Assembly: GCA_036170915.1 (NCBI GenBank)
Contig: JAVHQC010000006.1
Span: 32,001 to 96,000, forward strand
Source of the DNA: Cyanobacteria bacterium auto_48_18
GTDB lineage: Bacteria; Cyanobacteriota; Vampirovibrionia; Obscuribacterales; Obscuribacteraceae
Length of the DNA: 64,000 nt
Direction: 5' to 3'
Part shown: piece after piece, positions 1 to 64,000 of the stretch
How positions within the stretch are numbered: the first letter of the stretch is position 1
Layout: each line of letters begins with the position of its first letter
Made by a program: the position numbers and the translations under genes
Notes under the pieces: generated by a model
The model's database searches: none
Seen by the model: only the letters and a program-made list of their open reading frames with translations
What the model was told of the DNA's origin: nothing

Positions 1-1
1 A

Positions 2-589
2 ATGTCTGGTCAGACTGACGTAGCAGCAAAGAAAATTGAGCGCGATAAAGAAGTTGAGTCGATTCGCACAATCTATTCACACGAACAGATTCAAAATCGA
101 GTAGCCGAATTAGGCGCGCAAATTAGTCAAGATTATGCTGAACTGGAAAATCCGGTGGTAATCGGCGTAATGAAAGGGGCTTTTTGTTTTCTGGCTGACA
201 TAGTCAGACAGATTGTCACACCTGATCCACTGCAAATTGAATTTGTGCGGTTGGCCAGCTACGGTAGTGCCACAGAGAGTTCAGGCGCGGTGCAGACACC
301 ATATCTGGAGCTGCCAAATATTTCGCGTCGCAATATTATTGTGGTGGAAGATATCATTGATTCAGGCCGCACAGCCAAATTTTTCATGGACTATCTGCGC
401 GATCAGTTTAATCCCAATACTTTAAAGATTGCAGTATTTCTCGATAAGCCTTCCCGTCGAGTTGTACCAATTAATGCCGATTATGTAGGCTTCAGCATCG
501 AAGATTTGTTTGTCGTTGGTTACGGTTTAGACTATGCTGAAAAATATCGCGAGTTGCCTTACTTGGGCGAGTTGAAGTTAGCTAAATAA
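2..589 (+). CDS. hpt: Hypoxanthine phosphoribosyltransferase
   Basis: PRPP-binding motif IIVVEDIIDSGRT, GVMKGA, ASYG, FVVGYGLDYAEKYRELPY. Confidence 0.95.
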   Translation: MSGQTDVAAKKIERDKEVESIRTIYSHEQIQNRVAELGAQISQDYAELENPVVIGVMKGAFCFLADIVRQIVTPDPLQIEFVRLASYGSATESSGAVQTPYLELPNISRRNIIVVEDIIDSGRTAKFFMDYLRDQFNPNTLKIAVFLDKPSRRVVPINADYVGFSIEDLFVVGYGLDYAEKYRELPYLGELKLAK

Positions 590-607
590 CTTTGCATCGA
601 GGATCAA

Positions 608-1348
608 TTGTCAGACCAGCCCGATGAAATAAAAGAAGAGCCTGTCAAAGCTCCTGAAGACAACGAAACTGCATCAACCGATGCAGACATTGTGATCGCA
701 AATGATAAAGCGAAAATTCCAATTGATCCGCGCAGCAATTTGACCATTTTCGATCTTGCCGCTGGTGTGTTGATTTTGGCATTCTTGTCATTGTTTGCCA
801 TTAATTGCTTTGTTGCCCATCTGGCCTCTACTTACAATGAAGATATGTGCGGAGTGGCTATTGGCTTAGCAGGACAAGCAGCTACCGAGGGCAAAGATAC
901 TCTTGATGTTCGGCGCAGAGCCTTTGGTTTTATGGATAAATGCGGCCCTGGTGGATTTTTTGTGGAGCGGCCGGAACTTATAACTTTTTATGATGAGATC
1001 AAACCCGACTTCCGCCAGGTAACAATCGCTACGGCAACCAAAGTGCTGGTTCCTGCACCCTTTATTTGTGCCGATCGTAGCCGTTTTGAGAAAGATGGAA
1101 TGCATGTGATTTTCAAGCATGTTTATCAGTTTCAATTGAAAAATCCTAAAAATTGCAATTCGGGAAAAATCAAAATCAATCCCACTGGCAGAACATTTGA
1201 AATTAAGATGATTGACAATCCTATTCTCACCAAGCCTGTAGTAAACAAGAAAACCGATAAAGAGAAAACTGGCAAAGAGAAAACTGGCAAAGAGAAGACT
1301 GGCAAAGAGAAAAACCCTAAGCCAGCTTCTGGTTCTGGTGCCGGTTAA
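608..1348 (+). CDS. Membrane-anchored hypothetical protein, possibly a TadE-like pseudopilin; Lys-rich tail
   Basis: TTG start after GAGG; single hydrophobic helix followed by an amphipathic helix; convergent with cpaB; KEKTG repeats. Confidence 0.45.
   Translation: MSDQPDEIKEEPVKAPEDNETASTDADIVIANDKAKIPIDPRSNLTIFDLAAGVLILAFLSLFAINCFVAHLASTYNEDMCGVAIGLAGQAATEGKDTLDVRRRAFGFMDKCGPGGFFVERPELITFYDEIKPDFRQVTIATATKVLVPAPFICADRSRFEKDGMHVIFKHVYQFQLKNPKNCNSGKIKINPTGRTFEIKMIDNPILTKPVVNKKTDKEKTGKEKTGKEKTGKEKNPKPASGSGAG
1258..1312 (+). repeat. 15-bp in-frame tandem repeat (AAAGAGAARACTGGC x3+) encoding KEKTG
   Basis: Read directly from sequence. Confidence 0.9.
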
Positions 1349-1352
1349 TTAA

Positions 1353-2315
1353 TTAGTGAACAGCAGGCACTGAGACCACATCTTTTTTGGAACCTGTCCA
1401 CATTTCAATTTCATGGAGTGGTGGCGGTACTGGTGCTACATTTTCTGAGGATGGTCCACGACTAGAAATGAATTCTGGCAGTGGAAGTGGTGGTGGTGCA
1501 ATAGCGCTCAGCGGTAAACGGTCACCACCTGTGGTGGTCGCTGTTTCTTTGATTGCTCGCGGATAAAGAGCGGTAACATCAACTGTGGCCACTGGGGTGT
1601 GGTCACTGCCGTTGCGCAGAGACAGATAGAGCTTGCTGGCAGAGAGTGCTTTTACAAGCTTCTGTGTGTCTTCAGGGCTAACAGCAACTGTGACAGATCC
1701 TGCTGGAGTAGCAGCTTGACCTTTGGCCTGGCGTTCGAACATTTGTCCTACTGCCACCACTTGTACATCTGACAGAATTGGTGCAACTTTGGTGTCAACA
1801 CCGGTGCCTGCCATTGCCAATATATCAACGTGGCTGTCAGGAGCGATGAATCCGGCTACACCGGAATTGCTGTCTACAGCAAAGGTTACAGCCCGCATTC
1901 CAGGCTTGACATGCGATTCAAAACCGAGGCTGATGCCTTGTGGTGCAATGTCGCGGCTCGAAAGTATTTGCCCCTGACTGATGCCATATTTGGTGGTTCG
2001 GCCGATGGCAATTGCTGAGTTGGTCAACGCATCTTGAGGGGCTCGATTGAGCTCCACAACTTTTTCTTCCAGGGCCTCGGCTGTAATTTGTTGCCCTTCA
2101 GCAATATCTTTGACTACATACACCACTTTGGTTTTGGCCATATTGTGCGCTTCTGCCTCAGCCAGGCGCTTTTTCATTTCGTTGTTGCGAGTTTCTTCAT
2201 TGCTTGTGAAACTAAAGGTTAAAACCACTGCCAGACCCACAATCATCACCAGCATGATTGCCGGGGGTGTGCGGGAGAGCATCAGTAAAAGTGTGCGCAA
2301 AGGATTAGCGGTCAT
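1353..2315 (-). CDS. cpaB: Flp/Tad pilus assembly protein CpaB (SAF + RcpC domains)
   Basis: KDIAEGQQIT SAF region, PGMRAVTFAVD..GVAGFIAPDSHVDIL, ILSDVQVVAVGQ; start moved to ATG 2315 after AGGAGG. Confidence 0.9.
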   Translation of the reverse strand: MTANPLRTLLLMLSRTPPAIMLVMIVGLAVVLTFSFTSNEETRNNEMKKRLAEAEAHNMAKTKVVYVVKDIAEGQQITAEALEEKVVELNRAPQDALTNSAIAIGRTTKYGISQGQILSSRDIAPQGISLGFESHVKPGMRAVTFAVDSNSGVAGFIAPDSHVDILAMAGTGVDTKVAPILSDVQVVAVGQMFERQAKGQAATPAGSVTVAVSPEDTQKLVKALSASKLYLSLRNGSDHTPVATVDVTALYPRAIKETATTTGGDRLPLSAIAPPPLPLPEFISSRGPSSENVAPVPPPLHEIEMWTGSKKDVVSVPAVH

Positions 2316-2497
2316 TTGAAGACCTCCTGTGTTGACGGAAATTTGATATTTAGCCGGCCAACTGAGTTGCCCGCTCTCTTCATCTTGCCTGCTTGCACCT
2401 GAGGCGATAATAGGGAAAACCCTGAAATCGCAAATTGCCGTGTTACTTATAATTGCGCTACTCTTGTATGATGCTTTCCACGACTGAGGACTGTTGC

Positions 2498-3469
2498 ATG
2501 CTGCCACCTAAAGACGTGCCGGATGGACTTTCGGCTATGGAATATCAAAGATTGGCGATTCGCTATCAAATGCTCAAGTGGCCCAAGCAGATGGCTGCCA
2601 GCTCGCGCTATACCATGGCGGCAGCCGGTGACGCCGTGCCTGAAGAGACAAGACGAAAAGTCGGTGCGCTCATGGCCGCTCTTGAAATTACATTTACAGT
2701 TAATGATGCAGTCAACACTGTTAAAGGAACATTTGATGAGGCCGTGAGAATAGCTGGTTCTGAAGCTAGTAAAGTAATTGATCGCAATGCCACTCTCGCT
2801 AAAGCACGAAAGAGTGTCACCAATGCTTTTTCTCTAGCCAACGAATTGGCCTGTAGCGCTTTTAATAAAGTAGTGGAAGACGTAGTTTTGCCGCGCATTG
2901 GTTTGCCGGTGGACTATATGCCTGAAGGACTATCGGCGGCAGATTATTTAAAAATGGGATCGCGCTATGAGCAAATTGGTTTTGCTGAGCAGGCCCGCTC
3001 TGCTTTGCAAAAAGCCATTGCTCACGGTGGCGAAACTCAGGCGGCAAAACGTGCCAAAATTCGCCTGCGTACTCGTATTCCTAAAGACAAAGTTTCAAAC
3101 GATGCTACCCATCGCTATATTGATTCGCTTAAGTTATATTTGACGCAAGAATTGATTGATGCCAAAGCCAAGCTCGAACTTTTGATTAGAGAATACCCGC
3201 AGTTTGAATGGCCTTACATCCAGCTTGGGCACATATTGCTAACCGCAGGAGAGGTTGACCGTGCCTGCGATCTGGCATCAAAAGTGGTGCGACAAAATCC
3301 TAATATGATCAAGGGTTGGTTACTGCTTGCCACCATCGATATAATTTATTGGCAAATTCCAAAACTGGAAGAACACATCAAAAAAATCAGAGCCCTTGAT
3401 CCTGAAAGCCCTGAGTTGTCTACGTTTGAGCAGTTGCTTGAGCTGATTAATCAACAAGGCATGCGTTAG
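2498..3469 (+). CDS. TPR-repeat protein with internally duplicated PxGLSAxxY motif
   Basis: C-terminal TPR-like helices; GAGGA upstream of ATG 2498. Confidence 0.7.
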   Translation: MLPPKDVPDGLSAMEYQRLAIRYQMLKWPKQMAASSRYTMAAAGDAVPEETRRKVGALMAALEITFTVNDAVNTVKGTFDEAVRIAGSEASKVIDRNATLAKARKSVTNAFSLANELACSAFNKVVEDVVLPRIGLPVDYMPEGLSAADYLKMGSRYEQIGFAEQARSALQKAIAHGGETQAAKRAKIRLRTRIPKDKVSNDATHRYIDSLKLYLTQELIDAKAKLELLIREYPQFEWPYIQLGHILLTAGEVDRACDLASKVVRQNPNMIKGWLLLATIDIIYWQIPKLEEHIKKIRALDPESPELSTFEQLLELINQQGMR

Positions 3470-3502
3470 ATTTCGCTTTAACGATGGTCGTCGGATCGGT
3501 CG

Positions 3503-3542
3503 GTAGTTCAGTAGTTCAGTAGGTCAGTAGTTCAGTAGTTCA
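3503..3542. repeat. 8-bp tandem repeat (GTAGTTCA x5, one variant) flanked by GTCG units
   Basis: Read directly from intergenic sequence. Confidence 0.9.
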
Positions 3543-3564
3543 GTACGTCGGTCGGTATTCAATA

Positions 3565-4704
3565 ATGCGCATCAGTCGATTGCAGGTTTATGGGTACAGA
3601 TCAATTAAAAGTATTGATTTGAAACTGGATGCCCTCAACGTTATCGCTGGAGCCAACGGTACAGGCAAAAGCAATCTCTATAGATCGCTATACATTCTCT
3701 GGGCCGCGGCCAGTGGCCAACTGGCCCAGGTTCTAGCTCAAGAAGGTGGTATGACTTCTGCCCTCTGGGCAGGCAAGCGCAGTAAACTGGATGACGCAGT
3801 TTTTCGCATACAAGTCAAATTGGATGATCTCACTTATAAATTTGAGTGTGGCTGCGTGCCCGCATCTGCTCGCGGCTTTATGAGTTATCCCGGATGGTTT
3901 AGCAATGATCCGGATATTAAAAAGGAAGAAGTAACCACTGATTTTCGTGCTCGCAAAATTCATTTGCTCAAGCGCAAGCGCGGGGCAATATCAGCACGCA
4001 ATATGGACGGCAGGCCAATAGAGTACCCTCTTACCGGCAGCGGCTGCGAATCTGTTTTGTCTTGTCTGCGTGAACCACACTTGTTTCCTGACCTTTCAGT
4101 GTTGCGACAGGAAATTCTAGGCTGGCGATTTTATCATCATTTTCGCACCGACTTAGCTTCGCCTCTGCGTCGTGAACAAATTCCTGTATTCACCCCGGTT
4201 TTAAGTCATGATGGTCACGACTTGGCCTCAGCTCTGGCTAGTATTATGGCTGCTGAAGGCGAAGTCAATTTGAAAAAGCATTTAAATAATGCCTTTCCAG
4301 GCGCAGAACTAAGTATTGACATGGAACCACGCACGGTGGCATTCACTTTACAAATGCCGGGCTTAAACAGACCATTTAATGCTCGTGAGCTCTCTGACGG
4401 AACGTTGCAATATTTGTGTTTGCTTGCAGCCCTTCTTACAGAGCGGCCGCCTAACTTGCTCGTCTTAAACGAACCAGAAACCAGTATGCATCCTGATCTT
4501 TACGGGCCCCTGGCTGAGCTCCTCGTAGATGCGAGTAAACGCTGTCAAATAGTTATTACTACTCACGCCAGGGAGCTGGCCGCTACCATTGAAAAATTGA
4601 GCGGCAACAAAACAATTCATTTGGAGAAAGACGATGGTGCCACCAGTATTGTTGGTGCGCGCCCATTCGATTTTTATGATGATGACGAAGATGATGAAGA
4701 CTAG
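3565..4704 (+). CDS. ABC/SMC-like ATPase (COG4637 / AAA_21-like)
   Basis: Walker A GANGTGKS, signature LSDGT, Walker B variant VLNEPE, H-loop TTH; acidic tail. Confidence 0.9.
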   Translation: MRISRLQVYGYRSIKSIDLKLDALNVIAGANGTGKSNLYRSLYILWAAASGQLAQVLAQEGGMTSALWAGKRSKLDDAVFRIQVKLDDLTYKFECGCVPASARGFMSYPGWFSNDPDIKKEEVTTDFRARKIHLLKRKRGAISARNMDGRPIEYPLTGSGCESVLSCLREPHLFPDLSVLRQEILGWRFYHHFRTDLASPLRREQIPVFTPVLSHDGHDLASALASIMAAEGEVNLKKHLNNAFPGAELSIDMEPRTVAFTLQMPGLNRPFNARELSDGTLQYLCLLAALLTERPPNLLVLNEPETSMHPDLYGPLAELLVDASKRCQIVITTHARELAATIEKLSGNKTIHLEKDDGATSIVGARPFDFYDDDEDDED

Positions 4705-4715
4705 AAGGCAATCTT

Positions 4716-5858
4716 GTGGCAATCACTGATTTCAAAATTCAAGGCTACCGATCGATTAAAGATCTCTGGCTCAGGCTGTTGCCCATTAACGTCATAGTGG
4801 GACAAAACGGGACAGGCAAGAGCAATTTGTACAGGGCTATGTATCTACTTGCCTGCGCCGCCAGAGGAGAATTTGCCGAAGCGTTGGCTGAAGAAGGTGG
4901 TATTGCATCGGCGCTATGGGCGGGCGATTGGAGTAAAAACGATGAGATTTGCCTTTCTCTTTCGATGCGTACAGATAGGTACGAATACAATCTGCAGTGC
5001 GGCCCTGCGGGCAAAGTTGTCAGACCTGAATATTTCCGAAAGGATCCGGTGATTAAGGCGGAAGACGTTTTTAAGATTGAAAACGGACGAAAGAAGCGTT
5101 TGCTTTCTCGTCGCTTGAGAGTTGTCTCTGCTCGAAACGCCGCTGGTAAAGAAGTAGAGTACAGCACCAAAATTGGTGACAATGAATCCGTCCTTTCCGC
5201 TCTCAAAGATCCAATCAATTTTCCTGAATTATTTGGTTTGCGGGAAGAAATACTGGGCTGGCGCTTCTATCATGGTTTTCGCAAGGATGTAAACTCACCT
5301 TTGCGACTACCGCAAATTGGCGTGATGACTGCGGCCTTGAGCCATGATGGTCACGATTTGGCCGCTGTGCTTGCCAGTATCATAGAAGCTGGAGATCGAG
5401 ACTGCTTGGAAGCAAGCATCGACGAGGCTTTTCCAGGTGCAAGCCTCGGCATTGCACAGACTAAAGCTGGTTTGGCGCTATCCTTTTCACAGCCCGGTTT
5501 GCTCAGACCACTCAATGGAACCGAACTTTCAGACGGCACATTGCAATACCTCTGCCTTCTTGCTGCCTTGCTCAGTCTGTCGGCACCATCAGTGATTGTA
5601 TTGAACGAACCAGAAACAAGTTTGCATCCAAATCTAATTGAGCCCCTGGCCAAGCTGATTACTAAATGCGCTATGGATACACAAATCTGGATCACAACTC
5701 ATTCGCGGGAGCTGGCGGATCGCATCATGGACTTAAGTGGATATGAATCGTTTGAACTAACGAAATCGGCTGGTCAAACAAAGCTCGTAGGCGTGGGCCT
5801 GGGGGGCTTTCGTGAAGATTCTGAAGATTCTGAAGACGACAAAGGTGTAGCGCAGTGA
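4716..5858 (+). CDS. ABC/SMC-like ATPase (COG4637 / AAA_21-like), tandem paralog
   Basis: GQNGTGKS, LSDGTLQYLCLLAALL identical to upstream copy, VLNEPE, TTHS; GTG start. Confidence 0.9.
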   Translation: MAITDFKIQGYRSIKDLWLRLLPINVIVGQNGTGKSNLYRAMYLLACAARGEFAEALAEEGGIASALWAGDWSKNDEICLSLSMRTDRYEYNLQCGPAGKVVRPEYFRKDPVIKAEDVFKIENGRKKRLLSRRLRVVSARNAAGKEVEYSTKIGDNESVLSALKDPINFPELFGLREEILGWRFYHGFRKDVNSPLRLPQIGVMTAALSHDGHDLAAVLASIIEAGDRDCLEASIDEAFPGASLGIAQTKAGLALSFSQPGLLRPLNGTELSDGTLQYLCLLAALLSLSAPSVIVLNEPETSLHPNLIEPLAKLITKCAMDTQIWITTHSRELADRIMDLSGYESFELTKSAGQTKLVGVGLGGFREDSEDSEDDKGVAQ

Positions 5859-7327
5859 ATTCACTTAATCGGCGAGAGTTCCTGGCGCTGGCCGGAGTTA
5901 CCCTAAGCAGTTTCCCCTGGCACGAAGCGCTGGCGAAGCGGCATGGAATACTAGTAAATGATGTGCATTCACAACTGAATGAGACTCAAGTGAGCGAGAT
6001 AGCTTATCCGCGAACAGTTGTCGACTTGCGTGGCATCGTTGACAGAACACGCAAAGCAAAGAAAGCGTTGTCTGTATGCGGCTCGCGTCACGCAGCTGGT
6101 GGTCAGCAATTTCTTAGTGACAGCGTACTTGTTGACACAACCAAGTTTGCACGGGTGCTCAACTTTGATAGTGACCTCGGTTTAATCACTGTTGAAAGCG
6201 GCATTCGCTGGGTGGAGTTGCAGGCCTGGATGGAGAGCCATCAATCGGATAGCGTTAAACTATGGGCTTTCAATCAAAAGCAAACCGGGCTTAGTGAACT
6301 GACCATTGGTGGCACTATTGGTGCCAATGCACATGGCCAGGGTCTTGCACTCAAGCCCTTCATCGGCGACATTGAGTCACTGCGTCTGCTCAACGCGGAA
6401 GGCGAGATTCTCAATTGCAGCAGAAATGAAAATGCCAGATTGTTCAGTCTGGTTGTGGGAGGTTATGGCCTTTTTGGGATAGTGCTTGATGTGACACTAA
6501 AGCTGGTGCCGCGGCAAAAAGTGCGCAGACTGGTAAGCATTATTCCAGTGAGTGAAATTGGCACCGCCCTGGATGCCGCGATCAAGCACGGATTTCGCTA
6601 TGGCCACTGCCAGCTCAATATAGATGAAACTTCGCCTGATTATCTAGCCAACGGCATATTTTGCAGCTATGAACCTGTAGATAATTCTACTGCCCTTGCC
6701 AGTACCGCTTATATTGCTGGTGAAAAATGGGTAGACATGCTGGAGCTGGCGCATAAAGACAAAGCCCAGGCTTTTAGTAATTATTCTAAGTTTTTTGCCA
6801 GCACCAATGGTTTTGTTAACTGGGCAGATGTCTGGCAGAATAGTTTCTACGCCGCCAATTATCATCAGATTGTCGATCAAAGATTGCTTGCTCCGGCTGC
6901 GAGCGAAGTGCTGAGTGAATTCTATGTGCCCATTGACCAGCTGCCGGTCTTCATTGCCAAAGCGCGTCAATATTTTATAAGTTTTGACATCAATATTATT
7001 TTCAGCACCGTCAGATTTATTCAAAAAGATGATGAAAGTTTTTTGCCTTGGGCCAGGAAAAATTATGCATGTGTGATTTTCAATTTGCATACCGTGCATT
7101 CGCAGATGCCCATAAAGAAAACCATGGATGCGCTTTCTTTTCTTACTGATTGCGCCATTGCCGCCTCGGGCAGCTTTTACCTGACATACCAGCACGTGGC
7201 AAACAAACAGCAAATTCTGTCCTGTTACCCCAGATTCGAAGAATTTTTAGCGGCCAAGCTAGAATTTGATTCTGCTGCGGTATTTCAAAGCGACTGGTAC
7301 CGTTGGCATTTGCAATTGTTTGCTTGA
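5855..7327 (+). CDS. Tat-exported FAD-binding oxidoreductase (VAO/PCMH type, sugar-lactone oxidase-like)
   Basis: NRREFL twin-arginine signal; GSRHAAGGQ, TIGGTIGANAHG, VGGYGLFGIV. Confidence 0.85.
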   Translation: MNSLNRREFLALAGVTLSSFPWHEALAKRHGILVNDVHSQLNETQVSEIAYPRTVVDLRGIVDRTRKAKKALSVCGSRHAAGGQQFLSDSVLVDTTKFARVLNFDSDLGLITVESGIRWVELQAWMESHQSDSVKLWAFNQKQTGLSELTIGGTIGANAHGQGLALKPFIGDIESLRLLNAEGEILNCSRNENARLFSLVVGGYGLFGIVLDVTLKLVPRQKVRRLVSIIPVSEIGTALDAAIKHGFRYGHCQLNIDETSPDYLANGIFCSYEPVDNSTALASTAYIAGEKWVDMLELAHKDKAQAFSNYSKFFASTNGFVNWADVWQNSFYAANYHQIVDQRLLAPAASEVLSEFYVPIDQLPVFIAKARQYFISFDINIIFSTVRFIQKDDESFLPWARKNYACVIFNLHTVHSQMPIKKTMDALSFLTDCAIAASGSFYLTYQHVANKQQILSCYPRFEEFLAAKLEFDSAAVFQSDWYRWHLQLFA

Positions 7328-7504
7328 CTCTTTCAAATACTAATTTTCTAGCGCGAATCCATTAGATTTGTTTCGAATTAATAGCATTCGCTCACACTTA
7401 TATACAGTGCTGGGAACAGTGAATAATCAATAGAAAATTCTTCTCCAGAACTTTGAACTTTTATTGGTCTTCCGACGTTTACATAAGAAACGGAGGAAAT
7501 ACTA

Positions 7505-8551
7505 ATGTTGGAACGTTTCGAAAATGACGGAGAAATTGAGAAAATTTGGCAGACAGTTTTGTCTATCGCACCAACCGATTCCGATGCTTTAGACATATTC
7601 TGTCAACACTGGAGCCAGAATGACCTTCTAAGATGTGGTTACTGTGGTAGTACTGATTTAAACCGTGCTCCAGGCGACCGTAGGTGTAAGTGTGACAACT
7701 GCGGTAAAAAAGTATGGGTCACTTCCGAGAAGCTTCTTGAACGTGCAGAACGCTTCCAGGCGTACCTGGCAGCAGCTCTAATTCGTGAAGCCGGCCTCTT
7801 TATCAGTGGAGCTGCATTTGCTCGGCTTACAGAAGTGCAGACTTCTACCGCTTACAACATATTGAGAAAGTTCAATATTGCGCTGGCTAATCAGTTACCA
7901 CAAGACGCAGAGGAAATTTCTGGAAGACTAATGAAACTGATAATCGCCAAGCGAACCTGCGAGACTCCCGCCCGGTTGCATCCATTCGCAGAGCAAGAAC
8001 TGATTGACGAGGAGATTTTTCAAAGTCGCTCTGAGCAAGATTGGGTCGCATCAGATTGTGCTCAGAACAAATCTGCTGAAGAGGAGCAGGATGATTTTGC
8101 ACGCAATACAGAATTGGTTCTGGGAGTGCTGTCGGCGGAAGTGGGAATGACGGCAGATGACGTTCAGTTGAAAACAGGTATTGCGATTGGAGTAGTCACT
8201 GGAAGTCTCTTTGTGCTTGAACTGAATGGCAAAGCTCGCAGGGTCCCAGGAGGTAAGTATTTCCTTTGTGTGGTATCGGCAGCAGATCAGTTTCAGGCCA
8301 GAGAAAATTCGCAGCTTGCAGAAAGTGTGAGGCTCGGGGCGATAAAATATCTGTCAGTCATTGGTGAGTACCTTCACCGTGTTGGTCGCAAAGGCCTTCA
8401 GCATCACCTTGCGGCAGTTTGGTGTGCTCTCGATCGGGCAACATGGGGGCCAGGCTCTCTGATCAGCCTGAGTGGAATGCATCCGCCAGTGCCTTATCGT
8501 CAGATGGTTGAGTATGTGTCGCCACCATACTTGAAAATTGTGATCTGTTAA
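7505..8551 (+). CDS. IS1595-transposase-derived DNA-binding protein (Zn ribbon + HTH + DprA-like winged helix; no recognisable DDE core)
   Basis: CGYC..CDNC ribbon, ISGAAFARLTEVQTSTAYNILRK HTH, SLFVLELNGKARRVPGGKY wing, YLHRVGRKGLQHHLA C-terminal motif; GGAGG RBS. Confidence 0.7.
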   Translation: MLERFENDGEIEKIWQTVLSIAPTDSDALDIFCQHWSQNDLLRCGYCGSTDLNRAPGDRRCKCDNCGKKVWVTSEKLLERAERFQAYLAAALIREAGLFISGAAFARLTEVQTSTAYNILRKFNIALANQLPQDAEEISGRLMKLIIAKRTCETPARLHPFAEQELIDEEIFQSRSEQDWVASDCAQNKSAEEEQDDFARNTELVLGVLSAEVGMTADDVQLKTGIAIGVVTGSLFVLELNGKARRVPGGKYFLCVVSAADQFQARENSQLAESVRLGAIKYLSVIGEYLHRVGRKGLQHHLAAVWCALDRATWGPGSLISLSGMHPPVPYRQMVEYVSPPYLKIVIC

Positions 8552-8576
8552 CTCTGGGATTTTTAGGTATTTCGAA

Positions 8577-8602
8577 TGGCGGATCGTGAGAGCGATTCGC
8601 TA
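8577..8602 (+). other. 11-bp stem with GAGA tetraloop downstream of the IS1595-derived gene
   Basis: TGGCGGATCGT-GAGA-GCGATTCGCTA; G-U pairs favour the + strand; no U-tract follows. Confidence 0.55.
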
Positions 8603-8695
8603 GTTGTGCTGCAATGCTTTAGCTTTCGGGAGTAAATTATTTTCTGAAGATTAATCTTGATGCTTGGAAAAGGGTTTTTGGCCTCTTTGTGATCG

Positions 8696-8786
8696 ATAAA
8701 AAGCTCGGACGATATCGTCTGAAGTTTTTTGTAAGTTTGAACGATATCGGTTAAACGTTGGGATCTTTGACCGATATCGGCGAAAG
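8696..8786. repeat. Three phased imperfect palindromes centred on CGATATCG
   Basis: Cores at 8710, 8742 and 8772; flanks such as GTTTGA..TTAAAC and CTTT..AAAG. Confidence 0.8.
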
Positions 8787-8867
8787 TTTTCCGAGGTAAC
8801 ACCGCCTGCCAGCCAACCCTGCAAACGCCCCGCCCACAGCCACCCGCAACCAGAAGCATCTAACCAA

Positions 8868-9656
8868 CTAAGCACTTTTGATCATTCGAACGATTTCACG
8901 CACGTGATCTAAAAACTGACTGTCAGATGAGAGTTTAGCAATTGCATTTTGCCCTTCGCGTCTTAATGTCTCGTGTTCTGCTCGATTGTCTTGCGCCAAC
9001 GTGGTGTACTTTTGTGCCAGGTGTTCCAGGTCAATTTTTAAGCTACCTATAGTGCGATTCATATTTGATGGCAAGCTGTCCGGATTTTTTGGATCCACGG
9101 CTGTCGACAACTGCTCCAGTAAAAGCTCGAGTTTTTCTACTTTCTCGCGCAGCACCAGCACGTCTTCTCGCGGATATTTGAAAGTGTGCCTAATATCTCT
9201 TAGTCTTTGCCAGAGGTATTCATAAGCTCGAACTGATGGCCTCAGAATCGTTAGCAAAGCTGCAGCTGCTGCACCAAAATACCCCACTGGAGTAATGTGC
9301 GCCGCTGACAAATAGAACAGTGCTGCCGCAGAAACCAGATGCAGTCCGATGGCAATACTTAGCGATATGGCTTTAATTTTCCTGACATATTTTGCTTTTA
9401 TTTCGTCGACTGCAATGCCTAACTTGAGGCTGTTATTGGCGTCGTCTTGAACTGCCAGTGCCTCAAAGTAGACGTTCCATGGAGCGATAGTAATGGCGAG
9501 TAACCACCAGGCCGTTGCGATGGCGATAATCCAGTCGACCATTGAACCGCTAGGTATATTCAGCCATTTGAGCAAGCCAAATAGAAGTGCGGTCATAACC
9601 ATCATCATTAAGGTGGCATAGATAAAAGAGCCTAGTCCGCGTCCCAAAATAAACAC
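8868..9656 (-). CDS. Hypothetical membrane protein (4 TM) with C-terminal coiled coil
   Basis: Hydrophobic segments and heptad-rich tail. Confidence 0.75.
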   Translation of the reverse strand: MFILGRGLGSFIYATLMMMVMTALLFGLLKWLNIPSGSMVDWIIAIATAWWLLAITIAPWNVYFEALAVQDDANNSLKLGIAVDEIKAKYVRKIKAISLSIAIGLHLVSAAALFYLSAAHITPVGYFGAAAAALLTILRPSVRAYEYLWQRLRDIRHTFKYPREDVLVLREKVEKLELLLEQLSTAVDPKNPDSLPSNMNRTIGSLKIDLEHLAQKYTTLAQDNRAEHETLRREGQNAIAKLSSDSQFLDHVREIVRMIKSA

Positions 9657-9753
9657 CTCCGCTTGCTTGATTTAGCATAGGCGGAGTCTCGTTCACTCAA
9701 TGACTAGACTGCTCACTTTGAAAACTGTTTGCTGCCTGCGTCTGCAAGACTAC

Positions 9754-11361
9754 TTAATTGGCTTCCGGAATTGAGGTCAGCTTGCCTAAAGTGTTGTAGA
9801 CGGTCACTGGTCCGAACAATTCCAGATCGTCTTTGATCTTTTTAGCGTCGCCCACCACAGCTACAACCAAATTATTTGAATCAATCAGTTTTCGCGCAGC
9901 TGTGCGCACGTCATCTACTTTAACTGCAGTTACTTTAGCCGCGTAAGTTTCCAGGAAATCATCAGGCAGATCGTAAAGCTTAGCTTCTAAAAGCCGCTGC
10001 GCCAGTCCACCTTGAGTTTCAAGGCCGAGCTGAAAGGAGCCGGCCAGATAGTTTTTAGCGCTGTTCAATTCGGCGTCGGTCACTTTAGTGGTGCGCATGC
10101 GGTCCAGTTCATAAAGAAATTCCTGCACTGATGGATTCGTCACTTCAGTGCGAACGTTGGCGCCGGCAAAGAACGTTCCTGGTTGCAAGCGTGCCGCCAT
10201 GCGGCTGTAAGCTCCATATGTATAACCTTTAGCTTCGCGTATATTGAGGAATAAGCGAGCGTGAGCTGCACCACCGAGAATTTGATTCATGACGATCATG
10301 GGGAAGTAATCCGGGTCACTTCTTTTCACTCCCACATTGCCAAGTTTGATAGATGTCTGTACGGAGCCCGGACGGTCCACCAGATAAAGTCTGCGTCCAG
10401 TTTGTTTTGGCAGCTGCGGTTGCACTACCTGAGCCACATCCGTGGCTTGCCACTGGGCACCGAATTTCTCATCGATTAGTTTGCGCATGGCTTCTTCTTT
10501 AAAGTCGCCAATCACAACTAAAACTGAACGATTTGGTTGATAGTGAGCTTTGTGGTAGGCCTCGATGTCTTTTCTTGTAATTTTATTGAGCGATTCTTCT
10601 GTGGCTGATACCACAGAATAAGGATGCTCGCCGAATAGCACTTTGCTGAAACGCTCTTCCACCAAAAAATCAGGACTGCCTCGCTTTATGGTCAATTCTT
10701 GAATTTGATTGACCTTTTTCAAGTTGAGCTCGTCTTCTGGAAAACTAGGATGCAGAAGCACGTCTGACAGTAAATCGAATAATCGGCCTGTGTAAGGTGA
10801 AAGTGCTGAGCCGCTCAAAATAGTGTAATCGTAGTCGATACTGGCTCCCAGCCCGCCGCCGATGAAGTCGATTTCAGAGGCGATTTCTTTGCTCTTTCTT
10901 GTGGTGGTTCCTTCAGTCAGTAAGTCGGCAGTCATGCTGGCCAGGCCAAGGTAATCTTTAGGCTCGTTAGAGCTACCTTCACGAAAACCAATATTGGCCG
11001 ATATGAATGGATAGCGATGATCTTCAACGAGCTGCACTTCCAGGCCGTTAGCTAGTTTAAAGCTAATAATTTTTGGCAGACTAAATGGTCTGGGTGCCGG
11101 CATCTTCGGAGCATCTTTGCGCCAGGCTTCGACAGCGGTGTTGGTAATTTGCGCACGTGACAGTGATTCTGAGGCTTTAGGAATTGCGGGCTGTTGCGGA
11201 GCAATCAATGCTTTGTTTGACTTGGCGCTTACTGTATTTGTAGTGGCTGCTTTAGTAGCTGCCTTAACCTCTGCTGCCAGGTTGACGGGTGTACCGGCAG
11301 CAAGTAAAAGCGAGCTTAATGCAAGGCGGAAGAGCTTTTCCATGCTTGATTTCATTTCCAT
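9754..11361 (-). CDS. M16B peptidase, non-catalytic subunit (exported)
   Basis: Signal peptide; KLANGLEV; lacks HxxEH; RLFLNIREAKGYTYG motif. Confidence 0.9.
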   Translation of the reverse strand: MEMKSSMEKLFRLALSSLLLAAGTPVNLAAEVKAATKAATTNTVSAKSNKALIAPQQPAIPKASESLSRAQITNTAVEAWRKDAPKMPAPRPFSLPKIISFKLANGLEVQLVEDHRYPFISANIGFREGSSNEPKDYLGLASMTADLLTEGTTTRKSKEIASEIDFIGGGLGASIDYDYTILSGSALSPYTGRLFDLLSDVLLHPSFPEDELNLKKVNQIQELTIKRGSPDFLVEERFSKVLFGEHPYSVVSATEESLNKITRKDIEAYHKAHYQPNRSVLVVIGDFKEEAMRKLIDEKFGAQWQATDVAQVVQPQLPKQTGRRLYLVDRPGSVQTSIKLGNVGVKRSDPDYFPMIVMNQILGGAAHARLFLNIREAKGYTYGAYSRMAARLQPGTFFAGANVRTEVTNPSVQEFLYELDRMRTTKVTDAELNSAKNYLAGSFQLGLETQGGLAQRLLEAKLYDLPDDFLETYAAKVTAVKVDDVRTAARKLIDSNNLVVAVVGDAKKIKDDLELFGPVTVYNTLGKLTSIPEAN

Positions 11362-11372
11362 CTATTTCCTGT

Positions 11373-12797
11373 TTAGCCTTTGGGTGCGGGAATGACATCA
11401 ACGGTGGTTGCACCTTCTCTCGAGAAGATGTCGCCGGCAACTCGTTGAATGTCTTCTTTACTGACATTTAGATATGCTTCCACGTCTTTGTCGATCAAAG
11501 TGGGATCACCAAAGAAGCTGGCGTATTCAGCTAACATTTCTGCTCTGCTGAGTGACTTTTGCAGCGATGAGTGGCTGCTGGATGAGAACAGCGCGCGAAG
11601 AATTTGATTTTTTGCTTTCTGTAATTCAAAATCTGTAACCGGCGCAGCCTTGACTTTGTCGAGTTCGCTGAAAACTACTTCTCGTACTTTCTCTGGTGTG
11701 GAGCCGCTCTTATAAACCACAAAAGTTTCAAACAGCGAGGGGCCACGCCGCTCGTCGTAAGAGCAGCTAACTTGCAAGGCCACCTGATCTTCTTTAACTA
11801 AGCGTTGATAGAGCCTTGATGATTCGCCTGTGGAAAGAATTGTTTGCAATAAATTGAGGGCATAAAAATCTTTATCACGACGTGCAGGTGCTTTCCAGGC
11901 AACCCAGAAAGCCGGAGCCTGAGCCAGGCTATCGCTCACTTTTAAATATTTTGCTTTAGTTTGTTTTGGTTCGCTTAAATCTGGGCGCGTGGGTAGTGTT
12001 GCTTTCGGTATGGTGGCAAAATATTTTTCTACCAACTTTGTTGCGTCTTCACTGTTGAAGTCACCAACTATTGCCATGGTGGCATTATTGGGTGAATAGT
12101 AAGTATCAAAGAACTTGCGCACATCGGCGATTGACGAGGCTTCCAGGTCTTCAACCGAGCCGATTGGCGGATGCCCGTTGCTCCAGTTGTCGAATGCCAG
12201 TTCTTCTAATTTGATCGAGGCCGGTGCGTAAGGTTGATTATCAACTCGCATACGCTTTTCTTCTTTTACGGTCTCTAATTGATTAGCAAATTTTTCCGGC
12301 GTCACTTTGAGTGAACGCATGCGATCGGATTCCAACCACAAGGCAAGCTCTAATTGATTGCTCGGCAGTTTCTCATAATAGTTGGTGTAATCGGCATGGG
12401 TTGAGGCATTTAAGCTGCCGCCGGCACTTTCAATAAACTTAAAATGTTCCATTTTTGGAACGTTCTCAGAGCCTTGAAACATCATGTGTTCAAATAAATG
12501 GGCAAATCCTGAGCGGTTCTTGATCTCGTCTCGGGCGCCCACATCGTAGACAATTGCCACTGATACTACAGGCGCTGCATGATCTTCTGAGAGTACTACT
12601 CTCAGTCCGTTTGCCAATTTGAAATCTTTGGTCACCGGAATGAGTGGCTTCTTCATGGCAATGTCAACTTTACCCAGTGGCGCTGTACTTTGACCGAATG
12701 CCGCCAGCGGAGAGATCAGGTGATTGCTAACACAACTGAGTGCACTAAGCAGCACTATCCGTTTCTGTATCGATGATCCTGGTCCCAATAACTTCAT
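11373..12797 (-). CDS. M16B zinc peptidase, catalytic subunit
   Basis: GFAHLFEHMMFQGS (HxxEH), NASTHADYTNYY, LWLESDRM; start placed after the upstream small ORF. Confidence 0.92.
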   Translation of the reverse strand: MKLLGPGSSIQKRIVLLSALSCVSNHLISPLAAFGQSTAPLGKVDIAMKKPLIPVTKDFKLANGLRVVLSEDHAAPVVSVAIVYDVGARDEIKNRSGFAHLFEHMMFQGSENVPKMEHFKFIESAGGSLNASTHADYTNYYEKLPSNQLELALWLESDRMRSLKVTPEKFANQLETVKEEKRMRVDNQPYAPASIKLEELAFDNWSNGHPPIGSVEDLEASSIADVRKFFDTYYSPNNATMAIVGDFNSEDATKLVEKYFATIPKATLPTRPDLSEPKQTKAKYLKVSDSLAQAPAFWVAWKAPARRDKDFYALNLLQTILSTGESSRLYQRLVKEDQVALQVSCSYDERRGPSLFETFVVYKSGSTPEKVREVVFSELDKVKAAPVTDFELQKAKNQILRALFSSSSHSSLQKSLSRAEMLAEYASFFGDPTLIDKDVEAYLNVSKEDIQRVAGDIFSREGATTVDVIPAPKG

Positions 12798-12798
12798 C

Positions 12799-12996
12799 CT
12801 AGCTGTCATCCTCATCATCATCAGTTCCCAAAAGCACGGAGGACCAAAATATTGCCACCACCAGTAGAGACAGTATGGCCGCGCCCACGCAGACTTTCTC
12901 CGGTACGCCATAACGGTGCAGCATCAGGTAAGAGGCCAGGGATAAGACCAGGGCCAGTAATGCCACCACGTGATTGAGTGAGTATCGGCGCAACAT
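12799..12996 (-). CDS. Small 2-TM membrane protein with acidic tail (65 aa)
   Basis: GAGG RBS, two hydrophobic helices, stop abuts the M16 start. Confidence 0.65.
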   Translation of the reverse strand: MLRRYSLNHVVALLALVLSLASYLMLHRYGVPEKVCVGAAILSLLVVAIFWSSVLLGTDDDEDDS

Positions 12997-13056
12997 GGTC
13001 TATCCTCGGCCACTTATTTTGGATCTGTTCTGCCAGCCAGCCAGCCAAATACCTTA

Positions 13057-13860
13057 TTATCCGCGAGCTAACTTGAGCGTATCGGCGCAAGTGCATTTTT
13101 CACGAGAGTCAGGAATGGTCTCAATCAAATTAACAAGCAGCGTTTGCAGCTTGCTGATATTGGCGGAGAAGACTTTCATTACTTCCGCATGGGAAACAGG
13201 ATCGACATTGGCCGTGACACCACTATCATAATCGGTGATCAGAGATACGTTGACCACACACATCGAAAGTTCTTTAGCCAGGTAGGCTTCCGGATATTGG
13301 GTCATGTTAATTACTTCCCAACCCATTTTATTGAACCAGGCAGACTCGGCCTTAGTTGAAAATCTAGGTCCTTGAATCACTACCACAGTGCCGGCAGGGT
13401 GCATGGTAATGCCCGCTTTCTCACCGGCTTTTACCGCCAGCTCGCGCAGTTGAGGACAGTAGCATTCGGCTGGTGAAACGTGAGTGGTGATTGGTCCATC
13501 ATAAAAAGTATCAGCTCTGCCAGATGTGCGGTCCACAAATTGATCACAGACCACAAATTCACCTGGCTTGACGTGAATTTGCAATGAGCCGGCGGCGCAG
13601 GGTGAGATGATGCGCTTCACTCCTAATGATTTCATTGCCCAGAGATTGGCTCGGTAGTTGACTTTTTGCGGTGGAATGGTGTGCTTCTCGCCGTGTCTGG
13701 GCATAAAGGCTACTCTTTTTCCACCCATGGTGCCTATCGCCAGAGGGGCAGAGGGTGCGCCATAAGGTGTTTCAACCAGCGTTTCCTCATATTTGTCGAG
13801 CAGCTTGTAGAAGCCGGAGCCTCCGAAAATGCCAATGTCGGCGAGGGATTTTGTTTCCAT
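13057..13860 (-). CDS. mtnP: S-methyl-5'-thioadenosine phosphorylase
   Basis: GIFGGSGFY, PRHG, NYRAN, DQFVDRT, GPRFSTKAES, TDYD. Confidence 0.93.
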   Translation of the reverse strand: METKSLADIGIFGGSGFYKLLDKYEETLVETPYGAPSAPLAIGTMGGKRVAFMPRHGEKHTIPPQKVNYRANLWAMKSLGVKRIISPCAAGSLQIHVKPGEFVVCDQFVDRTSGRADTFYDGPITTHVSPAECYCPQLRELAVKAGEKAGITMHPAGTVVVIQGPRFSTKAESAWFNKMGWEVINMTQYPEAYLAKELSMCVVNVSLITDYDSGVTANVDPVSHAEVMKVFSANISKLQTLLVNLIETIPDSREKCTCADTLKLARG

Positions 13861-14155
13861 TTTTCTCTCATGTTTGTTAGCTAAATCTACAGTCGAGCCG
13901 AGTTCCCGATGGGCAGCAGACTGATATAGGGCATTATCCTAGCACCATCAAGGGGCCATTTTTAGCCCAAATTTTTTGAGGTTGCGATCAAAAACGCTTC
14001 TTATCAGGAATTTCACCAGGTGGAATTCAGGGAATCACCCAGAAAAAAAACGTGTGAATGTCTAAAAGCTTGATTGACTGGGTATAAAGCACTTGTCAAG
14101 GGCGTCGTGATCAAGTCGTAATTTAGTCGCAACCAAGTCGGGGTCTCGTTTTAAT

Positions 14156-15499
14156 ATGTCGTGGAAACATCTACTCGCTTTCCCTGTGGTCATTTCACTC
14201 GCTTTGGGAGGTTCCGGTTTACTCGGTGCCCAGGGCCAAACTGACTACATTGCATCTTCATCTGACAAGGTGCGGCTGGCGCATGGCATCACACTTGTGC
14301 CATCGATTCAGCCGGAAGGGCTCTATCACAGAGTCTGGCGTCTGATTAAAGAAGATTATTACGAGCCTAGCTTTACTGGCCAATCGTGGGATCGCTGGGA
14401 GCACCGCTACGATGGCAAACTGAAGACCTTGGAAGATGCTCACAAAGCCATTGAGACAATGCTTGCCAGTTTGGGCGATCGCTACACTCGTTTTCTCGAT
14501 CGTGATGCCTTCGATGATGAGAAGTCGCAAATTGATGCCAAGCTTTATGGCATTGGTGTGCAGATTGGCATTGATCCCGATTCTAAGAAAGTGATTGTGA
14601 TCACGCCTATTGAAGATACTCCCGCCTATAAGGCAGGCATTCTTGCTGCAGATGAATTGACCGAAATCGATGGGAAAAGCACTAAAGGTTTCAATGTTGA
14701 AGAGGCAGCCAAGCACATACGCGGCGCCATCAATACGCCGGTTAACCTGGTTGTCACACGTGGCGGCAAGCGCGTCAAAATTAAAGTGGTGCGCGCCGAG
14801 ATTGCCATCAAAGCCGTTCCTACGGCCAAGATGCTCGATTCAGACGTGGGCTACATTCGTTTATCAAGCTTCATTTCTCAACAGGCTAATCGCGAAATGA
14901 AAGAAGCGATCAGCAAATTGGCCAGTGCTAAAGGAATAGTGCTGGATTTGCGTGACAATCCTGGTGGATTGCTGACCAATGCAATTGATATTTCCAACAT
15001 GTTCCTTGATTCTGGCAATATTCTCTCCACCGTTGATAGAGATGGTTACAAGACTCCAGCTCAGTCAGATGGTCATCCTATATGTATGAAACCGCTGGCA
15101 CTGCTGATTAACAAAGGCAGCGCGTCTGCCTCTGAAATCACATCTGGTGCCTTGCACGACAATAATCGCGCCATTCTTGTCGGTCAACGTACTTTTGGTA
15201 AGGGCCTGGTGCAGGGTATTAATCGTTTGGAAGATGGCAGTGGAGTCAATGTCACCATCGCCAAATATCTCACGCCCAACGACACTGATATTCATAAAAA
15301 GGGCATCTCACCTGATGTGGCGGTGGAGCTGTCGGAGCAGGATCTGAAAGATAAAAAAGGCCCATGGTGGTTGGAGAAACCCACTGCTGGTGTGCGTCGC
15401 AGCCCAGAAGACGGCAAAGATGTGCAATTGAAGGCAGCGCTCGAGGCTGTGCATAAACGAATTACCGAAGGTGATCATCTAGCAGTACACTTGCGTTGA
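14156..15499 (+). CDS. ctpA: Carboxyl-terminal processing protease (S41A, PDZ)
   Basis: LDLRDNPGGLL, SASASEI (catalytic Ser), GQRTFGKGLVQ (Lys); signal peptide. Confidence 0.93.
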   Translation: MSWKHLLAFPVVISLALGGSGLLGAQGQTDYIASSSDKVRLAHGITLVPSIQPEGLYHRVWRLIKEDYYEPSFTGQSWDRWEHRYDGKLKTLEDAHKAIETMLASLGDRYTRFLDRDAFDDEKSQIDAKLYGIGVQIGIDPDSKKVIVITPIEDTPAYKAGILAADELTEIDGKSTKGFNVEEAAKHIRGAINTPVNLVVTRGGKRVKIKVVRAEIAIKAVPTAKMLDSDVGYIRLSSFISQQANREMKEAISKLASAKGIVLDLRDNPGGLLTNAIDISNMFLDSGNILSTVDRDGYKTPAQSDGHPICMKPLALLINKGSASASEITSGALHDNNRAILVGQRTFGKGLVQGINRLEDGSGVNVTIAKYLTPNDTDIHKKGISPDVAVELSEQDLKDKKGPWWLEKPTAGVRRSPEDGKDVQLKAALEAVHKRITEGDHLAVHLR

Positions 15500-15541
15500 G
15501 CAAATTGTTATGATTAGCACTCCCGCACCCTTGGAAATCGA

Positions 15542-16288
15542 ATGTCAGCAGGTCAGAGTCGAGAAGTTTCCGGTTTAACCATTGTTGGCACTGAAAGTGG
15601 TTGCGGCAAGACTGTCTTTATGACCGGTTTGTCTGCCTTATTGAGGCAGCAAGGCGTGAATGTACGTGCTGTCAAACCAATCTGTCTTGGCGCTAAAGAC
15701 CGGGCAGAGTCTGAGATCTCTTTCATCTGCTCTATCAGTGGTACGCCTCGCAACTACGCTTCGGTAGTAATTTCGTCGGCGAAAAATTTGACCGACGCTC
15801 AGTGGGCCCATTCGCTTTCTGTAGGTTTGGGTTCAGAATTGAGCCTGGTGGAAACGCCCGGTAGCTGCGCGTCACCTATGAGTTTTGAGCAAAGCCATGT
15901 TGGTACTCTCGCTCATGCCTGGAAGGACACGCGTGATTTTGCCAGAGAACTTGGTTATCCATGCATTATCGTTGCGCACCACAATCATGAAGCCATAGAA
16001 AAACTGGTGCTTGCTTACAGTTACATGCACGAGTTTGTCAAAATCGCAGGCATGGTCACGGTTGAAACTCAGGCCAATGAAGGCAAACAGTTAGAAAGTA
16101 AGTTGACCCGCTCAGAAGTGGCTCTTCTTCTTGCTTCTCGCACGCATGCTCCATACCTCGGCTGTCTTAAATTCAGTCCTTCCATTTCAGTGCCACGAGT
16201 CAATCAGGGCAACCTGGTTAAGATAACCGCGGAAGGCATTGACTTATTACTAATTCTCAAAACACTCAATCTAGGCGTCGTTAAATAG
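15542..16288 (+). CDS. Dethiobiotin synthase-like P-loop protein (divergent)
   Basis: GTESGCGKT, AVKP; EGAGG motif replaced by ETPGS. Confidence 0.65.
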   Translation: MSAGQSREVSGLTIVGTESGCGKTVFMTGLSALLRQQGVNVRAVKPICLGAKDRAESEISFICSISGTPRNYASVVISSAKNLTDAQWAHSLSVGLGSELSLVETPGSCASPMSFEQSHVGTLAHAWKDTRDFARELGYPCIIVAHHNHEAIEKLVLAYSYMHEFVKIAGMVTVETQANEGKQLESKLTRSEVALLLASRTHAPYLGCLKFSPSISVPRVNQGNLVKITAEGIDLLLILKTLNLGVVK

Positions 16289-16289
16289 C

Positions 16290-18104
16290 TTAGCGGCCGC
16301 CGAAATCACTGTAAAAGGCATTGGGATCGCTGCTCCATGAATGACGCCTGCGCGGTCTGTCTTCAGTTGCACTGTCGGAATGCTTTGCCACGCGCCTGAC
16401 TTTCGCCTGGCGCACTTCTGTTACCGCCTGCAGTCTCGGCTTACGTTTCACCAGGCGCAAGGGTGTGGAGTCTACAAACATTATTGGTGGCGACTTAGTT
16501 CTCTCTCTATTCTTCTCTGTATTCTTCTCTGATTTCTCAGCATTCTGCGCTTGAATCTGCGTATTCTGCAAAGTGCTTTGCTGCAAATTTGAATTCATGC
16601 CAGCATTTACCTGGGCACCATTTGTAGTGCCATTAGAGTTTGTCTGATTAACTGGCGCATTTAGATGAATGGAATTAGCACTTGAATTAGCACTAGAATT
16701 AACGGCCGAATTCACAGCGGGGCCCGCTGTAACAACTGGTTTGACGCTGCTCTGGTGAGTGGAGACATATTGATAAAGCATAAACAGGCCCATGACCAGG
16801 AAACCAGTTATGAGTAGGGTTACCGTCACCACAATCATTACCAGGCGACCGGCACCAGAATCTTTGGAAGTCGCAATGTTACTACTAGAAGTACTATTTG
16901 AATTACTACTAGAATTACTATTAGAATTGACCGTATGTGGTGCCAAGTTTTGCGCTACAGCAGAACTCTTATTCTCTTCTAGCTTCTCTTGCTTTTCTAT
17001 TTTTTCTTTTTCGTCTCTATCTTTTTCTTCTGTGACAATGACAGCAGCGGCAGGTGCCAAATTGTTGTCTTTGGTAGGCGTCTGATTTGTTATTGCCAGG
17101 GCTAGAGCGGCACGCGCTGCTACTTTAGCCGCCTCTTTAACCGGGTCGTCAGGTTCAGAAGGCATCGCGTCCATTGTCTCAAAAGTTAGTGTCGCTTCTG
17201 ATGTTTTTCTGTCAGGGTAGAGTTTGAGAAGTTCACTGCGTAGCTCTTGCATAGAGGCGTAGCGTTCGTCGCTATTTTTTCGCAAGCATTTTAAAACCAC
17301 AGCTTCCAGTCTTTCTGGAATATTGAGATTGGGCGAAATGGTGGCAAATGACAGCGGATACTCAGAAAGCTTTCTGGCAATGGTTTCTGGAAAACTGGCA
17401 CCACGATGCGGCACTTCGCCTGTGAGTACGCGGAACATTACACAGCCAAGGCTATAAATGTCTGAGCGATTGTCGACTTGTCCGCCAACGCATTGTTCAG
17501 GGCTCATGTAAAAAGGTGAACCCCAGATTTCACCTGACTTGGTTAGCTGCTGCGACTCAGATGTCAATTTGACGATGCCGAAATCTAGAATTTTGGCGAA
17601 TTCAACCTGGTCGCGTTTGCCTACCATGATATTGAGCGGCTTCAGATCGCGGTGGATAATGCCCTGTCCGTGTGCATAGCTCATGGCTTCGCAAATTTGC
17701 ACGAAAATCGGCAATGCTCTGGCGGGGCTCATGGTTGTTTCTTTGTCTAAAATCGCTTGCAAAGACTTGCCGTCCACAAGCTCAAGCACAAGGTAAGGTT
17801 CAGATTTGGCGGTAAAACCAAAATCAAATGTAGTAACGATACCAGGGTGATTGAGCAGGCCAAGGGCTTTCGCTTCGCGCGTGAGTCTTTGCACGGCGGT
17901 TGCATCTGAGGCGATCTCGACAGGCAAAAATTTGATAGCCACGTCGCGCCCAATGGTTTCTTGGCTGGCACGATAGACATTGCCCATAGCTCCAGAGCCG
18001 AGCAGCCCTGTAATGACAAAGGCTGAACCCACACGTGAGCCGATCATGCTGTGCTCATCATCTTGGGAGGCTTTTTGCTTAACGGTAGATTCCTGTGGAT
18101 CCAA
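16290..18104 (-). CDS. Hanks-type Ser/Thr kinase with TM and low-complexity tail
   Basis: GSGAMG, VAIK, HRDLKPLN, DFG, GSPFYMSPEQ. Confidence 0.93.
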   Translation of the reverse strand: MDPQESTVKQKASQDDEHSMIGSRVGSAFVITGLLGSGAMGNVYRASQETIGRDVAIKFLPVEIASDATAVQRLTREAKALGLLNHPGIVTTFDFGFTAKSEPYLVLELVDGKSLQAILDKETTMSPARALPIFVQICEAMSYAHGQGIIHRDLKPLNIMVGKRDQVEFAKILDFGIVKLTSESQQLTKSGEIWGSPFYMSPEQCVGGQVDNRSDIYSLGCVMFRVLTGEVPHRGASFPETIARKLSEYPLSFATISPNLNIPERLEAVVLKCLRKNSDERYASMQELRSELLKLYPDRKTSEATLTFETMDAMPSEPDDPVKEAAKVAARAALALAITNQTPTKDNNLAPAAAVIVTEEKDRDEKEKIEKQEKLEENKSSAVAQNLAPHTVNSNSNSSSNSNSTSSSNIATSKDSGAGRLVMIVVTVTLLITGFLVMGLFMLYQYVSTHQSSVKPVVTAGPAVNSAVNSSANSSANSIHLNAPVNQTNSNGTTNGAQVNAGMNSNLQQSTLQNTQIQAQNAEKSEKNTEKNRERTKSPPIMFVDSTPLRLVKRKPRLQAVTEVRQAKVRRVAKHSDSATEDRPRRRHSWSSDPNAFYSDFGGR

Positions 18105-18218
18105 CCAGCCTTCCTCTTTTCTCAGGGGTGTCAGTCACGTCTATTTTAGCCTGATCGGTAGCCAAGAAATAAAACATATATATCGTCAGCCCACTTTTGG
18201 CGCAAAATGTGATACTTA

Positions 18219-19127
18219 TTGATTCCAACGCTCAGGAATTGCTTTGAGAAAACCTTGAAAGACGCAAGCCACGACTCACCCAAGCCTGCATTGGCCAACG
18301 AGCTGAAACTGCCGTCAAATTCCAGCGAGCTAATTATTTACACGATGTCTGACTCTAGCGGAGAGACTGCCGAGGCTGTGGCTCGCGCCGCCCTGGTGCA
18401 ATTTCCTCCCGGCCATGCATCTATTTATAGATTGCCGCAAGTGAGAAGCTCTCAACAAATTCCCGGCATGGTACGCGAAATTGCCCAGGGTCGCTCAATT
18501 ATTGCTTACACATTGGTGTTACCTGAGTATCGCGAAACTCTAGAAGCTGAAGCCAGTAAATTTAAAGTGCCGAGCATTGACCTAATCGGATCGCTAATGG
18601 CTCGCATAGGCAATTTGACTGGCGCCCAACCACTGTCGCAACCAGGTCGTTTGCACATACTTGATGAAAGCTATTTCAAACGCATCGAAGCAGTCGACTT
18701 TGCCATACGTTTTGACGACGGTAAAAACCCAGATGGCATTCTTCAAGCTGATGTGGTGCTGGTTGGAGTATCGCGCACCAGTAAAACCCCTAACTGTATG
18801 TACCTGGCGCACCATTATGGTCTTAAGGCCGCTAACGTGCCCATTGTTTTTGGTGTTGAGCCGCCCAGGGCATTGTTTCAAGTTCCAGCCAAACGCATCT
18901 TTGGTTTGAAAATTGATCCTTATCAGTTGCAAGAGATAAGAAGCACACGAGCAGCCGTTCTTGGTATGCCGAATAATACCGACTACGCCGATCCTGAACG
19001 CATTATGCAAGAGAGTCGATACGCAAAAAAAATATTTCGAGAATTGAAATGCCACATTCTCGACGTTTCGGCAAAAGCAATTGAAGAGACGTCGTCTGAA
19101 ATTTTCATGAATATGCGTGGTGACTAA
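18219..19127 (+). CDS. PPDK/PEPS regulatory kinase-pyrophosphorylase (DUF299)
   Basis: SDSSGETAE, FDDGKNP, GVSRTSKTP; adjacent to ppdK; start uncertain. Confidence 0.92.
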   Translation: MIPTLRNCFEKTLKDASHDSPKPALANELKLPSNSSELIIYTMSDSSGETAEAVARAALVQFPPGHASIYRLPQVRSSQQIPGMVREIAQGRSIIAYTLVLPEYRETLEAEASKFKVPSIDLIGSLMARIGNLTGAQPLSQPGRLHILDESYFKRIEAVDFAIRFDDGKNPDGILQADVVLVGVSRTSKTPNCMYLAHHYGLKAANVPIVFGVEPPRALFQVPAKRIFGLKIDPYQLQEIRSTRAAVLGMPNNTDYADPERIMQESRYAKKIFRELKCHILDVSAKAIEETSSEIFMNMRGD

Positions 19128-19191
19128 TTTAACTGACCAACTAAAAAACAGACCAGTACCCAGCTCAATCAATAATGGAGAATCGAGAAAA

Positions 19192-21969
19192 ATGGTGAGT
19201 ATGACAAGTTCCAGTCAAGCTCAAGATTCGAAAGGCAAAGCCAACAAGCTCAAACTTTCCAAACGAGTTTATCTTTTTGAAGAAGGTTTTGATGCTTTTG
19301 ATGGTGACCGTGATGCCATGAAAGAGCTTTTGGGCGGAAAGGGAGCTGGTCTTGCCGAGATGACCCATTCAGGAGTGAACGTGCCTCCTGGTTTGACGAT
19401 TTTGACATCTTGCTGCAGACAGTACACAGAGAACAATCAAAAAATGCCGGAGAAGCTTTTTGATGAAGTTATGGTGGAACTGGCTCATGTAGAGAAAAAA
19501 CTCGATCGAGTGCTTGGTGATTTGGCTAAACCGCTGCTGCTTTCAGTGCGATCTGGCGCCAAGTTTTCTATGCCGGGCATGATGGATACAATTTTAAATT
19601 TAGGCCTTAACGATCAAACTGTAGAATCCATCTCTACTTTGACCAGCAACGCGCGTTTCGCCTGGGATAGTTATCGTCGCTTCATTGCCATGTACAGCAG
19701 TGTGGTGCTCGAAATCAGTAAAGACAGCTTTGAAGATTTGTTGGAAGATCTCAAAGACGAATTAAAAGTTGAAAGTGACGCTGATCTCAGTGTGGAAGAT
19801 TTAAAAAAACTGGTGACACAGTTTAAGGCACTGGTGGAAAAGCATTCGGGAAAACCATTTCCGCAAGATACACGAGAGCAGCTCAAAGGTGCGGTGGAGG
19901 CTGTGTTCAGATCTTGGAACAATAATCGGGCGATTTACTACCGCAATCTCAATAAGATCGATCACAATTTAGGCACTGCCGTCAACGTTCAATCTATGGT
20001 CTTTGGTAATTTTGATGACACTTCTGCCACAGGTGTTTGCTTTACTCGCAATCCCAGCACTGGTGAAAAGCTTTTATATGGAGAATATCTGGTTAACGCT
20101 CAGGGTGAAGATGTGGTGGCAGGCACTCGCACACCGCTTAAAATCTCTGATCTGGCTAAAGGCATGCCTGAGGTTTACGAAGAGCTACTCGCCAATGTTG
20201 GCCGCCTCGAACACTATTATCGCGATATGCAAGACATCGAATTTACAATCGAACAGGGCAAGCTCTATTTATTGCAAACGCGCAGCGGCAAAAGAACGGC
20301 TGCGGCAGCGGTTAAGGTTGCGGTTGATATGGTTGGTGAGGGAATCATCAGTCGCGACGAAGGTTTAAATAGAGTCGAGCCCATGCAATTAAATCAATTG
20401 CTTTTGCCCTCCTTCATCGCTGAAGAAAAAGACAAAGCCAAAAAAGAAAATAGACTGATTGCTGTGGGCCTCAACGCTTCTCCTGGTGCTGCAATTGGCA
20501 AAATTATTTTCAACCCTGATGAAGCCGAGAAGATGGCCAATCAGGGCCTCAAAGTAATCTTGATCAGAATCGAGACCTGTCCTGATGATATTCACGGCAT
20601 CGTGCCTGCTCAGGGTGTGATCACCAGTCGTGGTGGCATGACCAGTCACGCCGCTGTGGTCGCTCGTGGTATGGGCAAGCCCTGTGTAGCCGGCTGTGAA
20701 GCCCTCAAGATTGACCTTGAGCGTGAAGAAATGTATGTTCAGAGCAAGCTCTATAAGAAAGGCGATTTAATTTCCATCGACGGATCCACCGGCGAAATTT
20801 TTGAAGGTCAGATAACTACTCACGAACCTCAGTTTTCACAAGACTTCCAAACCTTGCTTGGTTGGGCTGATCAAGTGCGTACTCTGGCCATCAGAACCAA
20901 TGCTGATACTCCAGAAGACGCAAAATTGGCGCGTGAGTTTGGTGCCCAAGGCATCGGACTCTGTCGCACCGAACATATGTTTATGGCACAAGATCGGCTG
21001 CCGGTGATGCAGCAGATGATCCTTTCTTCCACTGACCTTGAGCGTGAGGCCGCCCTGGCTAAATTACTGCCCATGCAGCGGGCCGACTTTACCGGAATTT
21101 TTCAGGCCATGGCCGGTTTGCCTGTGACTATTCGGTTGCTCGATCCTCCTTTGCATGAATTTCTGCCGAGAGAAGAACATTTGATCGAAGAAGTTGCCAC
21201 CATGCGTGCCAAAGGCAATAAAGGCGCAGAATTGCGCGACAAAGAGATACTTTTGAAAAAAGTTGGTGAGCTTAAAGAGTCCAATCCGATGATGGGCTTG
21301 CGTGGTTGCAGGCTCGGTCTGGTTTATCCCGGCATTAATAAAATGCAAGTGCAGGCCATTTTTGAGGCGGCCATTGCCGTGAAGAAGCAAGGCATCGAAG
21401 TCTTGCCCGAAATCATGATTCCACTTGTGGGTCATGCCAACGAATTAAAATTTGCCAGGCAGCAGCTTGAGGCCGTTGCTCGCGAAGTGATGGATCGCGA
21501 GAAAACCGAGGTGGTGTACAAATTCGGCACCATGATCGAAATTCCACGTGCTTGCGTTACGGCCGATGAGATTGCCGAATATGCCGAGTTTTTCAGTTTC
21601 GGTACCAATGACCTGACGCAAATGACATTCGGCTATTCCAGAGATGACGCCGAAGGCAAATTTTTGCAGCGCTATCTTGATGGAGTGGAGTTTGACGGCG
21701 GTAAGCATAAAGTTTTGATCAACAATCCCTTTGAGGTCTTAGATTTTGGCGGCGTAGGCAAATTGATGCAGATTGCCGTAGATTTAGGTCGCAAAGCCAA
21801 GCCGGATCTTAAGCTCGGAATCTGTGGAGAGCATGGTGGAGAACCTCAATCTATCGCCTTTGCCTACAAACTTGGCCTTTCCTACGTTAGTTGCTCACCC
21901 TACAGAGTGCCCGTGGCGCGGCTGGCAGCAGCTCAAGCGACATTAAGCGGTACAGAAAGAGACAAATAA
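19192..21969 (+). CDS. ppdK: Pyruvate, phosphate dikinase
   Basis: LLGGKGAGL, SVRSGA, GGMTSHAAVVAR (phospho-His), GIGLCRTEHM, FSFGTNDLTQ, GICGEHGG. Confidence 0.97.
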   Translation: MVSMTSSSQAQDSKGKANKLKLSKRVYLFEEGFDAFDGDRDAMKELLGGKGAGLAEMTHSGVNVPPGLTILTSCCRQYTENNQKMPEKLFDEVMVELAHVEKKLDRVLGDLAKPLLLSVRSGAKFSMPGMMDTILNLGLNDQTVESISTLTSNARFAWDSYRRFIAMYSSVVLEISKDSFEDLLEDLKDELKVESDADLSVEDLKKLVTQFKALVEKHSGKPFPQDTREQLKGAVEAVFRSWNNNRAIYYRNLNKIDHNLGTAVNVQSMVFGNFDDTSATGVCFTRNPSTGEKLLYGEYLVNAQGEDVVAGTRTPLKISDLAKGMPEVYEELLANVGRLEHYYRDMQDIEFTIEQGKLYLLQTRSGKRTAAAAVKVAVDMVGEGIISRDEGLNRVEPMQLNQLLLPSFIAEEKDKAKKENRLIAVGLNASPGAAIGKIIFNPDEAEKMANQGLKVILIRIETCPDDIHGIVPAQGVITSRGGMTSHAAVVARGMGKPCVAGCEALKIDLEREEMYVQSKLYKKGDLISIDGSTGEIFEGQITTHEPQFSQDFQTLLGWADQVRTLAIRTNADTPEDAKLAREFGAQGIGLCRTEHMFMAQDRLPVMQQMILSSTDLEREAALAKLLPMQRADFTGIFQAMAGLPVTIRLLDPPLHEFLPREEHLIEEVATMRAKGNKGAELRDKEILLKKVGELKESNPMMGLRGCRLGLVYPGINKMQVQAIFEAAIAVKKQGIEVLPEIMIPLVGHANELKFARQQLEAVAREVMDREKTEVVYKFGTMIEIPRACVTADEIAEYAEFFSFGTNDLTQMTFGYSRDDAEGKFLQRYLDGVEFDGGKHKVLINNPFEVLDFGGVGKLMQIAVDLGRKAKPDLKLGICGEHGGEPQSIAFAYKLGLSYVSCSPYRVPVARLAAAQATLSGTERDK

Positions 21970-22067
21970 TCAAACTAAGGGTAGGTTTAGAATAGGGCCT
22001 GACGCTGGTAAAAAAGTAGCAGAGGCGCACTAGAAATAGAGATAGAAATAGAGACGGACCCAGCTGC

Positions 22068-23018
22068 ATGTCCATTGACGAAAATGTTGACGCCCTTTTA
22101 AGGCTTCTACCTGATATGGAGCAATCGCTCGGCCCGGATCACCCAGATCTTGCCGACTATTTCATCTCGCTTGGCCTTCTGCTCTATCACGACAGTCGTT
22201 TTGAAGAGGCTGAAGATTTATTTGTCAGGGCTCTGGCTATGCGCGAGCGTTTGCTGGCAGTTGACCATCCTGATGTGGCCGCTGCACTCAATCACCTCGG
22301 CCTGGTTTATCTGGCCGAAGGCAAATATGCAGATGCCGAGCCTCTTTTTAAGCGAGCCCTCAGTTTACAAGAAAAAATGTTCGGCGTAGAGCACGTCTCT
22401 ATTGCCGCGGCCCTGAACAATCTGGGCGATCTCTACATGACTCTCAATCGCTTTGCTGAAGCCGAAGATGTGCTCAAACGTGGTTTGAAAATCCGCGAGC
22501 GCAATTTAGGATTTGAAGACGGCAGTTTGATTGAAATTTTAAATTCGCTGGCAAACATTTACTCTGAGCAGAACCGCAACCTTGATGCCGAACCGTTATT
22601 TAGGCGCGTACTGAAAATTGAAGAAAGGCTGCATGGCAGCGACCATCCTAATGTAGCAAATGCTCTCAATAATCTGGCTTCTCTATTTCTCGCTAAAGAT
22701 CAGTTTGATCAAGCAGAGCCTATGCACCGCCGGGCCCTGGCAATACGTGAGAGGGTGTTGAGCCCTGATCATCCTAAGGTGGCAGAGAGCTTGAATAACT
22801 TAGGTTGGCTTTATCACCAGCACGGCAATCACGGTCGAGCTGAAAGTCTCTATCGCCGTGCCATCGAAATATGGGAGCGAGCTCTGGGGCCTGATCATGC
22901 CTATGTGGCAGCTTGTCTGGAAAACTATGCCGAGCTATTGCGCAAAACCAATCGCGGTACTGAAGCCGTTTCGCTTGACCGGCGCGTGCAGCTGATTCGC
23001 TCTAAGTATATGGAATAG
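22068..23018 (+). CDS. 42-aa TPR-repeat (kinesin light chain-like) protein
   Basis: Repeated DHPxVAxxLNNL. Confidence 0.9.
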   Translation: MSIDENVDALLRLLPDMEQSLGPDHPDLADYFISLGLLLYHDSRFEEAEDLFVRALAMRERLLAVDHPDVAAALNHLGLVYLAEGKYADAEPLFKRALSLQEKMFGVEHVSIAAALNNLGDLYMTLNRFAEAEDVLKRGLKIRERNLGFEDGSLIEILNSLANIYSEQNRNLDAEPLFRRVLKIEERLHGSDHPNVANALNNLASLFLAKDQFDQAEPMHRRALAIRERVLSPDHPKVAESLNNLGWLYHQHGNHGRAESLYRRAIEIWERALGPDHAYVAACLENYAELLRKTNRGTEAVSLDRRVQLIRSKYME

Positions 23019-23026
23019 AGTGAGAT

Positions 23027-23872
23027 TTATTTGTTGTACTCAGGTGGAATGGCACTGACCAGTGTGCGCATAATTCCTGGTGCCACACCATGAAAGCGTT
23101 CGGCAAAACGACCAGGCAATGTCAAAATTAGCTCGTGTGACCCGCCTTTTTCCATGCTTTTGACAATTTCGTCTACACACTGTGTGGTGCTGATGCTGAG
23201 CACATGTTTCATTAAGGCACCAGTGAGATCATTTTTCTCAGCAATCAAGGTTGGATTTTTCTGCCCAGGCACTGCATTCTTTTCAAAGAACTCTGTTCTT
23301 ACCCAACCGGGGCAAACAGTTAAGACGTCTACTTGATTGGTAAGCTCCGCTGCCAGACCTTCTGAAAGGGCAGTGAGGGCGAATTTGCTTGAACAGTAGC
23401 TAACACTACCGGGGAAAGAAATTTTTCCGGCTACTGACGAAATATTGATGATTTTGCTGCTTTTAGAATTTTTCAGATGCGGCAATGAGGCATACACCAG
23501 CGACAGTGGCATGAAGAAATTGACTTCAAAAAGCCTGCGCCAGTCGTCCATGCTGAGACTTTCAAATTTTCCTGGTACGGCCATGCCGGCGTTATTTACA
23601 AGCAGATCAATGCCACCGTATAAGGTGCAACATTGCTCAACCAGGCGATTTGCCATATCAGGCGAGGCGATATCACCCACAATAATTTCGGCTTCGCCAC
23701 CACAAGCAATTACCTGCTCTTTTGCACTCAGCAGTTCAGGCTCACTGCGGGCCGTTAAAATCAACTTGGCCTTATATTTTTTTGCCAGTGAAAGTGCCAG
23801 GCCGCGCCCTATACCAGAAGAAGCGCCAGTGATGATGCCGCGCATCAGGTTGCCTTTTTTGATTTTCGACAT
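23027..23872 (-). CDS. Short-chain dehydrogenase/reductase
   Basis: TGASSGIG, NNAG, YCSSK; start at 23872 or 23845. Confidence 0.92.
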   Translation of the reverse strand: MSKIKKGNLMRGIITGASSGIGRGLALSLAKKYKAKLILTARSEPELLSAKEQVIACGGEAEIIVGDIASPDMANRLVEQCCTLYGGIDLLVNNAGMAVPGKFESLSMDDWRRLFEVNFFMPLSLVYASLPHLKNSKSSKIINISSVAGKISFPGSVSYCSSKFALTALSEGLAAELTNQVDVLTVCPGWVRTEFFEKNAVPGQKNPTLIAEKNDLTGALMKHVLSISTTQCVDEIVKSMEKGGSHELILTLPGRFAERFHGVAPGIMRTLVSAIPPEYNK

Positions 23873-23885
23873 TTTATTTGCTCGT

Positions 23886-25181
23886 TCAGATGAAGAACAG
23901 GGTTTCAAGGCCATAAATGGCCAGCAGATACGACATTTCACTTTCATACTGGCTATCGGTCAAAACTGATTTTAGTGCATCTATTGATGATGAGTTGCGA
24001 TAGCGAGCCTTCAATTGCTTTATGTGACGCAGACCATAGGGAGTGGCACTCTGATGCAAGCTCAACCGATAGCCTTCAAAGAAAAAACTGGCCGCAAAAT
24101 ATTGGGCCACCATCATTGTCAATAGCATCATGTAAGTGGTGGTGTCATGAACGGTCTGAGTAAAATAGAGAATAGTAGAGCCTACAAACAGCAAAATCAT
24201 AAAGACAATCACGCCTAAGCTATTTAAGGCGAAATTGACCACACGTAAAAAGATAGTCAGGGCAGCAATGCGAAAGTTACGCCGGGGCGCATTGCTCAAG
24301 ACTTCTGATAGATCAGTGTATAAAGGAATAAAGGCACGGGCACCGATAGCCGTTCTTGCCGCAAAAGCCGAGGCGCCGGCCACCATAAAAATTATGGCGC
24401 CGTTGAAAAAATTAGGCACCGACTGTAGTATCAACGCAATGAAGGCAAGTTGGGCCACGGCAAAGCAGATAAAATAAGTACGAGCCAATTTATGTCGATC
24501 TTTTTCTTCAAGCAAAAGGCCTTTGCGTAATAGTTCGGCCTTTAATTCTTGTTCGAAAGAATCTTTGTAGCCGCTGGCGCCAACCTCAGCAATAATGCGC
24601 ATCAGACCGGTCTTGGAAAAATATTTGCGTATATGGCGCGGATCTTTCAAAATTTCTTGAGCAGTTCCCTTGAGGGCCATTGACAGAATTCTATAGAGAA
24701 AAGGCAATCTGCGCACAAAGCCGATGGGGTCTTTCTTTATGTCCATGTTGGTGGTGCCAGTCACTGCCTGTACTTTATTTTTGCCCCAGTTGCGCAAAGA
24801 AGAAGTAATGATCGATTTTAATCGCTGTTCATAATGACTAGCTGAGGAGCCCGGCGAATCTTTCTTGGAGAGCGCCGGCACATTTGGCGCCGGTACAGGC
24901 GGCGAATCAAGATCTAGGGCTAGCTCGAGGGCAAGCTCGCCGCTGACAGTGCGCGACGTCAGAGTATGCAAATGCGTTTTGATTTCTCGATGCAGCATGT
25001 CGAAGACCAGCACTATTAGTGCAAAGCTGGTATCGCCATTCTGACTTAGATAGGCAATCTCAACCGGAGCCAGTTCTAAATCGACGGCATTGTCTGAACC
25101 ATGTTTTTGCTGGCTGTCAGACAGCGTTTTTTGCATAACAAAAAGCGTTATGCAGATAAGCAGCAATTCGACAAAATACAC
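23886..25181 (-). CDS. Hypothetical integral membrane protein
   Basis: Long ORF with multiple TM segments; no family recognised. Confidence 0.7.
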   Translation of the reverse strand: MYFVELLLICITLFVMQKTLSDSQQKHGSDNAVDLELAPVEIAYLSQNGDTSFALIVLVFDMLHREIKTHLHTLTSRTVSGELALELALDLDSPPVPAPNVPALSKKDSPGSSASHYEQRLKSIITSSLRNWGKNKVQAVTGTTNMDIKKDPIGFVRRLPFLYRILSMALKGTAQEILKDPRHIRKYFSKTGLMRIIAEVGASGYKDSFEQELKAELLRKGLLLEEKDRHKLARTYFICFAVAQLAFIALILQSVPNFFNGAIIFMVAGASAFAARTAIGARAFIPLYTDLSEVLSNAPRRNFRIAALTIFLRVVNFALNSLGVIVFMILLFVGSTILYFTQTVHDTTTYMMLLTMMVAQYFAASFFFEGYRLSLHQSATPYGLRHIKQLKARYRNSSSIDALKSVLTDSQYESEMSYLLAIYGLETLFFI

Positions 25182-25188
25182 TAAAGTT

Positions 25189-25620
25189 TTAGCCGGCCTT
25201 GGTTAGCAGGTTGGAGCTCACCAGAGCTGGACTGGAGCTGACAATTTTTTGCCGCAAACCAATTTTGCGCATTACTTCGAGCAGGTCTTTCAAGCTGGCT
25301 TCGAGTGACAATTGTGCGTCAGATTCATAACCCAGAGGACCATCAATGCTTCTAGCATCACCCTGGTGCAAAACAATAACTGGCAAATCGTTGTGTGTTT
25401 GTTTTACTCGGCGCAGTGTTGAAAGCGCTTCGATGCCGATTGTAGAAAGACTCAATACCACCAGGTCTGCTTGGCTCTCGCGAAGCTTTTGTTCAAGCTT
25501 GCTTGTGGGTAAGGCCGTGCCCACCACTTCAAAATCTTTGTGCTGCTCGAGCCAGAGGCTGAGCGTAACCAGTGCCAGACGATCACTGTCGACTATGAAT
25601 ACTTTGGTGGGCGGGTTCAT
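25189..25620 (-). CDS. Stand-alone atypical receiver-domain protein
   Basis: KVFIVDSD..DFEVVG..ADLVVLS; the phosphoacceptor Asp appears replaced by Ser. Confidence 0.75.
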   Translation of the reverse strand: MNPPTKVFIVDSDRLALVTLSLWLEQHKDFEVVGTALPTSKLEQKLRESQADLVVLSLSTIGIEALSTLRRVKQTHNDLPVIVLHQGDARSIDGPLGYESDAQLSLEASLKDLLEVMRKIGLRQKIVSSSPALVSSNLLTKAG

Positions 25621-25927
25621 TAGTTTTTACCTGACCTGCGCGATAAGGGTGGTCGGAGGCACTGTGGGGATAGTGACCAAATTAGAGCCTGAATCTTGAA
25701 ACTACCAGCCCATCGACTTAATGAACTCGTTTTCAAACATAAAGACAAACTGAAGATGTATGCAAGTGTATACCCTTAGCTAGCTTTTTGGAATGTAGTG
25801 AGAGCTGTCAAATGATCTCTCGGCTTGTGCTTGAAAAGGCTGAGCAGGTCAAGCATTGACCAAGCTGCCAAGAGATAAGATGGAAGAAACTTAATCACCC
25901 TTAGATATGCTTTGGCACTCAATCAAG

Positions 25928-26863
25928 CTAGTCAAGAAACTCTAAAGAGAGATCGATATTTTTTGCAGAATGAGTCAGGGCGCCAGTTGAGATGGCATCA
26001 ACGCCTTTTATTAAATACGATTCGAGGTTGGTCAAATTTACGCCGCCAGAAACTTCGACAAAACATTTGCTATCTCTACTAGATATCTGTTGGATTGCTT
26101 GACGCACCATATCAGGTGTCATGTTATCAAGCAGAACCCTTCCGACACCCAGATCCTGAGCGCTTTTCAATTCGGAAAGATTGCTTACTTCCACTTCCAG
26201 AATCTGACTCATCTTTATATGTGGATGCTTTTGCAAATATTTTTGAGCAGCGCCAGCCGCTTCTTTAACGCCTCCGGCAATTTTTATATGGTTGTCTTTA
26301 ATCAAAATGGCATCAAAAAGACCGAAGCGGTGGTTGGTTCCGCCACCGGCCCGCACGCCGTAGCGCTCAAGCACCCGCAGACCTGGTGTGGTTTTTCTCG
26401 TGTCAAGAATGGCTATACCGGCCGGTTGGGCTAATTGTGTATATAGTCTCGTCTGGGTAGCAATGCCCGAAAGCCTTTGCATAATGTTCAGCGCCAGTCT
26501 CTCACCTTTGAGAATGGCTTGAGCCGGGCCTTCCAGTCGCGCCACAGCGGTTGGCACGTGAGCTTGGTCAAAATAGACACCATCTTCCGTCAATAATTCG
26601 ATATTGACCTCAGCGCTCAGCTTTGCCATCACCTTCGCCAGGAACGGCAGACCAGCGATGACACCTGGTTCCTTGATCAAGATTTCGGCGCGAGTACGCA
26701 GGGTTGGGTCAACTGTGGCCGCTGTAGTCAAATCAAAGGGTTGGTCGTCACTTTCTTCAGTAGCGCCAAAATCTTCTAAGAACGCTAAATTCAGTAGCTT
26801 TTCCAGCAGCTCTTCTTGTAGTTCGCTGGTGACTTTCTGAGAAATTAAGCTTGAACTTGACAT
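25928..26863 (-). CDS. nadC: Quinolinate phosphoribosyltransferase
   Basis: ERLALN, DTRKTTPGLR, NHRFGL, IKDNH, EVEV, LLDN, SGG. Confidence 0.96.
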   Translation of the reverse strand: MSSSSLISQKVTSELQEELLEKLLNLAFLEDFGATEESDDQPFDLTTAATVDPTLRTRAEILIKEPGVIAGLPFLAKVMAKLSAEVNIELLTEDGVYFDQAHVPTAVARLEGPAQAILKGERLALNIMQRLSGIATQTRLYTQLAQPAGIAILDTRKTTPGLRVLERYGVRAGGGTNHRFGLFDAILIKDNHIKIAGGVKEAAGAAQKYLQKHPHIKMSQILEVEVSNLSELKSAQDLGVGRVLLDNMTPDMVRQAIQQISSRDSKCFVEVSGGVNLTNLESYLIKGVDAISTGALTHSAKNIDLSLEFLD

Positions 26864-26969
26864 ATTCTTGCGATCACCTTTGAAATCAGTTGAGAGTGCG
26901 TTAATATTATAGTTCCCGAAAGTGGGGTGATGACGGGTCGGCTGGCAGCAGCCTATCCATGGAGTTTAT

Positions 26970-27269
26970 ATGAAGAGGGGAAAAACTGTAGTCTTCGAAT
27001 TAAAGCTAACTACTGTGGTGGCTTTGGTCGTCGTCGAGTTTTTAATTCTGGCTTGCTTGGCTTCCGTTGCTACAAATTCACAAATCTACAGTAGTTTGCA
27101 GCGTAGTCGCGATGCCTTGTTAGACCAGAGGCACTATCTTCAGGCAGAAGCAGACAGGCTTACAGTCAGAATCAATGCACTGCATGTTTCGCTCGATACG
27201 GTCAACGGTTATCTGCGAGACAACGATCGCGCTTTGCGCGATGTTGAAACCGCCATGAAACGACAATAA
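26970..27269 (+). CDS. Hypothetical protein, TM anchor plus coiled coil
   Basis: GGAG RBS; hydrophobic N-terminus. Confidence 0.6.
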   Translation: MKRGKTVVFELKLTTVVALVVVEFLILACLASVATNSQIYSSLQRSRDALLDQRHYLQAEADRLTVRINALHVSLDTVNGYLRDNDRALRDVETAMKRQ

Positions 27270-27283
27270 ACCAGGAGAATCAA

Positions 27284-27835
27284 ATGATCTCTATTATCAC
27301 CAGACAGATTTCTTGCGTTAGCCTCGGCGCTCTGGCTGCTATTTTCTTTTCACTGGCGGCCACTCCGCCTGCTCTGGCTGAACATGTCGAAACACAAGTG
27401 CACTGCATTGAACCGCACGCAGCTTGCAGTGAAGCACAGAAAGTGATTGATACTTTGCACGAAATGGCGAAGGCAATCAATCGCGGTGATTTTGAACATT
27501 TCTCTGAATATTTCGATGAAAACGTCACCACTTTTGACGACATCACAAAAAAATTGTTGGTAGGAAAAAAAGCGGTAGTGGCGAGAATTAAAGAGCGCTA
27601 CGAAAACTCAGTGCGCGATTCTGAAAGTCATGCTGTTTCTTACACCATTTTTCAACCTTATGCCAAAGTGCATGATGGTGGTAAAACTGCCTCTGTTACT
27701 TGCATTTTGCGTAAAGTAGTGGGCGGCAAGCATCCTGTGGTTTTTGAATCACACGACTCTAAAGTATTCGTCAAAGAAGGCGATCAGTGGAAAGAATTGC
27801 ATAGCCAGGGCCAGTGGAAGAAGATTTCTTCTTAG
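27284..27835 (+). CDS. Exported NTF2/SnoaL-like protein
   Basis: Signal peptide; AINRGDF..YFDENVT; SKVFVKEGDQWKELH. Confidence 0.75.
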   Translation: MISIITRQISCVSLGALAAIFFSLAATPPALAEHVETQVHCIEPHAACSEAQKVIDTLHEMAKAINRGDFEHFSEYFDENVTTFDDITKKLLVGKKAVVARIKERYENSVRDSESHAVSYTIFQPYAKVHDGGKTASVTCILRKVVGGKHPVVFESHDSKVFVKEGDQWKELHSQGQWKKISS

Positions 27836-27849
27836 CGATTTTGTTCAGG

Positions 27850-28392
27850 TCAAATCAAAATTAAATTGGTAGCCAGGTCAACAGCACTGTCGAGATCGGC
27901 AAAGAGCGTCTCGGGCACCAGATTGTCTATTTGAAAACGCGAACCTAATCGCAGCACGAGGGTCAGCAGTGCTGCTTGAATGATGGCACCATGATCGAAG
28001 GCCAGGGCCGGCAGTTCGGCCACATTGAAAAAAGCCACGGTGCGAGCATCAGACGCAGCAGAGGCGGTAGCAGCTTCGGCTTCTGATATGACGGCCACGT
28101 AAGCGGCTGTAATTGTACGGCCTCGTGGATCACGGCCGATGTCGCCGAAGCTGCCGCAGGAAAAAAATCTAGATTGAGGCAGGCTAATACTTGTTTCTTC
28201 GGCCAGCTCTCGACCTGTAGCTTGCTCAAGGCTGATGTCATCTTCATCGAGAAAACCACCCGGAAGCGCCCACGAACCCTGGCATGGTGGATTGAGGCGC
28301 TCAACCAGTAACACCTGCAGGCAGTGACGTTGGTATTTAAAGACCACGGCGTCTACAGTTACTCTGGCGGCAGCTATTTTACTTTCGCTCAT
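27850..28392 (-). CDS. NUDIX hydrolase (ADP-ribose pyrophosphatase-like)
   Basis: WALPGGF..RELAEET, RDPRGR, LAFDH. Confidence 0.9.
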   Translation of the reverse strand: MSESKIAAARVTVDAVVFKYQRHCLQVLLVERLNPPCQGSWALPGGFLDEDDISLEQATGRELAEETSISLPQSRFFSCGSFGDIGRDPRGRTITAAYVAVISEAEAATASAASDARTVAFFNVAELPALAFDHGAIIQAALLTLVLRLGSRFQIDNLVPETLFADLDSAVDLATNLILI

Positions 28393-29348
28393 TTTTGCTT
28401 GCTTTCACTGTCTTCTAAAACGAACTTGAGACCCTGTAAATAATAACCGGCCGGAGGGACGCCGTGCTTTTCCGGTACTGCTATAAAAGTGGTAGGCAAG
28501 TTATGGCCTTGCAACTTTTGCTCCAGTTCTTTTTGAAAGGCAGGAGGAATAATAGTGTCTTCGCTGGCTGATATGAGAGCAAAGCGCGTGCCTGGCTTGA
28601 CCCGGTTTAAATTGGTATTGATGCTGCGTTCCTGATAGAGAGCTGGAGTGGCTTCAGCAGTGCCGCCCAGCCCTTCCACCATACCTGCTTGCACTAGACT
28701 GGAGGGAGTTTTGTGATAGAGCTCGGCCCAATCACCAGCCCCTTCGCTTGAAACTACGCCCACGATTTTTTCTTTGATATCGTCAGCAGCCAAATAACTG
28801 TAAGCCAGTGAAGAACAGCCTCCCATTGATGTGCCCATCAAAACTATTTTTGCCACCGGATAACGCATCATCAGTTCATGAATGTTCTGGTCGATATCAG
28901 AAATGGCACTGGGGTTTGCCCAGGAACAGTTGGCGCGATAGCTCGGTGAAAGAACGATTAAACCCGGATATTGGCCTTGCAGAGTTTGAACAATGGGCGC
29001 CCTTTTTGGTTCAATAAATGGCTCAAGTGAAGTCGCGCGCATGCCGTGCAGATAAACAAGCAAAGTAAGTTCTTTGCTGCCATCTAACACCAGTGGCGCC
29101 GCCACGGTATATGAACCCAGCACACCATCCAGGCGAGAGACAAAATTCTGATTCTCCAAGCCAAAGGCTTTAGCTTCGTTGCCGACGGAACGCAAAGCCG
29201 CCATATTGGTAACCATTACCGCGCGTTCTTTCTGCAATTTCTGCACTTTGCTTGACTGCTTGAGAAAAAGCACGAAAAACACCACTCCGGCGCAGTCGAA
29301 AAGTAGCGCCACGACCAGCAACAAGGTGAGAAGTGCTCGATTATTCAT
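28389..29348 (-). CDS. Membrane-anchored alpha/beta hydrolase
   Basis: YLHG, GTSMGG, D and H triad candidates. Confidence 0.85.
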   Translation of the reverse strand: MNNRALLTLLLVVALLFDCAGVVFFVLFLKQSSKVQKLQKERAVMVTNMAALRSVGNEAKAFGLENQNFVSRLDGVLGSYTVAAPLVLDGSKELTLLVYLHGMRATSLEPFIEPKRAPIVQTLQGQYPGLIVLSPSYRANCSWANPSAISDIDQNIHELMMRYPVAKIVLMGTSMGGCSSLAYSYLAADDIKEKIVGVVSSEGAGDWAELYHKTPSSLVQAGMVEGLGGTAEATPALYQERSINTNLNRVKPGTRFALISASEDTIIPPAFQKELEQKLQGHNLPTTFIAVPEKHGVPPAGYYLQGLKFVLEDSESKQK

Positions 29349-29434
29349 AGCCCCGGCTACCCTATATTGTCGGCCGGCGAGTGGCAGACCTTTACCTGTG
29401 AAGCTTAGCAGAGTAAGATGCTTTTGTTGAAACA

Positions 29435-30175
29435 GTGAATAGTATTGCCATGCGCGCCTTCGCTTTGCCTAACAGTTTCTGCCGATCGTCTTGCTTGCTC
29501 ATTTTGAGTTTGCTCTCGTCAACTATTTTCATCGCACCTTTGAATGCACAAGCACCAGTGCGTCCGAAGTCTGTTGATACCGCCCGAGAGTTGAACATGA
29601 AAGGCATTGAGCTGCAATCGACAGGGAAGCTAAAAGAGGCGGTGGAGTGTTATCGCCGCGCCATTCAGATTAATGCCTCCGCAGCGGGCTATCATAATAA
29701 TCTGGCTCTAGCATTGAAAGATCTTGGTGAATTGACCAGCGCAGAAAGCGAAGCCCGGATCGCTTTAAAATTGAGACCTAAGCGGGCTGATTATTTTTAT
29801 AATTTGGGCATTATCTTGCAGAGGCAAAAACGCCTCAGTGAAGCGGAGGCAGCATTCAGGCAGGCTCTCGAAATTGATTCGGCAGACACTGATTGCCATT
29901 TTCGCCTGGCACAAGTTTTGCTTGCCGCCTCTGGTGAGTCTCAATCGCTAGAGCCAGCTGAGCAGGAAATTAAATTGGCAATTTTGCTGAAGCCCGACCG
30001 TGCCGAATATTGCGAATTGCTTGGTGACATTTACATGAAAGAAAAAAAGTTTGACGATGCTTTTATTCAATACAAAGCGGTTGTGGAAATAAAAGGTTTT
30101 ACTGCTGCCACCATCCCTGGTGAACTGAAAGCCAAAATTGATTTTATCAAGGCCGCTCTAAAGCCTGCTGATTGA
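29435..30175 (+). CDS. Exported TPR protein
   Basis: Signal-like N-terminus; YHNNLALAL, FYNLGIIL repeats. Confidence 0.85.
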   Translation: MNSIAMRAFALPNSFCRSSCLLILSLLSSTIFIAPLNAQAPVRPKSVDTARELNMKGIELQSTGKLKEAVECYRRAIQINASAAGYHNNLALALKDLGELTSAESEARIALKLRPKRADYFYNLGIILQRQKRLSEAEAAFRQALEIDSADTDCHFRLAQVLLAASGESQSLEPAEQEIKLAILLKPDRAEYCELLGDIYMKEKKFDDAFIQYKAVVEIKGFTAATIPGELKAKIDFIKAALKPAD

Positions 30176-30202
30176 TTGCTCTCTATAAGGACAACGTAAA
30201 CT

Positions 30203-31399
30203 GTGCCGGAAAACGACAAACTTATAGACCTCCAGCGCAAACTGGTCATCGCTGTCCTTTCGGTCATTCTTTTTGGTGTGGTCTCTGTTTCTGCCTTTTA
30301 TTTTCTCGATATTATTCGCATTCTAGGTATATCGATTTTACTTTCTTATCTCTTCATCAGCTTGGTTGACTGGTTTGAGAAGTATTTGAAGAATCGCTCG
30401 GTGGCCATTTTTATTGTTTACAGTATTGTAGCTGTCGTCTTGGCAATTTTGATGCTGACGGTGGTGCCATCGCTGGTGGTGCAGCTGAATCAGCTCGTAG
30501 AATCTGTATTTCATGAGTTGCCGCGCACTATCGAGAGTTTTGGTCGCTCTCTGGCTCCCTTTGATCAAAGGTTGCATGCGGCCCAAATCCAGCTTCGCGC
30601 CATCGATTTGCTGACCTCGATCGCCCAGAATGTGCCCAAGCCTGATACATCTATGATTTTTTCGCGAGTGGGCGAAGTGGCTATGTCGACTATGACCTGG
30701 TTACTTTACGCACTGAGTATTCTGGTTGTGTCTTTCTACTTTATGCTCGACGGCTATCGCATGACCGGTTGGGTGATTTCTACTTTCCCCAAGCGTTATC
30801 ACAGCAAGCTTACGGCTATGACTGCCGAAATTGACGTCAGTCTGCAGGCCTTTTTCCGCGGCCAGCTGGTATTGGGCCTCTTTTTTGGCCTGGTGATGCT
30901 GGTTGTTTATGTAGTCATCGGTGTGCCATTCGCCCTGGTGCTGAGCGCACTGCTTGCCATATGGGAAGTGGTGCCTGTTATTGGACCACCGATTGGTTTC
31001 CTTCCGGCCCTAATTGTGGTGGCTTTGAACGGCCTAGACAATGTGCCGCTCAATCGTTTTGGCCAGGTGGCAGTGCTGATTCTGGTTTTCAATGTTTTTC
31101 AGTGGCTCAAAGACAATCTTGTAGCGCCACGCTACATCGGCAATAAAATTGGTTTGCATCCGGTGGTAATTTTTATCGCCATTATGATTGGCGCCAGAAT
31201 CGACGGTATGTTGGGAATTATTTTCGCCATTCCGGTGGCAAGCGCCTTAAACGTCGCCTATCGTCATCTGCTCGAAGACAATAAAGGAGAGACACTAGCT
31301 GAGGCTGAAGTCAAAGCGGAAGTTCTCTCAGAAAAAGTAGAAGACAAATTAGAGCTGAAGATTGCCAGTATTGACGAAGCACCAGGTACGGTGCTCTAA
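30203..31399 (+). CDS. AI-2E family (PerM) transporter
   Basis: FFRGQL, VPVIGP, PRYIGNKIGLHP. Confidence 0.9.
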   Translation: MPENDKLIDLQRKLVIAVLSVILFGVVSVSAFYFLDIIRILGISILLSYLFISLVDWFEKYLKNRSVAIFIVYSIVAVVLAILMLTVVPSLVVQLNQLVESVFHELPRTIESFGRSLAPFDQRLHAAQIQLRAIDLLTSIAQNVPKPDTSMIFSRVGEVAMSTMTWLLYALSILVVSFYFMLDGYRMTGWVISTFPKRYHSKLTAMTAEIDVSLQAFFRGQLVLGLFFGLVMLVVYVVIGVPFALVLSALLAIWEVVPVIGPPIGFLPALIVVALNGLDNVPLNRFGQVAVLILVFNVFQWLKDNLVAPRYIGNKIGLHPVVIFIAIMIGARIDGMLGIIFAIPVASALNVAYRHLLEDNKGETLAEAEVKAEVLSEKVEDKLELKIASIDEAPGTVL

Positions 31400-31471
31400 C
31401 TTCTTACACAGGGCTGGAACCGAACCTGAAAAACTAAGCCTGAGATCTTAAACTTGAGATCTGAAACTGGC

Positions 31472-31678
31472 CTACTTGGCTTTTTGACCCTGCTCGAATT
31501 TTTTCTGGTTCTTGATGGCTTCAGTCTTTTGCTTCTTGGCCATTTCGTCTGGTGTGAGAAGCTCGCCTGTGCCGCCCAGATCTCTAGAAAGACTGTTAAA
31601 GATTGTGTTTTGGAGCACGATGCCAAGGATAACGCATATCGCCAGGCCTAACAGAATTAACTTGGTATTGTTTGACAT
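31472..31678 (-). CDS. Small single-TM protein (68 aa)
   Basis: AGGA upstream; N-terminal TM and basic tail. Confidence 0.6.
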   Translation of the reverse strand: MSNNTKLILLGLAICVILGIVLQNTIFNSLSRDLGGTGELLTPDEMAKKQKTEAIKNQKKFEQGQKAK

Positions 31679-31960
31679 CCGCCGTTCCTGCCGTAGTGTT
31701 GAACCTAATCTGATTTCCTAAACGTTCCCCGCAATTATATGAGCATAACGAACTGGCTGCATAGGTCTGAGGCTGATAAATCATCAAATAGTGCCTGGTT
31801 GGCCTCAAGTTAGATATTTCGCTTTGTAAGTCAATCCACGCGAGCTCTTTCCAAGTGGTTTAGATGCTAATCATACAAGGGTATGATAGCTATCGTTCAG
31901 GGCGGCTGGGTGAGCTCGGCATTGCACTTGGATTTTCCCAAATTGAAAGGGCTGCACAAA

Positions 31961-32929
31961 GTGAATAATTCACAGGCTTTCGCCAACACTAGTCCAGGTC
32001 AAACCTCACCCTACACGGGTGCTGCCAAGGCGCTGGTGCAAAACATGGGCAAAGCTCTGGTAGGTCAGGCAAAACCGGCGAAGCTGGCGGTAGTAGCACT
32101 GCTGGCTGGTGGTCATGTGCTGCTTGAAGATGTACCTGGTGTGGGCAAAACGCTCCTGGCCAAAAGTCTCGCTAATTCGGTCAAGGCAAATTTTAAGCGC
32201 ATCCAGTGCACACCTGATCTTCTGCCCTCAGACGTCTCCGGTGTCAACATTTTTGACCAGAAAGATAGCTCTTTCCACTTTTTGCCAGGGCCGATTTTCA
32301 CCAACATACTTCTGGTTGATGAAATTAACCGCGCCACACCCCGCACTCAATCTTCTTTGTTAGAAGCAATGGAAGAGGGTCAGGTCACCAGTGATGGTAC
32401 TACCCGGCCTCTACCCCAGCTCTTTTTTGTTATCGCTACTCAAAACCCAATTGAACACCACGGCACATTCCCGTTGCCGGAAGCCCAGCTCGACCGGTTC
32501 ATGATGTCTATGTCACTTGGTTATCCGCAGGCAGATCAAGAAGCGGAAATAATTAAGAAGACAATGCGTGACGGGGCTTTTAATGTCGATTCGATTTTAA
32601 GTACAGAAGACGTTCTAGCCGCGAGACTGGGCGTTAGAAAAATATTTGTTCACGACGCTCTTGTTAATTATGTTGTGCAAATCGTTCAGACCACAAGAAA
32701 GCATCCATCGGTATTGCTCGGGGTCAGCCCACGGGGCTCGCAATTATTAGTAAAGGCGGCACAGGCCAACGCCTTTATCGATGGTCGCGATTTTGTCACT
32801 CCTGATGATATTAAGCTGCTTGCCCCTGCTGTGTTCGGCCATCGTGTGCTACCAAAAGTAAAGACCAACCGGGTCAGTCATGCAGAACTCATCGAAAAAA
32901 TCCTTGAGACCGTCCCCGTCCCAGCCTAG
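31961..32929 (+). CDS. moxR: MoxR family AAA+ ATPase
   Basis: DVPGVGKT, RIQCTPDLLPSD, DEINR, ATQNPIE, LPEAQLDRF; start uncertain (31883-31961). Confidence 0.95.
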   Translation: MNNSQAFANTSPGQTSPYTGAAKALVQNMGKALVGQAKPAKLAVVALLAGGHVLLEDVPGVGKTLLAKSLANSVKANFKRIQCTPDLLPSDVSGVNIFDQKDSSFHFLPGPIFTNILLVDEINRATPRTQSSLLEAMEEGQVTSDGTTRPLPQLFFVIATQNPIEHHGTFPLPEAQLDRFMMSMSLGYPQADQEAEIIKKTMRDGAFNVDSILSTEDVLAARLGVRKIFVHDALVNYVVQIVQTTRKHPSVLLGVSPRGSQLLVKAAQANAFIDGRDFVTPDDIKLLAPAVFGHRVLPKVKTNRVSHAELIEKILETVPVPA

Positions 32930-34499
32930 CGCTGCGGGGAGCACCAAATCTGGTGCAGGTAAGCCAATGCCTCCGGCGCCAGCCGGTTCAGGCATGGGAT
33001 CTGGCATAGGCTCAGGTCCGGGCATGGCCCCAAATGTGAGCTCAGGCCTGGCTCCAGGACGTCCGCTAGATACAAGCACGCCCTTCGGTAACTCCGGCGG
33101 TCGGCGGTTGAAACTTCCTGTTGGTTTTGGGTACAGCGTCTATTTGGAAGGCCGACAGTTTGGCATGCTGGTGGTTTCGGTAGGGCTTTATATTTTTGCT
33201 GCAGTGGTAGCCAGCGAGTGGATTTATTTGCTTTCTGCCGCTTTTCTCGTAGCTTTGATTCTAGGTTTTGTTCTGCCATTTTTTGAATTGGCTGGGCTTA
33301 CTGCCAGTTACTCTTTGCCTCAAGAAGTAGCTCCGCTGGAAACTGCCACCATAAAAGTAAATATCAAGCGTCAGTTTAAACTGGGGCCGATATCATGGGT
33401 GGTGCCAACGCGTGCTCTGCGCATGACGGTCAATATGCTCAAGCGCTCGACTGATGGCTTACCGAGCGACGTCACCGTCGCCCCAGATCCAGTCTATATA
33501 GATAAACTTGAAAGTTCTGAATGGTACAGCTTTCCTACACCATCGCTCAAACGCGGCATCTATTATCTCGATAGCATCGAACTGACAACCTGCTTTCCTT
33601 TCGGTATTGTCTGGTGGACGCGCTCGGTAAAATTGAAAAAAGCTGCGGGCGACTCCGATGCCAGCATTACTGTTTATCCAAATGTTCTATCGATTTCAGG
33701 TAATTTCCTTTATCGACTGACCGGCATCGTTTCGCCCATGGGTCATGCCACTTCCACTTCGGTGATCACTCACCAATCGAGCAGCTTTAGAAGCGTGCGC
33801 GACTTTCGCAGCGGCGACAGCCTGCGCCACATTCACTGGGCCTCTACCGCTCGACAGGGCAAAATGCTGGTGCGCGAATTCGATTCAGAGACGCTGCCGG
33901 TCTTTGATATTTTGCTTAATCTTCGCGCTAATTACCGCTCTCCTGAACAATTTGAATTGACGGTCACCTTAATCAACTCACTGGTGCATCTTGGTCACAG
34001 CCTTGGTCACATGCCCAGGTTGATTCTCAATCCTTCTACCGAATCTGCCGACTTGCAGCCGCTCATGGCCGACTTGCCTCACGTGCCTCCAGGTTTGGCC
34101 TTGACCGCCGAAATATTGGCTCGAGTAGAGCCCATTACTAAGGTGGCGGCCAATCGCAAAACTATTGAAGAGGAAGAGGCGACAGATTTTGAAACCTGGT
34201 CGCATGTTAATGACCGGCCCTTGCTCACAGTTCTGCCTACTTCCGAAAAAATCATGAAATACACTCCGGGCAAGGGCGACGTGGTCTGTCAGCCTGTAGA
34301 AGTGGTGGAAGTTTCGCCCAACTGGCAAGATGAGAGCGAACCTTTGCCGGGGATGGAAAACCAGAATAGCGAAAAAGGCGTAAACTTTAAGAGTGCACGT
34401 GGAGCTTCAACTAAGAAGTCAGAGCGCAACGAAATCGGCCCTACTGGTGGCATGGTAGTGGCTCGCGTGGAGTCGGAAGGAGATTTTGACGGCTTATGA
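32880..34499 (+). CDS. DUF58 family protein
   Basis: VRDFRSGDSLRHIHWASTARQGKMLVREF; true start may be 32967. Confidence 0.9.
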   Translation: MQNSSKKSLRPSPSQPSAAGSTKSGAGKPMPPAPAGSGMGSGIGSGPGMAPNVSSGLAPGRPLDTSTPFGNSGGRRLKLPVGFGYSVYLEGRQFGMLVVSVGLYIFAAVVASEWIYLLSAAFLVALILGFVLPFFELAGLTASYSLPQEVAPLETATIKVNIKRQFKLGPISWVVPTRALRMTVNMLKRSTDGLPSDVTVAPDPVYIDKLESSEWYSFPTPSLKRGIYYLDSIELTTCFPFGIVWWTRSVKLKKAAGDSDASITVYPNVLSISGNFLYRLTGIVSPMGHATSTSVITHQSSSFRSVRDFRSGDSLRHIHWASTARQGKMLVREFDSETLPVFDILLNLRANYRSPEQFELTVTLINSLVHLGHSLGHMPRLILNPSTESADLQPLMADLPHVPPGLALTAEILARVEPITKVAANRKTIEEEEATDFETWSHVNDRPLLTVLPTSEKIMKYTPGKGDVVCQPVEVVEVSPNWQDESEPLPGMENQNSEKGVNFKSARGASTKKSERNEIGPTGGMVVARVESEGDFDGL

Positions 34500-37363
34500 G
34501 CAAACGTGAAAGCTTACCTCCTGAAGATTCAATTCCTCTGCGAATTATTGTCTATTTGATGACCCTGACTTGCATTTTGGCCAGCTGTATCTTTGTTAAG
34601 ACAGCGTGGCCAGTGGCTGTGCTTGGTTTTACTTTGTGCACGATTGGCTCGCTGGTGGCCTATCAGTATCGCCACGAGAACCAGAAGTGGATGCAGATTA
34701 TTGTAGTGGTGGGCGTGCTTGCTGTGGGAGCCAATGCTCTGGCCGAATTTATGAACCCGATGAACGGACCGGCCGATTTCTGGGGCCCGGTGGTGCACTT
34801 TATCGCCGGTACTTTTGCTTTGCATACCTTTGATTTGAAATCGCGTTCTGATATCAATCTTTCAGCAATGCTCGGCGCCTTAATTTTGTGCTGCCTTTCA
34901 CCTGTGGCTCGCAGTCTGGCTTTCGGTGGTGCGGTGCTCACTTACATCAGTCTTGGCACCGTCATGCTTTATTACGATTGCATGTCGCGCACTTTGACCA
35001 ACTGGCTTGATAGACCGATGAAACCGGCGCCGATAGTGCCGTCTTTTGTCACCGATAAAAGACGCAGCCCCAGCGGTAGCGCTCAGTTGACTCTGGCTCT
35101 ACTGCCCATCATCACTTTGATTTCTTTTCTCGTGGTACCGCGCTCTGATGACACCATGGACATTATTACTTCTAGCCTGAAGAACATGAACTTGGCTAGT
35201 TTGATGCGACTTCTCCCCGACTTCAGCAATCATGATGCTGCTCATCAGCCTACGCGTAATACTTATAACGCCCCTTTACATAATCTTGGTGTGAAGCGCC
35301 TCAACGATGCTGAAAAGAAGGCAGCACAGTTGGCTGCTCAAGAACAGCAAGCCAACAAGCCGCCGGTAACTCCTCCTTCCGGCAAAGGCAAAGACCCTGC
35401 TGCGAAAGCTTCTGCGGCTGAAAGCGAGAAAGAAAAGGAAAAAGAGAAAGAGAAATCCAAAGCTACTGCTAAACCTGCCGAGAAGCAGGCCAAAGACGAG
35501 AAAGTCGGTGAACAAGGATCTGATAAGGGTTCTGGAAAGAAGGCCGGAAAGGAAAGCAAAGCACAAAAAGATCAAAAACTGGCTGATGCTATTGCCAAAG
35601 TTGGTGGTGGCAACGGCGGTAAAAATGGTGCTGGCAAAGGCTCTGGCAAAGGCTCTGGCGAAGGTACTGGTAAAGGCGCTGGTAAAGGCGCTGGCAAAGG
35701 TACTAACGGAACTAACGGAACTAACGGAACAGGCGGCACTGGTGGTGGTGGCGAGGGCGGTTCGCTGGCCAACAAGCTAATTGATATGGACGGCGCTCAA
35801 GAAACCAAATCAAAAGAAATGCTTTTTAAAGTCAGCTCCACACGTCTGTTTTATGAAAGAAGAGCTGTCTTCGACAATTTTGACGGACGCTTCTGGATGC
35901 GTTCCAAAGATTTTCTCACCGCCAAAAATATGGATATCAAGCCAATTACAGGAAAGCCAGAGACTACTGTTGAGCCTCAGGCGGCAGTAACCCCTGGCCA
36001 ACCGGCACTGAGCGAAGAAGCACAAGCTGAAAAAGAACTTGAAGAAGAGCGCTTGCGCTCATTAGATGGTGAGTTGAGCGGCTTCGGCGCAGCAACAGCA
36101 GTGCACTATGTGTTCTTCAAGCCAGAAAAGCCCAATTTTGATGTGAAGAAGGCCAATGCTTTTATTGTGCCGAAAGTTTTGCCCACAGTAGAACTGACTC
36201 AGGGTTATGAAGTACTGTCCGATCTTGATAATGTGGTGCCGGTTTGCTGGATTCCACAGATGGTGGGCATCGGTGGCAAGACTCTAACCGTAGATGATTA
36301 CGGCATGGTACAGAGCTCAGAAGTATTGAAAAAAGGCACCACTTTTAAAGTGGTATCACAACTTCCTCTGTATGATACGGCTCGCATGCGCAATGAGCCG
36401 GTATTGACGATGCAACAAGAAGAAAAGATTCGCAAACAACTGTCGAATTATTTACAACTTCCCGAAAACCTCTCGCCTGAAGTAGTCAATTTCGCTAACC
36501 AGTCTGCCGGACAAACAGGTAACTGGTTCAGCACCGCCGATAAGATTTGCAAGATATTGCGTTCTCACGCTAAGTTTGAAGCCAATAAACCAACTGATTT
36601 CGAAGCCGCGGAAGATCGCATCAGTCAGTTCTTATTTGAGCGCAAGCTCGGCAACAGCAAAGATTTTGCCGCCTCATTTGTGGTGCTTTGCCGCAGTGTC
36701 GGTTTGCCGGCACGGCTAGTGAGCGGTTATGGCATAGGCAAGACCAATAAAATTTCAGGAATGCGCGAAATCTCGAGCTCAGACGCGCACGTCTGGTCAG
36801 AAGTTTTCATACCTGACTACGGATGGGTGCCGTTTGACTCAGTGCCTGACGGTATTCTGCCGGCCCAGGCTCGTGAAGAAGGCTATAGTTTCAGTGCTCT
36901 AGAAAAAATGGTAGAGGCTCAAACCGGCCTCGACTTAAGCGATGATGGTCTCAGCCCGCGGCGCATCATGGGCTGGATTGCCATCATAATTTCGTCGCTC
37001 ATACTGCTTGCCGGCATAATTTACGGCATTATTGTCCTCATCAAACATCTGCGGCAAGAAGCGGCTATGAAGCGATGGCGTGGGCCTGAGTGGAAGCTCT
37101 ACCTGGCCATTATCAAAGACCTGAAGAAGATAAAGATTGAGCGAATGGAGCACGAGACGAGCACTCAATTTGTTCATCGTGTAGCAGACATTATCAAAGA
37201 TCGAATAAAACAAGGCATGAATGCCGATCGTGGTCTGCCGGACGCTTTGTCTGATTTCTTTACCGTCTACGACGCTGTACACTTTGGCAATAAAGATTTG
37301 ATGCCTGATCTGAAAGAGAAAGCTTCAGAGGTGCATAAGCTGGTCAAGTCCAAGGGCAAGTAG
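34496..37363 (+). CDS. Membrane transglutaminase-like protein (TgpA type) with Gly/Lys-rich insert
   Basis: N-terminal TMs; RSVGLPARLVSGY, AHVWSEV, GWVPFD; Ser at the catalytic Cys position. Confidence 0.88.
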   Translation: MSKRESLPPEDSIPLRIIVYLMTLTCILASCIFVKTAWPVAVLGFTLCTIGSLVAYQYRHENQKWMQIIVVVGVLAVGANALAEFMNPMNGPADFWGPVVHFIAGTFALHTFDLKSRSDINLSAMLGALILCCLSPVARSLAFGGAVLTYISLGTVMLYYDCMSRTLTNWLDRPMKPAPIVPSFVTDKRRSPSGSAQLTLALLPIITLISFLVVPRSDDTMDIITSSLKNMNLASLMRLLPDFSNHDAAHQPTRNTYNAPLHNLGVKRLNDAEKKAAQLAAQEQQANKPPVTPPSGKGKDPAAKASAAESEKEKEKEKEKSKATAKPAEKQAKDEKVGEQGSDKGSGKKAGKESKAQKDQKLADAIAKVGGGNGGKNGAGKGSGKGSGEGTGKGAGKGAGKGTNGTNGTNGTGGTGGGGEGGSLANKLIDMDGAQETKSKEMLFKVSSTRLFYERRAVFDNFDGRFWMRSKDFLTAKNMDIKPITGKPETTVEPQAAVTPGQPALSEEAQAEKELEEERLRSLDGELSGFGAATAVHYVFFKPEKPNFDVKKANAFIVPKVLPTVELTQGYEVLSDLDNVVPVCWIPQMVGIGGKTLTVDDYGMVQSSEVLKKGTTFKVVSQLPLYDTARMRNEPVLTMQQEEKIRKQLSNYLQLPENLSPEVVNFANQSAGQTGNWFSTADKICKILRSHAKFEANKPTDFEAAEDRISQFLFERKLGNSKDFAASFVVLCRSVGLPARLVSGYGIGKTNKISGMREISSSDAHVWSEVFIPDYGWVPFDSVPDGILPAQAREEGYSFSALEKMVEAQTGLDLSDDGLSPRRIMGWIAIIISSLILLAGIIYGIIVLIKHLRQEAAMKRWRGPEWKLYLAIIKDLKKIKIERMEHETSTQFVHRVADIIKDRIKQGMNADRGLPDALSDFFTVYDAVHFGNKDLMPDLKEKASEVHKLVKSKGK

Positions 37364-38722
37364 ATGGGCGCCATAACCGCAGAAGCAGTGATTGGAAAAG
37401 CACAGGCAGCAGGTGTGAAACTGGTGCGCTTTTTGTTCAGCGACACCAATGGTTGTGTGCGTGGTAAGAGTTCGAGCATCGCTACTGCCGACGTCAGATT
37501 TAAGACTGGTATCGGCATAGTCAAAGCCTCCATGGCAATGAATTTGCTCGATCAGATGCAGACCGACAGCGGTTACAGTGCTACCGGAGAAGTGCGTTTA
37601 ATTCCAGATCTCCATACTTTCCGTCTTCTCCCTTACACTTTGGCTTCGGCCTCAGTTCTATGCGATATGCAGGAACTAGATGGGACACCCTGGGCCTCTT
37701 GTCCGCGCAATTTTCTTAAAAGACAAATTGAGGCAGCAGCTGAGATGGGCTTTAAGGTGCTTGCCGCGTTCGAGCCCGAATTTATGCTCGGGGTGATGGA
37801 AGCCGGTGAGTTTAGGCCTATCGATAAAGGTTTGTGTTTTTCAACTCAAAGCATGAATGCTGCTGACCGCTTTATCACTCGCCTATTTGATTGTCTTGAG
37901 CGGCAAGATCTCAAAGTCGAGCAATATTACGCTGAGCTTGGTGCCGGTCAGCACGAGCTCAGCATCGAACCGGCAGCGGCGCTCACGGCTGCAGATAATT
38001 TGATTACTTACAGAGAAACCACATACGGTGTGGCCCAGGAGCTCGGTCTGACGGCCACATTCATGCCCAAGCGCTCATCGGAAGATGCTGGCAATGGCTG
38101 CCATTTGCATTTGTCACTGTGGAGCAGTGATGAAAAAACAAATTTGTTTTACGATGGCCAATCACACAATGGTAATTTGAGCGAAATTGGCCTGCAGTTT
38201 ATCGCCGGAATTTTAACTCATTTAAAAGCGCTCACTGCCATCACTTGCCCTTCAGTCAATTCTTACAGACGCCTCAAGCCGCGCAGTTGGAGCTCTGCTT
38301 ATACTTGCTGGGGCATCGATAACCGCGAGGCCGCTGTGCGTGTACCTTCGCTTTTGTCTGGCCGAGAAAATCAAACTTGTAATATTGAACTTAAGTCATG
38401 CGACGCTACTGTAAATCCGTACCTGGCACTGGGAGCAGTAATCGCTTGCGGCTTAGATGGCGTGAAGCGTAAACTTGTGGCACCACCACCAGTGCAATGC
38501 GATCCCAGTGAACTTAGTGATGACGAAATGATTGCCGGTCAAATTGAACGTCTCCCTCAAAGTCTTAATGAGGCATTAACCGAACTGGAGACAGATTTAT
38601 TTTTGTTTCAGCAACTGGGGCCCGAGCTGGCAAACACCTTTATCGTCGTTAAAACTTCAGAGGTTTCAGCTTACCTCAATGATGCCGAATTTGAGTTCAG
38701 TACACACTTGTTGAGATATTGA
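37364..38722 (+). CDS. Glutamine synthetase-family gamma-glutamyl ligase
   Basis: FEPEF, GQHEL, TFMPK, GNGCHLHLS, NSYRRL, NREAAVR. Confidence 0.9.
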   Translation: MGAITAEAVIGKAQAAGVKLVRFLFSDTNGCVRGKSSSIATADVRFKTGIGIVKASMAMNLLDQMQTDSGYSATGEVRLIPDLHTFRLLPYTLASASVLCDMQELDGTPWASCPRNFLKRQIEAAAEMGFKVLAAFEPEFMLGVMEAGEFRPIDKGLCFSTQSMNAADRFITRLFDCLERQDLKVEQYYAELGAGQHELSIEPAAALTAADNLITYRETTYGVAQELGLTATFMPKRSSEDAGNGCHLHLSLWSSDEKTNLFYDGQSHNGNLSEIGLQFIAGILTHLKALTAITCPSVNSYRRLKPRSWSSAYTCWGIDNREAAVRVPSLLSGRENQTCNIELKSCDATVNPYLALGAVIACGLDGVKRKLVAPPPVQCDPSELSDDEMIAGQIERLPQSLNEALTELETDLFLFQQLGPELANTFIVVKTSEVSAYLNDAEFEFSTHLLRY

Positions 38723-38734
38723 AATGGTGGCACC

Positions 38735-39898
38735 TTGATCGAGATGGTAGACAATCATGCTCACAATTTGCTCGCTGACTATCGTCAGTGTAGTTTGATT
38801 GATTTTGCTAAGCCGTACTGCGAGAGTCGTTTTGACGAAATGCTGACCAGGCATATTCCGCTGTCTTTGTTTTATCAACATCTGATTAGAAAATTGCTGA
38901 GCCGCTATCGTTGTCCCACTCTTGCTGATTATCTCGAGTTGAGGCTAGAGCAAGATCAAAGTGAGCATCTTAGCGGATTATTTAGCGACGCTGGTATCGA
39001 AACCGTGCTTGTGGACGACGGCTATCACGGTCAAGGAGAGACGCTGTCAGCCCAGAATTTGTCGCGCTTAGCTCAGGTAAAGACTGCAAGAGTCTTGCGC
39101 ATCGAAACAATTTTAGAAAATTTGACTCGTGAATGCACCAGTCTTGACCAGGTGCTCAAAACTTTGCCTGAAGTATTGAACCAAGAACTTAGCGCTGATC
39201 AAAGTTTTCCGGTGGTGGCACTAAAGACCATAGTTGCTTATCGAGGTGGTTTGCAACTCGACTCCGTTAGCTTATCGACTGCGCGCTCAAGTTTTCATCC
39301 TGCTCGCAAAGAAGTCTTAGAAGGCGGCCGCATCAATCGCTCTGCTACATATCACTATCTGCTCAGCGAGGTTTTAGATTTTGCTGTTGCACGCCAGTTG
39401 CCGGTGCAGGTTCATTGCGGCCTCGGAGATGATGATGCGCTTTTGTCGCAAGCCAATCCAGTCCATTTTCAAGCACTTTTGAAAGCCGAGCGCTACCGTG
39501 ACCTTAAGTGCGTATTTTTGCATTGTTATCCATATGTGCGAGAAGTTGCATATTTGGCTTCCATTTATCCGGGCGTCTTTTTTGACCTCTCCCTGGCTAA
39601 CAGTTTGATTGCGCCTGATTTAACTCGTATTTATTACGAAGCGCTTTCGGCCGCTCCCGTTTCTAAGATTTTGGCCGGCACTGACGGCCACAGTCAGCCT
39701 GAGTCTTACTGGTACGGCGCCATGTGTTTACGGCGCAGCCTGACTGAAGCACTTAAAGAGCTGGTAGAAAGAGACTATATGCTCAAAGGGCAACAGGTTG
39801 AGGTTGAGCGGGCGATTCTAAGAAGCAACGCTATTAGCCTCTACAAGTTGAATGTCACTAGCAGTTTAAGTGCAGCCACGTCTCAACAAGTTAAGTAG
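38735..39898 (+). CDS. Amidohydrolase_2 family protein (FluG/NodGS N-domain-like)
   Basis: DNHAH, LKTIVAYRGGL, QVHCGLGD, FLHCYPY, GTDG. Confidence 0.88.
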   Translation: MIEMVDNHAHNLLADYRQCSLIDFAKPYCESRFDEMLTRHIPLSLFYQHLIRKLLSRYRCPTLADYLELRLEQDQSEHLSGLFSDAGIETVLVDDGYHGQGETLSAQNLSRLAQVKTARVLRIETILENLTRECTSLDQVLKTLPEVLNQELSADQSFPVVALKTIVAYRGGLQLDSVSLSTARSSFHPARKEVLEGGRINRSATYHYLLSEVLDFAVARQLPVQVHCGLGDDDALLSQANPVHFQALLKAERYRDLKCVFLHCYPYVREVAYLASIYPGVFFDLSLANSLIAPDLTRIYYEALSAAPVSKILAGTDGHSQPESYWYGAMCLRRSLTEALKELVERDYMLKGQQVEVERAILRSNAISLYKLNVTSSLSAATSQQVK

Positions 39899-40010
39899 GC
39901 GGCAAAAAGTTCGAAATCACGGCTAAAATCGCTGCATGTATTATGGGCTTTGCGATTCTGGCGCCTGACAAGTCTCTGGTCAAGTGGGGCGATGCCTTAC
40001 AATTTAATGT

Positions 40011-42335
40011 ATGCAATCACCTGACACGGCCAATACTCGTAAAACAAGCGAAATCAAGCGTTCCGAAGCTCTCGAGGCAATTGTCGCCGCAGGGGCAAAA
40101 GACATAGCGGCAACTCCAGTGCCCCCGGCCGCACCGGTGGCTCCTGTGGCTCCCTTAAATTTGCCCGACGACAATCACATGGTTACCATTACGCAAGAGC
40201 AGCCTCCTGTAGACACTGTCGACGACATTCAGCCCCTCTTAACCGACCCACGTTTTTATCTTAATCGTGAGTTGAGTTTGCTCTCGTTCCAGTGGCGAGT
40301 TTTAGAAGAAGCTACAGATGGCACCAACCCATTGCTTGAGCGTTTCCGCTTTCTTTCAATTTTAGGCTCCAACCTCGAAGAATTTTTTATGGTGCGCGTG
40401 GCTGGGCTCAAGCGCCAGATAGAGTCAGGTGCACATACTGCTGGCCCGGACGGCCTGGCACCATCAGAACAGCTTGATGCGGTCAGTTCGGAAGTAACGA
40501 GACTGCTCGCCAGTGCCCATGATTGTTTGAAAGAACGTCTTTTGCCTGAGCTAAAGATGGCCGGCATTCAAATTCTAGATTTTGACGAACTTTCTGAAGA
40601 GCAAAAAGTCGATGCCCGCGAGTATTTCCGCAAGAAAATATTTCCGGTACTGACACCACTAGCCTTCGACCCTGGCCATCCCTTTCCGCACATTTCCAAC
40701 TTGAGTTTGAACCTGGCCGTACTCATTCGTGATCCGGTTTCAGACGAACGTTTTGCCCGCGTTAAAATTCCTGATAGTTTGCCGCAACTGGTGCCAATCG
40801 GTAAAACCGAGCCTCCAGGCGCTCGATCGAGCGTGATTCAGTGCAAACCAAATACTTATATCTGGCTCGATGATCTATGCAAGGCGAATATTGAGCAGCT
40901 ATTCCCCGGCATGTCGATTGTGGAAGTTTATCCTTTCCACGTCACCCGCGATGCCGAGATGGAAATTCAAGAATGGGAAGCCGGCGATCTGCTTGAGACT
41001 ACTGAAGAAGGTGTAAGACAGCGCCGGTTCGGTGATGTGGTGCGACTGCAAGTGCACCATGCCATGCCTGCTTATATTCTAGAAATTTTGATGAGCAATC
41101 TGCAAATCGAGCCTTACGATGTTTATCTGATCGAAGGCCGCATGCCGTTAAGCTCGCTGAAATATGTAGCAAACTTAGATCGCCATGATCTTAAATACAC
41201 ACCGTTTGTGCCTGCGATTCCAGCTGTCTTAGATCCTGACATGATGGACAAAGGCGAAGATATGTTTGCCGCCATATCCAAGCGCAACATTCTTTTCCAC
41301 CATCCATACGACTCATTCCAACCGGTTATCAATTTCCTCAATGCGGCTGCCAGTGATCCGAATGTGCTTGCTATAAAAATGACTCTCTATCGTGTGGGTA
41401 AGAACTCACCGGTGGTAGAGGCACTATTAAAAGCGCAAGAGCGCGGCAAACAGGTGGCTGTTCTAGTAGAACTAAAAGCTAGATTTGATGAAGAGAGTAA
41501 TATTGAATGGGCCAAGGCCTTAGAAGCTGAGGGTGTGCACGTAGTTTACGGACTGCTTGGCCTGAAGATTCACTCTAAACTGGCTCTGGTTGTGCGTAAA
41601 GAAGGTGACAGCATCAAGCGCTATGTGCACCTTGGCACCGGCAATTACAACCCTATGACCGCACATCTGTATACCGATATTGGCATACTTACCTGCGATG
41701 AAAAAATAGGCACCGATATCTCAGACTTGTTTAATTACCTGACTGGATATTCGGCCAAACGTGACTATCGCAAGCTTTTAGTCGCTCCAATCAATTTGCG
41801 TGAGCGCTTTGAAGAGTTGATTTTAAGAGAAATTGAGCACAGCAAAAGTGGTGCCAAGGGTCGCATCATTTTAAAAATGAATGCTCTATCTGATGAACGG
41901 GTAATCGAACTTCTCTATCGTGCTTCGCAAGCGGGCGTAAAAGTAGATTTGATAGTTCGCGGTGTCTGTTGCTTGATTCCAGGCATTCCTGGAGTGAGTG
42001 AAAATATTCAAGTTATAAGCGTCGTTGGGCGATTTCTTGAACACAGTCGCATCTATTATTTCCGCAATGGTGGCAAAGACGAAATTTTCTGCGGCAGTGC
42101 CGATTTGATGCCGCGCAATTTAAACCGCCGTGTGGAAGTGCTTTTCCCAATTGAAGACGAACGTCTGGCACGCTTTGTGCGTGACGCTGTGCTAAAGACC
42201 TATTTGTTTGATACCAGCAAGGCTCGAGTGATGCAAAGCGACGGCCGTTATTTGCGACTGCGTCCGCGCACTGGCGAGCAAGGCTTGAGCTGCCAGCAGT
42301 GGTTCTTAACCAACAATCAAACTAACAAGCGTTAA
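40011..42335 (+). CDS. ppk1: Polyphosphate kinase 1
   Basis: NRELS, HHPYDSF, VELKARFDEE, KIHSK, GTGNYN, RFLEHSR. Confidence 0.97.
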   Translation: MQSPDTANTRKTSEIKRSEALEAIVAAGAKDIAATPVPPAAPVAPVAPLNLPDDNHMVTITQEQPPVDTVDDIQPLLTDPRFYLNRELSLLSFQWRVLEEATDGTNPLLERFRFLSILGSNLEEFFMVRVAGLKRQIESGAHTAGPDGLAPSEQLDAVSSEVTRLLASAHDCLKERLLPELKMAGIQILDFDELSEEQKVDAREYFRKKIFPVLTPLAFDPGHPFPHISNLSLNLAVLIRDPVSDERFARVKIPDSLPQLVPIGKTEPPGARSSVIQCKPNTYIWLDDLCKANIEQLFPGMSIVEVYPFHVTRDAEMEIQEWEAGDLLETTEEGVRQRRFGDVVRLQVHHAMPAYILEILMSNLQIEPYDVYLIEGRMPLSSLKYVANLDRHDLKYTPFVPAIPAVLDPDMMDKGEDMFAAISKRNILFHHPYDSFQPVINFLNAAASDPNVLAIKMTLYRVGKNSPVVEALLKAQERGKQVAVLVELKARFDEESNIEWAKALEAEGVHVVYGLLGLKIHSKLALVVRKEGDSIKRYVHLGTGNYNPMTAHLYTDIGILTCDEKIGTDISDLFNYLTGYSAKRDYRKLLVAPINLRERFEELILREIEHSKSGAKGRIILKMNALSDERVIELLYRASQAGVKVDLIVRGVCCLIPGIPGVSENIQVISVVGRFLEHSRIYYFRNGGKDEIFCGSADLMPRNLNRRVEVLFPIEDERLARFVRDAVLKTYLFDTSKARVMQSDGRYLRLRPRTGEQGLSCQQWFLTNNQTNKR

Positions 42336-42359
42336 AGTCGGCAGAATTAGCCGATCTAA

Positions 42360-43307
42360 TTAGCCGACATTGCTTGTCACCAAATCTAGTGACGCCAGGA
42401 AGGTTCGAGGATCGTTAACAGGCGTTCTCGGTTTGATGCGTTCGGGGCTAAAGTTTGAAGCGAGATGCTCAAAGCGGGAAGATGAATTTGGTCTACGGGT
42501 AGCTTTTTCCATGGCTTTGAGAGCGGCGGCTTCGTCTTTTATTTCTCCGCCTGGTTGAAGACCGGCTCTGCGCATAACTCTTCTCATGCCGCCTTCACCC
42601 ATTTGATTGGTGATATCGGCTACTAATGCAGCGCCCAATTCTGATTTGAGGCCATATTTCTTGGCAGTCTCCGCCGACTTGTCGGCAAATTTACGGAATT
42701 TATCTACTTGTACTTCTTGAAATTCAGGATCAGCCAGAGCTGATTTCATACCTCTCATAATTTCTTTGTTACCGGCCAAATTGGCTTTTCTAACATACTT
42801 TTCGCTTAGCAGGCGATCGGCATAACGACCAAACATAGCATCAAATTTTTCTGGATTTTTGTCATGAAAACTTTTCAGCAAATCTGGTAATTCGCCTCGT
42901 TTTTGATTCCACTGCCTGATGCCTACAGAAATACCGTGACCAGCGTCGTTTTTAGTAAGTGTTGTCAGACCGCCTTCATTGCTGGCTACAGTGCGTATCA
43001 CCCGGTCGTTCAGTGAATCGCTTAGATGGGCTTCGAGCTTGGCTTTAGGGCCCGCGATGAGCTTGCGATCTTGTTCATCGCGGCCAAGGGTGCCGTTCAT
43101 CTTACCCAAATTTGTTTCTAAAATTAAGGGTGTGGAAAAACCGAATTTCTCCATGGTGGCATTATCGAGAGCAGCATTGCGGCCTACTTTTTGCTCATGG
43201 GGAGGCATAGCATCAATCTCTTTTTGCGCGCCGCGATTAAAATTGTCTCCGCCGCGAAGCGTAGTTCTTTCGTTTCGAGGTGTGAAATCGGTAGTTTCGA
43301 TTGACAT
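42360..43307 (-). CDS. Putative lysozyme-fold glycoside hydrolase with N-terminal extension
   Basis: ASNEGG..ND..GISVGIRQWN pattern; no Sec signal. Confidence 0.5.
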   Translation of the reverse strand: MSIETTDFTPRNERTTLRGGDNFNRGAQKEIDAMPPHEQKVGRNAALDNATMEKFGFSTPLILETNLGKMNGTLGRDEQDRKLIAGPKAKLEAHLSDSLNDRVIRTVASNEGGLTTLTKNDAGHGISVGIRQWNQKRGELPDLLKSFHDKNPEKFDAMFGRYADRLLSEKYVRKANLAGNKEIMRGMKSALADPEFQEVQVDKFRKFADKSAETAKKYGLKSELGAALVADITNQMGEGGMRRVMRRAGLQPGGEIKDEAAALKAMEKATRRPNSSSRFEHLASNFSPERIKPRTPVNDPRTFLASLDLVTSNVG

Positions 43308-43351
43308 GAGGGATCTCCGGCGATTCGATATACCTATAATGTGGGCAATTA

Positions 43352-43371
43352 CGTGAAAATCCCGTGACTGC
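43352..43371 (-). promoter_or_regulatory. 20-bp upstream motif, copy 1 (TCAC-N7-TCAC)
   Basis: CGTGAAAATCCCGTGACTGC; 19/20 identical to 46976-46995. Confidence 0.65.
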
Positions 43372-43501
43372 CATGCTAGAGCTGCATCCGGGATTTTGGT
43401 CTCTTAGCCTCTTGAGTTGCCAATAATTTGCCAGTAACCTGACCATACATTGCCCGTTCGATGTAATAGTCTGAGACTACTTACGAGGGACGGCAATTTA
43501 T

Positions 43502-45025
43502 ATGGCAAATGACCGCACAACTGCAGAAAAGCCTGAAGCATCTGAGTCGCTTTCACCGCGTTTTTTCCAGTCAGGGGAAAGAATGGTGCAAGATGCCTAT
43601 TCTTTATCACCTGTTCGGTCCAGCAAAGATCTGGTACCTTCTTCTGCTGAACGATATTTGCCGAAGTTCGATGATTTGTTCAACGCTGATGATCGCTCTG
43701 AGAAAACTTCCTATGCGACCAAGTGGCCTGTAGACCAGGCCAAAATGGAAGCTGCTGCAAAAGATCTGGACTCGGCTTTTAACGCCACCAGTAAGTACTC
43801 ACCAGCACGCCTGCTGGGCTCTGGCTACGACTTCAACAAAATCTATAAAATTCTGGAGAATAAAACACCAGAAGAAATAAAGCGTATTGACGATCTGTAC
43901 ACCCACAAATACGGCATCAGATTCGATAGCAATAAAGTAGAAATGCTGAATCTTAGCGAACAAATGCGTCGCGTTGCCAGCCCAGGTGAAAATGCCCGTT
44001 TCCAGATGCTGATCGATGCAAAGAAAAGCAATGACGTACCAGAAGAGTTTCGCATCACCGGAGATCAGTTGCTTAAAGCCGGCAGTAATTTGAAAGTTGG
44101 TGAAGTCAATGACGTTAAAATCGGAGATCGTCACTATGAAATTTACGTGCCTAAAAATGCAGATTCTCGAGCCCCTATGGTCATAGCTATGCACGGCGCT
44201 GCTGCTGGAGACGGTGCTGGGCTACCTCGTGAAGAGATGGGTATGGTTGCCGCTGCTGAGCGCACAGGCAGCATCGTTGTATTCGCTTATCCTAAATTGA
44301 ATACTTTCGATGCAGGTAGAGTCGCCAACGCAATTGGCGCAAACACTGGTGCTGCTTGGAACGTTCCTGGCCGCATTAATTTGCCTGCTCAAGAAAACAG
44401 CTCTTACAGTGATGTCGATTATCTTGATCAGGTAATTAAAAATGTCAAGGCCAAGGTTTCGACACCAGATCAGGTGGGCCTGGCCGGCTTCAGCGATGGT
44501 GCCAGATTTGCTCAAGTCTATGCTACTGAGCGTCCTAATCAGGTTTCAGGAGTATATAGCAGCCATGGCACCTGGATGACCGGCGAACAGGCACCACGCC
44601 AATCAGTGCCGATTAAAATCGTTCTTGGCGCCGATGATCAGACTCTTCCACTCAAAGGTGGCATGGGTGATATCAGTAAGAAAATGGACTGGATGATCAA
44701 AACCAATCTTGAGCTTTCTCAGCCCCTTAAGCAAGAAAAAGTATGGGCAGCCGCAAACGACTGTGAGGCCAATGCCAAAAAGGTAGTAAAAGCCGACGTG
44801 GTGGTCAGTGAGTACAACTGCAAGGGTGCGCCGGTGGTGGTGGAAATAATTAAAGATGGACAGCATGCCTGGGATGACCATGGTAATCGCGGAATGCCAC
44901 TAATTCAGTCAGTTTTACATGGTACACCCGATCGAACACGCAGCGCCGCACTCGACGCCCAGCAGTGGCTTAAACAACAAGCCGTTGCCAGAGAAAAGAT
45001 GCCAGCCAAAGCTTATGGTAATTAA
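43502..45025 (+). CDS. Annexin-like repeat fused to a PHB-depolymerase/LpqC-type esterase
   Basis: Annexin-like segment at about aa 82-172; MHG, DVDYL, GFSDG, GADD, GQHAW. Confidence 0.8.
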   Translation: MANDRTTAEKPEASESLSPRFFQSGERMVQDAYSLSPVRSSKDLVPSSAERYLPKFDDLFNADDRSEKTSYATKWPVDQAKMEAAAKDLDSAFNATSKYSPARLLGSGYDFNKIYKILENKTPEEIKRIDDLYTHKYGIRFDSNKVEMLNLSEQMRRVASPGENARFQMLIDAKKSNDVPEEFRITGDQLLKAGSNLKVGEVNDVKIGDRHYEIYVPKNADSRAPMVIAMHGAAAGDGAGLPREEMGMVAAAERTGSIVVFAYPKLNTFDAGRVANAIGANTGAAWNVPGRINLPAQENSSYSDVDYLDQVIKNVKAKVSTPDQVGLAGFSDGARFAQVYATERPNQVSGVYSSHGTWMTGEQAPRQSVPIKIVLGADDQTLPLKGGMGDISKKMDWMIKTNLELSQPLKQEKVWAAANDCEANAKKVVKADVVVSEYNCKGAPVVVEIIKDGQHAWDDHGNRGMPLIQSVLHGTPDRTRSAALDAQQWLKQQAVAREKMPAKAYGN

Positions 45026-46926
45026 GGCTTGATCAGGCAGTGGGGCAAAGCTCGCTTAAGCGCTGTCACTTCATTTTCAGACCAGCTCTGGGTAGAAATT
45101 GCAAGAATCTTCAGTTGTTTGAACTTTGCCAGAGTTTTCGAGCAGTTTGAATCGAGTGGTACATAAGAGATAGAAAGTCGATTCAACTTAGGTAAATCGG
45201 CTAACAGGCCGAGCCCGGTTGCATCGATCTGTCTATTGCCGTTCAGTTCCAGAAATTCAAGATTGCTCAATGAACTGATGATTTTTAGATCTTGATTTTG
45301 CAGATTATCATTGTTGAGGGCCAGATGTTTTATATGTTGGTTATTTTTCAAGGTCGACAAAACATTGCTAACATCAGTCATATCGCACGCTTCTAGTGTC
45401 TTCAATTCTTTCAGTCGATTGAATTTAAGTAAATCAGAACCATTTATATCGGTATCTTCTAAAACCAATTCAGTCAGACCTGGAAGCTTATTCAATGTAT
45501 CAATTGACTTTGCAGTGACGGCACAATTTTTCACTTCAAGAGACTTCAGACCGGTCAGAGAGCCGATATATTTCATGGCCCGATCGTTAAATTCAACGGG
45601 GCATCCTTTAATCGAAAGCTCTGCCAGGTCATTTGGGCGGAAGGATTGAAACAGATGAGGTTGCTGCAAAAAAAGATCACTTGGGGTAAATTTGAGCGGC
45701 AGGTGCATAGGCACTATCACTACTCCACTGGCGTTGATGCTATTTTCACCAGCTATGAATTTACCCATGCTGTTTTTAGGAAAATAAAAGCGGGTTTGAC
45801 CTTGCTCGGTAACATCGCTGGCCACAGTGTGTGGAAGTAAGCTGCTGGTAGTACCTGGAATCGGCAGCTGCTCAAATTCAGGCTCTGTCGTGTTGTAGCC
45901 CACTGTGCTGGGAAAAGCATAAAAGATCAGAGTAGCAAAAGCCGACAATAGCAAAAACACTAAGGAAATCATGACCCACAGAAGCTTGCTATTCTTATTT
46001 GAAAGTGGTGCCAGTAAGGTCGAAGAATCAGAGGAACTTGCCCTTGTCACTTCACTGTCAATTCTTTGGCCGGAGGAGAGACGGTTCAGGTCATCTCTTA
46101 AATCAGCCATGCTTTGATAACGCTCTTCCGGATTTTTAGCCAGCATCTTTTGCAAAATCAGATCCCAATTGAAATGATTTTCCGGCGGATTGCTCAAATC
46201 ACCAAGATACGGCACAGGCTCTGTGATATGAAGCACAGCTGTGGCGAAAGCGTTCTCACCTTGATAGGGCACAGTGCCACTTAATGCCTCAAATAAGGAG
46301 ACGCCCAGTGAATAAATATCGGCACTGGCAGAAATATTTTCGCCATTCCATTGTTCTGGGCTCATGTAATAAGGACTGCCAAAAACTTCACCGGTGGCTG
46401 TAAGTGATTGTACAAACTCACTGCCGCTGCCACATTTCGAAAGGCCAAAATCTATAAGTTTCGCTCCGGTGATTTCTCCATGCATATCAGTGGTCAATAT
46501 TATATTGGCCGGCTTAATGTCGCGATGAATAATATTGAGCTCGTGAGCGTAAAGTAACGCGCTAGCCATGGCCTTGAACACTGTTAATGTCTCGTAGCCT
46601 GTCAGGGGCCCGTTGCTTTTTATACGCTCATGGAGTGTTTGACCGTGCACCAGTTCCATTACCAGGTAAGGCACTTTTTTGTCGAGCAGACCAAAATCAT
46701 AGACCCTGGCTATATTCGGATGATTTAAGCGGCTGGCAATGCGTGCCTCCCGTTCAAATCTACCCCACGATACTTGTCGGTCAAGATTGAGTTCTAGAGT
46801 TTTTAAGGCCAGCTGGCGATTGCGTACAAGATCTACCGTCAAATAGACTGTGCCCGAGCCTCCCTGACCGATTGTGGTGACAATCTGATAGCGTTCATCA
46901 ATGAGGCTGTCGGTGCTGCAAAACAT
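45022..46926 (-). CDS. Ser/Thr kinase - TM - leucine-rich-repeat receptor-like protein
   Basis: HRDIKPAN, DFG, GSPYYMSPEQ; TM; LxxLxL repeats. Confidence 0.92.
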   Translation of the reverse strand: MFCSTDSLIDERYQIVTTIGQGGSGTVYLTVDLVRNRQLALKTLELNLDRQVSWGRFEREARIASRLNHPNIARVYDFGLLDKKVPYLVMELVHGQTLHERIKSNGPLTGYETLTVFKAMASALLYAHELNIIHRDIKPANIILTTDMHGEITGAKLIDFGLSKCGSGSEFVQSLTATGEVFGSPYYMSPEQWNGENISASADIYSLGVSLFEALSGTVPYQGENAFATAVLHITEPVPYLGDLSNPPENHFNWDLILQKMLAKNPEERYQSMADLRDDLNRLSSGQRIDSEVTRASSSDSSTLLAPLSNKNSKLLWVMISLVFLLLSAFATLIFYAFPSTVGYNTTEPEFEQLPIPGTTSSLLPHTVASDVTEQGQTRFYFPKNSMGKFIAGENSINASGVVIVPMHLPLKFTPSDLFLQQPHLFQSFRPNDLAELSIKGCPVEFNDRAMKYIGSLTGLKSLEVKNCAVTAKSIDTLNKLPGLTELVLEDTDINGSDLLKFNRLKELKTLEACDMTDVSNVLSTLKNNQHIKHLALNNDNLQNQDLKIISSLSNLEFLELNGNRQIDATGLGLLADLPKLNRLSISYVPLDSNCSKTLAKFKQLKILAISTQSWSENEVTALKRALPHCLIKP

Positions 46927-46975
46927 ATGTTGATGAGTTCATTACTAAGTAAGAAGCCTACAGTAATAAATCAGG

Positions 46976-46995
46976 CGTGAAAATCTCGTGACTGC
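46976..46995 (-). promoter_or_regulatory. 20-bp upstream motif, copy 2
   Basis: CGTGAAAATCTCGTGACTGC; TACTGT -10-like hexamer 11 nt downstream on the minus strand. Confidence 0.65.
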
Positions 46996-47006
46996 AATTC
47001 AATCAG

Positions 47007-47036
47007 ATTGCCGCGGTGGCTGTCCGCCGCGGCAAT
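47007..47036. terminator. GC-rich hairpin downstream of rtcB
   Basis: ATTGCCGCGGTGG-CTGT-CCGCCGCGGCAAT; weak U-tract. Confidence 0.6.
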
Positions 47037-47059
47037 ATTGATCAGAATTGCGATTTACT

Positions 47060-48316
47060 TCAACCCTTGACACAGACCAGGGGTCTGAGTTTGTGGACAA
47101 TTTCAACCAGACTGGCCTGGGCGGCCATCACCGCATCTAGTGGCTTGTAGGCTGAAGGCGATTCGTCAAGAATACCTTCGTCCTTGCGGCACTCTACGTG
47201 TGCGGTGTCCTCAGCATGGCGCTCAAGAGAAATTTTCTTTCTTGCTTGTGTACGCGACATGGTTCGACCGGCGCCGTGAGAACAGCTGTTGAAGCTCTGA
47301 GCGTTACCCTTGCCCTTGACGATGTAAGAACCCACGCCCATTGAACCTGGGATGATGCCCCAATCGCCAAGTTGCGCTCTGACTGCACCCTTTCTAGTGA
47401 CCCAAACATCTTCACCGAAGTGAATTTCTCTAGTCACATAGTTGTGGTGGCAGTTGATCACTTGTGCTTCTGCTTCAAAATCAGGCAGCAGACCAGTGGC
47501 CTTAAGCGCAGTGATGACCTGTCCCATCATTACCTGTCTGTTCAAATAGGCATAGTCTTGTGCCCACTGAACGGCAAAGAGATAGTCGTCAAAATATAAG
47601 GCTCCTTCTGAAAGGTAGGCCAAATCTTGATCAGGCAAATGAATTTGGTTCTTTGCCATTTCTTTGCGAGCCAGGTCGATGAAATAAGTACCGATGCGGT
47701 TGCCCACACCACGGCTGCCTGAGTGCAGCATGAACCAGACATTGTCACTGCCATCGAGCAAAATCTCGATGAAGTGATTACCAGATCCAAGTGTACCGAG
47801 CTGTAGACGGTTACGATTTTGGCCAATTTCTACTTGTGGGTGCTTTTCAGCAATCACATCCCATCTGTCAGCCAGCGAAGCCCAGGCCTGATTGACCGGC
47901 TTTTGAGCCGGATGGTTGCCTGCCAGATCGTTGCGCCAGAAGCCAGCACCAACAGGCACTGCATTCTCAATGGCATTTCTTAAAGCCTTGAGATCGTCAG
48001 GCAAATCGGTGGCCTTTAAACTGGTGGCAATTGCAATCATGCCGCATCCTAAGTCAACTCCAACCGCAGCAGGAATGATTGCTTTAAAAGTTGGAATAAC
48101 CGTACCGACAGTGGTGCCCTTACCCATATGAGCATCGGGCATGACCGCGATATGTTTGTGAATAAAAGGCATTGAAGCTAAATTGATCAGCTGTTGGAGA
48201 GCAGGTTGTTCTAGTGCAACACCCTTAATCCAGGCCTTGATTGGCTTTCTTTCTTTGATCTTGATCATCTCGTAGTCTTCGTGAGAGCTATCGAGGTGAA
48301 TTTTTTCGCTGTTCAT
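47060..48316 (-). CDS. rtcB: RNA 3'-phosphate/5'-OH ligase RtcB
   Basis: MPDAH, VGVDLGCG, GSGNHF, HSGSRG, HHNY, PGSMG, HGAGR, DESPSAYK. Confidence 0.96.
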   Translation of the reverse strand: MNSEKIHLDSSHEDYEMIKIKERKPIKAWIKGVALEQPALQQLINLASMPFIHKHIAVMPDAHMGKGTTVGTVIPTFKAIIPAAVGVDLGCGMIAIATSLKATDLPDDLKALRNAIENAVPVGAGFWRNDLAGNHPAQKPVNQAWASLADRWDVIAEKHPQVEIGQNRNRLQLGTLGSGNHFIEILLDGSDNVWFMLHSGSRGVGNRIGTYFIDLARKEMAKNQIHLPDQDLAYLSEGALYFDDYLFAVQWAQDYAYLNRQVMMGQVITALKATGLLPDFEAEAQVINCHHNYVTREIHFGEDVWVTRKGAVRAQLGDWGIIPGSMGVGSYIVKGKGNAQSFNSCSHGAGRTMSRTQARKKISLERHAEDTAHVECRKDEGILDESPSAYKPLDAVMAAQASLVEIVHKLRPLVCVKG

Positions 48317-48344
48317 TTTTCTATCTCTTTCTTGTGATTTTAAC

Positions 48345-48563
48345 TTACATGGCCTTAGTGGGCTGTAGGGTCAGCTGTAACAACGACTTAATCTCGATGA
48401 CCGCGCCTTCGGCATCCTCTGTCACCCCTGTGGCTGGGGTGGCATTAACGGCATCGCTGTTGCAATTACCGTATTCGCGGTAACCGGCATGTACAAATAC
48501 ATGCTCAACGATAAATCGCCTCATCAGGCGAGCAGGATTTATGGCTTCGATCATGAACCTCAT
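48345..48563 (-). CDS. Small ORF (72 aa) directly upstream of rtcB
   Basis: GGAGG 7 nt before ATG; MRFMIEAINP...QPTKAM. Confidence 0.5.
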   Translation of the reverse strand: MRFMIEAINPARLMRRFIVEHVFVHAGYREYGNCNSDAVNATPATGVTEDAEGAVIEIKSLLQLTLQPTKAM

Positions 48564-48769
48564 ATCAGTTCCTCCGAGTGTTTGGGTGTGGCCAGTGATA
48601 TCACCGGTGGTGCCGCACGAATGCGACAGCCGGCTTTCAGGCGGATGAAAAATTTGCTTCAATGCAATTAGCTATCAGGTAATTTGGTAAATTCTTTGCC
48701 GTGAATTGACCCTGGTTCATCAAAAGATGAAGCAGCAAAAACCGCTAGCTGTCTATGTTTTAAAAGGGT

Positions 48770-48922
48770 TTACGCTCGCCGTGTCGGTGTGGTCACCGAA
48801 TACATATTGAGGTTACTGCCTTTGAAATTTTTGCTTACTGAAAAGACCTGCTCGTTAGAATACGAGCCGCACATAATGCCGCGGGAATCTCGTTTAACGA
48901 TGCTGGTGGTTGGCCGAAACAT
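48770..48922 (-). CDS. Small ORF (50 aa) in the rtcB leader
   Basis: GAGGA before ATG; MFRPTTSIVKRDSRGIMCGS...TPTRRA (hand-translated). Confidence 0.4.
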   Translation of the reverse strand: MFRPTTSIVKRDSRGIMCGSYSNEQVFSVSKNFKGSNLNMYSVTTPTRRA

Positions 48923-49000
48923 GGCGCTGTCCTCGTCTTTACAGATTGACCGAAATAAAAAGCTCCTCGCGGGAGCAGTTCAAGGTCAATGCATAATTCC

Positions 49001-49035
49001 AGAATAGTAGCGCTCGCAATTTATGTCAAGCGCTA
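49001..49035 (-). promoter_or_regulatory. Sigma70-type promoter with overlapping inverted repeat
   Basis: TTGACA (49029-49024), 17 nt, TATTCT (49006-49001); TAGCGCT-N14-AGCGCTA at 49008-49035. Confidence 0.75.
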
Positions 49036-49128
49036 TTTTTCAATTGTTGCTATTTGCCAGCGAAATATCGCCGCATCACATATGGTGGCACTGAGCCAGT
49101 CAATTTATTGGTGCGCTTCTTAAATGCG

Positions 49129-49233
49129 CTACGGATTGTCTTCAATGTAATCACCACCCATCGTGGTGAAATCATTGATTAAAGTGCAGATTATCGTTCC
49201 CAGGACAACAATGGCCAAACTGGCAAGAGTCAT
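49129..49233 (-). CDS. Small hydrophobic peptide (34 aa)
   Basis: MTLASLAIVVLGTIICTLINDFTTMGGDYIEDNP; GGAG upstream; lies downstream of a boxed promoter. Confidence 0.45.
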   Translation of the reverse strand: MTLASLAIVVLGTIICTLINDFTTMGGDYIEDNP

Positions 49234-49366
49234 AAAAATGAACACTCCGGAGGGATGGCTTATTATCTTCCTGCCAGGGCTACCACAGGGCACCTGGTAA
49301 AGAATTTGTTACGTGATTACCAGGCTAATCCTGGCTGTTTGGCTGCTTCTAGATGTCGGCATAATC

Positions 49367-49399
49367 AATTTAACCTGACATCGTGAACGGATAGTGAAC
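49367..49399 (-). promoter_or_regulatory. OmpR/PhoB-type direct-repeat box plus -10
   Basis: Minus strand GTTCAC-N5-GTTCAC-N10-TAAATT. Confidence 0.65.
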
Positions 49400-49401
49400 G
49401 G

Positions 49402-50301
49402 CTAGGAGATGAAATCGTTCAAAGATTTGTTATGGAGATGCCGCCTGAGCTTCTTTAACGAGCGTTTTTGAATGCGGCGTAGCTCTGCTACATCAATATT
49501 GAGCTTTGCGGCCACCATTTTTGCATCGTAAAGGCCGTCTCCTTCCAGACCATACAAATAGCTGATAGCAGTTTTCTCTAAGGTACTCAGCTGTGCGGTC
49601 ATGCGGTCAATTCCGCGCCTGAGCATGGCTTGTTCGGCCGCTTGTTCGGGCATGGCTGAGAACTGATCTTCTATAAAACACTCCAGGGTGTCCTTCTCAG
49701 CGCCGCTTACCGGCTCGTCAAGGGAGACAATGCTGCTAGAGCTGCTCACCAATCTGACAATCTCTTCAGGTTGGCATTCAAGCGCCACGGCCAGTTCGGC
49801 CTCAGTGGGGAAGCGGCCATGAGATTGCAAATACTCTTTTGCCACTCTCTTGAGGCGTCCCATTTGAGTTCTGATGTGCACCGGTATGCGTATCGTGCGG
49901 CCCTTGTTGGCGATGGCACGGTTAACAGACTCACGAATCCACCATGTCGCATAAGTCGAGAATCGGTTCCCCATAGAGGGGTCGAATTTTTTTGCGGCAT
50001 GAATTAGACCCAGGTTGCCTTCCTGAATCATGTCTTCCATATCCATACCCTGGTTACGAAAGCGTTTGGCTATGCTGACTACGAGCCTGAGGTTACTGAC
50101 CACAAGTTTTGAAAGGGCTGCATTATCACCCTGTCGGATGGCCCGCCCAAGCTCAATTTCTTCATTGGCCTTTATCAGGCTGGTCTTACCGATATTCTGC
50201 AAATAGGCAGTCAAAGCCGCTTCGCTGTTAGCTGCAGGGTCATCGGTTTTGACGATTGTTAACTCGTCAATTTGATCGATTTGATCATCTAAGTCATACA
50301 T
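49402..50301 (-). CDS. Alternative sigma70-family factor (regions 1.2-4, divergent 2.4 and 4.2)
   Basis: AYLQNIG, NLRLVVSIAK, QEGNLGL, RFSTYATWWIR, RTIRIPVH. Confidence 0.92.
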   Translation of the reverse strand: MYDLDDQIDQIDELTIVKTDDPAANSEAALTAYLQNIGKTSLIKANEEIELGRAIRQGDNAALSKLVVSNLRLVVSIAKRFRNQGMDMEDMIQEGNLGLIHAAKKFDPSMGNRFSTYATWWIRESVNRAIANKGRTIRIPVHIRTQMGRLKRVAKEYLQSHGRFPTEAELAVALECQPEEIVRLVSSSSSIVSLDEPVSGAEKDTLECFIEDQFSAMPEQAAEQAMLRRGIDRMTAQLSTLEKTAISYLYGLEGDGLYDAKMVAAKLNIDVAELRRIQKRSLKKLRRHLHNKSLNDFIS

Positions 50302-50361
50302 TTTTGTTCACCTCTAAAGTTTCCAGTGCGCCAACATCTAGAAATCTTTTCAGTGTGCTTT

Positions 50362-51516
50362 TCAATTGACCTCGCTTTTTACTTTTGTATAAATTTCGAA
50401 CCAGAAAGTACTTCCTTTACCTAATTCGCTTTCCACGCCAATTTGACCGCCATGTAGTTCAACTAGCGAGCGGCTGATAGATAAGCCCAGACCTGTGCCA
50501 CCGGTTCTTCTTTTGTCGGAAGAATCTAATTGTTGGAAAACCTTGAACAATTTAGTCAATTGATCTTTGGGAATTCCTGGCCCTTGATCCAGTACAGAAA
50601 AACGGACGGTGTCGGAGTTGCGAAGTTCCACTCGAATAGTGACAACATCGTCTGCGGCCGAGAATTTAATCGCGTTGTCTACAAGATTGGTCAGTATCTG
50701 TAGAGTTCGATCAATATCTAAATAGACCTCGGCTTTAGTTTGCACTTCCTTTAAAAGTTGTACTTTGGCAGAGCTTGAAAGTGGCTTCACTCCAGTGATT
50801 AATCTATCTACCAGCGCCTCGGGGGAGGTATAGGTTTTGTTCAGTTTAAACTTTCCAGACTCAATCTTTTTCCAATCAAGAATGTCTGAAATTAAACGCA
50901 CCAGTCGTTCAGAATTTTCCAGTGCAATTTCAACCATACGCATTATTTGCGCGTTGGCTTTACCGGCTGAACCATCAGCAATGACACTGAGAGCGCTATT
51001 GATTGCTGTTAGTGGTGTGCGCAACTCATGCGAGATCACCGAGTAAAATTCTGAAACTCTTTTTTCAGCATCTTTGCGAGCTGAAATATCGTTCTGCACT
51101 CCGACAAAGTTTATCAAGCGACCTGATTGATCGTGCACCGGAGATAGTGTCAGCTCATTCCAGAAAAGTGAGCCGTCTCTTCGATAATTGCGCAGCACAG
51201 TAGTGATGGGAATCTCTAAACGCAAGGCTTCACGAATACTCTCAATAGCAACTTGGTCGCGATCGTCTCTTTGTAAAAAGCGGCAATTGCGACCCATTAC
51301 TTGCTCTTTTTTGTATCCTGTAAATTCAAGAAAAGCATCATTGACATAAACAATCGGATTGTCAGCAACTCGCGGATCTGTAATGCAAATGCCATTGCGA
51401 GCAGCTTCCACCGCCCGTTTGAAGAACAAAAGCTGCTCGTCTTCAGGACCGTAAGTGTATGATTTGTCCACGATCGATTCTACTTCTAATTTATTTGAAC
51501 GCTGATGCTGTGACAT
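50362..51516 (-). CDS. LOV-domain sensor histidine kinase
   Basis: NPIVYVNDAF..TGY..GRNCRFLQ, NYRRDGSLFWN, FVGVQ; SHELRTPL, NLVDNAIKF, DQGPG, GTGLGL. Confidence 0.95.
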   Translation of the reverse strand: MSQHQRSNKLEVESIVDKSYTYGPEDEQLLFFKRAVEAARNGICITDPRVADNPIVYVNDAFLEFTGYKKEQVMGRNCRFLQRDDRDQVAIESIREALRLEIPITTVLRNYRRDGSLFWNELTLSPVHDQSGRLINFVGVQNDISARKDAEKRVSEFYSVISHELRTPLTAINSALSVIADGSAGKANAQIMRMVEIALENSERLVRLISDILDWKKIESGKFKLNKTYTSPEALVDRLITGVKPLSSSAKVQLLKEVQTKAEVYLDIDRTLQILTNLVDNAIKFSAADDVVTIRVELRNSDTVRFSVLDQGPGIPKDQLTKLFKVFQQLDSSDKRRTGGTGLGLSISRSLVELHGGQIGVESELGKGSTFWFEIYTKVKSEVN

Positions 51517-52399
51517 TTTCTACTTTAGGTTTTAACTCATGAGCAATTGCCATTTCTAAATTTGCATGTTCAAATCTAAAACCGGCGTTTTGAAGCTTGG
51601 CCGGCAGCACTCTATTTCCTTCTAACAGCATTTCTTGAGCCATGTCGCCCAAGATAAGTTTCAACCCGAAGGCTGGCGCAGGCAAGATAGCTGGTCTATG
51701 CAAGACTTTCGCCATTGCTTTAGTGAATTCAGCGTTGGTCGCCGGTTCTGGAGCAGTTAGGTTGACGGGCCCTTCAATATTGTTTTCAAGGAGAAAGGCA
51801 ATGGCGCTGACCACGTCGTCTAGCGCAATCCAGCTCATATACTGGCGGCCGGAACCCAACACACCTCCAGCACCCAGCTGGAAGGGCAGTAGCATCTTGT
51901 TCAAAGCGCCGCCGTCTTTGCTAAGAATGGGACCAAGCCGCGCTAATACTACTCTCAAACCCGGACGTTTGGCACTTTTTGTGGCTTCTTCCCATTTCTG
52001 GCATGTACTGGCGAGAAAACCGCTACCAGCGGTGCTCTCTTCTGTAAGCTTTTCGTCGCCGCGATTACCGTAGATGCCTACCGCCGATGCATTGATGAAT
52101 ACTGTGGGGCCAAGAGTCTGCGCCAATGTATTAGCTAAAAAAGATGTGGTGTTGACCCGACTGTCGACAATCAGTTTTTTCTGATCTTCATCCCAGCGTT
52201 TGGCTGCAATATTTTCCCCCGCCATATTGATGACGGCATCAAAATCTTGCATACTCTCGGGTGTGACATCAACAAAAGCGTCAGTGGCGCCACCATTGGG
52301 TTTGCGCCTGAGGGCAATGACTGTGTGACCATTTTTGTTGAGATAACTGGTGAGGGCTTTGCCTACCATTCCACTGGCGCCGGCTATGGCAACTTTCAT
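51491..52399 (-). CDS. TIGR01777 family NAD-dependent epimerase/oxidoreductase (YfcH-like)
   Basis: GASGMVG, INMAGENI, SRVNTT, GSGRQYMSWI, GPVNLTAP; start at ATG 52399 after GGAG. Confidence 0.93.
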   Translation of the reverse strand: MKVAIAGASGMVGKALTSYLNKNGHTVIALRRKPNGGATDAFVDVTPESMQDFDAVINMAGENIAAKRWDEDQKKLIVDSRVNTTSFLANTLAQTLGPTVFINASAVGIYGNRGDEKLTEESTAGSGFLASTCQKWEEATKSAKRPGLRVVLARLGPILSKDGGALNKMLLPFQLGAGGVLGSGRQYMSWIALDDVVSAIAFLLENNIEGPVNLTAPEPATNAEFTKAMAKVLHRPAILPAPAFGLKLILGDMAQEMLLEGNRVLPAKLQNAGFRFEHANLEMAIAHELKPKVENVTASAFK

Positions 52400-52429
52400 A
52401 CTTTTTCTCCGCTGTGCATCACAACTACC

Positions 52430-52462
52430 AAAATAGACCCTGACTGTGAATATGCAGTGAAC
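52430..52462 (-). promoter_or_regulatory. OmpR/PhoB-type direct-repeat box plus -10
   Basis: Minus strand GTTCAC-N5-ATTCAC-N10-TATTTT; same geometry as 49367-49399. Confidence 0.65.
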
Positions 52463-52513
52463 GCATTGTTGAGTCAGACGGGTGGCTGTCCATCCTGGTA
52501 TCATTTTGCCCAT

Positions 52514-53218
52514 ATGGCCAAGATCTTACTAGTAGAAGACGATGCCGCACTGGCTGAAGTGACCAAATTTGGGCTTGAAAGCCAGGGTCACATGGTGCAG
52601 ATTGCCACGAACGGCGATGACGCCTTGGTGAATTTGCGGGTCAACAAGTATGACCTGGTGGTTTTAGACTGGATGATGCCGGATCTTACTGGCATTGAAG
52701 TGCTGCAGGGCTACCGAGGCCAGGGCGGCAAGACGCCGGTTTTGATGTTGACCGCCAAAACGCGGTTGGAAGATAAAGAAGCTGGTCTCGACGCCGGGGC
52801 CGATGATTATTTGACCAAGCCTTTTGAGCATCGGGAATTGCAGGCCCGCGTGCGCGCACTTTTGCGGCGGCCCACATCGCTGGCTAATACCGTTTTGACT
52901 GTGAATGGCATCACCTTGGACCCTGCCACCTGCCAGGTGACCAAAGACGGCGAGGCAATTAAGCTGCGGCCCAAAGTCTACAGCCTGCTCGAGTTTCTGA
53001 TGCGTCACCAGAATCAGGTCTTTTCAGCTGATGCCATTCTGGAGAGGGTCTGGCTTGACGACGCCATGGTTTCGACCGATACGGTGCGCGCGCATTTTAA
53101 GCTGTTGCGCAAAAGTCTTGGCATTAAAGAGGGCAGCATTATCAAAACCGTACGTAACCGCGGTTATATGCTAGTGCCTGATGGTGACAAAGCTTCAGCC
53201 GATCAGTTGGAGAATTGA
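52514..53218 (+). CDS. OmpR/PhoB family response regulator
   Basis: ILLVEDD, LDWMMP, LTAK, GADDYLTKPF, winged helix IKTVRNRGY. Confidence 0.95.
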   Translation: MAKILLVEDDAALAEVTKFGLESQGHMVQIATNGDDALVNLRVNKYDLVVLDWMMPDLTGIEVLQGYRGQGGKTPVLMLTAKTRLEDKEAGLDAGADDYLTKPFEHRELQARVRALLRRPTSLANTVLTVNGITLDPATCQVTKDGEAIKLRPKVYSLLEFLMRHQNQVFSADAILERVWLDDAMVSTDTVRAHFKLLRKSLGIKEGSIIKTVRNRGYMLVPDGDKASADQLEN

Positions 53219-53291
53219 GCGCGGTTTGAGCGTTTGTGCATCTTGGTATAAAGGAGGCGGGCATAAGGGTTGTGCCTGGAAAGAGGCGAAT

Positions 53292-53738
53292 ATGGCACAT
53301 TTAGTCCTGTTGAAAGAGCTGTCGCAGAAAGCTTTAGTCTTGGCCGCTCTGGGGATAATCAGCCTGCCGCTGACGCCGGCCCACGCCGAGTCTAAGACCG
53401 ATAAAAAAGCTCACCCTGGCTACGACGCCCGTGTGGTCATGGTCTTCGACCGTGAGTGCAGCGTCTGGTGCGGTGAAGTGAAGCCAATTTTGTCGAGTTT
53501 GCAAAGTGAATACAAAAAAGTGGAGTTTGTTTCGCTTGATACTTCGAAAGAAGGTTTGCCAGACAGTAAAAGCACGGCCAAAACCATGGGCATTTCTAAG
53601 TTTCTTTCTGAAAATGTTGATTATGCGCCAGTGATAGGCGTTTTTTCGGCTAAAGGTAAGTTGGTTAAAGAGCTTGTCGGACCAAAGAAGAAAGAAATTT
53701 ATTTAGCCGCCATCAGCCAGGCGCTATCTGCCAAATAA
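53292..53738 (+). CDS. Exported thioredoxin-fold protein (CSVWC)
   Basis: Signal peptide AHA; ECSVWCGEVKP, VEFVSLD, YAP. Confidence 0.6.
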   Translation: MAHLVLLKELSQKALVLAALGIISLPLTPAHAESKTDKKAHPGYDARVVMVFDRECSVWCGEVKPILSSLQSEYKKVEFVSLDTSKEGLPDSKSTAKTMGISKFLSENVDYAPVIGVFSAKGKLVKELVGPKKKEIYLAAISQALSAK

Positions 53739-55715
53739 ATGTCTACTGTTCAAACTGACCAATACATAAACCAGCGTCTTGTGACTTTTGCTAAGTGGCT
53801 GGCAGTAGCTCTTGTGGGCATTGCCACCATATTAGGTGCGTGCATCACATATGGCTGGGTACTCGACGCTGAAATATGCAAGCACATGTTTATGAGCGGC
53901 CCGGTTATCTGGTCGAGCGTCGGCATTAACACCGTCTTGCTAGCAACGGTGCTCAGCCTGCTGATTGCCTGTTTTCAACTACCGCTTTCTGCCAAAGTTG
54001 TGTTCGGCTGCAAAGTGGTGGGCAGCGTCTTGTGCTTTATTGTCTTCGCCAGCGCTCTTAGTACGGTAATTGAAACCCTAGGCGGATTAGATCTGGGTTT
54101 GAACCACATATGGTATCGCCCTTCAGAAGACTCAAGTGGTTTATCGTACCCAGGACCGATGACACCTGATGTCTCTCTGGCATTCATTGCACTGAGTGTC
54201 GCTTTATTTATACAGACATGGTTAAGTGTGAGCAAAATTGAGATTGCCCAGTGGTTGTGTGTTATTGCTTTAGGCGTAACTTCTTTACCATTGGTGGGTG
54301 CCATGAGTGGTGCTGAATCGCTCTGCACTTTCTTCGGTTGCTTGCGAATGTCAGAAGCAATCTCGATTCTTTTCATTTTGCTTTCAGGTTCATGCTTTTT
54401 GCTCAGGCCAGATCAAGGACTATCGGCCTTTCTCTGGTCTTACTCTGCTGCCGGTCTGGTGGCACGGCGTGCGGCTCTTCTTGTGATTTTTTTGCCTGCG
54501 CTATTCGGTTTGCGATTTGCGCTGGTGCACTACAAAATTGTGGACAATTCTCTTGGCTGGGTGGCTTTCGGAGTTGGTGGGCTGTCACTGGCGATTGCTC
54601 TAGTGGTCAGTGGTGTCAGATCGGCCGAACAACTAATGACCTCGGCAGTACGTGTGTCACCAGCACTGGTGGCGCCGTCATCTGAGGCCTCAGGGAACTC
54701 GATTCAAAGTTTTGGTACCGGATCTTTTATGGGTATCGACGGGCTTATACAAGCTCCGGTGCCTAGCGACCGAGTGCGAAAGGTGTGCCTCGCCTGCGAA
54801 GTAGAATTTTCAAAGTATGAGGACGTCTGCCCTGAGTGCGAATCAGCACTGACGCGCATGATTGATAAGTCGCTGGTGGGCCAACTTTTTGCTGATAAGT
54901 ACGAAGTAGTGTGGGCTCTTGGTGATGGTGGCATGGCCAGTGTTTATCTGGCAAAGCATGTGTATACCAAGCAAGATGTGGCCATCAAAGTTTTGCATGC
55001 ATCGCTTGCTGGAAATATTCATGGTGTCAAACGTTTTCAGCAAGAGGCAAAAGCTCTGGGTACGCTTAACCATCCCAATATTGTAGGTGTGAAAGACTTT
55101 GGTTTCACCACTGATGGTGAGGCCTTTCTAGCGATGGAATATGTCAAAGGCACCGCTCTCAGTGACTTAATTAGCAAGCAAAAGAGTTTGACTATGTACG
55201 ACACTGCTTTGATCATGGTGCAGGTCTGCGAAGCTCTGCTGCATGCGCATGGTGCGGGCATAATTCACCGCGACCTCAAGCCTTCTAACATTATGTGCAG
55301 CCCTGACGGTCATGGTGGCTATGACGTCAAGGTCGTAGATTTTGGCCTGGCAAAAATGTCTGGGCGCGATGATCCTGACATGATAAAACTCACCCAGACT
55401 GGTGACTGTCAGGGCAGCCCACCTTATATGAGCCCAGAGCAATGCACTGCTAAGCCAGTGGATTATCGCAGCGATATTTACTCGCTGGGTTGTATTGTTT
55501 TTGAATGTCTGGTCGGCACGCCGCCATTCTTATCTACAAGTGTTTTTGAAACAATGACAATGCACGTAAGCACCCCAGCACCAGGCTTTCCGCCGAACAT
55601 GCCGATTCCTCAAGAGGTTCGTTCTATGGTTTCGATCGCTTTAGAAAAGAATCCGGAAGCGCGGCAGAAATCGGTTGATGAAATTCAGTCAGTGCTAGTT
55701 TCTGTAATTTCGTGA
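53739..55715 (+). CDS. Multi-TM sensor - Zn ribbon - Ser/Thr kinase
   Basis: About 8 TMs; CLAC..CPEC; HRDLKPSN, DFG, GSPPYMSPEQ. Confidence 0.92.
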   Translation: MSTVQTDQYINQRLVTFAKWLAVALVGIATILGACITYGWVLDAEICKHMFMSGPVIWSSVGINTVLLATVLSLLIACFQLPLSAKVVFGCKVVGSVLCFIVFASALSTVIETLGGLDLGLNHIWYRPSEDSSGLSYPGPMTPDVSLAFIALSVALFIQTWLSVSKIEIAQWLCVIALGVTSLPLVGAMSGAESLCTFFGCLRMSEAISILFILLSGSCFLLRPDQGLSAFLWSYSAAGLVARRAALLVIFLPALFGLRFALVHYKIVDNSLGWVAFGVGGLSLAIALVVSGVRSAEQLMTSAVRVSPALVAPSSEASGNSIQSFGTGSFMGIDGLIQAPVPSDRVRKVCLACEVEFSKYEDVCPECESALTRMIDKSLVGQLFADKYEVVWALGDGGMASVYLAKHVYTKQDVAIKVLHASLAGNIHGVKRFQQEAKALGTLNHPNIVGVKDFGFTTDGEAFLAMEYVKGTALSDLISKQKSLTMYDTALIMVQVCEALLHAHGAGIIHRDLKPSNIMCSPDGHGGYDVKVVDFGLAKMSGRDDPDMIKLTQTGDCQGSPPYMSPEQCTAKPVDYRSDIYSLGCIVFECLVGTPPFLSTSVFETMTMHVSTPAPGFPPNMPIPQEVRSMVSIALEKNPEARQKSVDEIQSVLVSVIS

Positions 55716-55764
55716 GCTTTTCGAAGGCGTTATAATGGTGCTGTTAAGCTGGTGAGAGTTTCGT

Positions 55765-56376
55765 ATGAAATTGCTTGTTGTGGCATTTACGGTTTGCGCT
55801 TTGTTGCTGGGCTCGTCGGTTTCGGCTGCTGAATCTTCAAATGCTCAAGCGGAGTTGGCTCGGATTGAAGCGCAGCTAGCGAAGAATCCCGGTGATGTAG
55901 ATTTGCAGGTGAACCGCGGCATTGTCTTGGGTGAGCTGAGACGCTATGAAGATGAAATTGCGCAGGCAAATAAGCTGATAGCTAACAAGGTGTCTCTACG
56001 AAAAGCGTATTTGATGCAGGAGCATGGTTATGCTGGCCTGGAAAAGTTTGACAGAGCACTACAATCTTTGGAAATGGCATTTAATTACGAAAAGCCCTCG
56101 ACGGCTGAGCTCTTGTTAAATATCGATTTGCTAATTGAAAACGGAAAATACAAAGATGGTCTCAAACTAGCTTCTGATCTGATAGGTAGAGAACCTCGTA
56201 ATGCTGAGGCGTACGTATGTCGTGCGGATTGTTACTTTCACATCTTTGGACCCTGTCAGCAAGCAATAAAGGACTTGGAGGTTAGCCTCGCTTTGAACCC
56301 GTCGCGTGAAAGTACCAATTCGCTTTTAACCGAAATGAGAAGGAGATTGTCGCTTAAGAATAAGGTTTCGCCTTAA
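55765..56376 (+). CDS. Exported TPR protein
   Basis: Signal peptide, TPR helices. Confidence 0.75.
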   Translation: MKLLVVAFTVCALLLGSSVSAAESSNAQAELARIEAQLAKNPGDVDLQVNRGIVLGELRRYEDEIAQANKLIANKVSLRKAYLMQEHGYAGLEKFDRALQSLEMAFNYEKPSTAELLLNIDLLIENGKYKDGLKLASDLIGREPRNAEAYVCRADCYFHIFGPCQQAIKDLEVSLALNPSRESTNSLLTEMRRRLSLKNKVSP

Positions 56377-56455
56377 AAGAACAGTTATCAGATTGCTTTG
56401 AATTGGGCAAAATAACTTCAGGTACGGCCTCCTTGCAGTTAATTGGTGAGCTGAA

Positions 56456-59011
56456 GTGGACAAACCAGGAGAACCGCCAAAGAAACTAGATGATCTGCAG
56501 AGTTCGGACGATCCATTCGCCTCTGTTCGAAAAGCTAGGTTTGATGGATCTGAACAAAAAGCTGGGAAGGACACAACAGCAATCCATGATTCGTCTAATG
56601 CCGAGTCTGGCAATGCTAAACCTTTAGATGTTCAAAGCAAATATTCAGATGGTGTGAATCCGTCGGCGTTAGACAGTAAGAGTCATCCTCAGTCCTCCGA
56701 GCCACCCCAATCTAAAGAAATCCTCCCGGCCCAACGCACTGAATCTAAGCCTGCCCCAACAGAGACCTCGGCCCAACACGCTCCCATTCGAACCGAGCAA
56801 GAACATCCCCAATCGTCGGCAAAAGCCCAACCAAACGAACAGACACTAGTCCAGTCGCAATCACAACGCTCTCTTCCCAGCAGCGAACAGGCGTCACCCA
56901 CTGACAAACAGGTCAAGCAAACTCAACCGTTAACGGTTGAGCAATCTGCAGGTGACGTTGCGCGACCAGCAAAACCCATAGAGCCTTCATCACGATCGCT
57001 CGACACGCCCAAGCAGTCAGAAAATTCAAAAGCAGAAGTTCAGCGTCCTGCAGAGAGGCCTGCCGAGATTTCGAAGTCAGAAAATCAGTCGCCCAACGGC
57101 CAATCTGCACTTAAATCAATTTCTGTGGCAGATTTGCGAGCTGGCAGTCTTGTTAGTTTGCCCATTCCCGAACACCGTTCTGATCCCGTATTGCCGACGA
57201 AGCAGGTTCTTGAAGACAATCGTAAGGCCCCAGCCATAGAAAGTCGCCCAGCAACAGAGATTGCATCTAATTCGAGCAGGCTGCCACCTGGAATTGCAGA
57301 GCCCGTGAAGCTCGATGCAGCGCGTGACTTAAAGGTAGAAACTTTAAAACTTGATGGAAATTCCAACGCAAAAGTAGAAAATACACGACTTCCGCAAGTT
57401 TCTCCCACTGAAGGAAAAATTGCCGAAGCTGCCAAGCCAAAAACTGAATTGACCGAGAATGTCCGATCGCCATTCGAAGGTAAAATTCCCGAAGGAAAAA
57501 TTGCAGACGGAAAGCAAAGTGAAAAGAATGACAAATCTGAATTTATCAAATCCGAATCTAACAAAGCCGACAAGTCAGATAGATCAGAAATAAAAACCGA
57601 GAAAGGTGATACCAAGGGCGATAAGATTACCGGCAATAAAAGCTCAGGTGGCTCGTCAGGGCCTTCTGCTTTCATTCAATTTATCGAAAGTCAGGCGGGC
57701 ATCAGAGGGGGCAAACCGGCGTCGGACAAAACAGACAAATCGGACAAATCCGACAAACCAGACAAATCCGCTATAACAAACAAAACCGACAAATCGGACA
57801 AGACGCAAAAAGAACAAGGGTCAGAGAACAAGTCAGAGCCGTCTACAAAGAATGTCGGCAATAAAATTCCAGATTCTATAAAAATCGATGCCACCAAATC
57901 TGGTGCTGATCGAACTCAGGCTTCCGGTGCTGAGGGTGCAAAGATAGCAGGGGTTAAACTTGATGGAATCAAATCAAGCGTAGATGGGCTACTTGGCCTG
58001 GTAGACACAGTCAAAGAAAATATAAAGAGCACGCTAAAGGGTCAGGTTGATCGCGCTCAAGTTAGTCTTAAGCCAGGCGAGTTTGTGGCATTCACTCAAA
58101 AAGATCGCGTACCACCACTAAAAAGTGAAATATATTCCTCTGCTGAAATCATTGCTGTACTTATTCCATCACACCTCGTCAAATGGAGCATTGTTCGCGC
58201 ACCCAACATAAAGCCTTCTGACGTTTCTCCTCAACCGCCGAAGAACAAATCTTCGCGCGCGCAGGTTGTTCGAACAGCCGACCAGAAGCCTTCGCCGAAA
58301 TCTCCAGAGGGAAAGACTCCCGAGCAGAAACCTTTTGATATAAATAATCCACCTGATAAAAGTCGTCCGTTCATTCAGTTGCACGGAGTTGACAGTGAAT
58401 ACAGTGCAGGCAGACAGCCACTTCCACAGAGAAGGCCAGTAGTAAAGATTGAGCAGCCTGAACAGCCACCCAAGTCAGACGCGGTCAAGGTAATTTCTAC
58501 TGAAGCTACTCCATGGTTGGATGTGCCTGACGCCAGTCAGAAAACTCAAGATGATCAAAGTTCGACTCGGCCTGCAATTAACGCGGCTTTGGCCGAAAAA
58601 CGCAAAGTAGTAGAAGCGCAAGAGCATACGCTGCCAACTCTGGCCGACGAGTCTTCCACCAACTCGAAGCCTTTGCCTGCTTCCGATCTTTCATCACCTG
58701 GTAAGGATGATCGACGCACCGTTTACGTTAACAAAGAAATCGACGCCCAAGAAAGCACCTGGTCCAGCGACGACGAATCTACTGAGCCTGTGCGGCCAAT
58801 GCACCGTTATGCATACGTAGTGCGACCAGGTGACACGGTTGAATCCGTCGCTGTGACTGAGTTAAATGATTTGAGTTTGGCACCACTCCTGTACGGCAAA
58901 AACCGCAAGTATGTTTTGTCTGAAATTGCGTATGGTGTTCACCCCTTCCTTGAGGGGGCTGTGATTGACTTGCCAACACCGGCAGAAATTGCAGCATTTC
59001 GGCAACTGTGA
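56456..59011 (+). CDS. Large low-complexity protein with C-terminal LysM-like domain
   Basis: S/K/P/E/D-rich with DKS repeats; YVVRPGDTVESVA..LYGKN..IDLPT. Confidence 0.7.
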   Translation: MDKPGEPPKKLDDLQSSDDPFASVRKARFDGSEQKAGKDTTAIHDSSNAESGNAKPLDVQSKYSDGVNPSALDSKSHPQSSEPPQSKEILPAQRTESKPAPTETSAQHAPIRTEQEHPQSSAKAQPNEQTLVQSQSQRSLPSSEQASPTDKQVKQTQPLTVEQSAGDVARPAKPIEPSSRSLDTPKQSENSKAEVQRPAERPAEISKSENQSPNGQSALKSISVADLRAGSLVSLPIPEHRSDPVLPTKQVLEDNRKAPAIESRPATEIASNSSRLPPGIAEPVKLDAARDLKVETLKLDGNSNAKVENTRLPQVSPTEGKIAEAAKPKTELTENVRSPFEGKIPEGKIADGKQSEKNDKSEFIKSESNKADKSDRSEIKTEKGDTKGDKITGNKSSGGSSGPSAFIQFIESQAGIRGGKPASDKTDKSDKSDKPDKSAITNKTDKSDKTQKEQGSENKSEPSTKNVGNKIPDSIKIDATKSGADRTQASGAEGAKIAGVKLDGIKSSVDGLLGLVDTVKENIKSTLKGQVDRAQVSLKPGEFVAFTQKDRVPPLKSEIYSSAEIIAVLIPSHLVKWSIVRAPNIKPSDVSPQPPKNKSSRAQVVRTADQKPSPKSPEGKTPEQKPFDINNPPDKSRPFIQLHGVDSEYSAGRQPLPQRRPVVKIEQPEQPPKSDAVKVISTEATPWLDVPDASQKTQDDQSSTRPAINAALAEKRKVVEAQEHTLPTLADESSTNSKPLPASDLSSPGKDDRRTVYVNKEIDAQESTWSSDDESTEPVRPMHRYAYVVRPGDTVESVAVTELNDLSLAPLLYGKNRKYVLSEIAYGVHPFLEGAVIDLPTPAEIAAFRQL

Positions 59012-59931
59012 GTAGAAGCCTTTTTGATTTTCGCTTTATTTCTGACCTTTAGTGTGGCGTTTTCTTGTAGTCCTTGCAAGCACAAAAGGCTAACGTCACC
59101 GCGTCTACTCGGATACTTTCTGATCAACTCTAAAGCTGTATTATATTCCAGATTTGATTTGTCATAATCGTATTTCTTAGCAAAACAACGACCTAACTCA
59201 TAGTGGCAGCGTGACCACGACCAGCGAAGGTCAGGCGCGTTCTTTGATAATTGCAGTATTTGCTTGGCTTGCTTTTCTGATTTGTCAAATTCATTAGTAG
59301 TGCCATATAGTGATGTCAAAACTAGTTGATCATTAATCAACTGATCAGTTTTAAATCGTGAGAAATTCTTCTCTATTTCGATAGCAGATTTTATGTAACT
59401 GATGGCGCTGCGGTCATCACCATGGTTGTGAGCATAAATAGCTAAATCGCGATATGAAATGTATACCCTCGGATGATGAGGATCAATGCGTTTACGTAGC
59501 TGCAGCGCGTGTATGAGGCACTCTTTCGTGTTTTGTTTGAGCGCTAAATTGCGATAAGAGTCAGCAAATTCGTCCATTTCCACTAGCAGCTCTCGATCTT
59601 CCTTAAGGCGGCTAGCAGCAAGTTTCACAACTTCTTTAAAGGTGTGTTCAGCCTTGTCCATCTGACCAGTGTCTAAGAGAATACAAGCAATGCGGATGCG
59701 AGAGCGAAGTATAAATGGGCTGTGCGGATCCTGCCGCATTTTTTCAGCAATAAGTTGTTCATAGAGAGCAATGGCTTTTTTCGGCAACTGCTGGTTTTTT
59801 GCTGAATTCGCCTCAAGAAACAAAAGTGGCTGTCTATCGCCGTCGCTTGCACTTGAAGCGATAGCAGAATTAATTAGCACCAGCATTATTGAAAGAGCTT
59901 TGGCGAGAGTCGACGCAAGATAAATTCTCAT
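58939..59931 (-). CDS. Exported TPR-like protein
   Basis: Signal peptide; helical repeats. Confidence 0.75.
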   Translation of the reverse strand: MRIYLASTLAKALSIMLVLINSAIASSASDGDRQPLLFLEANSAKNQQLPKKAIALYEQLIAEKMRQDPHSPFILRSRIRIACILLDTGQMDKAEHTFKEVVKLAASRLKEDRELLVEMDEFADSYRNLALKQNTKECLIHALQLRKRIDPHHPRVYISYRDLAIYAHNHGDDRSAISYIKSAIEIEKNFSRFKTDQLINDQLVLTSLYGTTNEFDKSEKQAKQILQLSKNAPDLRWSWSRCHYELGRCFAKKYDYDKSNLEYNTALELIRKYPSRRGDVSLLCLQGLQENATLKVRNKAKIKKASTHSCRNAAISAGVGKSITAPSRKG

Positions 59932-59943
59932 GGCAGCCTCAGC

Positions 59944-60810
59944 TCACTTGTGACGTACGCTGGACTCCTGATTGTTTTTACCCATTTTTTTAAAACATAA
60001 TTCGCGTTGTTGTAAGCAATGTTTGTAGCAGTCGGTACCTTTTAATATCGCTGTGTTGTAGTCAGAGCCTGCTTCTTTGTAACGACCAAGAGCAAAATAG
60101 CGGTCAGCTCTGCCAACATAAGCTTCGAATTCGTCAGGATAAAATTTTATCAGTGAGCTGTAATCGACAATTGCCTTTTGTGAATCACCGAGCTGCGTGT
60201 ATAGTTTGGCTCGATGCAAAAGATTTTCCTCATCGCTTGGATTATCTTTGAGCATGCTTGAATAATCATCCAATGCTCCCTTCAGATTTCCCATCGAAGC
60301 GTGGCATTTAGCCCGCAGTACGCGGCCTCCGTCATATTGAGGATCCATCGTCAAAATTTTATTCAGGTCAGCGATTGCTTCCTTATATTTGAATAGACTT
60401 ACATATGTAAATGCGCGACGATAGAGCAGATCTTTGTCTTTAGCATCTACTTTTAAAGCTTGATTATTTATGGCCAGTGCACTGGCATAATCTTCATCGT
60501 ACATGTAGCACGAGCCCAGAGTGTACATGGCGCCCGTGCACTTAGGATCCAGAGCTACTGCTTCTTTCAGTAAGGCAATGGCGTTACCGAAATCGCCGTT
60601 TTCACTTGCGATTAAACCAGAGATGTATTTGTCGCAAGCTTTCATATTTCTTTTGGGGTTGCTCTGGTAGCTTTTAAAATGCAGTCTATCAGTGCTCGTT
60701 TTTGCGATAACGCCAGAGCCTGAAACAAGTGCAACTAAAGTCGTCAGAGTAATTGCGACCAGTCTGATTATGAAATAGTTAGTTAATAGTCTAGAGATGC
60801 CGATGTACAT
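59944..60810 (-). CDS. Exported TPR protein
   Basis: AIADL, ALDDYS, AIVDYS repeats. Confidence 0.85.
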   Translation of the reverse strand: MYIGISRLLTNYFIIRLVAITLTTLVALVSGSGVIAKTSTDRLHFKSYQSNPKRNMKACDKYISGLIASENGDFGNAIALLKEAVALDPKCTGAMYTLGSCYMYDEDYASALAINNQALKVDAKDKDLLYRRAFTYVSLFKYKEAIADLNKILTMDPQYDGGRVLRAKCHASMGNLKGALDDYSSMLKDNPSDEENLLHRAKLYTQLGDSQKAIVDYSSLIKFYPDEFEAYVGRADRYFALGRYKEAGSDYNTAILKGTDCYKHCLQQRELCFKKMGKNNQESSVRHK

Positions 60811-60817
60811 TCTCCAA

Positions 60818-61759
60818 TTAAAGCGAGCTGACCATCAATGCTTCTAATTCTTTGAGAGTCGGCAAAGACGGCACTGCTCCTGCTTTCGTGCAAGCGAGTG
60901 AGCCGGCGGCACAGCCAAATTTAGCGGCGTCTACAAGACCGTCACCTGCTGCCAGGCGCATGGCCAGAGCACCACAGAAGGCATCACCCGCAGCGGTTGA
61001 ATCAATCACTGTAACTTTAAAAGCATCAACAAAGTGCGGTTTGTCTGGTTGGCTGCTTTCTAATATCAGCGCACCTCTTTCACCTAAAGTAAGAATTACA
61101 TTTTTTACGCCCATAGTAAGCAGTTTGCGAGCACACTGGTGTGCCAGCTCATTTGTAGATGGATTAATTCCTGTCAGCAAGTCTGCTTCGCTTTCGTTAG
61201 GCACCAGAATATCTATATATTGGAAGAGCTCAGCTGGCAGATCGGCAGGCGCGGCTGCAGGGGCCGGATTGAGTATTACAGTGATGCCTTTGGTGTGTGC
61301 CATTTTTGCAGCAGCTAAAACTGTGTCGATCTGAATTTCAAGCTGTAGCAGCAATACTTTTGATTTTTCCATCAAGTGGCTTTTCAATTCTAGATCTTGG
61401 GGGCGCAAAGCATTATTTGCGTTTGGCACAATGACGATACTATTTTCGCCTGACTGACCCACCCAGATATTGGCAATTCCGGTGGTCTCATTTTTGTCGG
61501 CGAACATGCCTTCGATGCTCACCTTGTTCTCCGCCAGTGTGTCCAACAATATTTGACCGTAAGAATCGCCGCCCACTTTTCCGATCATTGTCACTTTGGC
61601 ACCGGCGCGGGCTGCTGCCAGGGCCTGGTTATTGCCTTTGCCGCCCGGAAATGTGTCGAAGGTCGTGCCTTTTAGAGTCTCGCCGCGCGCAGGCAGGCGT
61701 GGAACTCGAATGACGATATCCATGCTCAGGCTGCCGACGACAGTTACCTCTGAATTCAT
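60818..61759 (-). CDS. rbsK: Ribokinase
   Basis: PGGKGNNQA, QLEI, NPAP, PNESE, DSTAAGDAF; start at ATG 61759 after GGAGG. Confidence 0.95.
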   Translation of the reverse strand: MNSEVTVVGSLSMDIVIRVPRLPARGETLKGTTFDTFPGGKGNNQALAAARAGAKVTMIGKVGGDSYGQILLDTLAENKVSIEGMFADKNETTGIANIWVGQSGENSIVIVPNANNALRPQDLELKSHLMEKSKVLLLQLEIQIDTVLAAAKMAHTKGITVILNPAPAAAPADLPAELFQYIDILVPNESEADLLTGINPSTNELAHQCARKLLTMGVKNVILTLGERGALILESSQPDKPHFVDAFKVTVIDSTAAGDAFCGALAMRLAAGDGLVDAAKFGCAAGSLACTKAGAVPSLPTLKELEALMVSSL

Positions 61760-61874
61760 ACATCCTCCATTAGTGTGGCTAGCGTTATCTCCAGCACTGC
61801 AAGGTTGCCATTTGAGCAATTTATATTAGCAGAAGGTGCTGCTAGACTGTCAGTGCTACTGAGGAATCAAAGAC

Positions 61875-62867
61875 ATGTCGCAGATTATTCGTTTTCATCA
61901 GACCGGTGCTGCCGACGTGCTTAAGTTTGAAGATATGGCGGAGCCGGAACCGATGGCCGGTGAAGTGCTCATTCAAGTTCACGCTCTCGGGTTAAATCGC
62001 GCTGAAGTGCTATTGCGTCAGGGGCGCTATCTGGAAAAACCAGTTTTGCCCTCCCGCATTGGCTATGAGGCTAGCGGAATAATTGTCGCCCTAGGAGAGG
62101 GTGTGCAGGGCTTTAGTGTGGGCGATAGAGTCAGTACGATACCCTGCTTTTCGCAGACAAAGTATGGCGTTTACGGAGAGTGGGCGCTGGTGCCAGCTCG
62201 TTGCCTGGCAAAGTATCCTGAGAACCTTAGCGATGAGCAGGCCACTTCAATCTGGATGCAATACCTCACCGCATATGGTGCCTTGATTGAGCTTGGTCAA
62301 CTAAAAGAAAATCAGTATGTGCTCATTACTGCGGCTTCGAGTTCTGTGGGTTTTGCCGCCATTCAAATTGCGCGCCAGCAAGGCGCGAAAATCATCGCCA
62401 CTACGCGCGGTATTGCCAAAAAACAGACTCTGCTCGATGCTGGTGCTGATTTTGTTGTTGTCACTGACCAAGATAGTCTCGTAGACGAAGTGATGTTGGC
62501 CACCGGCGGCAAGGGCGCCGACATAATTTTCGACGCAGTGGCAGGTCCACTACTGCTACAGTTGGCGAAAGCGGCTGCCTATGAGGCTCGCATTTTTATA
62601 TATGGCGCACTGAGCCTTGAAACGACACCTTTTCCTTTGCAGATTGCATTGAAAAAAGGCCTTACTGTGCAAGGCTATACGATGTTTCAGGTGACTGATG
62701 ACAATGAACGTTTTTCGAGAGGAAAACAATACATCTATAGTGGTTTAAAAGAAGGTTCACTCGCACCAGTGATCGACAAGGTTTTTTCTTTTAAGCAGAT
62801 AGTTGCAGCTCACGAGTACATGGAATCAAATGAACAGCGCGGCAAAATAGTCGTTAAAGTTCGGTGA
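61875..62867 (+). CDS. MDR-family NADPH:quinone oxidoreductase-like protein
   Basis: GLNRAE, GYEASG, TAASSSVG, GKIVV. Confidence 0.9.
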   Translation: MSQIIRFHQTGAADVLKFEDMAEPEPMAGEVLIQVHALGLNRAEVLLRQGRYLEKPVLPSRIGYEASGIIVALGEGVQGFSVGDRVSTIPCFSQTKYGVYGEWALVPARCLAKYPENLSDEQATSIWMQYLTAYGALIELGQLKENQYVLITAASSSVGFAAIQIARQQGAKIIATTRGIAKKQTLLDAGADFVVVTDQDSLVDEVMLATGGKGADIIFDAVAGPLLLQLAKAAAYEARIFIYGALSLETTPFPLQIALKKGLTVQGYTMFQVTDDNERFSRGKQYIYSGLKEGSLAPVIDKVFSFKQIVAAHEYMESNEQRGKIVVKVR

Positions 62868-62973
62868 CTTCAGTGGGCCAGCGCTTTTCCAGCATGTGAT
62901 CGATCAAACTGCCTAGTTTGAACGACATGGCATAAAGCACGGGTATTGAGAACAAACACATAATTTCTTCCAT
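62854..62973 (-). CDS. Small protein (39 aa)
   Basis: MEEIMCLFSIPVLYAMSFKLGSLIDHMLEKRWPTEVTEL; has its own near-consensus promoter. Confidence 0.5.
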   Translation of the reverse strand: MEEIMCLFSIPVLYAMSFKLGSLIDHMLEKRWPTEVTEL

Positions 62974-63032
62974 GGCGGACCTACGGGGGAATGGATGAGC
63001 GCCCTTTATGATTTCCTTATATTTCTACTTGA

Positions 63033-63061
63033 ATAGTAAATCCGCTACCTAGTCATGTCAA
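63033..63061 (-). promoter_or_regulatory. Sigma70-type promoter
   Basis: TTGACA (63061-63056), 17 nt, TACTAT (63038-63033). Confidence 0.75.
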
Positions 63062-63086
63062 ATGTTATTTCTGTTATATACAGCGG

Positions 63087-63106
63087 AGAATACGAAAGCG
63101 TATTCT
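63087..63106. terminator. Hairpin downstream of the fadJ-like gene
   Basis: AGAATACG-AAAG-CGTATTCT. Confidence 0.5.
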
Positions 63107-63142
63107 TTCGGGGACAGAATGTGAAAAGCAGGTTAGTCCGAC

Positions 63143-64000
63143 TTATTCCGCGCCCGATGAATAGAATCTTCTTCCTGTCTGACTCATAGACGTGAGCAGA
63201 TTAGAAATTTCTCGTTTTGGCTTTGTGGTGCCGTAAATTTTGCCGAGGGTCTCAACCAGTTGTGGAATGCCATAGCTGTCGGCATAGCGAAGTACGCCGC
63301 CTCTAAATGCGGGGAAGCCTGTTCCCACCACTAGAGCCAGATCGAGCTCACGCGGTTTACGCACAACTTTTTCTTCTAGACAGCGTGCGGCCTCATCGAC
63401 CATCACCAGTATCAGTCTGTTTTGAATCTCGCTTATTTGCTCAGGGCTTGCTTTTTTATCGCTAGTCTTCATTTTTGAAATAGCTGAAAATTCAGCATTG
63501 ATTTCGAGTTTTTTGCCGCTTGCATCCCAGTGATAGCAGCCTGCACCATCAGCCTTGCCTTTGAAGCCGGCTGCAGATGTTATCTGCATAACTTCAGGCG
63601 GAGTGAATCTTTCGCCAAAAGCAGCATGCAGTTTCTTCGCCACTGAAATGCATAAAGGCAAACCGAGCTCATCCACAAGAGTAAATGGTCCCATGGGCAA
63701 ACCAAACTGCAGAGCTGCATCTTCAATCCAAGTAAACGGATAGCCTTCGTCGAGCATTCGCGAGGCTTCCATCAGATGGGTAGTGAGCAGACGGTTAACA
63801 AGAAAACCAACTGAGTCTTTTACACTGATTGGCACTTTGCCCAATTTTGTCAGTAGCCCAATCGCACGGGCATTGGTCACAGCATTAGTGCTGGGGTGGC
63901 TTATCACTTCGACCAGGGGCATTTTGTCTACCGGATAAAAGAAATGCAAACCAACAAAGCGCTCAGGTTTTTTCAATTCTTGGCCGAGCTCAATTAGCTC
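63143..64000 (-). CDS. 3-hydroxyacyl-CoA dehydrogenase / fatty-acid oxidation complex alpha subunit (3' part, runs off the window)
   Basis: GLHFFYPVDKMPLVEV, GFLVNR, PMGPF, GTGFPAFRGG (FadJ/FadB-like). Confidence 0.92.
   Translation of the reverse strand, partial: ELIELGQELKKPERFVGLHFFYPVDKMPLVEVISHPSTNAVTNARAIGLLTKLGKVPISVKDSVGFLVNRLLTTHLMEASRMLDEGYPFTWIEDAALQFGLPMGPFTLVDELGLPLCISVAKKLHAAFGERFTPPEVMQITSAAGFKGKADGAGCYHWDASGKKLEINAEFSAISKMKTSDKKASPEQISEIQNRLILVMVDEAARCLEEKVVRKPRELDLALVVGTGFPAFRGGVLRYADSYGIPQLVETLGKIYGTTKPKREISNLLTSMSQTGRRFYSSGAE

Follow-up and report, generated by a model that had tools for sequence, protein, structure and literature searches.

Domesticated IS1595-derived proteins with a DprA-type winged helix, and their association with long palindromes and a promoter motif of competence genes, in one family of Melainabacteria

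The window is a stretch of 64,000 nucleotides from Cyanobacteria bacterium auto_48_18, whose genome is called G000 below. An open reading frame at 7505-8551 of the window, on the + strand, encodes a protein of 348 amino acids, P0001, and holds no internal stop. A GGAGG ribosome-binding site (7492-7496, + strand) was found in the sequence 8 nt before the ORF, and similar sites precede most of the paralogs; the ORF is intact and its ribosome-binding site strong, as previously noted. Farther upstream is a promoter-like site (7453-7479, + strand) made up of TTGAAC (7453-7458), 17 nt and CGTT (7476-7479). The same motif occurs at the paralogs, comM and comEC, and we take it to be of the ECF type. 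Downstream, at 8698-8790, are three palindromes, whose CGATATCG cores (8710, 8742 and 8772) are invariant in the orthologous loci of two other genomes, G006 and G009, and whose flanks diverge. On either side of the gene are an FAD-linked oxidase gene (5855-7327) and a membrane protein gene (8868-9656), both of which adjoin the ortholog in G006 and are absent at the G009 locus, where the wider neighbourhood is kept. Two tandem AAA_21/AAA_15 ATPase genes (3565-5858) resemble HEC-01A of PADLOC (E 7.5e-50 and 3.7e-46) and are kept in G006 and G009; no gene for a nuclease partner is evident next to them. A PADLOC search with three proteins of the P0001 family returned no match.

Profile alignment to IS1595, dN/dS and an AlphaFold2 model have been used to assign P0001 as a domesticated IS1595-derived protein. 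The N-terminal shell (aa 13-131; 7541-7897, + strand), delimited by hhalign, consists of a C4 zinc ribbon (C44, C47, C63, C66) and a helix-turn-helix, with the residues P23-T24..A28, W36, C44xxC47-G-S, C63xxC66, T73 and T115-A-Y-N-I-L-R-K. Among 141 family sequences C44, C47 and C63 are invariant and C66 is kept in at least 90%. The shell is followed by a family-specific motif at aa 149-163 (7949-7993, + strand; consensus KRSRETPAxxHPxAE), which sits where the DDE core would be expected to start and was recognized by conservation in the 141 rows (R150 99%, S151 95%, T154 98%, H159 94%, P160 99%, E163 98%). An acidic, fast-evolving linker occupies aa 164-195 (7994-8089, + strand); residues 160-200 contain 13 D/E against 3 K/R, in agreement with the acidic linker reported earlier, and identity to the G009 ortholog is 27% over aa 166-195 compared with 67-85% in the domains. 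A DprA-type winged helix (WH) at aa 196-256 (8090-8272, + strand), which includes L238-E239-L240, was identified by Pfam PF17782, structure comparison and identity to DprA. The last part is the IS1595 C-terminal helical tail (aa 276-345; 8330-8539, + strand), assigned from profile alignment and conservation, with an H-x-[VI]S-R-K-x-L-Q-x-Y-L motif that is degenerate in P0001 (Y289-L-H-R-V-G-R-K-G-L-Q-H-H-L-A against the 141-sequence consensus FHGISRKYLQxYLA). The AlphaFold2 model (pLDDT 93.2, pTM 0.80) is mainly helical, with the WH suspended between two linkers and with short strands only, as also in the DDE-core region. Foldseek comparison with solved structures gave no match at E<=0.001 for P0001 or for the model of a WH-less paralog (pLDDT 91.7; best VIA Z 4.0), which does not imply a new fold, and the family profile matched no PDB sequence below E 0.2.

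The N-terminal Zn_Tnp_IS1595 zinc finger is given as a defining feature of IS1595 transposases in the available text of PMC8101967. P0001 alone matched no IS1595 Pfam model at E<=1, and 8 of 16 family members matched Zn_ribbon_IS1595 weakly (best E 3.4e-4). A profile of 141 family sequences aligned by hhalign to 13 true IS1595 transposases gave a probability of 99.79 and E 1.8e-28; residues 13-131 and about 276-336 aligned well and the catalytic core did not. The preliminary description had read an IS1595 pattern from the N-terminal residues and had held that its case would fall if no IS1595 profile matched; the residues are present and the family profile does match. Its C-terminal IS1595 motif was borne out for the family and only in degenerate form for P0001. 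The missing DDE/RNase H core that it described was also recovered: DDE_Tnp_IS1595 (PF12762) was matched at E<=1 by none of 16 family members and by nothing anywhere in the G000 genome, and the invariant D135 and D217 of true IS1595 transposases have no counterpart in the unaligned core. The family thus resembles the IS1595-family DDE transposases (PF12760 and PF12762; NCBIfam NF033547) in its zinc ribbon, helix-turn-helix and C-terminal tail, which align at 99.8%, and the tail resembles that of IS1595 elements of the same lineage (L076, L266); it differs in having no DDE core, being non-mobile, carrying a fused WH and using a host promoter. Judged from these alignments, the family is derived from an IS1595 transposase and has lost the DDE core; its members presumably bind DNA and lack any catalysis. 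No prominent terminal inverted repeats were found at the P0001 flanks (score 14-15/20 against 13-17/20 in a cross-paralog control), by a test that also failed to raise a true IS (15/20) above background.

The G000 genome contains 10 paralogs, all open, with 28-49% identity. Of 60 other genomes from the same Melainabacteria family, 47 contain this protein family (E<=1e-30), with 1-17 matches each; an earlier count of 24/24 positive family genomes was discarded because its weak matches were DprA or true IS1595. Several of the 13 genomes without the family keep comM and comEC with the promoter motif, and the family is therefore dispensable for the transformation genes. A sample of 200 other genomes from the phylum, in which that Melainabacteria family is not represented, yielded no member. 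A protein library held 615 clusters at 50% identity with E<=1e-30, and the nearest clusters in the ESM Atlas, placed in Candidatus Melainabacteria, were hypothetical proteins that carry a DprA WH. Many of the loci are related by descent, and the family, promoter and palindrome counts given here therefore overstate independence.

Each of the nine full-length paralogs of G000 is paired with a G006 sister in the tree. P0001 and its G006 ortholog share 91% identity with a dN/dS of 0.091, and against G009 the value was 0.078, at a dS close to saturation; every pair for which dN/dS was defined fell at 0.08-0.22. By domain, dN/dS against G006 was 0.10 for the N-terminal part, 0.11 for the WH and 0.024 for the C-terminal tail, which is under the strongest constraint. 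The checks suggested earlier (paralog count, synteny and dN/dS) agree on a family that is not mobile and is inherited vertically under purifying selection. Shorter paralogs that lack the WH also occur (five of nine in G003); they are intact and under purifying selection, which indicates that the WH is not needed for every role. It is extremely improbable that the gene is an active or recently dead IS1595 element. Ten copies per genome and the occurrence of true IS1595 elements in the lineage would fit such an element, but the DDE core is missing, the paralogs are only 28-49% identical, the position is conserved and dN/dS is 0.09. The true element in G003 (C1:1653047-1654050, L266) and two more copies of it are 99-100% identical, have imperfect terminal repeats starting CCTG and are apparently active.

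Pfam gave DprA_WH as the sole match on P0001 (204-250; 27.3 bits against a cut-off of 22.9), which confirms the DprA-like winged helix proposed from the letters, and the domain was matched by 15 of 16 family members. The DNA_processg_A (PF02481) core is absent from P0001; its only match over the cut-off in the genome is the separate dprA gene. Comparison of the P0001 WH with DprA 3maj by VIA-align gave Z 9.0 and rmsd 1.7 over 58 residues, tied with other WH matches. The 140 family WHs have a mean identity of 0.36-0.41 to nine DprA WHs of the host family, 0.19-0.31 to 21 DprA WHs of other families and 0.34 among themselves; that of P0001, with 36% identity to its own DprA, is among the more drifted. 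The higher identity to host-family DprA favours capture of the WH from the lineage's own dprA, which is the origin favoured by the sequences; in the WH tree the grouping with host DprA was weak (50/72) and was neither forced nor rejected (p-AU 0.46). The best explanation of the architecture is a single origin in the common ancestor of one Melainabacteria family, where a copy of the DprA WH took the place of the DDE core.

The WH is like the DprA C-terminal WH (PF17782) in being the same domain, nearest to that of host-lineage DprA, and in retaining the LEL segment, which is its best-kept part (L238 95%, E239 87%, L240 72%). It is unlike DprA in lacking the PF02481 core and in being joined to a transposase shell, which would direct it to specific sites and not to any incoming single-stranded DNA. 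ComM is a binding partner of the DprA WH, which brings it to transformation D-loops, and L350, E353 and L354 of Vibrio cholerae DprA lie at the ComM interface, such interfaces being species-specific, according to the available text of PMC12012524; the same text cites the WH of Helicobacter pylori DprA as not binding DNA, and its Discussion describes ComM as bidirectional and able to collapse D-loops in vitro. YraN has been described as the nuclease partner of ComM (PMC13663708, available text), and both comM and yraN carry the promoter motif in G000, where ComM is encoded at C29:101255-102805. E239 and L240 of the family may correspond to V. cholerae E353 and L354, as judged from the Glu-Leu pair and not from an alignment to the V. 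cholerae protein. In view of the ComM binding of the DprA WH and the lack of DNA binding by its H. pylori counterpart, the family WH probably serves to dock another protein and is not the DNA-binding part, which refines the preliminary description. A second refinement is that the gene belongs to a larger unit, together with the ECF-type promoter motif that competence genes also have and with cognate palindromes, which that description did not mention. As to the exapted, non-catalytic DNA-binding protein that it had proposed, the IS1595 origin, the loss of the DDE core, the WH and the domestication stand, and DNA binding and the absence of catalysis keep the rank of predictions.

TTGAAC-N17-CGTT precedes all 10 paralogs of G000 (one with AGTT), about 25-35 nt before the start. 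TTGAAC[TC]..CGT was found in this genome 59 times at spacer 17 compared with 8-21 times at six other spacers, and a matrix trained on the 10 paralog sites only found 47 sites scoring at least 17 at spacer 17 compared with 7-18 at six others. Across genera, 67 family rows out of 70 showed a relaxed form of the motif; the 70 include one duplicate, and one of the misses falls at the end of a contig. Two further loci were also positive. Among relatives TGAAC-N16/17-CGT was found before comM in 29 of 29 loci (23 at spacer 17 and 6 at 16), before comEC in 29 of 30, before dprA in 0 of 30 and before an ECF sigma gene in 20 of 30, that is in 20/20 close orthologs and 0/10 weaker matches; wrong-spacer controls gave 0-1 per gene set. 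The genes preceded by the motif in G000 include comEC, comM, comF, yraN, radC, recJ, priA, xseA and dnaE, as well as Spy/CpxP-like genes, an efflux protein, DUF1800 and other envelope genes, five DUF6088 genes and an ECF sigma with a zinc-finger anti-sigma. For recA and radA the motif lies about 350 and 215 nt upstream, and these were counted as doubtful. The motif is common to the family and to comEC, comM, comF, yraN, radC and recJ, and it presumably works as a promoter. Since it also precedes envelope genes, dnaE, xseA and priA, and not dprA, the regulon may be a wider stress response. At G022:C535 (L253), comEC and a family gene adjoin and converge, with less than 1 kb between them.

ECF genes regulate themselves, and an operon of G000 (C23:45662-47900; L104:8721-10910) with an ECF sigma, a zinc-finger anti-sigma and a Spy-like gene has the motif upstream; its sigma gene spans C23:45720-46352. 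It is a candidate for the master regulator of a joint competence and envelope regulon, with dprA outside; as two genomes have the motif at comM and comEC, yet a best ECF match without it, the sigma assignment is that of a candidate only. As far as the available accounts of the ComX/SigX and SigH competence regulons go, the likeness lies in one promoter motif before comEC, comF, comM, radC, recJ and yraN; the differences are that the candidate sigma here is an ECF factor with a zinc-finger anti-sigma and a Spy-like gene, that dprA is outside and that envelope genes are inside. The shared promoter outlines a likely competence/stress regulon in Melainabacteria, and our literature search found no paper on one.

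The family genes are also linked to long palindromes. From 66 family loci with the promoter, 3 were dropped for short flanks; a near-perfect palindrome lay within 300 nt in 35 of the remaining 63, and 28 failed the strict test. Such palindromes were found at 0 of 70 comM, comEC and ECF loci and in 23 of 1490 background windows. They are mostly upstream, with the centre CCGATATCGG and with arms that vary yet remain complementary. All five WH-less paralogs of G003 have tandem arrays directly upstream, with 12-23 copies of 35-37-nt units (C1:853297-853732, 4280311-4280979, 4379531-4380169, 1195839-1196673 and 1367094-1367634). In draft genomes many WH-less genes lie at contig ends, as would be expected if arrays break assemblies. 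That the shell binds palindromes as operators or chromosomal anchors, with the WH as a second DNA-binding domain or a relic without a ComM link, would be in line with the many palindromes located about 30-170 nt upstream of the gene's own promoter, with the structural neighbours of the WH, which are mostly DNA-binding regulators, and with the arrays beside WH-less paralogs. We consider such a regulator or chromosome organizer unlikely, given that in the P0001 subclade the palindromes are downstream, between convergent genes, that the donor-type WH of H. pylori DprA does not bind DNA (cited in the available text of PMC12012524) and that LEL is the best-kept part of the WH.

In G000 the palindrome types are often specific to a paralog and often paired, 33-94 nt apart. 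Nine of the 16 copies of CGTTAACG are on the 97-kb contig of its gene and 7 of the 10 copies of TGATATCA on the contig of its gene; CGTGCACG (22 copies) and CTCCGGAG (13 copies) are dispersed. In G003, which is a single contig, 22 sites are not adjacent to a family gene, and 12 of these are no more than 60 kb away from one (p 3e-5, for a threshold chosen post hoc), and the sites near a family gene carry the arm variant of that gene. One 16-nt pattern had 100 sites in 21 family-positive genomes compared with 2 in 12 family-negative ones, and controls gave 4 and 2; the genomes were hand-picked, and 6 of the 21 had no site. An occupied/empty comparison was obtained for one site, which G000 has and both G006 and G009 lack; it showed no clean target duplication. 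Three further sites in the comparison are shared by descent. An uptake-sequence-like role of the palindrome core was rejected, CGATATCG being observed 136 times in the genome against 135 expected. An origin of the palindromes as remnants of IS ends was also rejected, the ends of the active IS1595 in G003 containing no CGATATCG. A 12-nt likeness between a subterminal repeat of a Ralstonia IS1595 and one palindrome type was seen once. Side-by-side palindromes resembling BIMEs occur in G000 at C16:185370-185474, C22:216853-216909 and C32:80446-80475, with the same A/T arms and different centres (TCCGGA, TTTAAA, TGCGCA).

Domesticated transposases are, to our knowledge, rare in bacteria, RAYTs being the main example, and the host-transposase fusions we know of are mainly from eukaryotes. 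The present family is like RAYTs with their REP, REPIN and BIME sequences (PMC5581495, available text) in being a set of domesticated, vertically inherited transposase genes with cognate extragenic palindromes that recur elsewhere and are often paired. RAYTs are catalytic HUH/Y1 enzymes, usually single-copy and often with more than 100 REPs. The family differs in its DDE-derived shell without a core, in its approximately 10 paralogs and in its competence-gene promoter; no Pfam match to an HUH/Y1 transposase was obtained in 16 members. Unlike REPs, the palindromes are near-perfect, have a fixed centre and number roughly 5-25 copies per type. The family appears to work most like a RAYT-REPIN system, but without an HUH enzyme. 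It is also conceivable that the family is a RAYT-like enzyme in which KRSRETPxxHPxxE and SRKxLQ together make up a new active site for cutting or copying the palindromes, which would explain their local spread. The near-invariant polar residues across the family (R150, S151, T154, H159, E163, S294, R295, K296, Q299), the recurrence of palindromes in pairs and the site found only in G000 would accord with such an enzyme. We regard it as quite improbable, since DDE and HUH motifs are both absent, P0001 itself is off-consensus at two of those residues (T151, G294), and the occupied/empty and shared sites described above point the other way.

The reading that we tentatively place first is that the family proteins bind DNA at specific sites without catalysis and, during competence, bring ComM to their own palindromes. 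The unit would consist of the promoter, the shell-WH protein and the cognate palindrome. An ECF sigma would turn the family on together with genes for DNA uptake and recombination, and the transposase shell would keep its end-recognition role and bind the palindrome of its paralog, mostly near its gene, either in duplex form or as a hairpin formed by the incoming single strand. The clustering of the palindromes would fit the tendency of transposases to act mostly close to the gene that encodes them. The WH would dock the ComM helicase at the palindrome, as the DprA WH does at D-loops, and such site-specific loading might bias transformation-type recombination in the marked neighbourhood, helping the gene and its palindromes to persist or spread locally. 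Counting against this reading are the persistence of WH-less paralogs, the retention of competence genes in genomes that lack the family, the extent of the regulon beyond competence, the drifted WH of P0001, the weak grouping in the WH tree, and the family loci and family-positive genomes in which the palindromes tested were not found. A more far-reaching version is possible but doubtful. In it, adaptors derived from a transposase would each recognize a palindrome of their own and take over the DprA-ComM docking interface to load the helicase at chosen places on the chromosome, so that transformation becomes site-directed; the uptake machinery of the host would maintain and spread gene and palindromes without transposase catalysis.

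The WH might alternatively act as a decoy or brake that competes with DprA for ComM, holding the helicase at palindromes or collapsing D-loops and thereby ending competence or keeping transformation from deleting the locus. In its favour are the number of paralogs (up to 17 in a genome), which might suffice to titrate ComM, the absence of the promoter motif from dprA, the bidirectional action of ComM and its ability to collapse D-loops in vitro (PMC12012524, available text), and titles and abstracts in the literature which report that transformation is often inhibited by mobile elements. Long vertical retention under purifying selection speaks against a decoy, paralog-specific sites suggest targeting over bulk titration, and WH-less paralogs are incapable of competing for ComM, all of which make it improbable.

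The family is a real and undescribed variant of the domesticated-transposase system; a literature search found no description of it, most subscription journals being outside that search. It is a DDE-derived domestication with hundreds of members and a captured host domain whose partner is known, and the protein-palindrome pairs, which differ between paralogs, are natural pairs. The new findings are the palindrome types of the individual paralogs and how these cluster locally, the tandem arrays beside WH-less members, and the link between palindrome sites and the presence or absence of the family. If the WH does dock ComM, as in the adaptor reading, the family would show how transformation recombination can be aimed at sequences and would offer a testable route for the spread of extragenic palindromes.

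A second domesticated family of the same design is possibly represented by DUF6088/AbiEi-like paralogs that follow the same promoter motif in G000 (C15:59386, C22:31219, C22:109968, C25:106002 and C35:228977). Upstream of two of these five are long palindromes particular to them, one of which is of a type that occurs in several dispersed copies. HTH_3 antitoxin-like genes (G000:C10:192000-196200) and a ParE gene (C10:230171) also follow the motif.
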